Of a stretch of DNA of 64,000 nt, positions 1 to 64,000 are shown piece by piece; the stretch's first letter is position 1, and each line of letters begins with the position of its first letter. Both the position numbers and the translations under genes were made by a program. The DNA lies in assembly GCA_037379345.1 (NCBI GenBank), contig CM074514.1:20832001-20896000 (forward strand), in the 5' to 3' direction. Origin of the DNA: Perna viridis. Lineage: Eukaryota. The notes under the pieces are model-generated. The model ran no database searches, had not been told where the DNA came from, and was given only the letters and a program-made list of their open reading frames with translations.

Positions 1-1335
1 CATGGAATATCGTTTGCTCATATACTGGAAATGTGACTTATTACTACTTGTTGCATGTGAAACAAGACTATAAACAGTCGGGCTGTAGAAAAAGACATCG
101 CCATAAAAGTTAACAGCACTCATACTTTGATGGGTTGTTTTATACTGGTCACATATAGGCTGAATTAAACGTGTTCTGTTGTTGTAGTAATCGGAGACTA
201 ATGTAGATATGATATTGTTGCATAGGTAATCAAAAGGTATTCCATTTTTTAACTTATTTGTTGCATTTATATTTTTTAGAGCACTGATAAGAAGAGAGCC
301 TTCCGATTCACAGTTACCTATTACAACGTCGAGTGAGGTGTAAAACTCAAAGCCAGGACCTTTACTACTGATTTCAGCTTGTGGTGATTTATTCATAAAG
401 TGATTGTCAACAACAGGCGCAAAACCTATTTCTATGTGTAATTCAGGTCTTTTCAGGACCCAAACTGTCATGCTCAAGAATCCCTCCAATAGTTCCTGAG
501 AAGTTTTGTTACGGAGACAATTCATCGTCCCAAGATTCAAATCCGATGGACAATTAGTGAAATTTGCGAATACTTGAGTGGCATATTTTGCAATTGGTGA
601 AGTCGCTAAAAGGGAATTACCAACGCCACTTTGAGCAATCACGCGTTGAAATAAACCTTTGTTTGTCGGATTTAACGCCTGAAGACCGACACTGAATCCC
701 CCAGCTGATTCACCAAATATTGTAACTAACTTATTATCACCCCCGTAATCACCAATATTATCATGTACCCAACGTAAAGCCAATTGTTGATCCCATAGAC
801 CATAATTGCCCGGCGAAAAATCATCGTTGGTACTTAGAAATCCAAACACGTTGAGGCGGTAATTGATTGTGACAACAACGACGTCTCCAATGCCAGCAAG
901 ATAACCACCATCATAAACTATCCCCTGTCCAGTTGTGTAAGCACCTCCGTGTATCCAAATCATCACAGCCTTTTTAGAAATCGAAGCATTAAGAGGTGCA
1001 TAAATGTTTAACTGCAAACAATCTTCTGATTGATTATGATTCGGAAGTAATGAAGACATTATAGGATTGGGTTTTGGCTGAATGCACGACGGTCCAAACT
1101 GAGTACCGTCTCTTATTCCACTCCAATTTCCGAAAGGAACGGGTTGTTTAAATCTCAATTCCCCAACTGGAGCCTTAGCATAGGGTATATTGCGAAAAAT
1201 CCTGATGTTGTAAGAACTATTCCCGTCGTTGACAGATGTAGATATAGCCTTAATCTTACCTAAAGACGTTGTCCATGTCAACGTACTTTCAGAAGCAGCG
1301 AGTGTCAAGAGAGTGGATAGTACCACAAATAACAT
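1..1335 (-). CDS. Type-B carboxylesterase/cholinesterase-family gene, apparently intact; large coding exon continues beyond the left window edge
   Basis: Manual translation from ATG 1335 gives 445 open codons to base 1 (absent from the ORF track, presumably because there is no stop in the window): signal peptide MLFVVLSTLLTLAAS, FRNIPYAKAPVGELRF, FGPSC..SEDCLQLNIY, oxyanion WIHGGAY, VTINYRLNVFGFL, GNYGLWDQ, nucleophile GESAGG, IAQSG, acid residue GNCESEG. Catalytic His lies outside the window. Confidence 0.93.
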   Translation of the reverse strand, partial: MLFVVLSTLLTLAASESTLTWTTSLGKIKAISTSVNDGNSSYNIRIFRNIPYAKAPVGELRFKQPVPFGNWSGIRDGTQFGPSCIQPKPNPIMSSLLPNHNQSEDCLQLNIYAPLNASISKKAVMIWIHGGAYTTGQGIVYDGGYLAGIGDVVVVTINYRLNVFGFLSTNDDFSPGNYGLWDQQLALRWVHDNIGDYGGDNKLVTIFGESAGGFSVGLQALNPTNKGLFQRVIAQSGVGNSLLATSPIAKYATQVFANFTNCPSDLNLGTMNCLRNKTSQELLEGFLSMTVWVLKRPELHIEIGFAPVVDNHFMNKSPQAEISSKGPGFEFYTSLDVVIGNCESEGSLLISALKNINATNKLKNGIPFDYLCNNIISTLVSDYYNNRTRLIQPICDQYKTTHQSMSAVNFYGDVFFYSPTVYSLVSHATSSNKSHFQYMSKRYSM

Positions 1336-1813
1336 GCTTAAGTCATAAACAATTCTGTAAAAAGAAAAAGCTTCGTTTATATTTGAGATGGATTATTTAG
1401 ATGATTAAAGAAGTAAATACACAATTGGGAAAAAATTGGTACAAGTATTTTTTGTAAGCATGTAAGTATATATGTTTGATAATTACTTCTTAACCATTGA
1501 ATACATTTACTATGTAACATACAAACTTAAATAGGTAGGGATTCCGATCCATAAAATTGTAAAAGGGGAATCCTATGCTATTTTTTCTCATTTTCAATTG
1601 TTTTGCACAAATTGACAGTTTTTTTCTTAATATATGTAGATTCCAACCTTCAGAGAATCCTGGAATAGTCTAACTAATATAAGAAGTAATCTCCCTTAGA
1701 TGATTAAATTCTAGTTTTTCTGTTTATAATCCCAATTGAACAGTTTCGCTCAGAGTTGATTTTGAGTGCAAAGGTAAAATATACATGTTACTTAAAATGA
1801 ATTACTGACATAC

Positions 1814-1890
1814 CGTTTATTTACTGTAGTCGTCAATCTCTGTAGGTAATAGAGTATGTTTGAATAGTGTGTTTGTGTTTGTTTTAGATG
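1814..1890 (-). other. Putative non-coding 5' exon of the minus-strand CCE (intron 1355-1813)
   Basis: Donor G|GTATGT at 1814/1813 and acceptor TTTTACAG| at 1355 just upstream of the ATG; the exon sequence is duplicated in inverted orientation at 2111-2170. Confidence 0.6.
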
Positions 1891-2256
1891 ACTATCAATT
1901 AGATGTGACAAAGTAATATGAGGCAAGCAAAGCTTGTTCGTTGTTTATCGAAAACACACTGTTTGATTGAAAATTAGCATTTTATTTAAATGCTGTTCAA
2001 TGAGATGAAAAACATACGAAATAGGAATTACAAAATATTTACATGATATACAAACAGTAAACATGGCAATTATAAGAATTGTGCATTAAGCACATATAAT
2101 TGATAGTAATTTAAAACAAACACAAACACACTATTCAAACATACACTATTACAAAGAGAGATTGACAACTATTTACCACTTTAATCATCTATATAATCCT
2201 ACTGCTCAAATATAAACGAAGCTGTTCGTTTTTACAGAATTGTTTATGACTTAAGC

Positions 2257-4440
2257 ATGTTATTTGTGGTACTATCCACTCCCTTGACACTCACTGCTTC
2301 TGAAAGTACGTTGACGGGGACAACGTCTTTAGGTAAGGTTAAGGCTATATCTACATTTGCCGACGACCGGAGTAGTTCTTACAACATCAGGATTTTTCGC
2401 AATATACCCTATTCTAAGGCTCCAGTTGGGAAATTGAGATTTAAACAACCCGTTCCTTTCGGAAATTGGAGTGGAATAAGAGACGGTACTCAGTTTGGAC
2501 CGTCGTACATTCAGCCAAAACCCAATCCTATAATGTCTTCATTACTTCCGAATCATAATCAATCAGAAGATTGTTTGCAATTAAACATTTATTCACCTCT
2601 TAATGCTTCGATTTCTAAAAAGGCTGTGATGATTTGGATACACGGAGGTGATTACACAACTGGACAGGGGATAGTTTATGATGGTGGTTATCTTGCTGGC
2701 ATTGGAGACGTCGTTTTTGTCACAATCAATTACCGCGTTTTTGTCACAATCAATTACCGCCTCAACGTGTTTGGATTTCTAAGTATCAACGATGATTTTT
2801 CGCCCGGCAATTATGGTCTATGGGATCAACAATTGGCATTACGTTGTGTACATGATAATATTAGTGATTACGGGGGTGACAATAAGTTAATTACAATATT
2901 TGGTGAATCAGCTAGGGGATTCAGTGTCGGTCTTCAGGCGTTAAATCCGACAAACAAAGGTTTATTTCAACGCGTGATTGCTTAAAGTGGCGTTGGTAAT
3001 TCCCTTTTAGCGACTTCACCAATTGCAAAATTTGCCACTCAAGTATTTACAAATTTCACTAATTGTCCATCGGATTTGAATCTTGGGACGATGAATTGTC
3101 TCCGTGACAAAACTTCTCAGGAACTATTGGAGGGATTCTTGAGCATGGCAGTTTGGGCCTTGAAAAGACCTGAATTACACATAGAAATAGGTTTTGCGCC
3201 TGTTGTTGACAATCACTTTATGAATAAATCACCTCAAGCTGAAATCAGTAGTAAAGGTCCTGGATTTGAGTTTTACACCTCACTCGACGTAGTAATAGGT
3301 AACTGTGAATCGGAAGGCTCTCTTATTATCAGTGCTCTAAAAATATGAATGCAACAAATAAATTAAAAATGGAATACCTTTTGATTACCTATGCAACAAT
3401 ATCATATCTACATTAGTCTCCGATTACTACAACAACAAAACACATTTAATTCAGCCTATATGTGGCCAGTATAAAACAACCCATCAAAGTATGAGTGCTG
3501 TTAACTTTTATGGCGATGTTTTTTTCCACAGCCCAACTGTTAATAGTCTTGCTTTACATGCAACAAGTAGTAATAAGTCACATTTCCAGTATATGAGCAA
3601 ACGATATTCCATGTTTTCTGTATCCAAACTAAGAGCTAAGTGGTTCATTGGTGCGGGACATGCCTCCGAGTTGCCGTTCCAATTCCCTCTATATGGTTTC
3701 TTCAACATGACCACTGATGATCGTACCAATAGTTTAGTTCTTCTGAAGTACTGGTCTAATTTTGCCAAAACGGGGTATGCATGACAATTTTAAAGCAGCT
3801 AACGTATTAAAATTCCAATTCTTGAATAACATAGCTCGATTAAAGTTGTGATATAAAACTTGCCAACATAAAATTTGAAATAGAAGATTTGACAGAAAAA
3901 ACCGATGTGTGCGAGCATCTAAACTACAAATGTACAATGAGAAAAAAATATAAAAGCAAATTGAAGGCATTCATTCGAAACTCTGTATTAATGATGTATC
4001 ACTTCATATATTTTGTGTGCTTGGATAATCAAGTACTCAAGAATGCTTTAACTATGTACAACTATTGAAAAATAATGAAATATGTGTATTTTTCTTTCAA
4101 TATAAGTTTATTTACTCCATGTTATATTTTTATTTTTTATATTACTTTCAACAGAAACGTTAACGGCGATGGGTTGCCTAACTGGTCCTTAATTGATTTA
4201 TCAAGCCAATCGTTTGTTGTTATTGATGTTAATGTAACAATACAACAACAGCTTTACAAAGAAAGAGGAAATTTCTGGCTTCAAACATTCCCAGGACTTT
4301 TGCATCAGACAACAGCTCTACCTGTTTCATCTGAACTAACCAGTCACACGGAAACATTGACCTCTGAACTTCCAACTATTGTTTCAACGAAGATTTTGGC
4401 GTTTGTTTTTATCATGTTATTTAATATTTTGGAACATTAG
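2257..4440 (+). pseudogene. Carboxylesterase pseudogene, inverted near-identical copy of the minus-strand gene (exons 2257-3774 and 4155-4440)
   Basis: Colinear with the reverse complement of 1-1335. Lesions: CAA->TAA at 2983-2985, two 1-bp deletions in A-runs near 3340 and 3367, 24-bp tandem duplication (VFVTINYR x2), GESAG->GESAR, HGGA->HGGD. His motif GAGHASEL present; phase-2 intron GG|GTATGC...CAG|A joins NFAKTG to NVNGDGLPNW; hydrophobic C-terminus; AATAAA at 4466-4471. Confidence 0.92.
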
Positions 4441-4835
4441 GAATAGTGTGAAAAGTTTTTTTTACAATAAAACAGACTTTTAAATGAAAACAACCTCTCA
4501 GTAAGATAAGGATCTGGGCCATTTTCCCCAGGATTCTGACCACAAGTATGGCTTTCCAACGTTCAAATTTCTGCAATTTTTATTAGTATCTGTCGAAAAA
4601 AAGCTCAGTGTTCGTTGAAACGGAAGCTAAATCAACTCAGATGTAGGAAAACAACAAAAATAAGCAGCAAAATAGATAAAAATGTATTTTTGACATTTTT
4701 GCTCTTATTTGGACACTTTGACTAGAGAATTTCCAAAAAGCACAGTTGCATCCATTACAATGTACCCTCTGTTTACTAGATGCTCCTAGGTGAAAATGTT
4801 GTTTTTTTTAGTTCTTTCATTTGTGGCAACATCAC

Positions 4836-5110
4836 TTAAAAGTAATGAGCAATCCAGAAACAAAGATCAGACATTGAAAACAGACAAACACAACGAGGAA
4901 CATAAAGTAACCAAAATAATACATACAAAATAAAAACCTGTAGGGTAAGCGCTCTCTGCTTTTCATGGAAACACACGCAGAGTTGCTCATAAAAAGTCAA
5001 ATTCAGGGTAAACGAAAAAGGAAAGGAAAACTGTGACGCATTGAACAAATCAGTTTTCATGGTGCGGATGGATACACCGTAACTACATGACGCTGATGGT
5101 TCCAAACTGT
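4836..5110 (-). mobile_element. Penelope-like element 3' fragment
   Basis: Reverse complement matches the RT C-terminus ([14 protein letters not shown]) and 3' tail of the copies at 28920-29583 and 41185-41757, with an internal deletion. Confidence 0.75.
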
Positions 5111-5253
5111 TAAACCGACAATTAAGACGATATCAATTGTAGATAATTTTATCTTATATTCAAAAGACAGACTTAAATGAGCTGCAATATAAAAGAAAGA
5201 AAAATAGAAAACATTGTATTTTAACGTTTTTTGTATTTCAAATGTATTTCCCG

Positions 5254-5420
5254 GAATGTAAATGGACTAGTAGTACCACGTTGGCCACAGTATGATGTCT
5301 ATAACCAGTCCTAAGCAGTATCAACTACAGATATCAGCGTGTACTCAATGCTTTTTCAAAAACAGCGTAGACTTCTGGATGGACGAAGTCGATCCTTTAT
5401 GGAGCCATCGATCATTATAA
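5254..5420 (+). pseudogene. Relic second CCE terminal exon
   Basis: Translates NVNGLVVPRWPQYDVYNQS*AVSTTDISVYSML/FKNSVDFWMDEVDPLWSHRSL*, homologous to terminal exons at 4155 and 14670 (NVNG..LP.WP.Y...LYK...FW); same phase; acceptor reads TTTCCCG|G rather than CAG|G; internal TAA at 5312 and a 1-bp frameshift. Confidence 0.75.
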
Positions 5421-6740
5421 ATGCAAAATAGGTGTTGTATTTTTTCAACAGAATTGAACACAACATTTGTTCTTACATTATTATGTTATTACTTCACGTT
5501 TTATTTAATTCGGTGTGTTAAGATTGTTGTTGTCAATGTCTTTATTAAAGGCTATGTTTGGAGTCAAGTTAATTGTTAAAAAGCGATATTCCCCTTTGAA
5601 ACTTGAAAATGAGGCGAACAATATAAGCACATCTAAAGGCCTAAAATAATAAACACCATTGATTTTGACAAGCAAACTTACTTTCGTGTTTAGTTATCTA
5701 TAAAACGTTAAAGACATGGAAATATTCCAGACAATGAAAACTTTTTTTAACCAGACGTTTAATCTCACAAGATAAGCGTTGGTTAATTTAATATTTTCGT
5801 TTCGCAAACTAAAATCCGTAATTTTATTAACCGGATGTACCAATGCAAAATGCTGGAGACCAAATGTGAAGTTTATTTAAACTGCTTTTGCAGAGGATTT
5901 CCAGGATTGTTGGATTTTCTCATTAGGTAGGTCATTTGTTTTTCTTCAGTTTAGTCACCTTCTCTCGTGTTAGGTAAAGAAATTGTATAAAATGTTTTAT
6001 ATTGTCAATATTTTACTGAATTCTGCCAATTTCAAAGACCGTCGTAACGAGTGGTTTGCAATATGTCACGCGGAAGTAAGAGGCTGGGGTATGGTGGAAC
6101 GGAATTCCAACCGCTTGCATTGTGAGAGTACTATAAATATGTACATAAAGAAAACAGAAAGCTTGAAGTCTCATAAAGAATTATAAAATGGTAACTTTTC
6201 AAAAAGGTTAAGGAGTTATAAAACTTACTAGGTTATTGGTTGATGGGACAAATTATTATTTTTGACACAGTTATTAGCTGGACAAAGTCCATTTTTTCAC
6301 TCTTAAAAATTAAGCAGCTATAAAAATGGTCCGGTTTATTGGTTAACCATACTTTCTCATTCATGACAGCTAGTTTATGTTTCATTATTCAATTTGAAAA
6401 AAATAGCCAAAACAATCTTTATATGCAAAAGATTGCCTCCTTTCGAACATTTTACCACCTAATGAAAGATAAAGACTATTCCTAAATGTACACATTTGAA
6501 ACATTTAATCAACACTTCAATTTCCTAGTCTACAAAGTGCAATGTTCTGGAGACTAAAATCTTTGTTCTAGAAATTGAATCCTTGCTTGGAGTTAATTCC
6601 CTTTTACATCAGTATCACTTTGAAGCTTGGATGTCAGATGTCATTCTAACATTCTAGTGACTGAAAACCTTCCTATTTGCATTACCTACCTTGCCCCAGG
6701 TCAACTACCTTAAATGGCCGCCTTTTTTGGCGTTTTATAA

Positions 6741-6741
6741 A

Positions 6742-6790
<49 letters not shown>
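6741..6790. repeat. (AAT)n microsatellite
   Basis: Direct inspection. Confidence 0.95.
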
Positions 6791-6792
<2 letters not shown>

Positions 6793-6909
6793 CGGAGTAA
6801 AAACAATGGGTCACCGACACAGGTCTTTTAGAGCTTACCCAAATATGTGTATTTACACTTTTTGAAGACCATTTGGTGATCTGTGAAAGCATTTACTATT
6901 TCTGATTTA

Positions 6910-8522
6910 GGTTATTAGTTCATCCCTAGTTATTGTTACTTAAGTTTCATCATAGAACAAACCCTGTCCTACAACAAAACTTTCATCATATATCCAGGTT
7001 ATTAGAATCTGCCGGTTCGAAATTGAGGCTGTTTCTGGAATATTGAAATTCAAATGTAAGCAGTCCCCAGTTTAGTTTTAAATGTGCAAGGCAATATCAT
7101 TTGGTCCGCATTTGTAAACAAGCAAATTTTTAGCATCAAAATTGTCACCTTAATTGTGTATTAAGTGAATATTGTTTGGCTTCCGGTCTCTGGATAAAAC
7201 TTAGTTGGGGTCAAATATCATAAAAATAAAATACTATTCAAATCAAAATATGACGGATATCTCATTTTCCTAGTTTTGTATATTTTTTTTACAAAATACT
7301 TCTTCAAATTGTTACATACACTTAATAAGTGTTTACTTATTTTTTTCCTATTTTTTTTTAAATATATGGCGGGAACAGGTATAGAGCATATATAAAAAAA
7401 GTTCACATACAAATATTAACACATGCAATTGAATACAGACTGTATAAAATATTTGTCTTTGCTTATTTTTAGTTTAAGTGTTGTAGATAAGTGTTATAAA
7501 TAAACCTTACAAGGACAGTTTAATCGTGAAGAGTTGCTTTGTTTCTAGATTTCTAAAGAAGTTAAATAAGTTTTCAAACTGTCATCCCACATTTTAACCA
7601 GTAAAGGAAGATCATCTTACAACATTGGTGTACATGTACTTTCGTAAATACTCATTTGTTACTTGCCTCTCTTTCTTATACTATTTAATCCATCATTTGT
7701 AAAATGTACTATACAATACTTCGAATACAAAAATACCAATCATCATATTTCGAGTATTAACATTTTTCGAAGTCTTAACACTTTAATATTGGAATACATA
7801 ATATCACAATAACTACGAAATAATGACACTCATATGGTACTGTAAAATCTAAGGGCGCCCCCTTAGAAAATTGCAATTTTTGAAAATCGTGATCCTCATC
7901 GGTAACCTGGTGAAGACATTTTTTGGGGTACTCTTACCTAAAACTCTGGATCCACCACTGAATCTTTGCAGAAAATAAGGGCTTTTTCAACAAGAGTTAC
8001 TCAACAGAGGGGCACAGCAAATTTCAAATAAACATTATCAGGGCTAAGCTTCTTAAAAATATTTTTTCGCAAGACGAAAGCCGGCATATAAAATACTGAA
8101 GGTAGCTATTGAAGTGAAGACTCGATCGTGATACAAACTTACTTCACATGACATTTGAATCATACTGGGCGACACTGTTAGAAGAAAACTCACATAATAT
8201 TTTGAATAATTCTACCTCATCTGGAAAGATATTTTATAAAAGTTGGACGTTATAATTAGTAAATGTGCATCCAAAAGTTCTGCTTTGTTAAGGCTACTTA
8301 ATTCAATGCAGAATATTTTACTATTTAATATATCATATGGTATTACTTCTGACTCCTTCCGACAGCATATAATAACTCCATTTGTTCAATAGAGTTTTGG
8401 TAACGATATTTTCATAAGAGATAAGACTTTCCGGTCGTACAAAAGTAATGGATCACTCACAACACAGGGGAAAGAATTTATATCCTTTTCAGGGACTTCT
8501 TTTTTGTATTTCCTGATGTCCG
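6910..8522 (+). pseudogene. Highly degenerate carboxylesterase relic interrupted by unrelated sequence (~7185-7960)
   Basis: 8170-8522 aligns at nucleotide level with 13740-14092 (e.g. atatcatatgg, aatggatcactca.aacacaggg.aaagaa); 7973-8025 reads NKGFF..RVTQQRGTAN (cf. NKGLFQRVIAQSG); 7100-7180 retains FGP and SEYCL (cf. SEDCL). Many stops and frameshifts; the 5' part is weaker evidence. Confidence 0.7.
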
Positions 8523-9741
8523 ATATTTCATCATGCATTCCGTAATCCCCCACTGTCTTGCCAGTCTCTCGGCAGGAGCTTAAGACCTGCCGCTTTCGGA
8601 ATTTTCGGTTTCACCATGGACAATGATGAGGAGAAAAGGGGAAGTCATAAAGCTCAGAAGTTATATGCTTTAATTTTGGATCGAAGTAACTATTTTTTTG
8701 TCTAAAGAAAAAATGTTGTATGAAAATAAACTGGAAAAAATTCTAGTATAGTTTTATAACAAAGTTGACAGCTTCATATCACATCTCATATTTTTATATT
8801 AACATGTCTTGATAATGACGCTACGTCAAATCTCCCTATTTCGCAAAATTTTAAGAAGGAGGAGGGTCTTCTTATCCTGCGTTTCCGAAGATTAACACCT
8901 ATGCAGGTTACAGACCACCAATTCAACCAATGAGCATTTGGAACGTACGCAAAAATAGTCCTACGCAGAAATTACCCCTGTTCCTCATAGTGCTGTGAAA
9001 AAAGTTCTCATCTTATTTAAAACATTTAAACAGTTTCTGAAAGGAAAAACATTTCTGTACATTTTATAGGTGCATTTTGCTTCTTGTGATGTGAAGCCTA
9101 ATCTCCATAATGATTTTTAAATATACCCCTATCTTGTGAAAACACTGGGATTTCCCATGCTATTTATAGACCCTTCACTTCCGGTGACCAGTACTGCACT
9201 GCAAGTCTGCTAACCCCACATGCCATTCTGAGGATTGTGAGCTGACATATGTAGAATCATGCTGATATATAGTTCTCTGCAGGTTAAAGTTAAGGTCCAG
9301 AAAAGCCATTGAATATTGTGAAATTGGCATAGAAGCCTATGGGAAGTGGAATTAGTGGTTTTTAGCCTGCATTTGGTATCTTCGCTCAAATACACAATAA
9401 ACAGCTTATCATATCTTAATTTCACGTTCAAAAACTATTTTCATTTAAATTTCACATGGATATTCTTACCAACAAAGACTCAAATGGTTCGCGGCCAGGC
9501 CACAATGCTTATATAACCTGACAACCCACAAAGCATTGTTTAATCCCCTCAAAAGCTACCAACCAGGACGCGCCTGCCTTTTTTTTTCATGATTTTAACT
9601 TTTGGTTCTTTGTTTGTACGTAATATTTTGGTTATTTTATCTTTTTAATATGATTATACACAGGTACATAAAAAGAGTTGCCCCTATATACTCAAGTAAC
9701 ATACAAAATAAACTAAAGGTGAAAACGAAACAAGACATACA

Positions 9742-9832
9742 GAGGCCAGAAACTCCCGACTTGGGACAGGCGCAAAAAAGCGGGGTTAAAATACTTTGGT
9801 GTGATCACAACCCTCCCCATATAAAATCTTGC
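9742..9832 (-). ncRNA. Candidate twister ribozyme, circularly permuted (type-P5-like), inside a repeat
   Basis: Minus strand reads GGGGAGGG-TTGTGATCACA-ccaaagtatt-TTAACCCCGC-ttttttgc-GCCTGTCCCAAGTCGGG, matching the twister core UAAC..GC...GCC.GUCCCAAG..GG plus GGAGGG; P2, P4, T1 and T2 can all pair. Confidence 0.6.
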
Positions 9833-10309
9833 CACTGTGGAAAAATATTACACAATTAAACACACCTAAAATTTGCATGAAAATATTCGAAAAGAAGCTG
9901 AACTGCTGACAACATTTAGCACGACAGGACCGCTTGTTACCAATACTTGATTAGACCAGTCATGAAAAATGCAAATACAGATATTTACACATGACCATTG
10001 AGAATTTACATGTACATCCACGCACCTCATGAAGCATGCGCACGGGCAAAGTAATTCATCAGGGACAGTTTTAATATAAATGCTGGTCATTGTTCGCAAT
10101 CTCTTCGGCGCATGTTCAGAAAGGTGTGTTCTGAATATATTGAAAAATTGGAAACTTTACACTATATTAAAGAAAATCAGGCAACAGGATTTTATACACA
10201 CAAAATTGCGTAAAACTTGAACATACATTTTGTATATAAACTTTGCAATATCAAATACATATATGGACATGTTTAATATGTATACATTGTACATATATTG
10301 CACATGATT

Positions 10310-10658
10310 TTTTTCCAGATAGAGAAAGCAGTCTTGAAAAATACTTTGTTAGATAGGACTATTCTTCATCATTTCATTAGATAAATACCCAGTCTGGATT
10401 TTTTTATATTTATGATCAAATTTTGTATTCTGCCTTCTTATTTTTGTAAAATATAGGTCCTGCCCTTTTTAACGCCGCTTTAAATATTTTGGTATAAACA
10501 AAAATAAATATTAGGAAAATAATAGATTCTCTCGTTTTTATTTTTCTTAAGAGCTGTCCTTTCTTTTTATTTCTTAATTCACTCCTGCCTTATTATTTAA
10601 AAATTGAACCTACCCCCTCCCAACAAACACACATTAAAATCAAATGGTAGTTCCCTAA
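10310..10658. mobile_element. Probable non-autonomous DNA transposon remnant
   Basis: Internal recurring cctgcc(t)n motif (also seen at ~20560-20760) and a TIR-like end aaatcaaatggtagttcccta; the matching opposite end was not found. Confidence 0.35.
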
Positions 10659-11127
10659 TGCTTATATGAACTTAATTAAAATATTACAGTCATGGCAAAT
10701 GTAATTCATAGGTAAGACCACTGAGGAGATTTATAGGGATGCTGAAACAAACAAATATTGAAAAGTATTGGATTCACGTGATAAAAATCCCAAGTTACAG
10801 TGACGCGGTTGAAACTTAGTGCACCCACGTACATGCATGTATGTTCATAGCATTGGTTATATATCAAAATCTCCCCCCGAGCCGTGCTACTGTGTAATAA
10901 GGGTCCATAGTTAAATTACCCGGGTGACCAGGTGTTTAATCATGTGATAGTAAGTTAGGTCAGGATAATTTTTGAAGCGATTTTAAGAGTGATTAAAAAA
11001 AAACAAAAACAAAAAAACAAAAAACACCAAAGTTTCAGAAATTAAGGTACAAAACTGAAGAGAAACATGGAAAAGTGGACGGGTGGATGCGTTGTTCTTA
11101 TGTGACGCTGATTTTACCTCCATAATA

Positions 11128-11330
11128 TTAGATCAGAAATCTGTTTGACCTTTTAATAAATATGAAGACACTATCAAAAATAAGTATATTTTCTTCGTAC
11201 GTTATATCAGTACTGCCCCTGGTAACCAGTGAAACGTCCATTCTTAAAGGAATTAAGCGTAAACTCTCGAATAGTGTAATACGGTTTTCTGTATATTTTT
11301 CGCATTGGAAAAAAATGGTAGACACTTTAA
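11128..11330 (-). mobile_element. 3' end fragment of a CR1/L2-group LINE ORF2
   Basis: FFQCEKYTENRITLF...RGSTDITYEENILIFDSVFIFIKRSNRF fits the typical C-terminal pattern FF.C..Y...R..L...G...N..IF..V..FI..S.RF. Confidence 0.65.
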
Positions 11331-11989
11331 ACTACACGCAGGATCAGCTACAATATGGAACCTGTGTAAAACCTAGTTAAGGAAAGACGCAGAACATCGT
11401 TCCTGGGTCAAACAGATATTTAATTTACGAGGGCCGTATTTAAAATATTAGGGAATGTCTAGTTTATGCCAGGTGTTTATCTGTTGTATATTGAGGTATT
11501 CCACAAAGATAATTTGAGGTATTATTTAGTGTATTTTATGGTGTGCTTGTTTGTTGTTTCAGTTTATTTTTTACCTTACATTATGGAAGATGTTTAAGTC
11601 CTTTAAAACTAGTTTAACCCCACCGAAGATTTCACGCGCCTGTCTTGCAGTCAGGAGGTATTGGTCATTAATGTGTCTTTGTGTCGTCAAGTTACTTTTT
11701 ATTTGATTTTGAAGAATAGTTATCGTTCTGTTACCATGGATTTTATTACGTTTCCTGTCGATTCAGTATTTACTAAACGTGTATTTACATTAATTGTGTT
11801 GAAGGCTTGTTGGTGTTCTCAGAAAGTATTCACTATTTTGTATTTAGGTTATACGCTGGTGTATTTGTTCTCTTTCACCATATCCGTTCTTTTTTCTATC
11901 TTGAACACATTAAGGTGTATTCATCTGTACCATAAAAAGTAATTTATTCAGCGTATCATCGTTACCTCTTTTGCTTACCAATGACATGA

Positions 11990-12250
11990 CATTTTATGAG
12001 CAGCTCGGGTAGAAATTTTAGAAAAGCAGAAGACTTTTACACTACAAGTTCATCGGGTCCATGCTTCCAGATTTTAGTTGAGTGGTTTGCTCAATTGATC
12101 TTGTTTCAGTTAGCATGTTATTTTGGGTATTTCATGTTCTTTGTTGTATGTGTTTGTTTCATTTATCTAGTCTTTTTCGCTGGATTATGTTCTTTTTATA
12201 TCAACGTTCAAATCCTGGTTCCCTTAGCCATGAACATTTGTATACTTTGA
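11990..12250 (+). mobile_element. Degenerate Penelope-like 3' tail
   Basis: atgagcagctcgg...tagaaaagcaga...gtccatgcttccag...tggttccctt similar to 41532-41757. Confidence 0.65.
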
Positions 12251-12258
12251 TATTTGAC

Positions 12259-12398
12259 GTGGTCTAGGGCGCTGGACTTTGTGCAGGAGGTGTTGCCATA
12301 GATGTCACAGCGGTACGAGTTCGAGTCCCGCGGAGGGAACGACCAAAATTTGCATCGCAAATTTGACAGTTCTAACATCGTTGGAAATTTCTCAGACC
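12259..12398 (+). mobile_element. tRNA-derived SINE, 5'-truncated copy
   Basis: GTGGTCTAGGGCGCTGGAC (end of A box/D arm), B box GAGTTCGAGTCCC, body shared with 12664-12830. Confidence 0.75.
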
Positions 12399-12663
12399 AT
12401 TCTAGAAGTTTACATTGTCTTCTCTGTATCAATTTGATCCGATGGAGCAGTCTAGCGAATATAGTCGTCACATTCTGAGATGTTTGTATAATACTGATTT
12501 GTTGTGACATACATCATTAATTTGACCCTCTTTCCTAAATTATAACACCTATATGAACTGTCCCATACTACCATACACCGTGTACTTAGTTACAACCCTA
12601 GTGTGCCCTTGATTAATCCTACGAGGAGGAATGACCCGGCCAGCGAAGGCTATATTTTCATAT

Positions 12664-12830
12664 AGCTTAGCTAGCCGAGTGGTCTAGGGCGCTGGACTTT
12701 GTGCAGGCGGTGTTGCCATAGATGTCACAGGAGTTCGAGTTCCACGGAGGGAACGACCTAAAATTTGCATCGCAAATTTGACAGTTCTAACATCGTTAGG
12801 AATTTTTCAGACCCACACACACACACACAC
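12664..12830 (+). mobile_element. tRNA-derived SINE with (CA)n tail
   Basis: A box TAGCCGAGTGG, B box GAGTTCGAGTTCC, body near-identical to 12259-12398, followed by (CA)n. Confidence 0.75.
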
Positions 12831-13727
12831 ATATATATAACTCCTATCAACAGTACATAGCGAGAAATATATATATTTATATATACTGTCATTCGTATTT
12901 TCATACGATATTGAAAAATCCGTATTTTTATTTTAATATTAATCATTTATACATCAATCATTTTGAATTTTTCTTGGTTATCACGGTTAAGTAACTGCTC
13001 CTCATACTAACATTTATTCGACAGTATAAATATAGCGACCATTTCCCTTTAACGACGATATTGATCTCAATGTCCATTGTGTTTAGTATTAAACTAAGGA
13101 CTCATATTTTGACAAGATATAACCATTTACTATTGGATAACAGTATTTTAGTCTGCATCGTCCGAAAAAGTAAAAATGAAAAACCGACGAAGTACATACA
13201 ACTCTTTGGTGACAGTGGATTTACTCTGACCACAATTCAAAGTGAGCTAAAATAATTCGCGCCGCTTTTTTCAGAAACATCCGTTATTTTTGGCTTCAGC
13301 AAAGATACTGACCTTTTGCACCATTAAAAAACAAAACAGATTAAGAGAATGGTCTAACGCTTTGTGTTAAATGGCTTAAACTTTTAAAATGGGACAGCAA
13401 TTTTGCATGACCAAATGATTTCAGTAAAATTATTTCAGTTTTTCCAAATTCACTTCACACACAAGACAAAATTTGGCAACCGAATTTTTATAAACAAACT
13501 CAAAGGTGGTATTGAGTCAATAATCATAGATGGCAGTATATAACAATTTCAATGTACCGGTAACCCCGCGTAAAACCAAATTCTGTTTGCGAGAACAATT
13601 TTTCGAGCCGATTTATCGGATAATTGTTCTATATGGATAGGGGATACTGTTTGATAATTGGAGAGCAGTATATTGACCATTTTTTCTGGGTCTGAAAAGT
13701 TCCAAAATTTGCAGGTATCTAGCAAAG

Positions 13728-14451
13728 ATGGTTGACATGGGAGAAAGACCACACGCTATTCCTAGTAACCATACATCTCCCGGAAACATCTTTTATCAAT
13801 CACTGGACGTTATCATTGGTAATTGTGCATCCGAAGGATCTCTTTTGTTGGGTGAACTTGACTTGATGAAGGATAATTTACCATTCAATATATCATATGG
13901 CATAACCGCTGACTACTTTCGTCAGCATATTATTGCTCCGTTTGTTGAAGAGAAATTTGGAAACAATGTTGCTATTGGAGATAAGATTTTTCAGGCTTAC
14001 AACGGTAATGGATCACTCAAAACACAGGGTAAAGAAGTTATCAACTTTCTTTGGGACTTCTTTTTTATATATCCTGCTGTCCAAAGTCTTGATATTCATG
14101 CAAACAATGATAAAAACCATATAACACAGTTTCAATACTTAAACCGACGACGGTCTGTATTTTCTAGCCCTATTCAGTCACACCCATGGTTCACAGATGC
14201 TGAACATGGCGATGAGCTTCCCTACTTATTTCCAATGAGATCTGTGTCACCATTCAATGAAGAGGATAGTAAATTTTCCCATTTAATAGTGAAATATTTG
14301 AGCAATTTTGCAAATACGGGGTAAGCACTGTTTTTTTATTTTTCAAAATCAATACACTCATGACATTTTAGTCTTGCTTTGATTTTCTCCTTAAGTATTA
14401 GCATTTGAAAAAAAAAAACATATAATCAATCAAAATTCCCATCCCCCTAAA

Positions 14452-14490
<39 letters not shown>

Positions 14491-14859
14491 TAGGAACCAT
14501 TCGAACAACAATGTAAAATGAATCATGTTCTAATGAAATAAAAATAAAATTAGTAACGAAGAAGAAAAAGTCGTCTTGACAAACACCTTTGTAGCAATAT
14601 TAGAAACACATGTTATGTTTTTATGTTAATGTAAAGATAATTCGATCAATCATAATGAATATCTTTCAGGAATGTAAATGGAGCAGAATTACCACAATGG
14701 CCGAAGTACAACCTAGAAGCAAAGAAGTATTTAGAGTTGGGCCACAATCAAACTATCAAGCACCGCCTTTATAAAGACAAGAAGGACTTTTGGTACAGTG
14801 TGATGAATAGTCCTCTGTCTACTACACCATGTATTCAACCCTCGTGCAAATTCTTTTGA
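13728..14859 (+). pseudogene. 5'-truncated carboxylesterase (C-terminal half; exons ~13728-14320 and 14670-14859)
   Basis: Open frame with GNCASEG (acid residue), AEHGDELPYLF (His), NFANTG|NVNGAELPQWPKY...DFWY...CKFF*; phase-2 intron GG|GTAAGC...CAG|G at the same position as in the 2257 copy. No GESAG-containing half found upstream. Confidence 0.8.
14453..14488. repeat. (CA)n microsatellite in CCE intron
   Basis: Direct inspection. Confidence 0.95.
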
Positions 14860-16549
14860 ATTATAAAAAAAAAATCATTTAGTTTTATTTATTCTTTATT
14901 CAATACTTACAAGACGCTTTTATGATATATCATTTTCTACTTAAACTTGGCATTTGTTTATGGTAGAGAATTTACTGTTTTGGCATCAAATCTTTAAGCT
15001 GAGAACTGTTACAATCCCATTCATAAATTTATTCCTATAGTTGCAGGTTAAATCCACCATAGTAACACAAGTAGTACGTTATTTTGTTTATTTTGTTTCA
15101 ATACATTGATAACCTTAATACTTTCTTATCATTAGTTGTTTACAAGTACACGTACTAAACTTTAGATTCCACTTTTGTCCTGTAATAAGGATAAAGTGAT
15201 TATTGAAATATTACACAAATGTTATTGAAATTTGAATCTGACCGTTTTATGAAAATGTTAATAACCGCAGAAGACAATGCTAATATTAAATATCAGAGGA
15301 GTAAACAAGAAGCAAAGTCATAATGGGATATATCAAATGAGGATCATTACTTATTCAAATGTATACACAATGCAGTACAGCGGATGGCTAAGAATATTTT
15401 AGAACTTGAATGGGCCTAGGATTATACGGCTATATCATACGTCAACTGAAAATAAATCAATGTAGTTTTTGAATATCATACCATTCTAACGGCAAAGATT
15501 TCTGCTATTTTGCTTAAATTAGAGATGGGGTCAACTACACTTTCATAGATAGTTTCAATGAAATGGTGCATTATAGGTACCGGAAAAAAGGTAACATTTA
15601 CATTACGTGTATAGAATTAAAAAAGGTAGAATATGACTTTTTCCGGCCAAAGTTGACTATTTAATCACTCAACAAAAAAGCCCCAAAATTGGTTGCATGT
15701 TTAGCTGTTTTACGAACAGAGACGCATGTCGAAAGTACCATACTTGTTTTGCATAGAAAACCTATTTTGAGATATGTTTTGTATATTCCAAAATCATATC
15801 TTTATTTGTTTATTTTTTTTTCATTTATCTTAGTATGATTGAACTTCAAAATATGCATTAAATCTACAACCTAAACACAATATTGCAACTCGGAAGTTCA
15901 TGACAGGACTGGATGAAAATCAGGATTTCGTGATAAATTGAAGAATGCATAAACGTCCAGTGTGAATTTTGAGGCATGTGCATACATGTTCATGTTGTCA
16001 CAATATTTACATCTGATGACTTGTTCGGCATTATTTTAACTATGCACCAGGTTAGTGACTGTAATACAATTTCCTCCGAATGGAAAACACTTAACGATAA
16101 AAAAAAAAAACAGATATCTTATTAAATTTCAACGCACAAGCCTACCGTTTAGGAAGTTCGTATATACGTCATAGAACTTCAAAGGATTTTTTTTCTAATC
16201 CAAATGATTCCTTCTTTAGTCACTCTCCTCTAAATTTCGACTAAATAAAAAGGACAATGGTATGACATATTTTTTCACAGAATACAAGTTCATAGAAAAC
16301 ATCATTGTCCAGGGGAAGATCCAGAATATTAGAAAAAAAAATATCATTAATTTTGCTGATTTACTTTTTCTTTCGGCATTAACTACGGAAGCGTATTAGG
16401 AACATCCTAACTTTGTTTTTGAAAGTCAAGGTTTCAACGTTTAAAATCTGGAAATTTTAGATTTAAGCTCAAAATTACGACTTTTAACTCAAAATTTCAA
16501 CTTTTGGAATATCAAAATTTCGTCTTTATTATTTTTGATAGTTGGAATA

Positions 16550-16710
16550 TGTTCTTTGTTGTGTTTGTTTTTTATGTCTCGTCTTTGTTCCTGATGGATT
16601 ACATTCTCTTAATTTGCCCTATAATATTGGTTCCCTTGATTACTCTTTGTTCCTGATGGATTACAGTCTTTTGATTTGCCTAGAATCATGGTTCCCTTGA
16701 TTACTCTTTG
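16550..16710 (+). mobile_element. Penelope-like extreme 3' end with ~61-bp tandem duplication
   Basis: tgttcctgatggattaca...tggttcccttgattactctt occurs twice in tandem and matches the terminus at 41700-41757. Confidence 0.7.
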
Positions 16711-16848
16711 AAATAACAAAATTAAACTCAATTAAACGTCAAACTCGAAATTTCCAATTTTCAAAGTTGAAATTTCGAGATTCTTAAATTCGAAAATTTG
16801 ACTGAAAAAATGTTTGGAAGTCTCAAAACCGATTTACCAAAAAGTCTT

Positions 16849-17111
16849 TGTACTGCCATAAAAAAAAGTGAGTTTACTCCCTTTATTGAAGTCAAGACAT
16901 TGTAGATGATAGTTCAGTAGATAGTGTGGTGAAGTTACATGTTTACCTATGGAAAGCGAACAGTAAAATATACATCGTAAAAATGAGACCAAATTGAATT
17001 TAGTTGCAAAGCATTTAACGAAACGTTTATAAGATTTGCAAAGCATAGAAAAACAATTTTAGACATCAGAAATGTCAAATCAGGGGTAGTTCGGACCATT
17101 GTTCCGGTACA
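16849..17111 (-). mobile_element. 3' LTR of the BEL/Pao element (263 bp)
   Basis: Minus strand starts TGTAC and ends GTACA, contains AATAAA near its 3' end, and follows a degenerate purine tract (cagacgatgag) just after the integrase C-terminus. Confidence 0.65.
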
Positions 17112-19850
17112 CTCATCGTCTGATATAAAACGTTTATATCACTACCAACACAGTGTTATACGCCGCAGACCACTGATATTGACCCAAGAGTGTAATCTGA
17201 CACAAGAAGTACGAGTTCTGTGATGGGACGTACATACAAAGTTGGTTTCCATTCACGGATTTCAGCTTTACGCACTAGGTCGTCGTCGTTGGGAAATGTT
17301 CTCGTTACGACTCCCATTAGCCACGTACGGTAGACTTGTCTAGAACCACTTCTCCTTCCTTGATGTTTTGTAATTCGGATTTCCACTTTCCACTGGACTG
17401 AAGAATGCTCAGGTATTCCTTAGACAATCGCGTCCAAACATTTTCGAAAGTAACATTAAAGATCCATATGGCTTATATGATAGTTCTTAACAATAGTATT
17501 GAGAACTTTGAGAGCTTCCATGTGGAAAGCGTCAGTCCCACCCACAAAGTTGGTTTAAACCTGAATGTAGTAACCTTTCCTCTGATTGCTACGAAACGTA
17601 TCAGAGCGTTGATGAATATACTGGATGATAACAAACTCTTCTACAAACTCGATGTGGATAGCACAGGTTGATAGGCAGGTAATGAGAAAGCCCGGCTTTT
17701 ATTATTTGCGATACCACCATTAGTCGTTCTGTGAACGATGCTTCGTAGTCCGAAGACATCCTAGCCTACACTTGTAAACGGAGGGGAAGGGTCGACACGT
17801 TCCAAAAGAAGATCTGCCATTTTCTGATGTTGCCAGGTTCCACGGAGTCTTCGACATAGACCACACAGTGATGAATAACAGACGATACGAATTGTTTCAT
17901 GCTAACGATCAATTGGAAGTTGAATGCAGGGCTTCCTCGCTGAAGTTTCTTCCTTGATGCTTGGCCTGAACGTGATTGTGTCGTACTAAGACACAAGTCA
18001 CATGACATTGTCTTGGTTGATTCAACGGTTTCTTCTCTTTAAACGCGATGTGTGCGATGTTTAATCGTCCTCCCACGCGATTTAAGCCCTCATTGTCGTT
18101 ATGAGGATCCAAAGTAACCAAACTACTTTACTTTGGTTTCTTTTGTCCGTTCATGATAAAATCGTTTCATAAGCTTCGCATTGAATTACTTTGATCAAGA
18201 AATTGTGCTTTGCCTAACGGTTGCACAGTATAAAAAGAGTTTTCATTGTCCAGATTCGTAATCTTAGCGTGTACGAATTTTGTAAAAAAAAAAAAGGCTA
18301 ATACTAAAGACGCATAGTCCTCATTGTCACTTATGATGTGTTAACTATCCAAGAACTTTGTTGTTTCAGTAATCCAACAGCTTGAATCAATTCCTGCGCC
18401 TATATCGATTTCATGCTTGCACATGCCGTATTGATTGAACCGTTGACATACTCTATTCTTAACGTATGCGTGAAATCGACAGGTCTCATTGAAAATGAAC
18501 CCAAGAGCATCCTTGTGTTTGTTATGGTATCTAGCATAGCCAATAGGGTGATCAATTTTTTCCAGCACTACCCCTGCAGTCTCTACAACTAAGACTGCCG
18601 CGCACAGCTTTAGCCTTGGGATTATGTGGCCATGTTGCGGGGAAATTGTGGCTTTACCAAATCCTACATCTTAATATCCATCATCATAATCAATCCTTAA
18701 GTACGAAACGGCCGCTTTAGCTTTCTCGGAGCGGCGTCAGCAAAAACGTGAATCTCTTCAGTGCTGATCTGACTAAGTGATGTCGATAAACACATTCGTT
18801 GAATTGTCAAGTCATTAAGTTTCTCCATAATTCCCATTCATGTTTGACTGTGTGACTGGCGCTACAAGTCCTATAGGTCATACACACTGTTCAATATCGA
18901 CAATATCTTGTGTAAATTGATACTTCCATTGACCATTTCGTCGGGGTAGTCAGTGGAAATTATCGACGTAAAATGTCTATTAACAAATTTCTGAATGTCT
19001 AGTTCGGCGGGCACAACGCACTTCCTAAGACCGTAGATTGCCACTGCGGACGATGGGCTGTTATCAAAGCTGCGACACAATTCTTGCTGAATCGCATTAG
19101 GGTCCATATGAGAGAATTGTTTATCTCCGGTCCTTGCAGTAACACTTTGTTTATGGACACGTTCCCAAATTTAGCCGATGAAAAAATACACGTCGTATTT
19201 CCCAACATTCTTCTGGTGATAGACACCAAATACAGGTAGGAACAAATCTTCTGTATCTCGCTCAAAATCGTTCGCTACTACCGCATGATTATCATCTAGA
19301 AGGCCTTGCATGAAGACATTAAAATGTTCTAGTTTTTCAGGGTTCTTCTGAAGATTCTTGTACAGAGACTAGACTCGTCGCCGTGCCAAAGCGTAATTGT
19401 TCGGCAAAAGGTCCCTGTTCGGCTTAAAAGGCAGGAGTGCACTTCAGTTCTTTTTTCGTCCTCAGAAACTCCTTGTGCATAACATCAAGAAACAATTTGT
19501 CTTCCACAGACTTTCCTGTTTTGTCATCGTATATTGTACGATTGAAAATGTGGTCTCCCATAGGCACTTCGTTGTAGTCGTAATTGTCAAAATAATTGCA
19601 AACTGTAAGAAATTCACCAACCTTGAACGTATTTGAGCTCGGTTTAAGCAAAGAACCCCCCGATTGATATGTGTCTTCTTAGAGTTCACATCTTCGTCGA
19701 CACGCTTGTTTCCTATGCACACAGCACCGATGATGACCCATCCTTATGTGGCTCGCTGAACATAAGGCGCAATAGATGGATCAGTGTTGATCGGGAACGT
19801 CGTATTATTTGTGTGATGAGGCACTCAGGAGACCGCGACCGATGAAATAG
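16849..19850 (-). mobile_element. Degenerate, 5'-truncated BEL/Pao LTR retrotransposon (RT, RNase H, integrase)
   Basis: Frameshifted pol: KFVNRHF/YVDN (RT), EIHVFADA/SEKAKAAVSY and IPRLKLCAAVL (Pao RNase H signatures), H..KHQGR zinc finger, C-terminal WLMGVVTRTFPNDDDLVRKAEIR..YVRPITELVLL. Confidence 0.88.
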
Positions 19851-21045
19851 TCTAAAGTCTTATTACAAATACATCTCATATGTACAGTCTATGAAAATTC
19901 ATTTTCTCATTTACTTGTATACACATGTACGAATTTTCATAAGAGAAAATTCATTGATCAATTCACCAATTGAACCGATTTACGCACCTATTGTCAAATA
20001 AAATCTGTAACATATGGTCCGTAAGTTCAAAATAAAGGTAATAACAAAATTCACGAACTCATTATCAACACTATTTATTGGAATCTCTGATAAACTGGAT
20101 TTATAGCCACTTCTTTCTGACTTGGTGCTGGAATTTTAAATTGAGGTTGTGGTTTACACCAATTTTCTTTAGCTGTCCAAACTTCATGGTTCCATTATGA
20201 CCATAATTGTCCCGAGGTAAGATTTTGATGTATTAGAAATTTGCTTCTAATCCTAAGAATATCACCAGGTGAATCCATAAGACATAAACAAAGATTACAC
20301 CAGAAACATCTTCAGAAACATACTTTAACATATTAAAATGTACAAAAAAAGATTTCTTTGGGCATCTATTTAGTAATCGAGGCTGTAGATTGGGTGTAGA
20401 TGATTTAAATAGAGATCTTGTTCATAAATTTAAGCCAATGCAAGTACTTGGTCGAGTTGGACAGGGTTACTCTGACTTTTTGCGCAAGGGTCAAATTTTG
20501 TGTACTGGATTGTTTTCAGTATAATATTTTTCCGGACATTTTATTTTTTTAATCAAGCCTAGCTGGGACTTTTTTTCAAACAGATCTTAATTTTACTACC
20601 ACTTGTATCCTACCTCTATATCCCACCTTTTTTGTATTATAATCAATAATTATTATTTATCTTGGATTTTTTTAGGTATACTTCATCGTCCTGCCTTTTT
20701 GCATTTCCGATTTGATCCTAATACAAATTTTTAATTAAGTTTGTGCGCTGTAAGGCAATTTTACGCACCAGGCAAACAGTCTACAATATACTAATTTCGA
20801 TACCTTAATAGGATCATTTCCATTATGCTTACATCAATTTTAAAAGTCGTTTTTATCCACAAATTTCTCAAGCTTTTACGTGAATATATGCTGTTTTGCT
20901 TAGTAAGGTTTGTTGTTTTGTCCCCATTTAACACTTCCATTGTAATGGTAAACAATTGAATCAGAATTTTAGATGTGGAGAGTTGTTTTTTAAATAGGCA
21001 TTGTAAACCTGTACTCGTATAAATGATGACCCGGAATGACATACC

Positions 21046-24000
21046 GATCCTCATTGGATAATAGCTTTGGCGGAAGTACATGTGACCTATTCACATTCTT
21101 TCAACATTCAAGGTCGGACGTGCTTGAGGTTAGAGCGGTAAAAGGTAGATGTTGATTTTTTTTAAATATTTTATTTTATTTTATTTTATTTTAGACCTTG
21201 GTGGTCAAGCATGATTTTATAAACCAACGGGGTCAGAAATGAGAATTTAGTCCAAGAGGGTCAGAAATGAGAATTTAGACCAAGAGGGTTAGACATGAGA
21301 TTTTAGACCAAGAGGGTCGAATTGAGAATGTACAGAGAAAGACTAAAGAGGGTCAGATACAATATTTAGAGGGGCCCTAGATTTGGGGCAGAATGTTTTA
21401 TTGGAGGAAATTAAAATTGCATCGTGAATTTCGCGGTTTTCATTTCTCCATGCAGCCTTGATAAATTATTAAATACTAAAAAAGTGGATGGAGATCTGAT
21501 TTTGGATATTCTGATTTCGGTTATTGCGAATGATTGATAGAATGACAATTTTGTAATTGATTCAGTTATTTTCCTATTATTATGACAGAATTTCGTCGGG
21601 CTCAAGAGTCAAGGGTTGTTTAATGACATGCATTCCTTTTTTTAACTAAATTTATTATTTTATTATTTTTTGAATTGTTCAATTTTTCTTATTATCTAAG
21701 TCAGTTTAATTACTTTAAGAAGGTATCAATGTTTGTTTACTGACCGTATCGGGATAATTAGAAAGCACGGACACTTTAACAGTTAAAGATTTAAATACCG
21801 ACTACTACGTGTAAACATTGATTAAAACCAGTTTTGTATTGAATTTCAGATGGTGTTGCCGATGGTATTAAAGAAGCGTCATTCATTGAAAGATATAAAT
21901 ATTTTGCCAGTAATAAAAAGGATTAGGACGGGAAAGCCGAGGTCTTAGAAAGAATTTGCACGAATTGCAAAGGAGACGAAGACGCAGACGTTAAGTTTGG
22001 ATGAGGTGGCTGACCATGTTAATAATATCACAGGGGAAGAACTTGGGGGAACTGTTGATGTTGGCCGGCAGAGACAATAATGTAGATGAAGGCATATGGA
22101 GAATGTGAAAAGTTATACTAAATGATTTGTAGTATATAATTTCTGTTTGGAAAGAGTCATGGTCGTTTGGTCTTTGAATTACACCTTAAGCAGTAGTTTA
22201 CACACCATTACATGTATATTTAAGGAAGTACGAGTCTCGGGTAAATAATAATTAAAATGTATTCATTTGAGAGTTTTTCTTAGCATCAGAGAACGAAAAC
22301 GGGCAAATAGTAAAATTTGGTGATATCTAATAACTAAAACTTGCTTAAATTGGTATTTTAGATCTTTGAAGAAATATTTGAGGTACATTTATAAATTTTA
22401 ATTTTGAATTTTTGGCGGGAAATAGCTATCGAAAATTTTTTGAAAATCTGAAGCTCGTACTCCTTAATGAAGTTTCTCGACAATTCGAGGGACACTGAAG
22501 CCCTAGTGGATTACCACGTGAATTGTAGGCGAAGGAATTTCTTCTTGGTGTACACAAGCCGGTTTATTTTGAGTTAAATTGCATTATGCCCGTTATTTCA
22601 ATACAGCCAAATGACGAGGAAATGGGAAGCTACAATTCATCGTTTGTTAGGCTACCTGATTTGGAACTGGAAAGTGGTTTTAACCAAGAGATAATTCATG
22701 TCCGGAAAAGCCAGCATGGGTAACACTTAAAGGAGAAATCCCTTCGTCAACTATTCACTGTCCATGAACTGAAGAAGTTTTTAAATGGTACTGGTTTTGA
22801 TTGTTAATGAATTGCCACTTCGTGACCCTGACAATTTTGTAAGTGGACAAATTCATGAACAGTTTTCTAATTGGCAAGATATATTGAGTGACGAAATATG
22901 TGGTCAAAATGGAAATGTTTTGAATTGGATAAAGAATGGAGTGAATGTCCATGACTTTTTCAAACATTTTAGAGGTAATTTCAAAGGAAAAGCGTACGAT
23001 TGTGACTTGCCTCCATAGCAGTATTTTCAAAATTCGAATAATTGCAAACAGTTTGTTGACTTTATAGGTAAAGAACTTTGTGAGAGGATAGCTTCAGGTT
23101 CGATTAAATTATTACGCCACCAAGAATAATCATGCCACTTACTGTAGAACCAAGTAAACCACGACTCTGTCATGATGAAACATTTTTGAATTTATGGATT
23201 CCCCATTCCACTTGGAGACTCTTCAGGACATTCTAAGAATCGTGGGGAAGAATTCATTGATGGTTACTTTATTTATCAGTCCATTTGGCATGGGAATAAC
23301 GTCTTACCTCAGAACTTTAGATGTGCTTGACACTTTGTATATAGATGACCGTTTTGCTGTTACAAAGGTGAACACAGAATTGAGTGAAGAAAACCTTGTT
23401 GAGGGTAGGAAATTAGCGTATAATTTGCTAGAATTACTGACAAGACTTGGGTATACTCTGTCATTAAAAAATGTTCATTGGAACCTTCTAGTGGCAAGAA
23501 ATTTTTAGGATTTTTTATTGACTCAAATAGACAGGCTTTTTTACTTCATGAAGACAAAAAGACAGAATTTTCTGAATTGAGGGAATTTATGCTTCAGTGT
23601 GAGGAAATAGATTTAAGGACCCTTCAGAGGTTCTGTGGAAAGTGCATTTCAATGTCACTTGCAGTTCCAGGGTGTAAACTGTTTTGTTCGGAGGTGAATT
23701 CAGCAATATCTTATTCAGTGAAAAATAGTAGGTCTGTTAAGGTTTCCAGTGCCCTTTATATGGAACTTCAATATTGGCGGTTTTTAGATGATTGGCCTGG
23801 CTGTTGCAAATGGAGACCAGAGTTGCATAAACATATTGAACTTTCTACAGATGATTCAGGATATATAGTTTTGTAGCGACTTTGGGAGCACAGAAACAAG
23901 AATTTGGCGACTACTGGGACAGCGGAGATTCAAGGCCAATTCATGTTAAAGAAGCCAATGCCATTCTAAAGGCCATATTGTCTATGAAGGATTCTTTGAT

Positions 24001-26311
24001 TGACGTTAGGACCGATAACATGGCGGTTATTGACTCCGGATTCTTCTGGTGTGAATATATTTGCCCAAGACTTGAGAAGCGAGTTGAACAATTATGTATA
24101 CCCTTCTTTTGTACTGATATTTCCCGTGCTGTGCTTTCTACAGGAGCAACGTGTTTCTTGAACGTTTGTTGTTCCAGAAGTAATTCCACTGCCAATTTGG
24201 TGGCCGAAGTTGGAACGTTGTTCTGTAGACTCGGTTTACATTGGGTGTAAAGGTCAAAAAGAGTTATCAAAGTTCCCAGTAAGAAAGGTTTTGTGTCTGA
24301 TAATGAGTTTGAAATGACCGTTGCGCGCATTTAGGATTTCTTTTATGTAAATTTTATAAATGATAGTAAATAATTGTAAAATCGAGATGTGTTCTAATTT
24401 GTAGGCTGTCGAACGTCCATTCAAGACATAGATTGGCAGGCAATACAAGGACGAGTTAGAGAGTTGGGTGAGAGAACAGTGTACTCTAAGTCGTCGAAAA
24501 GGAAAAATAGCCTTCATGATGTGTTTGAACAATTTCTTAGGCAATCTGATAAAATTTTGCTGTCTTGTACTCCAATTGATGTCAGAAATGTTTTGATCTG
24601 GAAAGATAAATTTGGGAAGACAATTGTTCACAATGTACAGCGTAAATATCTAGGACAGGAAGGTAAATTTGACTGTATCTGTCCAAGACGATTGTCATCT
24701 GGAACTGTTGAAAATATTATTGTGCAGCTTAAAGCAATATTTTAGGAGGCAGGTTTAAGTAGAACCTGGGATATATTATCTCAGTCTGGAAATCCGACAT
24801 CGGCTCCATTAATAAAGGATGATTTAAAACTTATACAAGAAGAACAGACAAAGGCACACATATTACCAAAACAAGCTAAGCCAATATTTTTAACAAAATT
24901 TAAGGCTATGGTTTCCTTTATTCATAGGGAATCTTTGAGTAATTTATCAGCCAAAGAGAAATTTATTCTCTATAGAGATCAAGCATGGTTTAAATTGCAG
25001 TTTTTTTTGCAGGGGATCGTGCTAGCGATCTTTCGATTGTTGTTGCACAAGAAGTTGAACTTTTGAATGATGAGTCTGGCATTGTTTTCCGACATACGTT
25101 TGGGAAGACTCTAAGAGGTGAAAAGGGGAAAAACAATACATTTGTGATAAAGAAATGTGATGGTCTTGAAATCTGTCCAGTAAATGGGATTGATTTACTA
25201 TGTACAGTTTTGAAAATCATATGGAGTTGATCTGTCCACTGGATACCTGTTCAGAATAAGAACGAAAGGGGGTAAAGTTCTTGACCAGGCTGTTAGTTAC
25301 TCAGTAATGTATGAGAGGCTGCTGTATTACTTATCAACTCAGGGCATTTATGAGGGTGAAACCCCACATAGTTTCCGTTCTACGTGTGCAGTAAAAATGG
25401 CCTTGTCAGACTCTGCTGGTAGTGTTGATCAAGCTATGAATCATATAGGTTGGTTTGGGAAAGCCAGTGCAGAGTATTATAGTCGTGTGAATACTCTTGT
25501 TGATGCTGGGGTAGTGGCATCGAATGAATCTCGCGAAATCGACAGGGCATGCTGAGAATTATGAAATGAAATACAGGGATAAAGCAAATTATTCCGCACT
25601 GAAGAATTTGTTTTAAATTTGGACAAAGGGGAATAATTCGGAATATTTTTGTGTAAAATGTTGATTAAATTGAGATAGAATTAATTTTGTTTTAGGCAGG
25701 GACAATATATACGGTCCGTGTTTTCGGTATTTTTTTCTTTCTTTTTGAGTTTTGGGAAGAAGGTTTCTATTTTCATTAATTTTAGACGATTTTTTTAAGC
25801 AGTAGGGAGATCATGTGAAGTTTTATTGCCCATAACTTAAAATGAACTGAATGCAAAAGATATTGAACACTGTGGATAAGGTATGATCCTCATTGGATAA
25901 TAGCTTTGGCGGAAGTACATGTGACCTATTCCCATTCTCTCCACACATACAATGGAGTTTCATGTGAGTGTACAACGTAGACATATTTCATGTGATTTTG
26001 CATCCCCAATCCTAATGGTACCCTCCCATGGTTTGTGTAATAATTTGTACCAAAATGTGATCATTATATTGTTTTAACAAATAAATGTGGTTAATGGTGT
26101 TTTATAGGTTATATATATAGGATTTAAAATGAAGTAGAAGCAATTTATTTAAAAATGAATTTGCTGTTGTTTTATTATTTATTTCTTCTTCGTCACATTT
26201 TGATACAACCAAGTTGTCGATATCTTATTGCGTTCAGTCTTGTGAAGTTTTATTGCCCATAACTTAACGTGAACTGAACGCAAAAGACATCGAACACTGT
26301 GGATAGGGTAT
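21046..26311 (+). mobile_element. DIRS-order tyrosine-recombinase retrotransposon, PAT-like (RT-RH-MT, YR; split direct repeats A1...B1-A2...B2), decayed
   Basis: RT YIDD (~23340) and FLGF; RNase H TDDSG, IHVKEANA, VRTDN; frameshifted DAM-like MT segment SGVNIFAQDL..NYVYPSFVLI..VVP..PIWWPKL (~24035-24210); YR with AGDRASDL, TPHSFR, HIGW..AEYY (to 25555). A1 21046-21099 matches A2 25885-25938; B1 25814-25884 matches B2 26241-26311. Confidence 0.9.
21230..21365. repeat. 28-bp minisatellite (gggtcagaaatgagaatttagaccaaga, ~4-5 copies) in the 5' region of the DIRS element
   Basis: Direct inspection. Confidence 0.85.
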
Positions 26312-28919
26312 AATCAAGGATAATGATACATTATTACATATTTTTTATAAGTTGTTTCCATGTTTTTGAATAGAACTTTGAAGTTTATTTTCAATTGATC
26401 TCCCCGTTAAAAATTTCACAATATGCTTCATTTTGACGTAGACTATTAAAGAGTAAAATTTCTGTGAACTGATTGATCGCCAGTACATTATTAAGTTAAA
26501 AACAAGCTCTCTAAAGTGTGTACCACCACAGAAATTGTTTATTAAACAGTTATTCCTTCAATGTAAAATCTACAAAGTTAGATCAAATTTATATTGTTTT
26601 TTTTTTTTAATCTGAACATTGGAGTAATAAAATATTTTATAAACCAAATATATTTTTAAAATAAATTGAGATTGGAACTAAAATATAACCGGAAAACTTG
26701 AAAGACTTTTAAATTTTTTACCCGTGGCCAACTGTCAATAAATAAGTTTCTGTATATCCGTTTTGACTGTTTCAATGAAAACTTAAAAAAAATGTTGTGT
26801 TGAATGACTTAAATCACTTCACTAATTTTTAATTAAACCACTGATATATTTACGCAGTTCGCACAACAACCAATCAAGTAAAAGCTTGACAGTACAGTTT
26901 GATCTGACGGACCTGCCCATGCGCAAATCTTAAGCATTTCTAAAACCCATTGGCATGTTTACGCAGTTCGTACTTCATAGGGCACACAAAGCGAGTAAGA
27001 AGGTGGTGAATATATCTTCCATATTGATTCTTTATTTGTGCTTCAATAGCTTAGTCAAAATTGTTTTATTAATTTAACATAAATCATGATTGTACTTTCG
27101 TAAGCGAGACTTTCTTATCTTATCAGCATCAACATTTTAAGTATATAATGTCCGTAGGAAGAGCTGTAAATATTGAGGAATATTCCGAAGCTGGAAGATG
27201 TAACTTCCCTATTTTAATTTTTTGATGTAACGTAAAGTTTACTGATTACCAGTTTATAGCTACTCAATACTACTTGGTTTCCTTAGAGAGGCACAATTAC
27301 AGGTAACTCGAGGATATTCAACTGTGATGTCAATTATGTCATATTATATTTGTTTTTACGGGTGTAGTCATTAGACATATGATTCATCATCCCCCAAAAG
27401 CGAAAGAAAATAGGGGATGGTATATGTGAGTTATCAAGACATTATGCACGCTAATTTTTTGTCCGAGTTTAAGGGCACGACTTCTTTCTCCATCTGCACC
27501 ATGTAATATATACACTGTGTTCTTTGAAGATTCAATGTATATGATTTTTTTGCAGGAAATTGATTGTCAGTGTGTTTCCTGTTTGAAGAAATTCTTTAAA
27601 ATTAGTTCTTATACTAGAAATAACAATATCAGGTTCTATGATGTATTTAACTTTAATAACAAGACAATACTCTAGTATAAGTGAATAGCGCAAAGCTGTC
27701 AATTTGTACCATAAGTGTTATTAAACCACAAAAGGAAGGCTGATATGGACTTGAAATAAAAGATGACCAGAAAATAGTTTGAGTACATTTTAAATTATCT
27801 CAGAACTGAGTTTACATACTAGTATTCGACATGTACATGTACGTGTAGTACGAGTACTTCCATTTACATGTATACATGCTGTACACGCGGACCCAGTACA
27901 AGTTCGTATTTCACTGTGAGTATATGTATGAATCATTGTTGCAGGATATTGATTGTTATGATGTTACATATTTGTTTGAAGAAGTTCATTCTTTAATAAG
28001 AACCAAATAGAGTCTTGTGTCTTATTTTACTAGCAATAAAATGTTTAGGTCTTACATGGTTCCACAAGGCAAGAGTTGTAAGTTTAGTTATTACAATGAT
28101 TTAATTATATCTAGCATAATAATGCAATATCAAGCAGACATCTTTATAAACAGGCATTCATAAAATGCCAAAAATTCTCCACGTATTGGGGCTACATGCA
28201 TATGTAATTACAACTACAATTTATTAGAAGCAATTGAGTGACCAAGATTACCTGCATCTGAAGAGTACATGCATTATTTCCCTTTATGTATCTACAAAAA
28301 GGAGCTCTGAACTGTCTTAAGTGTGCAACTGGTAATGTTAAAAATATACTTTTTTATTTGTTCCAGTATAACTTTTTTTTTAATTTACAGAGGCCTACTC
28401 TAATACATTGGACATTTTTGTAATATCGATATCTATATTGCCTTATCATAGTACTCATAGTATAATCTGAGAGGGTTTTCTATAGCTACAGCATGTACTA
28501 CAAAGTGTTATGTATGGTTTTCAAGATGAAAGTCTATGTTCACACTACACACAATTACTTGAAAACTCTTCCTTCAATTTTTATAAAATTTGATTAATTG
28601 TCGTTTTTTATTTGACTTAGAAAAGTTTGTTGTCACATAATGATTTTACACTGTCGTCCCTTTTGTCAATGCATGTCCACAGACACTGAATTTCATGTTA
28701 TAATTAAATGTAATATAAATATTAGTTAGTTTCTGAAGTTTTCAAATCCAAAAGGAAGGTACGTATTGATTTTTGGAGATGTGGCCTTAACCATTAGGGA
28801 ATTGAGGGCCAAAAGCAAGCATTTCATAGAATTGAACTATATACATGTAGCTCAAGTAAAAAACAGACTTGACACTTATCCACACTTGTTAAAATAAGCA
28901 ATAATTCATTTGTTTGTTA

Positions 28920-29583
28920 AGCACTTTTCTACCACTACTGACTCTGTGAAGTCAGCCTCATATCTTGACCTACACTTAGAGGTCGATGGTAAAGGAAATA
29001 TATTGACCAAACTATACGACAAACGTGACGACTTTTCATTCTGTATTGTCAACTTTCCTTTCATGTGTTGCAACAGCCCTTCAGCACTTGCGTATGGAGT
29101 TTTCATATCAAAACTCATGCGTTATGCCAGAGCTTGCCGTAGCTGCACAACCTTTATATCGCGCAAGAATTCTCACAAATAGGCTTCTGGAGCAGGATTA
29201 TTTTGCTACAATTCATCACTACAGAAGTTTTATGGTCGTCATCATGAACTTGTGGTTCGTTACGGTATATCCATCTGCATCATGAAAACTGATTTTTTCA
29301 ACGTGTCTTAGTTTTCCTTTCCCCTTTCTTCTACCCTAGACTTGACTTTTTATGAGCAACTCGGCGGGTGTTTCTAGAAAAGCAGAGGATGTTACCCCTA
29401 CCGGTGCACCTGGTCCATGCTCCCAGTTTTTAGTGGATACTGACTTGCTCATTTACTTTGTATGTATTATTTTGCTTATTTTATGTTTTTTGTTGTGTGT
29501 GTCTATTTCCCATGTCTGATCTTTGTCCCTGGATTACATTCTTTTGATTTCCGCTAGAATCTTGGTTCCGTTGAATACGCTCT
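28920..29583 (+). mobile_element. 5'-truncated Penelope-like retroelement (RT C-terminus plus 3' tail), probably Naiad-type
   Basis: [77 protein letters not shown] (TAG 29309-29311); PLE-type RT thumb that ends without a following GIY-YIG domain. Confidence 0.85.
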
Positions 29584-29596
29584 TACATGTGGGACA

Positions 29597-29753
29597 ATTA
29601 AGAAATAAATCACGGAAACTCCATTTTTTTTACCACGGCCTGGCCATTTGTCACATTGTTTATAACCCCTCGATATCGAAGTTACGACATAAATAGTCAG
29701 CCCGTCGTAAAACGGTGATAAAATGATAAAATGGAATTTATTTCGATTCTAAT
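29597..29753. repeat. Imperfect palindromic (foldback/MITE-like) element
   Basis: attaagaaataaat...ccatttt vs aaaatggaatttatttcgattctaat form loose inverted arms. Confidence 0.4.
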
Positions 29754-30474
29754 ATGACCAGTTTTTTTCGTATTTTTTAATGGACACGATCTATGTGTAG
29801 CACGAAATGTTGGTCACGTGTTTATCACTTATTTTTACCATGATTGAGCTTTAAAGCACGTCATATTTGAATCAGAACTTTTTGTGCGAGACAAACAGTA
29901 CAATGAAAAATTTCAAGAGTGGAAAAAGCAGGAATAAACCATAAGTTTACACTCTATGTAAAATTGAAGAAGTAAACAATAATTATTGAAAAGATTGGTT
30001 ATTTGAAAACAAGTGAACTGATTCTATTGTAGATTATCCATGACCACAATTTAATTTCATTGCTACTTGTATCTACTACGCAATGCAGCGAATCTTGTGT
30101 ATATTTGGCTTTAAATCCTCTTGTATATTGTAAATTCTTTCAGTGATCGAAAGTTATTTATCGTGTATTCTTTGAATGCCCATACTAACAAGAAATATTA
30201 ATTTGATTGTTGTCAATTTATTAAAGATAAATATTAAAGACAACTCTATACAATAAATTACAATATCACAGAAATCCATAGAAAGACACACATGTGACCG
30301 GGACTTTCTTGCAACTTACTTAATAATCAATGGGTATATAACTACATCCTTGCACACTCGACGTTAGATATGTACATGTAATAACTCGTTCCAATAGCAG
30401 ATAATCCAAATACACCTCATTCACTACCTACTTACAAGAACCACATAAAGAAGATACAGACATACTGTTTATCA

Positions 30475-30663
30475 AAATAATCACTATCGCAGCTCACATA
30501 CAACAGCATATCAACGTCAAATTCTAGCCATTTATACAAATAATCACAACCGTAGCTCACATACAATAGCATATCAACGTCAAATTCTAGCCATTTATAC
30601 AAATAATCACAACCGTATCTCACATACAATAGCATATCAACGTCAAATTCCAGCCATTTATAC
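30475..30663. repeat. 63-bp tandem repeat x3 downstream of the cyclase stop codon (likely 3' UTR)
   Basis: Units start at 30475, 30538 and 30601 and are near-identical. Confidence 0.92.
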
Positions 30664-30897
30664 AATGTAATCTAGGTTATGCACATTTCGTCAGTATTAG
30701 ACAAGATGGCAACTGAAACATGATTGTTAAATTGTTTCAGCTCCACATAACAATAACAGGTATTTATTGTGGCATCTGATAGAGATTATTTTCTCTCCAT
30801 TCACCGTTTATTTAACAGTACTTCCACTGACTACCGATGCGCTGATGTCCACTACCACATTAGTTAGTGTTGTTTCTTTTGAATGATTCAGTAAACA

Positions 30898-33800
30898 CTA
30901 TACAATCTCTTCTGCATCATGGCCAACAAAGCCAGCATTATTTACGGGCCAAGTCACATTTATTAACGGTAACTTATCCTCAATTGAATCAACAGAGATC
31001 TGTGGACGGATTGTGCTTGATGAGTTATTAGAAACATTACATTGTGTACATGGTAAAGCGTTGACAATATTGCCGTTATGTTCTCGTGAGTCCATCACTT
31101 TCTTTAGATCTTTAACCTGAGACGGGTCTATTTGTTTTACAAAACCGTTGCAGTGTTTATTACTATTGTTGTACATTAGGTAGTTGTCATGGTAACACGT
31201 CGGGTACGTGGTATGGTCTATTTCTAGATTTGATCTTTTGTCGTAGTTCGAATACACTGACAACATCGATATCCTTTGTTGTCTAACACTAGTGTCCTCG
31301 TGTTCAAGAAAATATGTAAACTTTTCACCCTTTCCCTGGAATGGTTATAAAATGATTCTTTAAATATTATAAAGAATATCTTTCTGTGTGAGGCATAATA
31401 AAGAAAATATTAGAAAGTAAAACCATTGCATTGTCAATGGAAGTTAAAGTAATAGCGCGCTCGAAGAGATATTTGTAATTCGACAATAAAGACAAGAAAA
31501 CACACAAGAAAACAGACAAAAAAAAATGCATGTCACAACTTAACTACAGTGTAATTGATTAAAAAAAAGAACACTAACAGAAAACAGAATTAAACAGACT
31601 TGTATTGTGGACGAGGTGCACCAGTAGTGTACTCGTCCTATGCTTTTCTGGAAACACCCAGTTATTCATTCTGGGTAAAAACGAAAGATAGTAAACAAAG
31701 AAATTGTGAAAAATCTGTTTATATGGTAGACATGTCGACTGTAAAACGTTTAAATAAGGGCTTCTTGAGACTTCTCTAGTTGCAATATGACCTTGTTGCA
31801 ATAGTTTTTTTTGCACGAAAAAAAAAAAGAATACAAAAAACAAAACTGTATAGCCTCGCAGAATCTTGCATGTCGCTTGAGCTGGGATATTTGAACAGAT
31901 ATACAGCACGGGGTGAATGTGTATGGTCATATAAAAGCAAATATCAGATGCTAAGGTTATCAGTTTAAGTGGCATAAAATGATAAAAAAAATACTTCAGA
32001 GTAGAAAGATACCACTGAAGTTTCTTTATCAAAAGTTGTAACTGAACAGCAATTCATCACTTTATTCAAGTTAATTTTTGTTCTCATACTTTGCAGACTA
32101 GTAAATATTATTATTTATTATATAAATAGCAATGATCTATCGAATGTTCCCAGTGTAATTTTGTTTTCGATAATTCACACTGTGAAATAAATTCGGTAAT
32201 TTCACACTCGAGCTTTCTCCCGCCAAAACGTCACAAAACTTTAAATTAATGTTGAAAATAACAATGAATAATGGAGGAAATCTATGTAATAAATAGGATA
32301 ATCAATTGGTTATCGTGAATAACCAAAATATGATCACTCGTGTCAAGAACGCATTAAGATTTAACTTGTGCGCGGAACAAGTTTCGCACACTCGTTATAT
32401 TTAGGCGTTCTTCGGCACTCGTGATCATATTTTGGTTATTCACTCTTCCCAATTAATTATCCCATTAGTAAATTCCTAGTACCAGAGCAAAATGCTAAAG
32501 GACTTGTAATTTTACCTTCATATTGACGAATCCTCTTTCCGATAAATTGTATCCACCTAAAATTTCCAGAATTCCTTTGCACTCTTTACTACAGTGTATT
32601 CTCAAAGCTAAAAAACAACAAGAAATCAATTGATATAAAAACAAGAAACAAATTCTTTGTTCGTTCTTTTGTTTATAATTATGAAAACTAGAGGCTATAG
32701 AGAGCCTGAATCGCTCACCTGGTAAAAAATAGTCTTTATAGCTTTCTAAAGCTGGACTCTTGACCTTACCGTACTATTGTAACGAGGATCGTTTAATTAA
32801 TACAGGACATCTTAGTTATCCACTCAGTTTTCATATTATAAAATAAATCTCTAATTGTTATTTTTTCTCTTCAAGGGCAATAACTCCAACATTGTGTAAC
32901 AGACCTTTATAAAAAATTCAGCATATATCGGTCTCACCATGCTGATCAATTCCCCCTAGACAATTAGGCTAAACCCTTATGTTTTCCAGTTATTTCAACA
33001 AGTCGTCAATTTTTATTAGTGGTGGCCATGCTTTCGACAGATAAAAAGAATTGTTAAGAATATCCTAACAAACATGCATGCAATGTCTAGTTACAATCCA
33101 TCCTGCAAGCTAAGAGGAGACTTTAAAAAAAAAATCCATTTCAGGGCCTATACATGTAATTCTCATTCATTTGTCAACGGATGTTTCTAAAAATTTCGTC
33201 ATTCACGTACATGTACATGTAGGTAATCGGATCATACTTAACAATTTTAATCCCTGCCAGATTATAGCTAAACCCAACTGTTTTCGAGTTATTTTGATAA
33301 TTCTTCATTTTGAGCCGTATGGTTTATTTTTAATAACGGTGGCCACATTTTTTGCAAGATCTGAAATCCTCACACTTGATTGTTAAACATGTTCTACCTA
33401 AAATTTATGCAAAGTTTGGTTTCAATCCATCCAGTAGTTTTAGAGGAGAAGATTTTAAAATTGGAAATAAGAAATTCGGGAAAAAAATCATTTCAGGACC
33501 CACAACTCATTCATTCGTCAACGGATCTTTCTGAAAATTTCGGCATAGGTCCATCCTACCATGCTGAACAATTTTATCTGAAAACAAATTTTTGCTAAAC
33601 CCAACTGTTTTTGAGTTATTGGCATAATTCTACAATTTGACCTTTATGGTCTATTTTTATTAACGGCGGCAACGTTTTTTTGCCAGATCAAAAAATCCCC
33701 ACACAAGGATTGTTAAAAATACCCTAAGGATCATTCTTGCAAAGCCAATTTTGGTTACATTCTATTAAGTAGTTTCAGAGGAGAAGATATTTGAAAAAAG

Positions 33801-36800
33801 TTTACGGACGACGACGACGGACGACGGACACATAGTAATGGCAATAGCTCACATCGCCTTTCGGTCAGATGAGCTAAAAATGTATTACGTATGGGGATAT
33901 TGAGGAGTGTAACGTCGGCAAATTGAGTAACTAGCTATTAAAATCTTAAAACATTTAACTACACTGAAGCAGTCAAAAATTTCTGCTTAATGATGACCAT
34001 TTAAAATTTACATATTTGTAAACATTGATGGTACCAATCGTTGAACTAATACCATGCTTCAAGGAAAGGGATTATGAATACTTTTAGTTATATATTATAT
34101 TTACAAGTATTGGTACAATTGTAATCAAGAGCAGCTATATCAAGCGACATTAGAAAACTTTCTTTATCCACGCCTAATCATTAACGGATTCGATCCCTTA
34201 ATAATTTATAAATCTGAATGAAGTATATCATATATCTAAATATTTAGTCCTTATTTGCAAACACGTTTTTGATCTATGAGCTAAGTGATGAACGATTTTT
34301 ATAATCCTAAAATTAAACCCAAATTTATAGGAGTTACAACAGGTCGAGACCAGTAGTTTTGCTCCTATTTATTTTGCATTTGAAACGTAAAAGAACTTAA
34401 ATGCTGAATAAATGCTATTGTGGTTATAAATAAAAAAAATATACATATAGAATTCAATTAATAAATTTGGTCTGAACTGTACCTACCTTTTAATAATACC
34501 ATGTATTATCTATTGATTAAGAGTTATGAATAAATCACGTTTAATAATTTGTCGCATATTCATGCATTCATTAGTTCTACTATATAGTTAGTTCATTTAA
34601 GTTAATTTCATTCTGATTGTTAAAGTGATATGCAATACTTTTGTAACACAAGAATACTGTAGATTTTTATGTAATGAGATAGACTATTTAACAATGTTTA
34701 GCGAAACATATAACGCGAATTGATATGGTGAGTATGTCAAAAAGAAAACAACCCCATCTTGGGATGAAAAATGTGAGCTCCAAACCATGCTCAGAGTATG
34801 CTCAAAGGGCTGACGAAGCAAAGAAGCTGACAAAACCGTGGATAAAATCAACCACACAAAAAGGCCCAAAGTCAACACATTTTACAAATTTATAAACCAC
34901 ACTACAAATAGCTAGGATAACATATGCTTAAGTCTATACTGATAAATCTTTGCTACGGTTGACAACCAGTTTACATTAACTCCACGAGACCCGACAGCCA
35001 CATCAACAAAAATGTCTTACGCTGAAAAATGTACCTTCAGTGCCTATGTTAATTTTACCTAGATAAAAAAACAAGCGCACTGATGATCAATACTAAGAAT
35101 CAAGCACAAAATAGAAGCAAACAACAGGTTCAATAGTCAGCAAGCGTCTTTGCAAGATAAACTAAAGCATTGGTGGATGGGCATCACATTGACTGATAAA
35201 TTCATAACTGCGTTACTTAAGCTTTTGAAGTACAAAGTAACCTAAATAGAACTACAGTGATCCAAATGTGTTTTGTTTCTCTCATACGTTTAGCCCTGCA
35301 TAAATGGTGCAAACTCTTTTCTTATTCCATACACTTTGTTCACAAAGGCCGGTAATTATCTTGGTCACTTACGTAGTCCTGTGGTTTCCATCCGAGAAGC
35401 TGTATTAATAGTATCACCAAATAATGTATATCTAGGCATTTTCAGTCCTACAACACCGGCAACACAAGGTCCTTCAAACAGAAATCAGTTTTCAAAATGA
35501 TAGAAAGTTCGAGATTAGTACTCACATTTATTTTCAAGCATTATTTTAATCTCATTTATTGACTTAAAAGTATCAAGAAATGTCATGAAATATATAACTT
35601 GCAAAAGGTATCGGATATCCTTTTCCTTAGCTCACAATACAATACCTGTGGTAAATTCTAGTACACAAATTTTCATATTTAAGGACTTTGGGAATCCAAC
35701 TTCAACAATTACCAGAATGAATTCCAATACGAAGTTTAAGTGTATCATTTGGTCTGTGTTTGATCCTGAATGATTTGATGGCTGATAGTAGATGTAAAGA
35801 CATAGAAGCGATCTCGCCAGCATGGTTGTTGCCATTCCTTATTGGTAGACCACTGACCACCATGTATGCATCTCCAATAGTCTCAACTTTGTATACGTCA
35901 TAATGACCAATGATCGAATCAAAACAAGTGTACAGATCGTTCAGCATGTCAATTACCTAAAACAAATATGATATGTGAAAAAATACCTATTTAGTATAGT
36001 TAATGTCCGTTATGAACACTGAGTAAAAAGTAGAAATTTCAGGGATGGTCGTGCATATTGTTTAAACGTCATTAAGTGCAAAATTGTTAATTCATTACAG
36101 AATCCAGAAGCTTTACTTTTCTATTTTCAAATTAATTTGTTTACGACTCAGTTTTATTGAATTGCATGTTAATGAAATTTTAAGGTTTCATTTTGCTTTT
36201 GCAGTGATAGAAAGTAAATTGAAAATACCGATTTGCATAATCTTCTACTAAGACTTCAAGAAATGTCGGCTTAATATTGATTAAAAACACATGAAATACA
36301 AACAAACAAAAATGTACTTCAATGGTTATCTTAAAGGAATCTTAGATGTTTTCCTTGAATTTATATGACACAAAAGATTGAGTGTAAAAGTGTACACACA
36401 AAATACCTGCATAGGTGTGCTTTCAGCAGATAGGGAGGTAAATCCTACAATATCACTGAAATAAACTGATACACAATCGTAGTGCTCTGGTTCTACCATT
36501 TCACCGTTACGCAACTGGTTAGCAACTGATCTGAAAACATACAGGTGTGAAAACATGCAGATGTATATAATACATGTTTCTGTTCTCCATAAAACGAGGT
36601 TTCAACTTGAAATTTAATAACTGGAAATACTGCTTATGCTGCTTTATTCATTTAAAGAAATTAAAGTGGGTAATTTGAGCAAATGATTCTATTATTTAAT
36701 GTTGGGTATGGAGAATGTTTGATTGGTTGGTATATTAAGTAGTGCTCCAGCTAAGAATCATACCATGCAACATGTGATTCATGTGTAAAAAGCCTACATA

Positions 36801-39800
36801 TTTTTATTTTTGACGTGTTTTACATATAACTCGTGCTCTTAGGAGATAAAAAATTGTATAGAATGCACTGTAGAATTCAAAATTATGGTAGATAACTCTG
36901 TAAATGACACTAAAATACAATAGAAACTGTTGGATTTTCAATGTGGATTTTCTTCTAAAAGCAGACAGATTGGAATGAATATTTGTACATTTCATCATAT
37001 AGACCTATAAATCAAAAATATGTAGCAGGTGTATCACATATTACAGAATTTGCATGATTCGTACAAATACTGCTACTTAAGTAAAAAGAAGACTTTTGAT
37101 GTTGTTTATTTAATTTTTAGGTTATAGTCTCTCGACACGACGTATGTAATGATAAAGATTGCGCCATTACTAATAATATCGTTAATAACGGATGACCTTT
37201 AGAAAGGAAATTACAATCTTTCATGTTAGGTTCCTGGCCTATGGTTATACATCAAACCAAGTAATACAATACGCTTAAATAAATTGAAGTCATTGCTTTG
37301 GCTTTGGTTCACAGTAATAATAACATGTCTCCGTGACATTTCACCTTATTTGTTCTTTTCTTGTATCAGTAATAACATCAGCTGAATTGTATAATGTAAA
37401 ATAACTTTATATTTTCTTTGTAAATGCATACGTCTTAGATTAGTAAACCATTGGTGTAAATTACATCCCGATAAAAGACAGCATCAATACAGTTATATTA
37501 GTAAGGGGTGTCTTAATAAAAAAAACAATAATGTCAGACAAGGATCAGATTAAATCATTATTTTATTTTCTTCATGTTGATATCAAAATGTCTTGTCATT
37601 ATTCGCTACCTTGGTAACATACGGAAAAGTAGATTTTCCGTCATTTTCTTTTCTTCTGATAATTGTTGCGTTCTGTCAGCAACAAGTGCTTCCAAATTGT
37701 TCGCGTATTTTTCCATTATTGCAAGCATATTGTCAAAAATGTTTGCTTTCCTGAAAGAAAACAGTAAATGTAATTAAGAATATATATTTTGTAAGTAAGA
37801 AGTTATTACACAGAAAAGTATTTTTCCTTGTGTAAGCATTTATCTATATTGGTCTTTATTTCTATTTTTACCTTTTTACTTCTGAGAGATGAATATTTAT
37901 AGATGACTTATTAAATTCTACGCTGATATTTCAAAATGTAAGACATTTTCTGTACCATCTGGAAACTACCAGAACCTTACTTGGTTATCGTTGATTTAAT
38001 TCATATATAGGATATATACATAACAACAACATACAAGCCTTGTTGCATTGGTTTAAGTCTGTATTTTATGAATTTAAAGTCTGGCCGCTGATCTGGATCT
38101 TCATTCCAACAATCTCTTATACAGTCTGATATGTAACTTTCGCACATTAGAAGATTCAGTTTTGGTCTAAATGATGGATCCTCTTCGTGCTTTACACGAC
38201 TCACAATATCTGCACCAATTAGAGCACCAAGTATTATTGTCTATTAGTTTATTATTAATACAGATTCATTTCGATTTATCAACAATTCTCAAGAGCACCA
38301 GGATAAGTCCTACATTGATTGGATTTCTTAAAACTTACATTTATTTAGTATTTCACCTCTATCGATAAGAATGAGATAAGACATAAAACTGTCAAGGGAG
38401 TTAAGCTGACGTAAAAAAATTTATTATAAAATGCATTTCACCTTTTTTGTCAGTCCGATGTGTATTATATATAACATAGTAAATAGTTACCTTTTGGTGT
38501 CATATCTGATCTACCCCAAGGGCCCTGTCTTCCATGTATTTCATACATTATAATGGCGAAGGAGTAAACATCTCCTTTCAGTGAACCTTCGCCGTAGGAG
38601 CATTTATTCCGCAATAGTTCAGGTGCAGTCCATAATAGTCCTTAAATGTATCAAGAAACCTTTATAATTATTGACTTATTAAATGAAAATTGCGACTTCC
38701 AATCAGTCAATTATACCATTAGAACCGGGATTTTTAAGGTAATGCAACAATACGTCAATATATATATATATATACTCACGATTATTGAACACTTAAAAAT
38801 GTTTTAAAAGGTTGATAGTTTAATTATTTGCCTAAAAAAATAAAGGGAATCTCTCGAGAAACAAATAAGAACTGATATTAGAATGGTCAAATTGCCACAG
38901 TAGATCAAACAGTTTCGTTATCCTACAGAAAGACAATATCTAGAATAAATATTCCATTGAGTAAAGCGTTACGATCAAAATGTATTTGAAAAGCGTTGTG
39001 GTTGCATTTTAACCTACAAGTGGTCTTACGAAAGATCAATGTTAGTACCTTCACTGTTACTAGTAGTATCTGATTTATGTTGTCCACTCCCAATCAGCTG
39101 TTGAATACCGAAGTCAGAAACTTGTAGAACCCATCTGCTGTCTACCAGACAGTTGGTCGACTTTAGATTACCATGATACTGTATTTCAGACTCATGAATG
39201 AAAATCATTCCCTAGGAAAGAAAGAACAGATCCTTTAATTGCAAGAATGATTATCGCAGTTATTGGAAGCAGATAGCGCTTAGTGAACATTGATAAAAAT
39301 GACGAAACGGAATTATTTAACACTGGATTTCTGCAAAACCTCAATAAAAAAGAAGAGAGACAACAGATGTTTTTTTTTCAATGATGTTAAGCTGCATTAC
39401 ACTACTAAGATGTATTTGAAAAAAAAACAAAAAAACTTTAGCAATATCTAACGGGTTATTGACATTTCGCATTTAAATTTTAAGTATTTGAAGAGCGCAA
39501 TATTCATCTGAGTAGATTTTTAGATAAAGAGAGTTATTAATTAGTTATCTATAGAAATTGAAGCTTTGAACTAATAACTACATTTATACTAGAAATTCTG
39601 TAAAGTAGAAAATGATTTCTAAGTTGAAATTGCTTTTCTAAAAAGAAAAAAAAAACATTGCATGGATCATTTTTTTAACAAATCCAATAAACATTGATAT
39701 TTAAGGTAGATAGGAAGTAGTTAGTAATGCCAATTCGTTTTCATAATAGACCATTAATGTGATAAAGGAGACGCACATCTACCGGATACGTCTAAGAAAT

Positions 39801-42800
39801 GATTCTAATGACAAATAAAACACATACACGCTTCATAATTATTGAAAATACCTTAATTAGGTCTGCAACCAGAGACGCTATAAACATGTCATCCAGATTT
39901 AGGTCGCAGTTTTGAAGTATGTCCTGGAACATATAATGAGGGCCATTAGAAATAAATTGTAGACTGAAGCTGCACTCTAGTTATAACATCTCGAAAATGA
40001 TAAATTTCTAAAATGATTTCAAATTCTTGTACAATAGACTACCGAATATGCTTTGAGAGTAACACGAAAATGTAATGACTTCCGTATCTACGTCGTTTGG
40101 TTTGAGTGTGAGATTTCCGTGTAATGCTAAAGTCAAAAACAGTGAGGAAATGAATAGTGACACAATCTGAAGCGATAAGGAAAGAATTAACTTAACACAC
40201 CATTAACTGAACACAACATCTTATGAACGTATTTCGCTCTCTGCAAAATATATCATTAAACTGAAGTTTCTATCTTTTGAGATGGAAATCATTTGCAAGA
40301 AAAATAAAGGAAACAATAATTAGAACGTTAACCAAAACAACACGTACAAAGACATATCACGTGGGGTGAAATAACCCCCGTGTACCCCCACCTCATCCAC
40401 CAAAATATGATTTTCAGGTACCCTTATACCTCCCATTTACGAATCTTTTTGTCGTCAAAAAATAAACTTTTTTTCGCTACTTTCTATACCTCGTTGAGAC
40501 AAAAATCCATTTTTTTAACGTTTTTTTTTATTCTTCGAACTTCTTTCTATAAAACGAAGTAAACTGACATATATGTATATCATCATGTAGCGCAATGTCT
40601 CAGCTTTACAATGGTACCAAGAAACCCCTAGAGTATTTATGCTTCAGTAGAAAATGGCTTACTTGGTATTTTCGGTTTAGTATTATCACAATCTATACTT
40701 TTTGTGTTCTTTTGATGAATTTTGGCAATTTTCGTAGCAAGAATTTATCCCCCCAAAAAAGGGCCAAAAATGGGATTTTCGGTTTTTCCGTAAAATTCAC
40801 ATAAATTCGACTCTACAAGTTATTGCTTTACTAAAATGTCTCAAATTTGGTTTCATTCGATAGATAATTTAATTGTCTACATAAATAAACAACGAAAAGC
40901 TAATTTAAAAAAAAATAAAAATATTACCCCTATCCCCAGAAAACTGGTCTCAGTATCAAACAGAATTATCATTCACAGAATACTGATACTGTAAAGCTCA
41001 AATTTAAGGCATTCATACTTAAGATAGTTATGTACCCAACATATCTGATCAATTCTGGCGCTTAGATGATTTTTGGGGGGTACAATTACTGTAAAATTGA
41101 AAAAAAATTCACAACTTCTGAATTTCTTCTATATCACTCGATGTTTCATTCTTTTTTTCTTTAGAAAACAAGCTTTTGTTTAAATCGATGGTAAAGGAAA
41201 ACTATTGACCGAACTTAACGACAAACGTGATGACTTTTCATTCAGAATTGTCAACTCTACTTTCATCTGTGGCAACATCCCTTCAGCACCTGCGTATGGA
41301 GTGTTCATATCACAACTCATACGTTATTTTTTTGTATCGCACTAGAACTCTAACAAAAAGGCTTCTGGAACAGGGTTGCTACAAGATTGAAGTCATCACT
41401 ACAGAAGTTGTCTGGTCGTCATCATGAACTCGTGGATCGTTATGGTGTATCCATCTGCACCATGAAAACTGATTTATTCAACGGGTCATAGTTTTCTTTT
41501 CCTCGTTTGTCTACCCCGGATTTGGCTTTTTATGAGCAACTCGGCGGGTGTTTCTAGAAAAGCAGAGGACGCTTACCCTACCGGTGCACCTGGTCCATGC
41601 TCCCAGTTTTTAGTGGAGTCCGAGTTGCTCATTTGCTTTTGTTACTTTGTATGTATGATTTTAGTTACTGTATGTCTGTTTTCCATGTCTGGTCTTTGTC
41701 CCTGGATTACATTCTTTTGATTACCGCTATAACCTTGGTTCCCTTGATTACTCTTTGTGTAATACGCTTAACTAAAATAGTGTCTACGCTTCCGGATAGG
41801 CCAAAGTGATAAATATTTGAACTTTTCCAAGTCAAGTAAGGTGGAAAAATGCCACCCCAACCCTTGAAAAAAATATCTCAATATGAATGTAAATGTCTGG
41901 CATATAAATAGTGTACGATAGACATGTTGGGTACTATTGTTTTATATATTGGTGTATCCAACAGATCTTTTTTTTTTATTTCAGGCGCGTATTTTTCAGT
42001 TTCAATGTGAAGATAATGAGTTTTTCATAAAAAGGGGCATTTTCGGAATTTCATATTTTCTTCCATTTCACCTGTAATTGGCAATTTTTATGTCGATGAT
42101 ATTGATGTATTCAATATATCTTCTCGTTTCAGGCACGGCACGTATTTTTTAGTTTCAATGAAATGAAATGAGAATATATGTTGGACACATCAATATATAA
42201 AACAAAAGTACCCACAATGTCTATAGTATACCATTTATAACAGTTTTGAAAATTCTTTCTTGAAAAACGGAAAAATCGAAAACTCCATTTTTTCTATATA
42301 TTCTGACCCAAGAAGTATAAATTGTGATAATACTAAACCGAAAATACCAAAAAGCCATTTTGACTGAAGCATTAATACTCTAGGGGTTTTCTATGGAAAA
42401 ACATGTCAATTTAAGCAATTTTTTGGTGGGTAGGGGTCCGATGTTTTTTTTCTCATTTTACCCAAAAACAAAAAAAAAAAGTTTTACCGCAATTTTCTTG
42501 GTAACATTGTAAAGCTGAGACATTGGGCTACAAATCTCAATTTTTATAGTTTGTTCACACATGCTGTCCTAGGAAAGCTTAGACGCTGAAACAATTGCGC
42601 AACAAAAATATTGGCTTTTAGAACCAGTGGGGTACAAATATACACTTACACTGAAAAAGAGTCCGAGAATATTCTTTGACGACAAAATGATTCGGTAATG
42701 AGATGTATAAAGATACCTAAAAATCACCATTAAGTTGATGAGTGGGGAGGGGGGTGCATGGTGGACCCACCACCTCATGGACTAAAACAAAAGTAAATAA

Positions 42801-45800
42801 GCAATCCGGACCCCTGGAAACTGGAAGCGTGGACCAGGGTCACTGGTAGGGTAAGCGCCCTCTACTTTTCTAGATACATCAATCAAACTAGTCATTAAAT
42901 GCCTGTGTCTGGTGTAGACGAACTACGGCAAGGTGAACAAATCGATTCTCATGGTGCAGATGGATACCGGAGCTCAAGATGACGACCATAAACATTTGAA
43001 GAGACGACTTTAATCGTGGAGCAATATAAATCTGTTCCAGAAGCATAACAATACGAAGTTCAGCACGGTACTGAAAGTCCGTGTAATTTTGCGCAAGCTC
43101 TGGGATAATGTATGAGTTTTAACATGCAAAAACTGTTTTAAGTATCAAAGTGTTTATAATTAAATCAATATATATATATAAATTTGGATAAATGTTTCAT
43201 TGGACATAATAATTTGTTGTTACAAGTATTTGTTTAAAGCAGTTGTGGGACCCCAAGGCAGACTATGATACAATAACTCACATAAAGGCTGCCTCTAGCA
43301 CAGTACTGTGTAACAATAAATAGATGAGGGGTTTCCACACAGGCTCCTATAAATCGATTAACGTTGTCGTGATTGAGTTCTTTCCTAACTTGTAGCTGTT
43401 TCTTTAGAGTACGGTTGATGTCGACATTTTTTTTGAAAATTTGTTTTATGGACACAACCGTTCCTTTAAAAGATCCAATTAAGACTTTTTTCTCGTAAGA
43501 CACACTATTTTTCTTGTTTGGTTTGGTCTGACCCAGTAATGTGGTTCTTTCTGGTTCTTCTCCTCCTATAAGGAACTTTAACGATGACATCGATCGTCGC
43601 TACAAATGAACAAAAAATGAAAATATGCTTATATTTCGAGAAAATATTTAAAAATCCATTCTTGTTGTCCAATACTTTGGTATGAAGTGTCGTATAAAAA
43701 ATTGCTTTATAATTTTTATTTCTCCCAATTCCACATAAGGTGAATTTAAAACCTTATCTTAGTAAAACATACACTATCTGTATGAAATATTGCCTAAATT
43801 CTTAAATTAATCACAGAAGTCATGGTTATATCAATTTGTAACATGATCTTGTTTTATTTCATGGAGCTAATCTCCTTTTTTATGGTTTTTTTCTTTAGCA
43901 CAACTTTGTAGTTCATGTTTAGTTTGTTGATCATTTATATCCGGTAAGGGAAGCATTGAACATTCTACGTGACAGAAGGAAAACTAGGCCATCATAATTC
44001 GGTTATTATTATTAGTTATGTTATTCAACACTCTCTATTTATGATAGTTCCGCCATATTGAGTATTACAACAATCTATTTGATTATAGTTATTGTATCAA
44101 ATGCATGTCAGTTAGACAGTTAAGATTGATGTGATAGGAAACAAAACAACTTTAAGGAACATCAATAGGAAATTGTACAAAGATATGTCATATTGTTTAA
44201 ATCTGATGGTGTCTTGATATAAAACAAAATCTATTGAAAACAAAAGAAAACAAATGATAGAACGAATCCACCGCAACTGTCGCGCAGTTATTTAAAATAA
44301 GCTTTTTCATAATGGTTCAAAAATCTGTAAAACGGATATAAAGGTTTTTTTATATGCATGTCTATAACTGAACTGTAGAATGTCATATATTAATAAGTAA
44401 CTGCTTCCATGTTCACATCTAGAATATAAATAAGTTTGTACAAGAAATATTAAAATATTGATTAGAAGTATCCTGTTTAAAGTATGGAATCTTGTACAGT
44501 ACTTTAATGTTTTTTTTCTTTTTAATATGAGATTTTTAATTTTCTACTAAATACAATTTTACCAGACATGCATCATGAATTATTTGAATTGGACTTTTTT
44601 TTTTATTTCATTTCATTTTTTTATAGAAATGAATTTTTTTTTCGGAACGAAATTACTATTAATTTAAGTTTTCTTTTAGAAATATAGTTTCGAAATGATA
44701 AAATTCTTGAGACTATAAGTTTAACTTGTACTTTTTATACAAAAAATATATATATATATATAGATTGAAATTATGTATGGTATATATGTATATTTTGACA
44801 TTTTTGTTAGTTATGAGAATACTATGGAACTTTAAATTGATCTACACCTGATTACTTACTGATCAATAGAATAACATCATTATGTAGATAACATAGATAT
44901 GTTCATAACGATAAAAAAACAAACAAACAAACAAAAACAAAAACTACTGGATATGGCAACAATAGCTCTATCATTTCGTAGATTAGCTAATAATTAGTTG
45001 TATCTCCATGTCGTTTTATGTAGAAAACCATTTAACCATATCATTTAGAACTTGTAGGCATGCAATTCATAACAAAGAAAATCTTCTTTTTTCAAGACTT
45101 AAAGTACCAGTCCAAATAAAATTCAGACACTGCCAATGGTAAAGTGATTCATGGTGAAGAAAACCTATCAAACAAACGATGTTTTTTCAGTCTATATACG
45201 CTTTACTTTCACATAGCAACAATCTTTTCTGTATTCAGATCTGCACTTTTCAATAACTCTTGCAAAGTGCAAATTCCATATACGATCTATATAATATTTA
45301 TCTTCAAAGCGCAACAACCAAATGATAAACTAAGTCTGGTTATGTGAACAGTAACTGAACAAGAAACAAAACTGAATTCGGTGGGTTTTTGACATGCATG
45401 AATCACCTTCAGTCTTAATTTTTATAAAGACTGTCTGCTATTTAAGGTGCTGATTTTCTTAAAAGCAACACAATGTAGCTGCTGTAGGCAAGATTTCTAT
45501 TAGAGGAGTAGGCTGCATGCACTTGGTTACTAGAATTAAATGAGACTGGCTTCTAACAGTGAATCATGCAGTGAAAGGTCACCTTAGAAAATCTGGATTT
45601 AGGTAAACCAGTAAAATACTCGTAATGTTTAGGATGGAATGCCGGAATAAGTCGTCTATTATTCTCCTACAAGATGATTAAAAAAGAAATTGTTGATTAG
45701 AAAAAGCGTGTGAAAGAGTGCGATTCAACACAAAAAGCCAGAAATAACTAAAAGAAATCAATTGTTTTGTTCTGAAGCTGTTCACTTGTAAAATGTTATA

Positions 45801-46167
45801 TAAACAACACAATCACTAAAACAGTTCATGAAAACTTCAATACAAAAATGATTAATATTATCATGTTAAAATGAGTGACAAAATAGAGAAAAAATATGCA
45901 CATTATCACAGGTGCTCAAGACATGTAATCGATATAGATCTATAGTAACAACCTGTTATCTTTCCATACCTTTATAGGTCTAGTATGGGAAACAACCTCT
46001 TCTACTGACTCGACCAACATCAAATCTTTGTAATCAATTTTCCACAACAGCTTGGCTAGTTTCTGTTCATACAGATAATGCCTGAAATGACATTGAAATA
46101 ATGTACTCAGTAAATTATCGACTGCAAACATGTCCATGTGAGTCAAACAAAACAACAACAACAACAA

Positions 46168-46200
<33 letters not shown>

Positions 46201-49200
46201 ATAAAAAATTCACACACACATAAAACACATTATGGACGATTATGAATCCCAGCTATCTGCTCAAACTCTTTAGGCTTGAGAAGTATCCTTTTTATAGATT
46301 TTTTTAAGAATCTAGTTTTTCATTAACCTAAATTGAAAAGGGCCTCGATGAATGTTCAAAATACGAAAATACCAATTTAACATAAATATTGTTAATTTCG
46401 GTATATTGTACATCTGTGTCCAGGAGTAATCAACAGCCGGCATTAGCATTAAATTAACGTAAAAGAACGACCCCCTCGGTGTTTTAGTGGTTTTAATTTT
46501 GTGATACTATTGGAAATGTTGGTAAAAAACTGATAAATTCTAATTCAAGTCTGAGTATGGGTTACCTTGGATCCCTTGATTACTCTTTTTAATATATATT
46601 TGCCTTTAAAATTCAGACATAAAGCTGCATAAAATAACATCGGCACCATGCACCGTAAAATATACTTTTCAATATATGCTAAATCAAGAAAAACTTGGAA
46701 CTTGGACAAATGTAAGCAAATATATCGATTCAAAGCTAGGCCATTCCTAGATGCTAGAAATATTTAAAACATTCTTAGGAGCGCTGGTTAAAGTGTAGAA
46801 CACCAGACTTTTTTCGAAGATTTCTTAAAAAAAACATACCGTAATGCAAAACTTCCCACAACGACTACGGCAGCGGCTACTACACTACAGACTATAGCTA
46901 TTCTCCAATCTGAAAATATTAAGATGATATTTTACTGAGCAAATGGAAGAAAATAAATTACTTCAGTACGGATACAAATTTACATCGTTAATTTAAAGAT
47001 GCGAAATGTGAAGTTTTGCGGAGATGGAATAATTTGAACGAGACAATTACTATGACATTATAGACATATTATATTTGTTTAAAAAAAATTACCAGTGTGA
47101 GTAAGACATCTCTCTCCCTCAAATCCACAATCAGGTTCATCCTGAGGTATACGTCCCAGTAACCAACTTACTTTAGCTTCTTCAATGTAAGTCTTTAAAG
47201 ACAATTGCATATTAAAATAAAATCACGTAAAAGACTAGTATTCAGTATTCTTTTTATTAACATGTAATATTATTTTTATTATGTTTCGTAGATACTTTAA
47301 GGTAGTTATCTCAATCCGTGTCATCTGATCCTTTTTATTGCTTAGACCTTATTAGAAATGTCTAATTCCTTGTAATCACAGATGAATTACATGCACAGTT
47401 ATTCTCTTAAAAAGAAATGGAAATATAATATTGAGAATAAAACAAATCACTGCTACAATATATTGTCATCTACACCTTACATAAAATCATACTTTTCTCA
47501 GACGTAGATGTCATTGCGTTTTCTCATTCTACACAACAGGAGACACTTTAAATTATTAAAAATGATTATTTATTTGTATACTTACAGGAATACCATAGCC
47601 AGAAGCGTTCATCTGGTACACTCCAACAGGTTTCAGCGACAATATATTGTCTGTCTCCATTAGACTTAATAATGAATAGTTGCCCTCGGAATCTCCATAA
47701 GAATCAATGTAAAAGTCGTAACCTTGTATACCTGAAATAAACATCAAACAATAGTTTCAGACAATTTCTCACTTAAAAACAATATATTGCGTGAAACACG
47801 TTCCAGCAGCGTATTTTTCGTACTCCGAATGAAGTTTAAACTTAACCTACTACAACAATGTTCTTTTACACAATTTACTGAAATAAATGGTATACCCAAG
47901 ATCTTCAAATAAAGCTTCCCAAAAGTAGATGATGTTCTTTCACTCAATAATTCCATCTTCATCTAAAAAAAGCATGGTATTATGTGAATTATAGACACGG
48001 AAGTTTTCAAAGAGAGAATCTTCTAACTAGCTCCATAAAATGCGAAACTTTGATTCTGTTTCCTATGTAGACTCATTCACGTTATTCTAGAGTGTGGAGT
48101 ATTTGTCTCTTAACCAATATCCAACGGTTTCTAGAAATTATCACCATTTCTTGACAGGGCTCAGTAGTTTACCAAAAACTACAAGGACAAGACTATTGTG
48201 CAAACAGATTAAGGTCGTAATACAAAAAGTTCTACGGTCTTACATGTATGAAATGATTAAGTAATATGGAGTGTCAATTTCCAGCATGACAACGACCTAC
48301 GTCTGTTATAGACATATTTTCTCTGTGAAAGAGGCTTTGTCTTCCAACAGGGAGGAACCGCCGTGGGTATCTTACAAGCATTTGTTTCAGTGGTGTTTAC
48401 GTTTTTTTATTTGTGTGTAATATTAGTTTTTCTTTGTCGTACGATTTGTTCTACGCTATTGTGCTTTTGGTGTTTCTGTCATTACCGGATTTTGCCTTTG
48501 TTTGTACCTTCATTAGCGACTTCTTTTTTTGCAATGCCATTCGACTACCCTTTTATCCTTGTGAATTAGTTTATATCAGTCTTACTTTTGTATGTCTTCT
48601 TTCGTATCTTCTGAACAATAGCTCTTCCATCAGCTACGGACTCATTTGACTTCATAGTGTCTGCTAATGCCCGGATGTATATCTGTACAGCATCGTACAG
48701 GTAAGCTGCATATATAGGTACTTGTTGCTGCCAAACAAGGAAATCATTATCCAATGTTAAATAGGATAGTTTTTTTATCTTAATGAGATGAATTCACATG
48801 ATATTGTTAGGAAATGTACATTAAGTTTTGTAATCCAATAGAATTCTTGTCACTTTTTTGTTTCAATATATTTTATTCAACAGTTATTCAAATACTATAA
48901 AATATTAATATCTACCTTTTCGGTTACATTTATATAACTAGGAAGGGTAGGAGAGTTAATGGGGTTTTCTGTATTTCTCTTTCTGACGTCATCAATAAAA
49001 CTTTCCCAATCCGGATTAGATGCTGCACGTGGCGCCAGTAATAGAACTGGGTGGAATGCTTTTATATGTCGCTCTTTCAATTCTCTCTCGTATGGATCTG
49101 ATTGAAAAAAAATGTATTGTTTTTCTAAATTGAGTGCAGAAAACTACGGGCACATGCAAATCGTCTTGAAGGCTTCATTTAGATTTAAGTATGAAAATAT

Positions 49201-52200
49201 CTATTGCATGGCTTCTTTGGCAAATGGATGATGTTTTACACTATGAAGAAGGATTCTTATTTCAAGCCTCGTCATGAAAGTCTTGAGGGAATCCATTCTA
49301 ACAACACATTCAGTGGTAATTAATCTTAAAGAACCCATTGAAAACTACTAGTCCTGTATGATAAATTAATATGATGTCGTGACCACAACGATGGTTCTAA
49401 TCTAACAACCGTTATGTAACTCCTACGGTTACGGAAGTGTTTATCAACATCAATGAAAAACTAGGGTTTCTGAATGGAATTTTTAGATGACGAAATTGTT
49501 GACAATTTGACTATCATCATCAACTGTTGTCATGATATCTACCATAAAGTACACGATCAACTTAAACTAAAATCAAGGACAACAAAAACTAAAAGAAGAC
49601 AAAATCAGGACGAAAAAACCAATCAGTTTTGCCAACTAACAAAAACCTCACTCAAAGAGACTATCAGCAACTTCTTTAGCAACAAGGACCATGAACACAA
49701 ATTGGGTATGTGTCCCGTGTCGCGCAGATTCTCGTAACATACACGTCAAAGAAAAATATGAAAGAAATTTATGTATGACCTTATCGTTGAATGGTGGTGA
49801 TTTGTTTATGAAACATAGCTTAATTACCATTCTTTTCTTGCTCATTTTAATCAGCCGTTACTTTGGAGTTTTAGAAGTTTGGACGAAGTTGAATGCTACA
49901 TTTGTAGAATAAAGAAAGGTTTGGTGATTGTTTACTATAGATATTTGTTGACTTTTCGTATACAGTAAAAATATTTAAGATCACTCACGAATAATGTCTT
50001 GTACAGAGACCAAATGACGTGGAAATAGATTTTTGGTTGTCGAAAAAATATCATGACAAGTACAGAATCGCTATGTCTTGTTGTTTATAACATTAACTAA
50101 TACTTCTTAGTAATTGTTGATAATAATGTTTTTTTCCATGTTAGCAATTCCGGGTAATATTAATGTTGCCAGTGTTATAACCTACATAAATATTTTTGTC
50201 TTCCATTCTTCATACTTGCAATGATTGATATCACCTACGTTTTAGGAAGTATTTGTTATCGTCATTGGTGAAATAAGGCCTTTGATCTACAGCAATAACA
50301 ACATATTCCCCTGTATTGGTCTCTGGTTTGTCGTGCATACTCCGAACAAAGTCAATCAATGCATGGTAATCTCCGAGGAAAACGTAAACTGTGAGAACAA
50401 AAAAAATAGATACGGGAATAAAATCGTTGTGGTCATAAGTTGCCACAAATGATGATACCATTAACTAAAGTGATTGTAGGTATCTATAAATAAAAATGAA
50501 CTGTTGAAAGCTATAATACAAATTACAGTAAAGGAATTTACATAAGACCCTCTGTAAATTGTGATATTATGATGGGGAGTAATGTCCTGGAAGCATGCTT
50601 TTAGTACAATCTGTCATATTTACTTAAAACACAACATTTCCCTTGGATGTAATTATTTCAATGTCGTTTATAGCTTCCTGTCGAAATTCCATTTCTGTAT
50701 TGTTCTATTGTTTTACAGTAGTAAACTTTAGCAGCCTTCCTTTTATTGAGAAACCCATTAACGATCATTAAAATAAAAACAAAGCTCTCCGATTACTAAA
50801 AGTTCTGCTTTTATCCATTTAGTACGACATTGGAACCTTCTCCGCATTCTATAATGTGAACTTAATTGTATAATAGACTGACTTGCTATCATCTATTAAC
50901 CACTTACTTCTGGTGTGTTTGAATGTTTTGTCTAATAATCTCTTCATTTCAGAGTTCTTCACATCTGAAGAGGGCTGTTGTATAATGTATTTATATGGTT
51001 CATCAAACGTCTCAATCTGTGTAATTGATATTCCATTTTCCCGCGCTAATGTTGACAAACTATCAGCTGTTTTATTCCAGACTGGCGAGGAACCGACGAT
51101 TAACGTGAGTATTTTCCATTGATAGTGCTGTATCAATGATATAATAGACTTGGAGACCTTTGAGGTAGACGGTTGGATGCGGATAAACGTTCGTCTCTCT
51201 TTGTCGCTATAAATATCTGGTTCACAAGACGACGAATCGTGACAACGCTGAAAGAAATAATCTTTTAATAAATAATGTACCAATTACAATAGATAAAAAT
51301 TATATTTTGAGTGCAGCTGTAAAGTAACCTTTCTGCACTATTCGCGGAACGGAAAACATGGATCTAATAAGGGAAATATTGTAATTATCACCCATCCTCC
51401 GGAGAAGCAATTTACATCAATTTTCTTTTTTTATATGGTGAATAGAAAACAAAACAAATATTATATACTCAAGATATGGAAAAGTTTCAAAATGTTTCTA
51501 CAAACCAAAATTAACCTGTCCACTTGAAGCCGTTATTGTCCAAAACTACTTCCGGGGTGTACCGGTATTAAGTATTTTGATAGCGGTGGTTGTTCTTTAC
51601 AAGGAAGTTGAGATGGTAATAAAAAGCTTCAACCAAAACAGCTGAAGTGTCTATACTCACAGACATGATAAAACCCACGTCCTTATAATAATCAGTTTCC
51701 AGACAAGCTACATCTTTTTTAAACGAAACTAATTTATTTTTGTTTTTTCTTTGCATCATGTTCGTAATCAATTAAACTCTGAATTTTTGCTATCTTGTAC
51801 AACTACTTGTAACAATAATTTAATTTCAGATGTAACACGATTTAGAATTCTGGTTGGTTAAAAATCACCTCACTGACCAAATTTTGTAATGTGACAGTGA
51901 AGTCATCAACTTTTTTGCTGAATTATTCGTTAGATTTTGATACTAAGATTAAAACAGCTACAAAGTTTATTTAGTGAGTGCCACGTGATTGAGGTTATTT
52001 CCTCATAGACCTAAAAATTAAAACAGTCATTTCTTAAACAATGACAGAAATGGGGAGATACATGTAAAACAACACTCCATAAATTTTGATTAAATCATTT
52101 ATTAATTGCACATATATTCAAACTTGAGAAATTAGAAACAGTGATGCAAACAAAGAACTTACCATCCAAACACCACAGTTATTGATAGGCAAATCTTCTT

Positions 52201-52913
52201 AAAATTAGACTTTAGAAAAAAAAAAACTATTTAAATGTAATTATCCTCCAGATACATGTGGTTATATAAACAAGTGGGTTTCTTTACAAACGTAATTATC
52301 CACTTTAAATAACATGAAAAAAAAATTAAGAAGTTTTCAACTTTCGGGCAAACGATTCTAGGAAAATAATAAGTCAATGGATTATTTTTGATAGTGTGTA
52401 GATTTTGCATTTTAATTTCAGATTATCTGTTGAAACAATACATACAACTGTTATAATAATAAAGCATTTCTGCATACTCGTTGTATCAAAATTTGACCAA
52501 AAAACTGGTTTATAGTCGGCAATTTTATTTCGTAAAATTAAATTGATTTTATTTGCTATTACAGAAGTGTGGAGTTTCGGCGGATGCTTTCGGTTATTGG
52601 TCTATATGTACTTTATGATACCATCACAGGAAAGTAATGTTAAGAGCTGATTCTTGACTTCCTAATGACAGTCTTGAGAGATAATGAGTTGCATCCCAGC
52701 TGTGTAACCGACTAAGAACAGAAAAATGCACGAACATTCCGGAATAGCATTTCCTGTTTGTTATCATTGTCGAATAATCTGAATTTATTCTAGAACAACA
52801 TTTTTCAAGAAGTATGTCATTCTTTTCAATAACAACAAATATAATATTCAGTAATACGACAAATGCTGAATAAACAAGCATGCGATAAGTTATAAACAGT
52901 TTCCAACTTTAAG

Positions 52914-52968
<55 letters not shown>

Positions 52969-55900
52969 ATTGAAATAGATTACGTAAGTACAAAATTACA
53001 AAAAAAATACCCAAATTGGACAAAAGGAAGAGTATTGTTTCTGTGACCGACAATACAAAACTTAAGTTCTATATAGCTAGTTTACTTTGTGTTCGCATCG
53101 ATGAGACTGAACAAACTGGCAGTTGCCACAAAACAAAATAAAGTTAGACAATTTCAAAAGGGGCAATTCACCTTATCGTTGTCGTAAAGGAGGAAAAGTA
53201 ATAATGATGTTGTCTACAACAGTTTAGGAGATTTTACTACTACAACAAAAATTATAATCGCCATGTGAAATATAAAACTAGAATGTAATTAGTACTAAAT
53301 AGAAAATAAATTTGATTGTATAGGAAATGTTTGGTGAATTTAAACACTTGAATTTATTTGTACTTTGATTAAACATTTGAACGAACTCACCGTTTTGGTA
53401 TCGGGGTATCAATTGTAATTCAAATTAAAATTTTATCTTATAGAACAATTATCTAGACCCTTATATGTAAATACATGTACAAGGTTATCAAAACAAAAGT
53501 TTGTACTAAACTGGTCCCTAGATTAGTACCAATTTGCTCCCATTCTGTATGATAATGTTCATCTGGTTTTCCGAATGTTGTAAGTTTGTGTAAATATTAA
53601 CATCCTCTAGTAAAGAAAACAACAACTGTTATAAAGAATATCAAAATGATATTCATGATGTTCTATTTTTGTTCTTTGGTTAAAGAAATGTTTTGTTTAT
53701 TACTGATTAATTTATTTATAAACTGACATAGAATGTTGTGAACAGACATTATCTCACTGTTATATCAGTGGCTAAGTCAGATATCACGGAAAGACCAGGG
53801 CGAAACAAATTATGGTTTAAAACAAACAAAACTAATTTCAGTATTGACTTTCCAAATCGTAAATTCTTCATAATCGCCATCAATGTTCAAAATTCGTTTT
53901 TTGAGGGTTTTAACTACTACGAATATGTCAAACAAACTGTGAGAATAATACAATGTTATTACATTGTAACTGACCATCTCATTCCCTTCGTATTTCTACT
54001 AAAAGCCAGGCCAACAATTTTAAGATAACTTTTTAGAGTAAAAATAAATATCCAGAAAAAAACTTTGAAAGAACTTCTATAATATCTCAGTGCACCCGCA
54101 AATAAATAGAAAGACGATCTGTTGATAACGCAAAAATCAAATAAATGAGAAGTTTTGGAAGAACAGTCACTTTTTTGATCGTACGCAACCAATTCTGTTA
54201 GGATTATACACTTATTATAACAATATTAGCGACTTAAAAAGTAAATATTGTTAATTGAATATGCCAAAGAAGAAATATTATAGATAGCATTCAAGCCATA
54301 AAATGGAGTCGAAAATGTGATACTATAATGGAAACATGACGTAAAACAACAGACAATCACAAAGAAAGACTTCCGAATCAATTTAAATCGCTGCACTTTA
54401 CAAGGACAACATGATTGTATTTAAACTATTATATTGTAATAACAATGAATAAATTAAATGTCGTCAGATTCTACTGGTACATTAGAAAAAATGGTACATG
54501 TCTATGTAAGTAGAGAAAGAATGAAAGATCAATGTTCCTGATTTTAACATGACAAGATTTTGTTTCAATTTAGTATGCGTTTATGCCTTTCGTGTTTTTG
54601 TGCATGTCTTTGGCTTTGTGTTTACACTTCACCTACACGGTTGAATAAAATAGTAATCATTCGTGAAAATATTATCTGATTGATCATTTGTTGATCACAC
54701 TACTAAGTATTGGTATAAAACATTACTCCAGTATAATTCTAGAAATTATAATGGCGCTGTTTTGTTACCCGTTGAAGTCAAACCAGAGAATTATTTTAAA
54801 ATAAACAGTACATTTTTAATTGGCACAAGGAATTATTTCCACCAAAGTACATGCAAATATGTTCAGGATTAAGACGACATATTCAACAATATACAGAGAA
54901 ATTCGTCTTTATGTTAGATAAATATCATGTTTGTCCGCAGGAAACAAAATACAATTTCAATGGTGAACTAATATTTGAAAAAAAATCAAGGAAATACATT
55001 TCTTAAGATTTAAACGGAATCAAGTGAACATTCCGTGTGTGGTATTGACATTCAGTGTATCCACTCCCCCAAGTGTAAGGTCTATTATAATCTGATATGC
55101 AAATAGAAATACAACATCTGGCTTATTCGATGATTTATGGTATAGATTTAGAAGTTTGTAATGATACCCGTGACGCATATATACTGTTCCAGAGATTCAT
55201 GCACTTTAAATTCACATCGATTGTGTATATTTTATCATCTTATATCTTCTGGTCTGAACCATTCACTTTATAAATAAAAAAGTAGAAGACCTGGAACAAA
55301 GGGAAAGTACCATATTGTTGTCCGAATATTTAAAAAATAATGCCAATAATCCATGTTTGCTCTTAATTCTAACAGTTTTCTCAGTGTATCCATCCATTTT
55401 AAAGCAACTCACATTACTATTTCTATATTCAAACAAGCCTGGATTGCTACTTTTTCTGTCTTTAAACAAATTCATATTACTATTACGTATTTTAAGCAAG
55501 CCCGAATTGCTACTTCTAATTATTTAAGCATGCTCAGGTGGCTTTTTCTAATTCAAAGCAAGCCCGGTTTGCTATTTCTAATTCAAAACAAGTCCGAATG
55601 TTTTTGTTTTTTAAATATGATATTTCTAACACGAAAGCCAAAGCAAGTCTGGATTGCAATATCTAGTTTTTAGTAAGCCCATATCGTATTTTCCCAATTG
55701 CATACGGCTTTTGTTTTTCTTTATCTCAGGCTTTTTATTTGTCCCTTGACAAAGGTAGGACATTCATTTCTTCATCAATATTTTCCTTCATCAAATCTGC
55801 TAAAATTCTTTATTTACTTTACCAATCATTGCCATAAAATTGAATAATTTTACAATTTTGTGTTTTCATGTACGTTTATCCGTTTTAGGACCATGATCTA

Positions 55901-58900
55901 CAGTTATCCACCTTAATCATTTTTGCATTCCTTAACAGATAAAACAGGGCTTTGGGGTGTTTTAAAGACTTCGCAAGTCCACTTTAATTTTTGACATCCA
56001 TTTCTACCAATAAAGCTATGCGTCACTTTTATGTATTATCTGAACAAACCACATTCAAATTCCAGCCAACAAAGTCAATACCCAACAATAGGAGCTATCG
56101 TTTGAATTCTATGTAATATATGATTGATTAAAACAGAGTCAGTGCTCGAATTTATGTAAAAGTACGACGCTTTTCTTATTGTTTGATATTTGTGTAAATA
56201 TTTTGGTAGTGACCGAGTTCTCCCGGAACATGGTAAATAAACAACAGTATGGTCAATGATTGAAATACATGTAATATATTTACAATTTCAAACTAAAAGT
56301 CAAACAAATAATGTACAAGTAATTATAGATACTTAGGATATAAAAAGAGCACTTGTCAGCTTTATTGATTTTCACATGTTGTATTATAAGAAGTATATAA
56401 TGAAGAGCAAATCGACGATAACATTTTTCAAAGATTTTAAAAGCACAGTACATGTACATGTACTTGTAGCTATATGTATAATAATTTGACAAAAGGTCAA
56501 TATCGGAGGATTGTATTTCGGGTTGGTTTCAACTGAATATACGACCCCAGGATACGGCCTCAGTACTTGTTAATGTAGCACTTAGATTGATTGACAAATT
56601 TGAATTGTATTTATCTATAACGTAGTTATACCATACTTTAAACATGCTAAATATCCTTGAACTCAAATTACAAATCCTTACATTGTCATAATTTACTAAG
56701 ATCTCACCGAGTTTATAATGAAAGGCATCATTACCAGTGTATAGTTGGTAAAGTTATACTAAACTGTTGATATTTAGGCTAATATGAGATAAATAAGCCC
56801 AGTCAAATGGCTAATTAGAAACCAACTGAATGCTGGTATGTTTAACTGTATTATTTCTCTACTTGTTTTTTCGTATGTTTCAATTATAACAGAGTACCTG
56901 TATACAACGTACACCAACAATGATGATATAAAATGAAATATAAAAGAACGACAATATGGCCTAGATCGGGAGGCCTAAAAGCTCTAGGTAGGGAGACATA
57001 AAATGTTTTGGAAGCCTAAAATCTCTACGTCGGGAAACTTAAAAGCTCTTGGTCAGGAGATATAAAATGTTTTGATCGGGAAACCTAAAGGTCTTGAAAG
57101 GGAAATTTATAAGTTATAGGTCAGGAACCATATAAAGGTCTAGATGGGGAAACTTAAAAACTGTAGGTAAGGACACCTAAAGGCTCTAGGTCTGGAAATC
57201 GAACATGGCTAGGTCAGGAAACCTAAACGCTCTAGATCGGGAAACTTAAATAAAATGTTGCTAAAATAAATCAAACTAAACTGATACTTGCACTTCACAA
57301 ATTAAGCACTAAATGGAAGCAACCATTTTCACCATATACATCTCCCTGCTTTGTACTATAAAGTTTACCCACGGTAGACTAATCTTAACCTCCCACTGTA
57401 GTGTAGACATACAATTTAGACAATATTGTCTCAATCATTTGGAATAATTGCCATTCTTAACGGAAGTTTACGTCCCTCTGTTCATTACAAACTTATTTCT
57501 TTGTTATCATCTGATGGTTTATATTTGTTTTCTGTCCATTTCGTATTTTCCCAGAAATTATGATGTCAGTTCCATTTAGATCATATCTGTTATCAAAATG
57601 TCACGACAGACGAAGGAAAAAAAATCAAACAAGAATAGATACGACATGAAAGTGGTTGTTAAGTAATTGTCAAAAGATAAAGTTCTTATTTGAGGGTATT
57701 TTTCCGACATTTATGTTCTTAACATTTCTATGAAAAGCAATAATAGTTCTGTTGGCCTTTATTTATTGCCTGCTACATCTTTTTTCAAGTTACAGGTATT
57801 ATGGTGATAAAGATTGCAAAAAGCGATGATATGTTATTTTGTGAAAAACACCGGCTTTACATTTTTCAAGAGACACTGAATGAACTTTTTGTTTACAATG
57901 CATACATTATAGTACTCTATCTGATGTGAATCAAACATATCCTACAATACATAGAACAATTCACTGACCTTTTTTATGGTAAATTAAATTAATTGCGTCC
58001 CAAAATAATCCATATCCTAGGGAGAATAAACTCTGTAGTTATAGTTGGAAAAAACAACATTCTTTTATAATTTGATCAATCAGAAAATTAAACTAAATTT
58101 GTCCTTATATTAGGATGAGACACTTTTGAATTGGACATGAGCAGCTCAGCAGGTGTTGCCTGAAAAACAGAGCCCCCCTTATCCTGTCGGTGCACCTAGT
58201 CCATGCTCCCAGTTTTAAGTGAAGTCCGGATTGCTGATTTTCTTTCGTTTCAAAGTACGTGATATTTTGGTTATTTTGTCGTGTATATTGTCTTTGACTA
58301 GTCGTTATTTCTGGATTATACATGTACTGGTCTCCTCTATTTCCCCTTGTCTAGTTGTTATTTCTGGATTATGCTGGTTCCCTCTATTTCCCATTGTCAT
58401 TGTACTATAGAGAGATTACAATTTGTCATTGAACTGTGGATAGACAACTTCTTGTCATTTGACTTGGGCGGGGCCACTTTTTGTCATTAGGACTAGGAGA
58501 GATAAACTATCATTGAACTGTGGATAGACAACTTCTTGTCATTTGACTTGGGCGAGGCAACTTTTTGTCATTAGGAATAGGAGAGATAAACTATCATTGA
58601 ACTGTGGATAGACAACTTCTTGTCATCTGACTTGGGCGAGGCCACTTTTTGTCATTAGGACTAGGAGAGATAAACTATCATTGGATTATGGAGAAATAAT
58701 CTACGTCATAGGACTTCGAGAAACGTTCGCCACTGACAAATCGTAGTCATACGACTTGAGAGGATCAGCCTGTGTCATAGGACCAGGGATATATTATCTT
58801 TGTCACAGGATAAACGATGTTGATAGTTAAGATCTTTGACATTGGGCTTTAGACGGTCAACCATGGTCATAGTACTACGGGGAGCGTTATTGGGCTAGGG

Positions 58901-61900
58901 ATAAATAAGGGTTTTTTTTACAATGTAACAGAAAGTTTTCACTGTAGAGATACATTGTCATATTTAGGAAGGACCATTTTCAAAGATATAAGCACCACCG
59001 TGCTTTAGGACTTAAAATAATTATTCATTGCATCATGAGTCTAATTGTGAAAAGTTGAGAGAACATTAAATAAAAAGAATTAAAATTTGATTAAACATAC
59101 AGTGATATGGTAACGAGATACTTAGATTAAAGGCACATAAGACTGAGCAGTATTGTACCTTAGCAATTACATATAACGAATTCATTTGTATTTAAATCAA
59201 TATTACTAGTATGTGAAATACAACAGCAGAGTGGTATCCCGGTAGTTCCATTAAGTACAGCAGCTTCCGAGAATATACATTTCATGTAATTTGCCAGGGT
59301 GAAGACTTATCCTTGGAAAAAAAAACAAGGAAGTTTAAAGTAAAAACCTTTTTTTTTAATTTCTTTATAAAAACAAGTTTACAAGTTTCTAAAATGGATT
59401 GAATCTAAGAAATTATATTATAAATGAATTGTAATTAGTGTACATGTAATGTGATGACACTTGAAACATTATCATTAAGAGACCAGTATAAGACAGTCTG
59501 TGCATGATATAACAAAATCTTATGAAATGAAGTTCTTTATTAAACAGTGTGAGAATTGTGAACAACCTGTTATAACTAAACATGTGCATTTACCATTCAT
59601 TACTAAATATGCTCCACAAAAATTTCTTTTTTTTTCGAAATGGGAAAAAAATCCAGATGTGTTTGAATTAATAACAGAAAGTAGCAGATTTTAGATACAT
59701 CAACAGAACAGAACTCAAATTTGACAATATCAGCTAAGACTTTCAATAAATCTCCATTGTATTCATTTTTTTTTAAAGTGCTCCTTTCTCTTTTTTGTGA
59801 AGTATAATTATATATACTCACTCTATGAGATTAGGCTATCATTATTCATGTTATATTGTATATAACGTCATTTATTGTTAATGAGTTAATGCCAATAAAG
59901 CATTGTATTGTATTATATAAAAATAAGTAAAAAAATTATAAAAGAAATGAGGGGAAATCATTTATTTTCGTTGTTTCTATTCTATTCAACTAGAACATTC
60001 TCTAGAAAAGTATTATGAGCTTAAGGAGTATTTCATGCCCGGTTGTCATGTTAACTTAAACAAAAGATATTTTTATCGCTTGGTTTCCTTAAAAAAGAAA
60101 TTCTATCGTTCTTCTATCAATTTGGAAAAGATATATGATGATGTTCGATAATAGAAAGATTTCAGAACTATTTGTTTTAATTGATACGATTAAGTTCTAT
60201 GCATGTTATGTGTAACTTTATGTAAGTGCCCATTCTATCACTGGCATCAATTCATCAAACTCAGTCAATTTCTATTCTTAGTTAGAAATAGAGAAAAAAT
60301 ATTCAATTCAATGCCAAGCAACTGACATCTTGTATTGTCTTTTTTATCTCCTGAAAGCAATTAATTGATTTCACACAGTTGTCTGATTATGACGACTAAA
60401 CTTACTTAAATGGTAAGAAGATTGCTCGCAGATATATATTGTTATATGTAACATTTTTTTTTCACATTTAACCCTATAAATCTGAACGAAACTGATTTTA
60501 AAACCAAATCTACTTAAATTGTTGATTTCTGACTCTAGTAGGTAGCTTCAAACGAATCGATGACAATTACTTTATCTCACTTATGTGTGAGACACGTTTT
60601 TTGCAATTCTTGCTCTCAGTTTGAATAAAAATGTGTGTCCTTCCACAATCTAGATATGCACTTTTAGTGTCAAAGGAGCGACAATATCTATTTTTGCTCT
60701 TTGTACTTGGAAGGCTTATTAAATGTAAAGGTAAGTACCAAAAATCTTGGTTTTATTTCGGTTGAGAATGTCGCTTATGGCTTGTGGCTATGTTCAAAAT
60801 TTGTTGTTATATCTTCCAAAAGGTACAAATCAATACCATATTGTATTAGCGTAAACAAGTGATTGGTTCTATACGAAAATTAAAATACATAAATCATTGT
60901 AATGAAGAAATTGTCTTTTAGGGTTCACATTACCTTTGTGAATCCAATTCATAAAGCGTTGTTTTTGAAGATTTTTGGATAACACTCCTGCTTCTCATAT
61001 ATTTGATAATGCATGAACCAAAAACTATTTACGCCAACCGTAGTGGTTTACACTATTATTGACAAGGAAACACGTGTGGTTGGTATATTTATTATTCATG
61101 CAGTTTTATCCAAGTATTTTCATTCAATGTTAAAGATTATCGGTCAAGTATATCAGTGATCTATGTAACATTACAACAGGAAGGAAACAAAATGAAACAT
61201 TAATTTTGGATTCACAAATATGGCAGCTATCACACCTGTAACACTTTAAACCGGAAATATTAGATACATGTAACTGACAAAGCTCCAAATAGATTTTTAA
61301 AAAACCTGACCTAGAGAATTTTTATTCTTTTCGTTTAGTTGGCGTTACAGTTTTAATTTTTAGAGCTTTAATATATAATGGGTTCATGTATTTTTTTTTA
61401 GTTTTTCGGTTAAAAATCATTAAAGCTGTGTATATTTTATGTCGAAATGAGTTAACATTTGTTACAATTCAAAAGATACGTCTTGAATATTTAAGTTATT
61501 TTGGAGAAACAAAAAAATTTGAAATAAAGTTTTTGATGGTTGATTAATACTTTTCGAATATAAGAGTATCACAGAAAGCGAATTTGAGATTAATTAAGAT
61601 TTATTCGGATAGGGTTTAAACACATACAGTTAGCTGCTTTATTGACCTGCACATATAGTGTTAATGAACAATTAAACTCTTCAAACGCTGGAAAACCAGA
61701 ATGGGTCAAAACAAAGATATCATTAGCGGTACATGTAATTTCACTCTAATCTGATCGTAAAGGGACCACAATTAAATACAGATAAAATCATGAAAATGTC
61801 TACTATGAATTGAAAGGTCAGTTTTATATTCTATATTAATAGCTATGCACGTATCTGAGACATCAGCATCAGATGCTATCCTCTTAGCAGCATATATAAT

Positions 61901-62329
61901 TAGACCAACAAAACTAAATAATTAAACGAAAAGATACAAACTTACATAAGCAATCATTGGGAGATTCCAGGAAGCGGCGGTGATAGCAGCATGGGAACAC
62001 GTCCCTTCTGGTCCTATAAAACCAATAGTATCATTCACATATAAGTCCGTCATCCCGTGTAAAGCTTTCAAATAGTCATTAGCAGTATCATGGAACATTG
62101 TGTTAATCGTAAAATTTGGTAATATGTTTAAATTCTTCTTAATGTCATCTATAGCCCGATAATAAGCTCCGCCATAAAACTTTCCCATTCCTTGTCCAAT
62201 TGAAACTGAAGCTAAAAACGAAATCTTTAATTCTGTCATTTTTTCCCTATTTTCATGCCTCGATTCTGATACGTATAGCACAGATACAATAAAGACAATT
62301 ATTCCAAAACATGAATTAAGACTCTTCAT
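30898..62329 (-). CDS. Receptor-type (single-pass membrane) guanylyl cyclase, natriuretic-peptide-receptor/Gyc32E/Gyc76C-like; 20 coding exons, ~1213 aa
   Basis: Phase-consistent GT-AG exons: 62329-61946, 51247-50908, 50388-50239, 49097-48916, 48727-48586, 47731-47586, 47192-47093, 46909-46840 (TM), 46081-45970, 43599-43282, 39923-39852, 39211-39049, 38640-38491, 38209-38035, 37750-37610, 36530-36407, 35956-35713, 35471-35373, 32607-32516, 31335-30898 (3642 nt). Signal peptide; ANF-receptor domain ([27 protein letters not shown]); PQDEPDCGF; TM helix; kinase-homology domain ([22 protein letters not shown]); hinge (MEKYANNLE); cyclase ([41 protein letters not shown]). A 5' UTR acceptor at ~62429 implies a further upstream exon. 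Confidence 0.95.
31570..31960 (-). mobile_element. Degenerate Penelope-like 3' fragment in a cyclase intron
   Basis: Reverse complement shows gggtgtttccagaaaagcataggacg...ggtgcacct and RT C-terminal remnants ([11 protein letters not shown]). Confidence 0.6.
32292..32466. repeat. ~175-bp foldback palindrome (MITE-like)
   Basis: Perfect 23-bp inverted arms 32315-32337 and 32421-32443, extended imperfectly inward and outward. Confidence 0.85.
32684..33880. mobile_element. Non-autonomous Helentron-associated element (HINE/CvA-like) with internal repeats
   Basis: Subterminal gctcacctgg (32713) and cagatgagct (33866); terminal hairpin agctcacatcgcctttcggtcagatgagct followed by an A tract; (GAC)n microsatellite at ~33806-33828; recurring core gctaaaccc...gagttatt at ~32967, ~33268 and ~33594. 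Confidence 0.8.
40360..42780. mobile_element. Long-TIR non-autonomous DNA-transposon-like element
   Basis: 40380-40465 is inverted relative to 42670-42770; 40590-40705 is inverted relative to 42310-42390 and 42495-42530; inner inverted pair 41920-41965 and 42178-42225. Confidence 0.7.
41185..41757 (+). mobile_element. 5'-truncated Penelope-like element nested in the long-TIR element
   Basis: Near-identical to 28985-29583 ([22 protein letters not shown]...); ends ttggttcccttgattactct. Confidence 0.88.
42785..43125 (-). mobile_element. Degenerate Penelope-like 3' fragment
   Basis: Reverse complement: tatccatctgcaccatgagaatcgattt...tctagaaaagtagagggcgcttaccctacc...tggtccacgcttccag. Confidence 0.75.
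52915..52967. repeat. (GA)n microsatellite
   Basis: Direct inspection. Confidence 0.95.
55395..55685. repeat. Degenerate ~30-bp minisatellite (ttcaaagcaagcccggattgctatttctaa-like)
   Basis: Recurring aagcaag.cc.ga.tgcta motif about every 30 bp. Confidence 0.75.
56957..57250. repeat. Degenerate ~22-bp minisatellite (ctctaggtcgggaaacctaaaa-like)
   Basis: Roughly a dozen diverged units by inspection. Confidence 0.8.
58130..58320 (+). mobile_element. Degenerate Penelope-like 3' tail
   Basis: atgagcagctcagcaggtgtt...cggtgcacctagtccatgctcccagtttt...gtccggattgct. Confidence 0.7.
58390..58890. repeat. 28-bp minisatellite with an 84-bp higher-order repeat (3 copies, 58426-58680)
   Basis: tcatt-type motif recurs every 28 bp; near-identical 84-bp blocks start at 58426, 58510 and 58594. 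Confidence 0.9.
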
Positions 62330-64000
62330 TTTTTTCCACTCTAAAGTTGATATATTAAACCATATTATTGTTAGAGTAGTAATACTCTATACTTAGAACA
62401 AGTATATACAGCCACTTTGTGTGAAAACCTGAAAATAAAATAAATCCATTTCACAATTTTGTCTCTGTATTAATCAAATAATATTTACTAAGTTTATATT
62501 TACAAGTTACATAGAAAGGAACGGTTCCTGTGAGTTGACGATTGATCAAAGAACAATGCTAGTAAAGCTTTTCCATTTAAACAAACCTTACCGAGATGGA
62601 GGTGTAAGGTTAAATGGTCGATATCGAAATTTCCTCAATCTTAAAAGCTTTGTTTTAGCCTTCAAAATAAAAAAAAGTAAATCCACTTAACATTATCCGC
62701 GATACAAAAACGTTTTATTGAGGAAAAATTGATATAAATATTACATAAAATTATAATTACAATTGATTTCATCAAATGAAATGCATTCTACGTCAGACTT
62801 ATATAATTTTATATTAAATAAAGACCGTGACGATGTCACGATAGGCCACCATAATAGTATCAGGTTTCTTCAAAATGTTCGAAGACATTAAATGAAAGGG
62901 ATATTTGACAGGTATATTGTATGCAAAATAAGTACATATATAGGCTGTATATACACAGTAACGTTAAAAAGCATGATACGACTAGGGAGTTGATAGATAG
63001 TAAGGGTGTTGGTGTGGGCGTTATTTAAAACGTTTTTTTATTTTTAATTTGTTGTTGTCTGTGTCAGCGTGTGCGCGTGAAGTTATGATGTTGTAATGTT
63101 GGTGTTTGTGTACTCTACATATAGGTAATGTAAGTACCATTTCAATGTCATAGGCGGAAAGTAAAACGTATGGCAGTAAAACACTTGCATTATAAACCTA
63201 ACCTTACATATTTAATTGTTTACTATTAAAATTCATGCACTTATGAATAAAAACATCCACAAATTGTTGTAGTAGAAGTAATAAAATCAGACATTTCACA
63301 ATTTTGTGACATATAATACTTTGAAGCAGGAGATTTATTTGTGCACTTTTACAGTTTTAACAGGAAACACCTAAACCTTAAATGATAAGGGGTGATATTG
63401 TTGGTGTTGATATCATCTGTATTCAGGTAAACTAACATTCTTATTACCGCATCTATAAATAACTGATAAGTAAAAAATGTTATTAAAATATTCGGCCTTA
63501 GATTTGCAAACTTTAGTTACTTTGTGATTCTAAAATCTGACTTCGCAATTTTCTCCAGTGTTTCACATTTTTGATAAGATATGTACCAGATCGTCGATCA
63601 TTGTTATATGTCACCACAATAATGAAAGTTGGCAATCACAACAATTCATTTATTAATACATCAATACACTGGTAAGCTACATGATTAAATAGAATCAAAT
63701 AGCACAAGTCCTAATGTTGTACAAGTTGTAGTTTGATGAACTGACCGAGAAAGCCTTGAATTTAATTTAATCACCATGGATAGTTTTGGACGTATATTGG
63801 AATTTTGATGATACGCATTGAACAGTATTAACTACTGACTGAAGTCAAGATTACAATATAATACATAAATCAGATAGAACATATAAGATTTCCATACGAA
63901 CTTAAGCGTAACTGTTAGAAAAGAAGTAGTAACACCGAAAATACAAACGTGAAAATTCTTGGACAAAACAAAACCGGGATCACCAAAATTACTATACGCA

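Follow-up and report, generated by a model that had tools for sequence, protein, structure and literature searches.

The window analysed here, a stretch of 64,000 nucleotides from the genome of Perna viridis (assembly GCA_037379345.1, contig CM074514.1, positions 20,832,001 to 20,896,000), holds on its minus strand the worn remains of a putative twister module, which lie inside a truncated piece of a Naiad-type retroelement tail. A sequence-only reading of the window had listed the motifs of a circularly permuted twister core, and all of them were found in the window letters. They are GGG-GAGGG at minus-strand positions 9818-9811, UU followed by a perfect 10-nt palindrome TGTGATCACA (RNA form UGUGAUCACA) at 9809-9800, U^AA at 9788/9787-9786, CCCC-GC at 9785-9780, and CCTG-TCCCAAGT-CGGG, preceded by U6-GCG, at 9770-9755. 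Palindrome b, the P5 helix and a P3 hairpin whose 5' strand is deleted in the window copy come in addition to that list. The predicted features are given below, one per line.

9647..9871, minus strand: internal piece of a Naiad-type retroelement tail, 225 bp (consensus positions 177-405, 92% identity; both the 5' and the 3' end truncated)
9838-9739, minus strand: putative decayed type-P5 twister module as a whole (from motifs and family comparison)
9827..9838, minus strand: P5 5' strand ACAG-U-GGCAAGA (GGCCAGA in the consensus; one C>A mismatch here)
9819..9826, minus strand: P5-P2 junction UUUUAUAU (UUUUAAA in the consensus)
9816..9818, minus strand: P2 3' strand GGG (GGGG in the consensus; one G lost here)
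9811..9815, minus strand: L1 3' strand GAGGG (pseudoknot T1 pairs its final three G with the CCC in L4)
9800..9809, minus strand: palindrome a UGUGAUCACA (core GUGAUCAC, the 8-nt block that is palindromic across the other lineages too)
9789..9796, minus strand: palindrome b AAGUAUUU (consensus AAGUACUU; self-complementary via G.U pairs; adjoins the cleavage-site U)
9786..9788, minus strand: L1 5' strand U^AA (predicted scissile bond 9788/9787, after the twister domain table in PMC8501958)
9782..9785, minus strand: P2 5' strand CCCC (from the letters and family comparison)
9780..9781, minus strand: L2 GC (pseudoknot T2 with GU of L4)
9771..9779, minus strand: P3 hairpin remnant UUUUUUGCG (5' strand CGCA deleted in the window copy)
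9755..9770, minus strand: P4 and L4, CCUG-UCCCAAGU-CGGG (CAGG in the consensus; one U.G wobble here)
9739..9750, minus strand: P5 3' strand UCUGGCC-U-CUGU (pairs with the P5 5' strand)

The P5 helix of the window copy joins GGCAAGA (9833-9827) to UCUGGCC (9750-9744) with one mismatch, followed by an ACAG/CUGU extension; in the consensus the pairing is perfect. Set against the consensus, the window copy lacks one G in P2 and the AAA in the junction; gone, too, are the P3 5' strand, a pair in P5 and, in P4, a Watson-Crick pair. A scan of the window with Rfam models at the gathering score returned no match, neither to twister nor to hammerhead, and a search of 271 nt around the copy gave no twister match in Rfam even at E<=10. 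The folding energy of the 91-nt stretch 9742-9832 is no better than that of shuffled sequences (z -0.27). Overall, we regard the window copy as a decayed, truncated relic that is itself almost certainly inactive.

Other traces of related elements lie in the same window. Three pieces from the C-terminal part of the reverse transcriptase (RT) belong to a younger Naiad family and were found at 28934-29308 (plus strand), 41184-41488 (plus strand) and 43094-42990 (minus strand), with 66-88% protein identity to L081. The tail of this family lacks the twister module and carries, about 40 nt after the stop, a branched hairpin with a 13-bp closing stem AUGAGCAACUCGG...CCGAGUUGCUCAU at 41532-41634, with a copy at about 29350-29455. 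The hairpin is stable, with a folding energy of -41 kcal/mol (z -2.7), and no Rfam model matches it.

A family resembling the type-P5 twister

Read 5' to 3', the consensus of the family's thousands of copies runs in its first half (ACAG-U-)GGCCAGA, UUUUAAA, GGGG, GAGGG, UU, GUGAUCAC, GCCA, AAGUACUU, U^AA, and in its second half CCCC, GC, CGCA-U5-UGCG, CCUG-UCCCAAGU-CAGG, AAUU, UCUGGCC(-U-CUGU). It is more twister-like by far than the window copy, adding a P3 of 4 bp and a P5 of 7+4 bp, and its domains follow the order in the published twister table (PMC8501958) after a circular permutation that opens the chain at P5. No intact copy was found in the Perna viridis genome, in which a 38-nt core word is kept by four copies and the 5' half by 29, and stops are present in all RT copies seen. 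The ancestral module would have begun with a long P5 strand, a short junction, the P2 3' strand GGGG, GAGGG, UU and palindrome a. Three to four nucleotides would have separated this from palindrome b, U^AA, the P2 5' strand CCCC and R-C, and the module would have ended with the P3 hairpin, CCUG-UCCCAAGU-CAGG (P4/L4), a short junction and the P5 3' strand.

The twister elements recur across the six lineages described below, of which the window's family is lineage A. The L1 loop, with N^AA on its 5' side and GAGGG on its 3' side in the window, reads U/C^AA and GA[G/U/A]GG in all lineages. P2 is GGGG/CCCC in the consensus and in four other lineages, GGG/CCC in lineage C and 3 bp long in the window copy. 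P4 is closed by the twister loop UCCCAAGC, giving CCUG-UCCNAAGY-CAGG in every lineage, with CGGG (a U.G wobble) in the window copy. The chain is opened at P5, the helix being formed by the module flanks in all six lineages. The canonical P1 hairpin is not formed: the linker of lineage A folds at -0.2 kcal/mol, and no half-to-half complementarity is conserved across lineages. The A-rich L2 3' strand of the canonical twister is not retained by all lineages and is reduced to GU alone in lineage C, while L4 ends in U in five lineages instead of the usual C. At the family level, the comparison thus bears out the type-P5 core of the sequence-only reading, with P2, P4, T1, T2, GAGGG, U^AA and the open P5 all conserved, and supports the family as a candidate near-complete type-P5 twister with a long P5, P2, P3, P4, GAGGG, N^AA and UCCCAAGY. 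We are confident that it represents a genuine, selected, twister-derived module of a retroelement.

The Rfam check that had been suggested for the module yielded a twister hit at a sub-threshold score, and not the absence of any hit that would have counted against the twister reading. Twister-P5 (RF02684) aligns end to end to the better copies: for L058 it is the top of 4,227 Rfam models (aligned 1-58/58; 23.0 bits; E 0.0046 for that stretch), and for L094 it is again the top model, with a full-length alignment and 18.3 bits. These values, like every covariance-model score for the module, lie below the Rfam gathering threshold of 37.6 bits, and the window copy itself has no match. In the alignments of L058 and L094, P1 is bypassed via a local end and the P3 insertion is penalised; the scores stay below the threshold because P1 is absent. 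The gathering threshold overlooks this module variant completely. A genome-wide Twister-P5 scan, in which 79 of about 8,400 candidates were scored, did not pick up the module family; the best score elsewhere in the genome among those 79 was 22.1 bits. A type-P1 alignment of L089 (24.3 bits) is taken as an artefact, as it uses GUUGG for GAGGG though a perfect GGG-GAGGG lies upstream.

The genome also contains many type-P1 twister-like sequences, with at least 56 matches among the 61 candidates scored; the best reaches 57.5 bits against an Rfam cut-off of 67.2 (E 7e-10 genome-wide). Examples lie at C2:53654043-53654103, C10:24851628-24851687 and L031:1516-1572. Their core is canonical, CCGG-UCCCAAGC-CCGG ... 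GGAG-GAGGG; this is a separate, putatively twister-bearing repeat family.

A Naiad-type host element

Querying the 723-Mb genome with 201 nt returned more than 3,800 candidate matches, the best at 86-90% identity, and other copies extend beyond both ends of the window piece 9871-9647. Copies in the twister sense share a sharp 3' end and show a staircase of variable 5' truncation in coverage; the element's 3' end, ...CCTATTCTCGTT, adjoins (TA)n. The 225-bp unit was also considered as a SINE or MITE, a reading that we rejected given that copies run on at both ends, the staircase is LINE-like and there is no tRNA-like Rfam match. A decayed RT gene with YLDD lies upstream of the module. In 9 of the 12 RT-centred loci the module is found 900-1,000 nt downstream of YLDD, and about 280 nt separate it from the element's 3' terminus. 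The ORF of the window's family stops about 230 aa past YLDD without an endonuclease (EN) motif.

According to PMC8557442 (Craig et al. 2021), Naiads are recognized by an N-terminal GIY-YIG domain, the lack of a C-terminal one, a CxC motif and a change from DKG to DKA. In lineage C, one frame runs from the C-terminal half of a GIY-YIG nuclease through a KR-rich block, SCTCS (CxC) and PADKAAN (DKA) to the RT, after which the ORF ends without a C-terminal EN. In the Perna viridis genome, the younger Naiad family encodes CxC, DKA and, at the N-terminus, a GIY-YIG domain (Pfam 22.8 bits, cut-off 22.6). The CxC and DKA motifs read SCTCS and PADKAAN in L089 and DCSCK and PADKAQN in L078-L083; decayed forms in the window's family are PDCIG and PADKT/PANKA. 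The N-terminus of the window's family is too decayed to read for GIY-YIG, and its placement among Naiads draws on homology, on what remains of DKA, on the point where the ORF ends, on (TA)n and on partial tandems. Truncation at the 5' end, partial tandems and a target bias for (TA)n are traits of the Naiad clade, and all three are seen here. Such tandems are typical for Penelope-like elements (PMC8557442). The one in L093 consists of two head-to-tail, 5'-truncated repeats of 1,347 nt (2589-3934 and 3992-5333; 97.9% identity), each with one twister module, so that the modules lie 1.4 kb apart. A hammerhead search of the six lineage loci found none at E<=10.

These data support as host an old and very abundant Naiad-type Penelope-like retroelement, in which the window's family is placed with its N-terminus unreadable. 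The sequence-only reading had proposed a repeat-borne, retroelement-linked twister: the repeat and its link to an RT stand, and the host appears to be a Penelope-like element of the Naiad type instead of a classic non-LTR one.

Several further features of these elements may be recorded here. Just after the ORF stop of lineage B there is a SECIS-like match (L088:811-875; SECIS_1, 23.2 bits, cut-off 35), and in lineage C an in-frame TGA occupies a conserved Cys position in the RT N-terminal region (L089:1296); both fit the selenoprotein-coding clam Naiads of PMC8557442. Near the 3' end of the element, downstream of the twister, the last ~150 nt hold a conserved block GGGGCC...UUGAAGAC...GGGGUUGUUGUCUCUUUGACAU (consensus of L002-L030). 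This block is also present in L088, L089, L092, L093 and L095, L092 keeping it despite the absence of the twister, and it may be the RT recognition end. Second module copies with 77-79% identity lie 420-650 nt downstream on the same strand in two loci (L007:1119-1218 and L024:2185-2295), one of them without GAGGG.

Covariation and palindromes in six lineages

A decayed piece of the C-terminus had earlier served as query for a word search among proteins, which gave one match, without a tail. Lineages outside the window's family came from a search of profile A1 (four decayed C-terminal ORF pieces) against 1.84 billion proteins, followed by a word search with one match. They stem from contigs of five public metagenome assemblies, some copies being themselves decayed, and together with the window's family make six lineages.

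Lineage A: the window's family, Perna viridis genome
Lineage B: L088, and also L059 in the window's own genome
Lineage C: L089, a Tara Oceans scaffold
Lineage D: L094
Lineage E: L093, two copies
Lineage F: L095

The module is absent from the related tail L092. Core identity between lineages is 68-87%, against 52-62% in the 100-nt flanks. The G-A of GAGGG, N^AA, CCUG/CAGG and the UCC-AAG of L4 are invariant in the six lineages, while the elements listed next vary.

Third pair of T1 (L4 CCC/L1 GGG): C-G in A-D, A-U in E (both copies), U-A in F; 100% of cells paired
First pair of T2 (L2/L4): G.U in A, A-U in B-E, G-C in F; 100% of cells paired
P3: CGCA/UGCG in A, B, C and E, CGCAUA/UAUGCG in D, CACAU/AUGUG in F
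P5: a different sequence in each lineage, with flank duplexes of -12 to -24 kcal/mol

Shuffled sequences do as well as the P5 flanks in at most 1 of 300 trials for A, B (L088), C, D and E, in 11 of 300 for B (L059) and in 20 of 300 for F. In P3, the change from CGCA/UGCG to CACA/UGUG is explicable by CpG decay alone. Covariation was counted in a MAFFT alignment (A2) of eight natural sequences, in which 92.4% of cells are paired, against 26-50% with slid partners. Eight pairs of this alignment show changes on both sides, a count matched by 7 of 500 shuffles, and the covariation score is 0.236 against 0.128 after shuffling (none of 500 shuffles reaches 0.236). Lineages C and F are one column off register in palindrome a of this alignment, and C also in P2, so that pairing is undercounted; the palindromes were analysed in hand-set registers. 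A lack of covariation in P2, P4 and T1 had been named as an outcome that would refute the twister reading, and this is not what is seen: T1 covaries, with its C-G, A-U and U-A pairs, and P2 and P4 are invariant. Compensatory changes also affect P5, P3 and T2.

In place of P1, the interval from GAGGG to N^AA measures 19-22 nt in every lineage and is without a stable fold (-0.2 kcal/mol, measured for A). It contains two 8-nt self-complementary blocks per lineage, whose positions relative to GAGGG and N^AA shift by no more than 1 nt.

Lineage A: block a GUGAUCAC, block b AAGUACUU
Lineage B: block a GGGAUCCC, block b AACUAGUU
Lineage C: block a GAGCGCUC, block b AACCGGUU
Lineages D and F: block a UGGAUCCA, block b AACUAGUU
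Lineage E: block a (U)GGGCCC(U), block b AACUGGUU

The claim that canonical P1 is missing and that a palindrome takes its place was thereby confirmed and extended to two palindromes, both self-complementary in six lineages with different sequences. Paired substitutions affect three of the four pairs in block a and two of the four in block b, and only 1 of 48 cells is unpaired across the six lineages. Block b of lineage E is self-complementary only via G.U pairs, which marks it as a feature of RNA and not of DNA. In all lineages block b abuts the scissile nucleotide, which is the position of the P1 5' strand. An irregular intramolecular P1 (G-C, U-A and G.U after two U.U) was tried as well and rejected, since lineage A alone can form it, the pairing being broken in B and C.

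Since a perfect palindrome of 8 nt is incapable of forming a hairpin, its pairing must join two copies, and the retention of palindromes of different sequence in six lineages makes pairing in trans probable. Taken together, the lack of an intramolecular P1 and the covarying palindromes indicate that the helix at the cleavage site is probably built in trans. In RNAcofold the a:a duplex alone reaches -13 to -17 kcal/mol and the linker forms helix a only; the program is unable to score a:a and b:b jointly because the topology is crossed.

Possible cleavage in trans and its precedents

Our overall reading is that the window preserves a decayed type-P5 twister relic in a Naiad-type tail, whose ancestor was probably cleaved at U^AA, by way of a helix that was itself probably built in trans. 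We judge that the module of intact copies would likely be self-cleaving. The module RNA would be cut at U^AA through the same chemistry as in other twisters. Two modules, located either on two RNAs or on both tails of one partial-tandem transcript, would pair via blocks a and b, which would lead to the cut at N^AA. Only multimeric Penelope-like transcripts would then be cut, a role that has also been proposed for minimal hammerheads with a palindrome in other Penelope-like elements. We are more tentative about whether cleavage depends on the pairing of two module copies, a step that we consider quite possible and still short of probable. The same reserve applies to the wider proposal that a Naiad subclade may use a twister with two palindromes in place of P1, active only when two copies pair and convergent with the dimeric minimal hammerheads.

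One might instead suppose a monomeric twister without P1, in which the linker of 20-22 nt just closes the permuted chain and the palindromes serve some other role, such as RNA dimerisation for template switching, the formation of partial tandems during retrotransposition, or co-packaging. It is true that P1-less twisters still cleave, albeit inefficiently (PMC8501958), that partial tandems are typical of these elements (L093; PMC8557442), and that the covariation of the palindromes proves self-pairing and not a catalytic role. Yet palindrome b adjoins the scissile U in every lineage, exactly at the site of the P1 5' strand, and the placement of both blocks is constant to within 1 nt. The nearest precedent, the palindromic helix III of Penelope-like hammerheads, couples pairing with catalysis (PMC4209133). 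With these points in mind we find the monomeric explanation rather unlikely, but it is the alternative that we take most seriously.

A twister-derived fold that had lost cleavage and was kept as structured tail RNA, for example as an RT/EN recognition site, would be in keeping with the sub-threshold covariance-model scores, the absence of P1 and some deviant canonical loop nucleotides. It would also agree with the other conserved 3'-terminal block downstream of the module and with the reads, which carry no cleavage signature. In one raw RNA-seq run mapped on the consensus-like copy L018 we counted about 2,100 reads on both strands, whose depth tracks the DNA copy profile. A look for RNA 5' ends at the cleavage site had been suggested as a check; in this run on decayed copies no position showed an excess of read ends, and the dip in depth at the site recurs in the DNA contigs and thus comes from read mapping. 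With every copy here decayed, the RNA-seq data neither support nor refute ancestral activity. The same copy shows a tandem duplication variant of 39 nt (L018:1471-1509), with a joint stepping back 39 nt; it occurs in both RNA and DNA runs and is therefore a subfamily polymorphism and not an RNA event. What makes a non-cleaving fold improbable to us is that the catalytic residues (N^AA, the G-A of GAGGG and the CCNAAG of L4) are invariant while the helices covary, a pattern to be expected of an active site and not of a mere scaffold. Least credible of all is a chance look-alike within an ordinary repeat. The missing Rfam match and ordinary folding energy of the window copy, together with sub-threshold Twister-P5 matches of about 22 bits elsewhere in the genome, might speak for it. 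Such a view hardly accommodates a consensus much closer to the twister than the window copy is, compensatory changes across six lineages that include both pseudoknots, and a core conserved well above its flanks.

If the favoured reading, a twister at work in the tail of these Naiads, is true, it touches on the place of ribozymes in Penelope-like elements generally. PMC8557442 describes Naiads, the most abundant Penelope-like elements in many invertebrates, as being without the canonical hammerhead and the ribozyme as possibly dispensable; a twister is nowhere mentioned in that paper. The presence of a twister at the tail position of the hammerhead in at least one Naiad subclade would argue against such dispensability, and a self-cleaving step would then be a general need of Penelope-like elements, met by different ribozyme classes. 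Our literature search on twisters in Penelope-like elements found no paper linking the two. The module may be a twister variant with two palindromes for P1 in a type of host element new for twisters. The six natural variants already hold disrupting and compensating changes.

Among known systems, the type-P5 twister (RF02684, clan CL00120) shares with the module the order of the P2 3' strand, GAGGG, (P1), N^AA, the P2 5' strand, GC, (P3) and P4, as well as the UCCCAAG loop on P4, the opening at P5, both pseudoknots and a full-length model alignment. The module differs from it in having two palindromes for the P1 hairpin, in scoring 18-23 bits against 37.6, in an L4 that mostly ends in U, matching A or G in L2, and in its host, the tail of an animal retroelement. 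In Schistosoma mansoni, T-variant twisters sit at the 5' end of the RTE element Perere-3 (PMC8501958). These are likewise retroelement-borne with a weak or absent P1; they tolerate C^AA besides U^AA and have the GAGGG-UU context in common with the module. However, the Perere-3 twisters are of type P1 and lie at the 5' boundary of the element, where the target-site duplication supplies the P1 5' strand (PMC8501958), whereas the module is of type P5, carries palindromes and belongs to a Penelope-like element, whose 3' end is about 280 nt away.

The closest parallel in logic is offered by the hammerheads of Penelope-like elements. The canonical hammerhead of these elements resides in the pseudo-LTR tail, and its helix III is a short palindrome, for which reason activity as a dimer has been proposed for it (PMC4209133; PMC6765202). 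The minimal hammerheads of Penelope-like pseudo-LTRs (PMC4209133) resemble the module in host class, in a tail that forms pseudo-LTRs, in partial tandems and in the replacement of a core-adjacent helix by a short palindrome, with activity as a dimer as the proposed logic. The module, known here from its sequence, departs from them in belonging to the twister class and in having two palindromes, not one.
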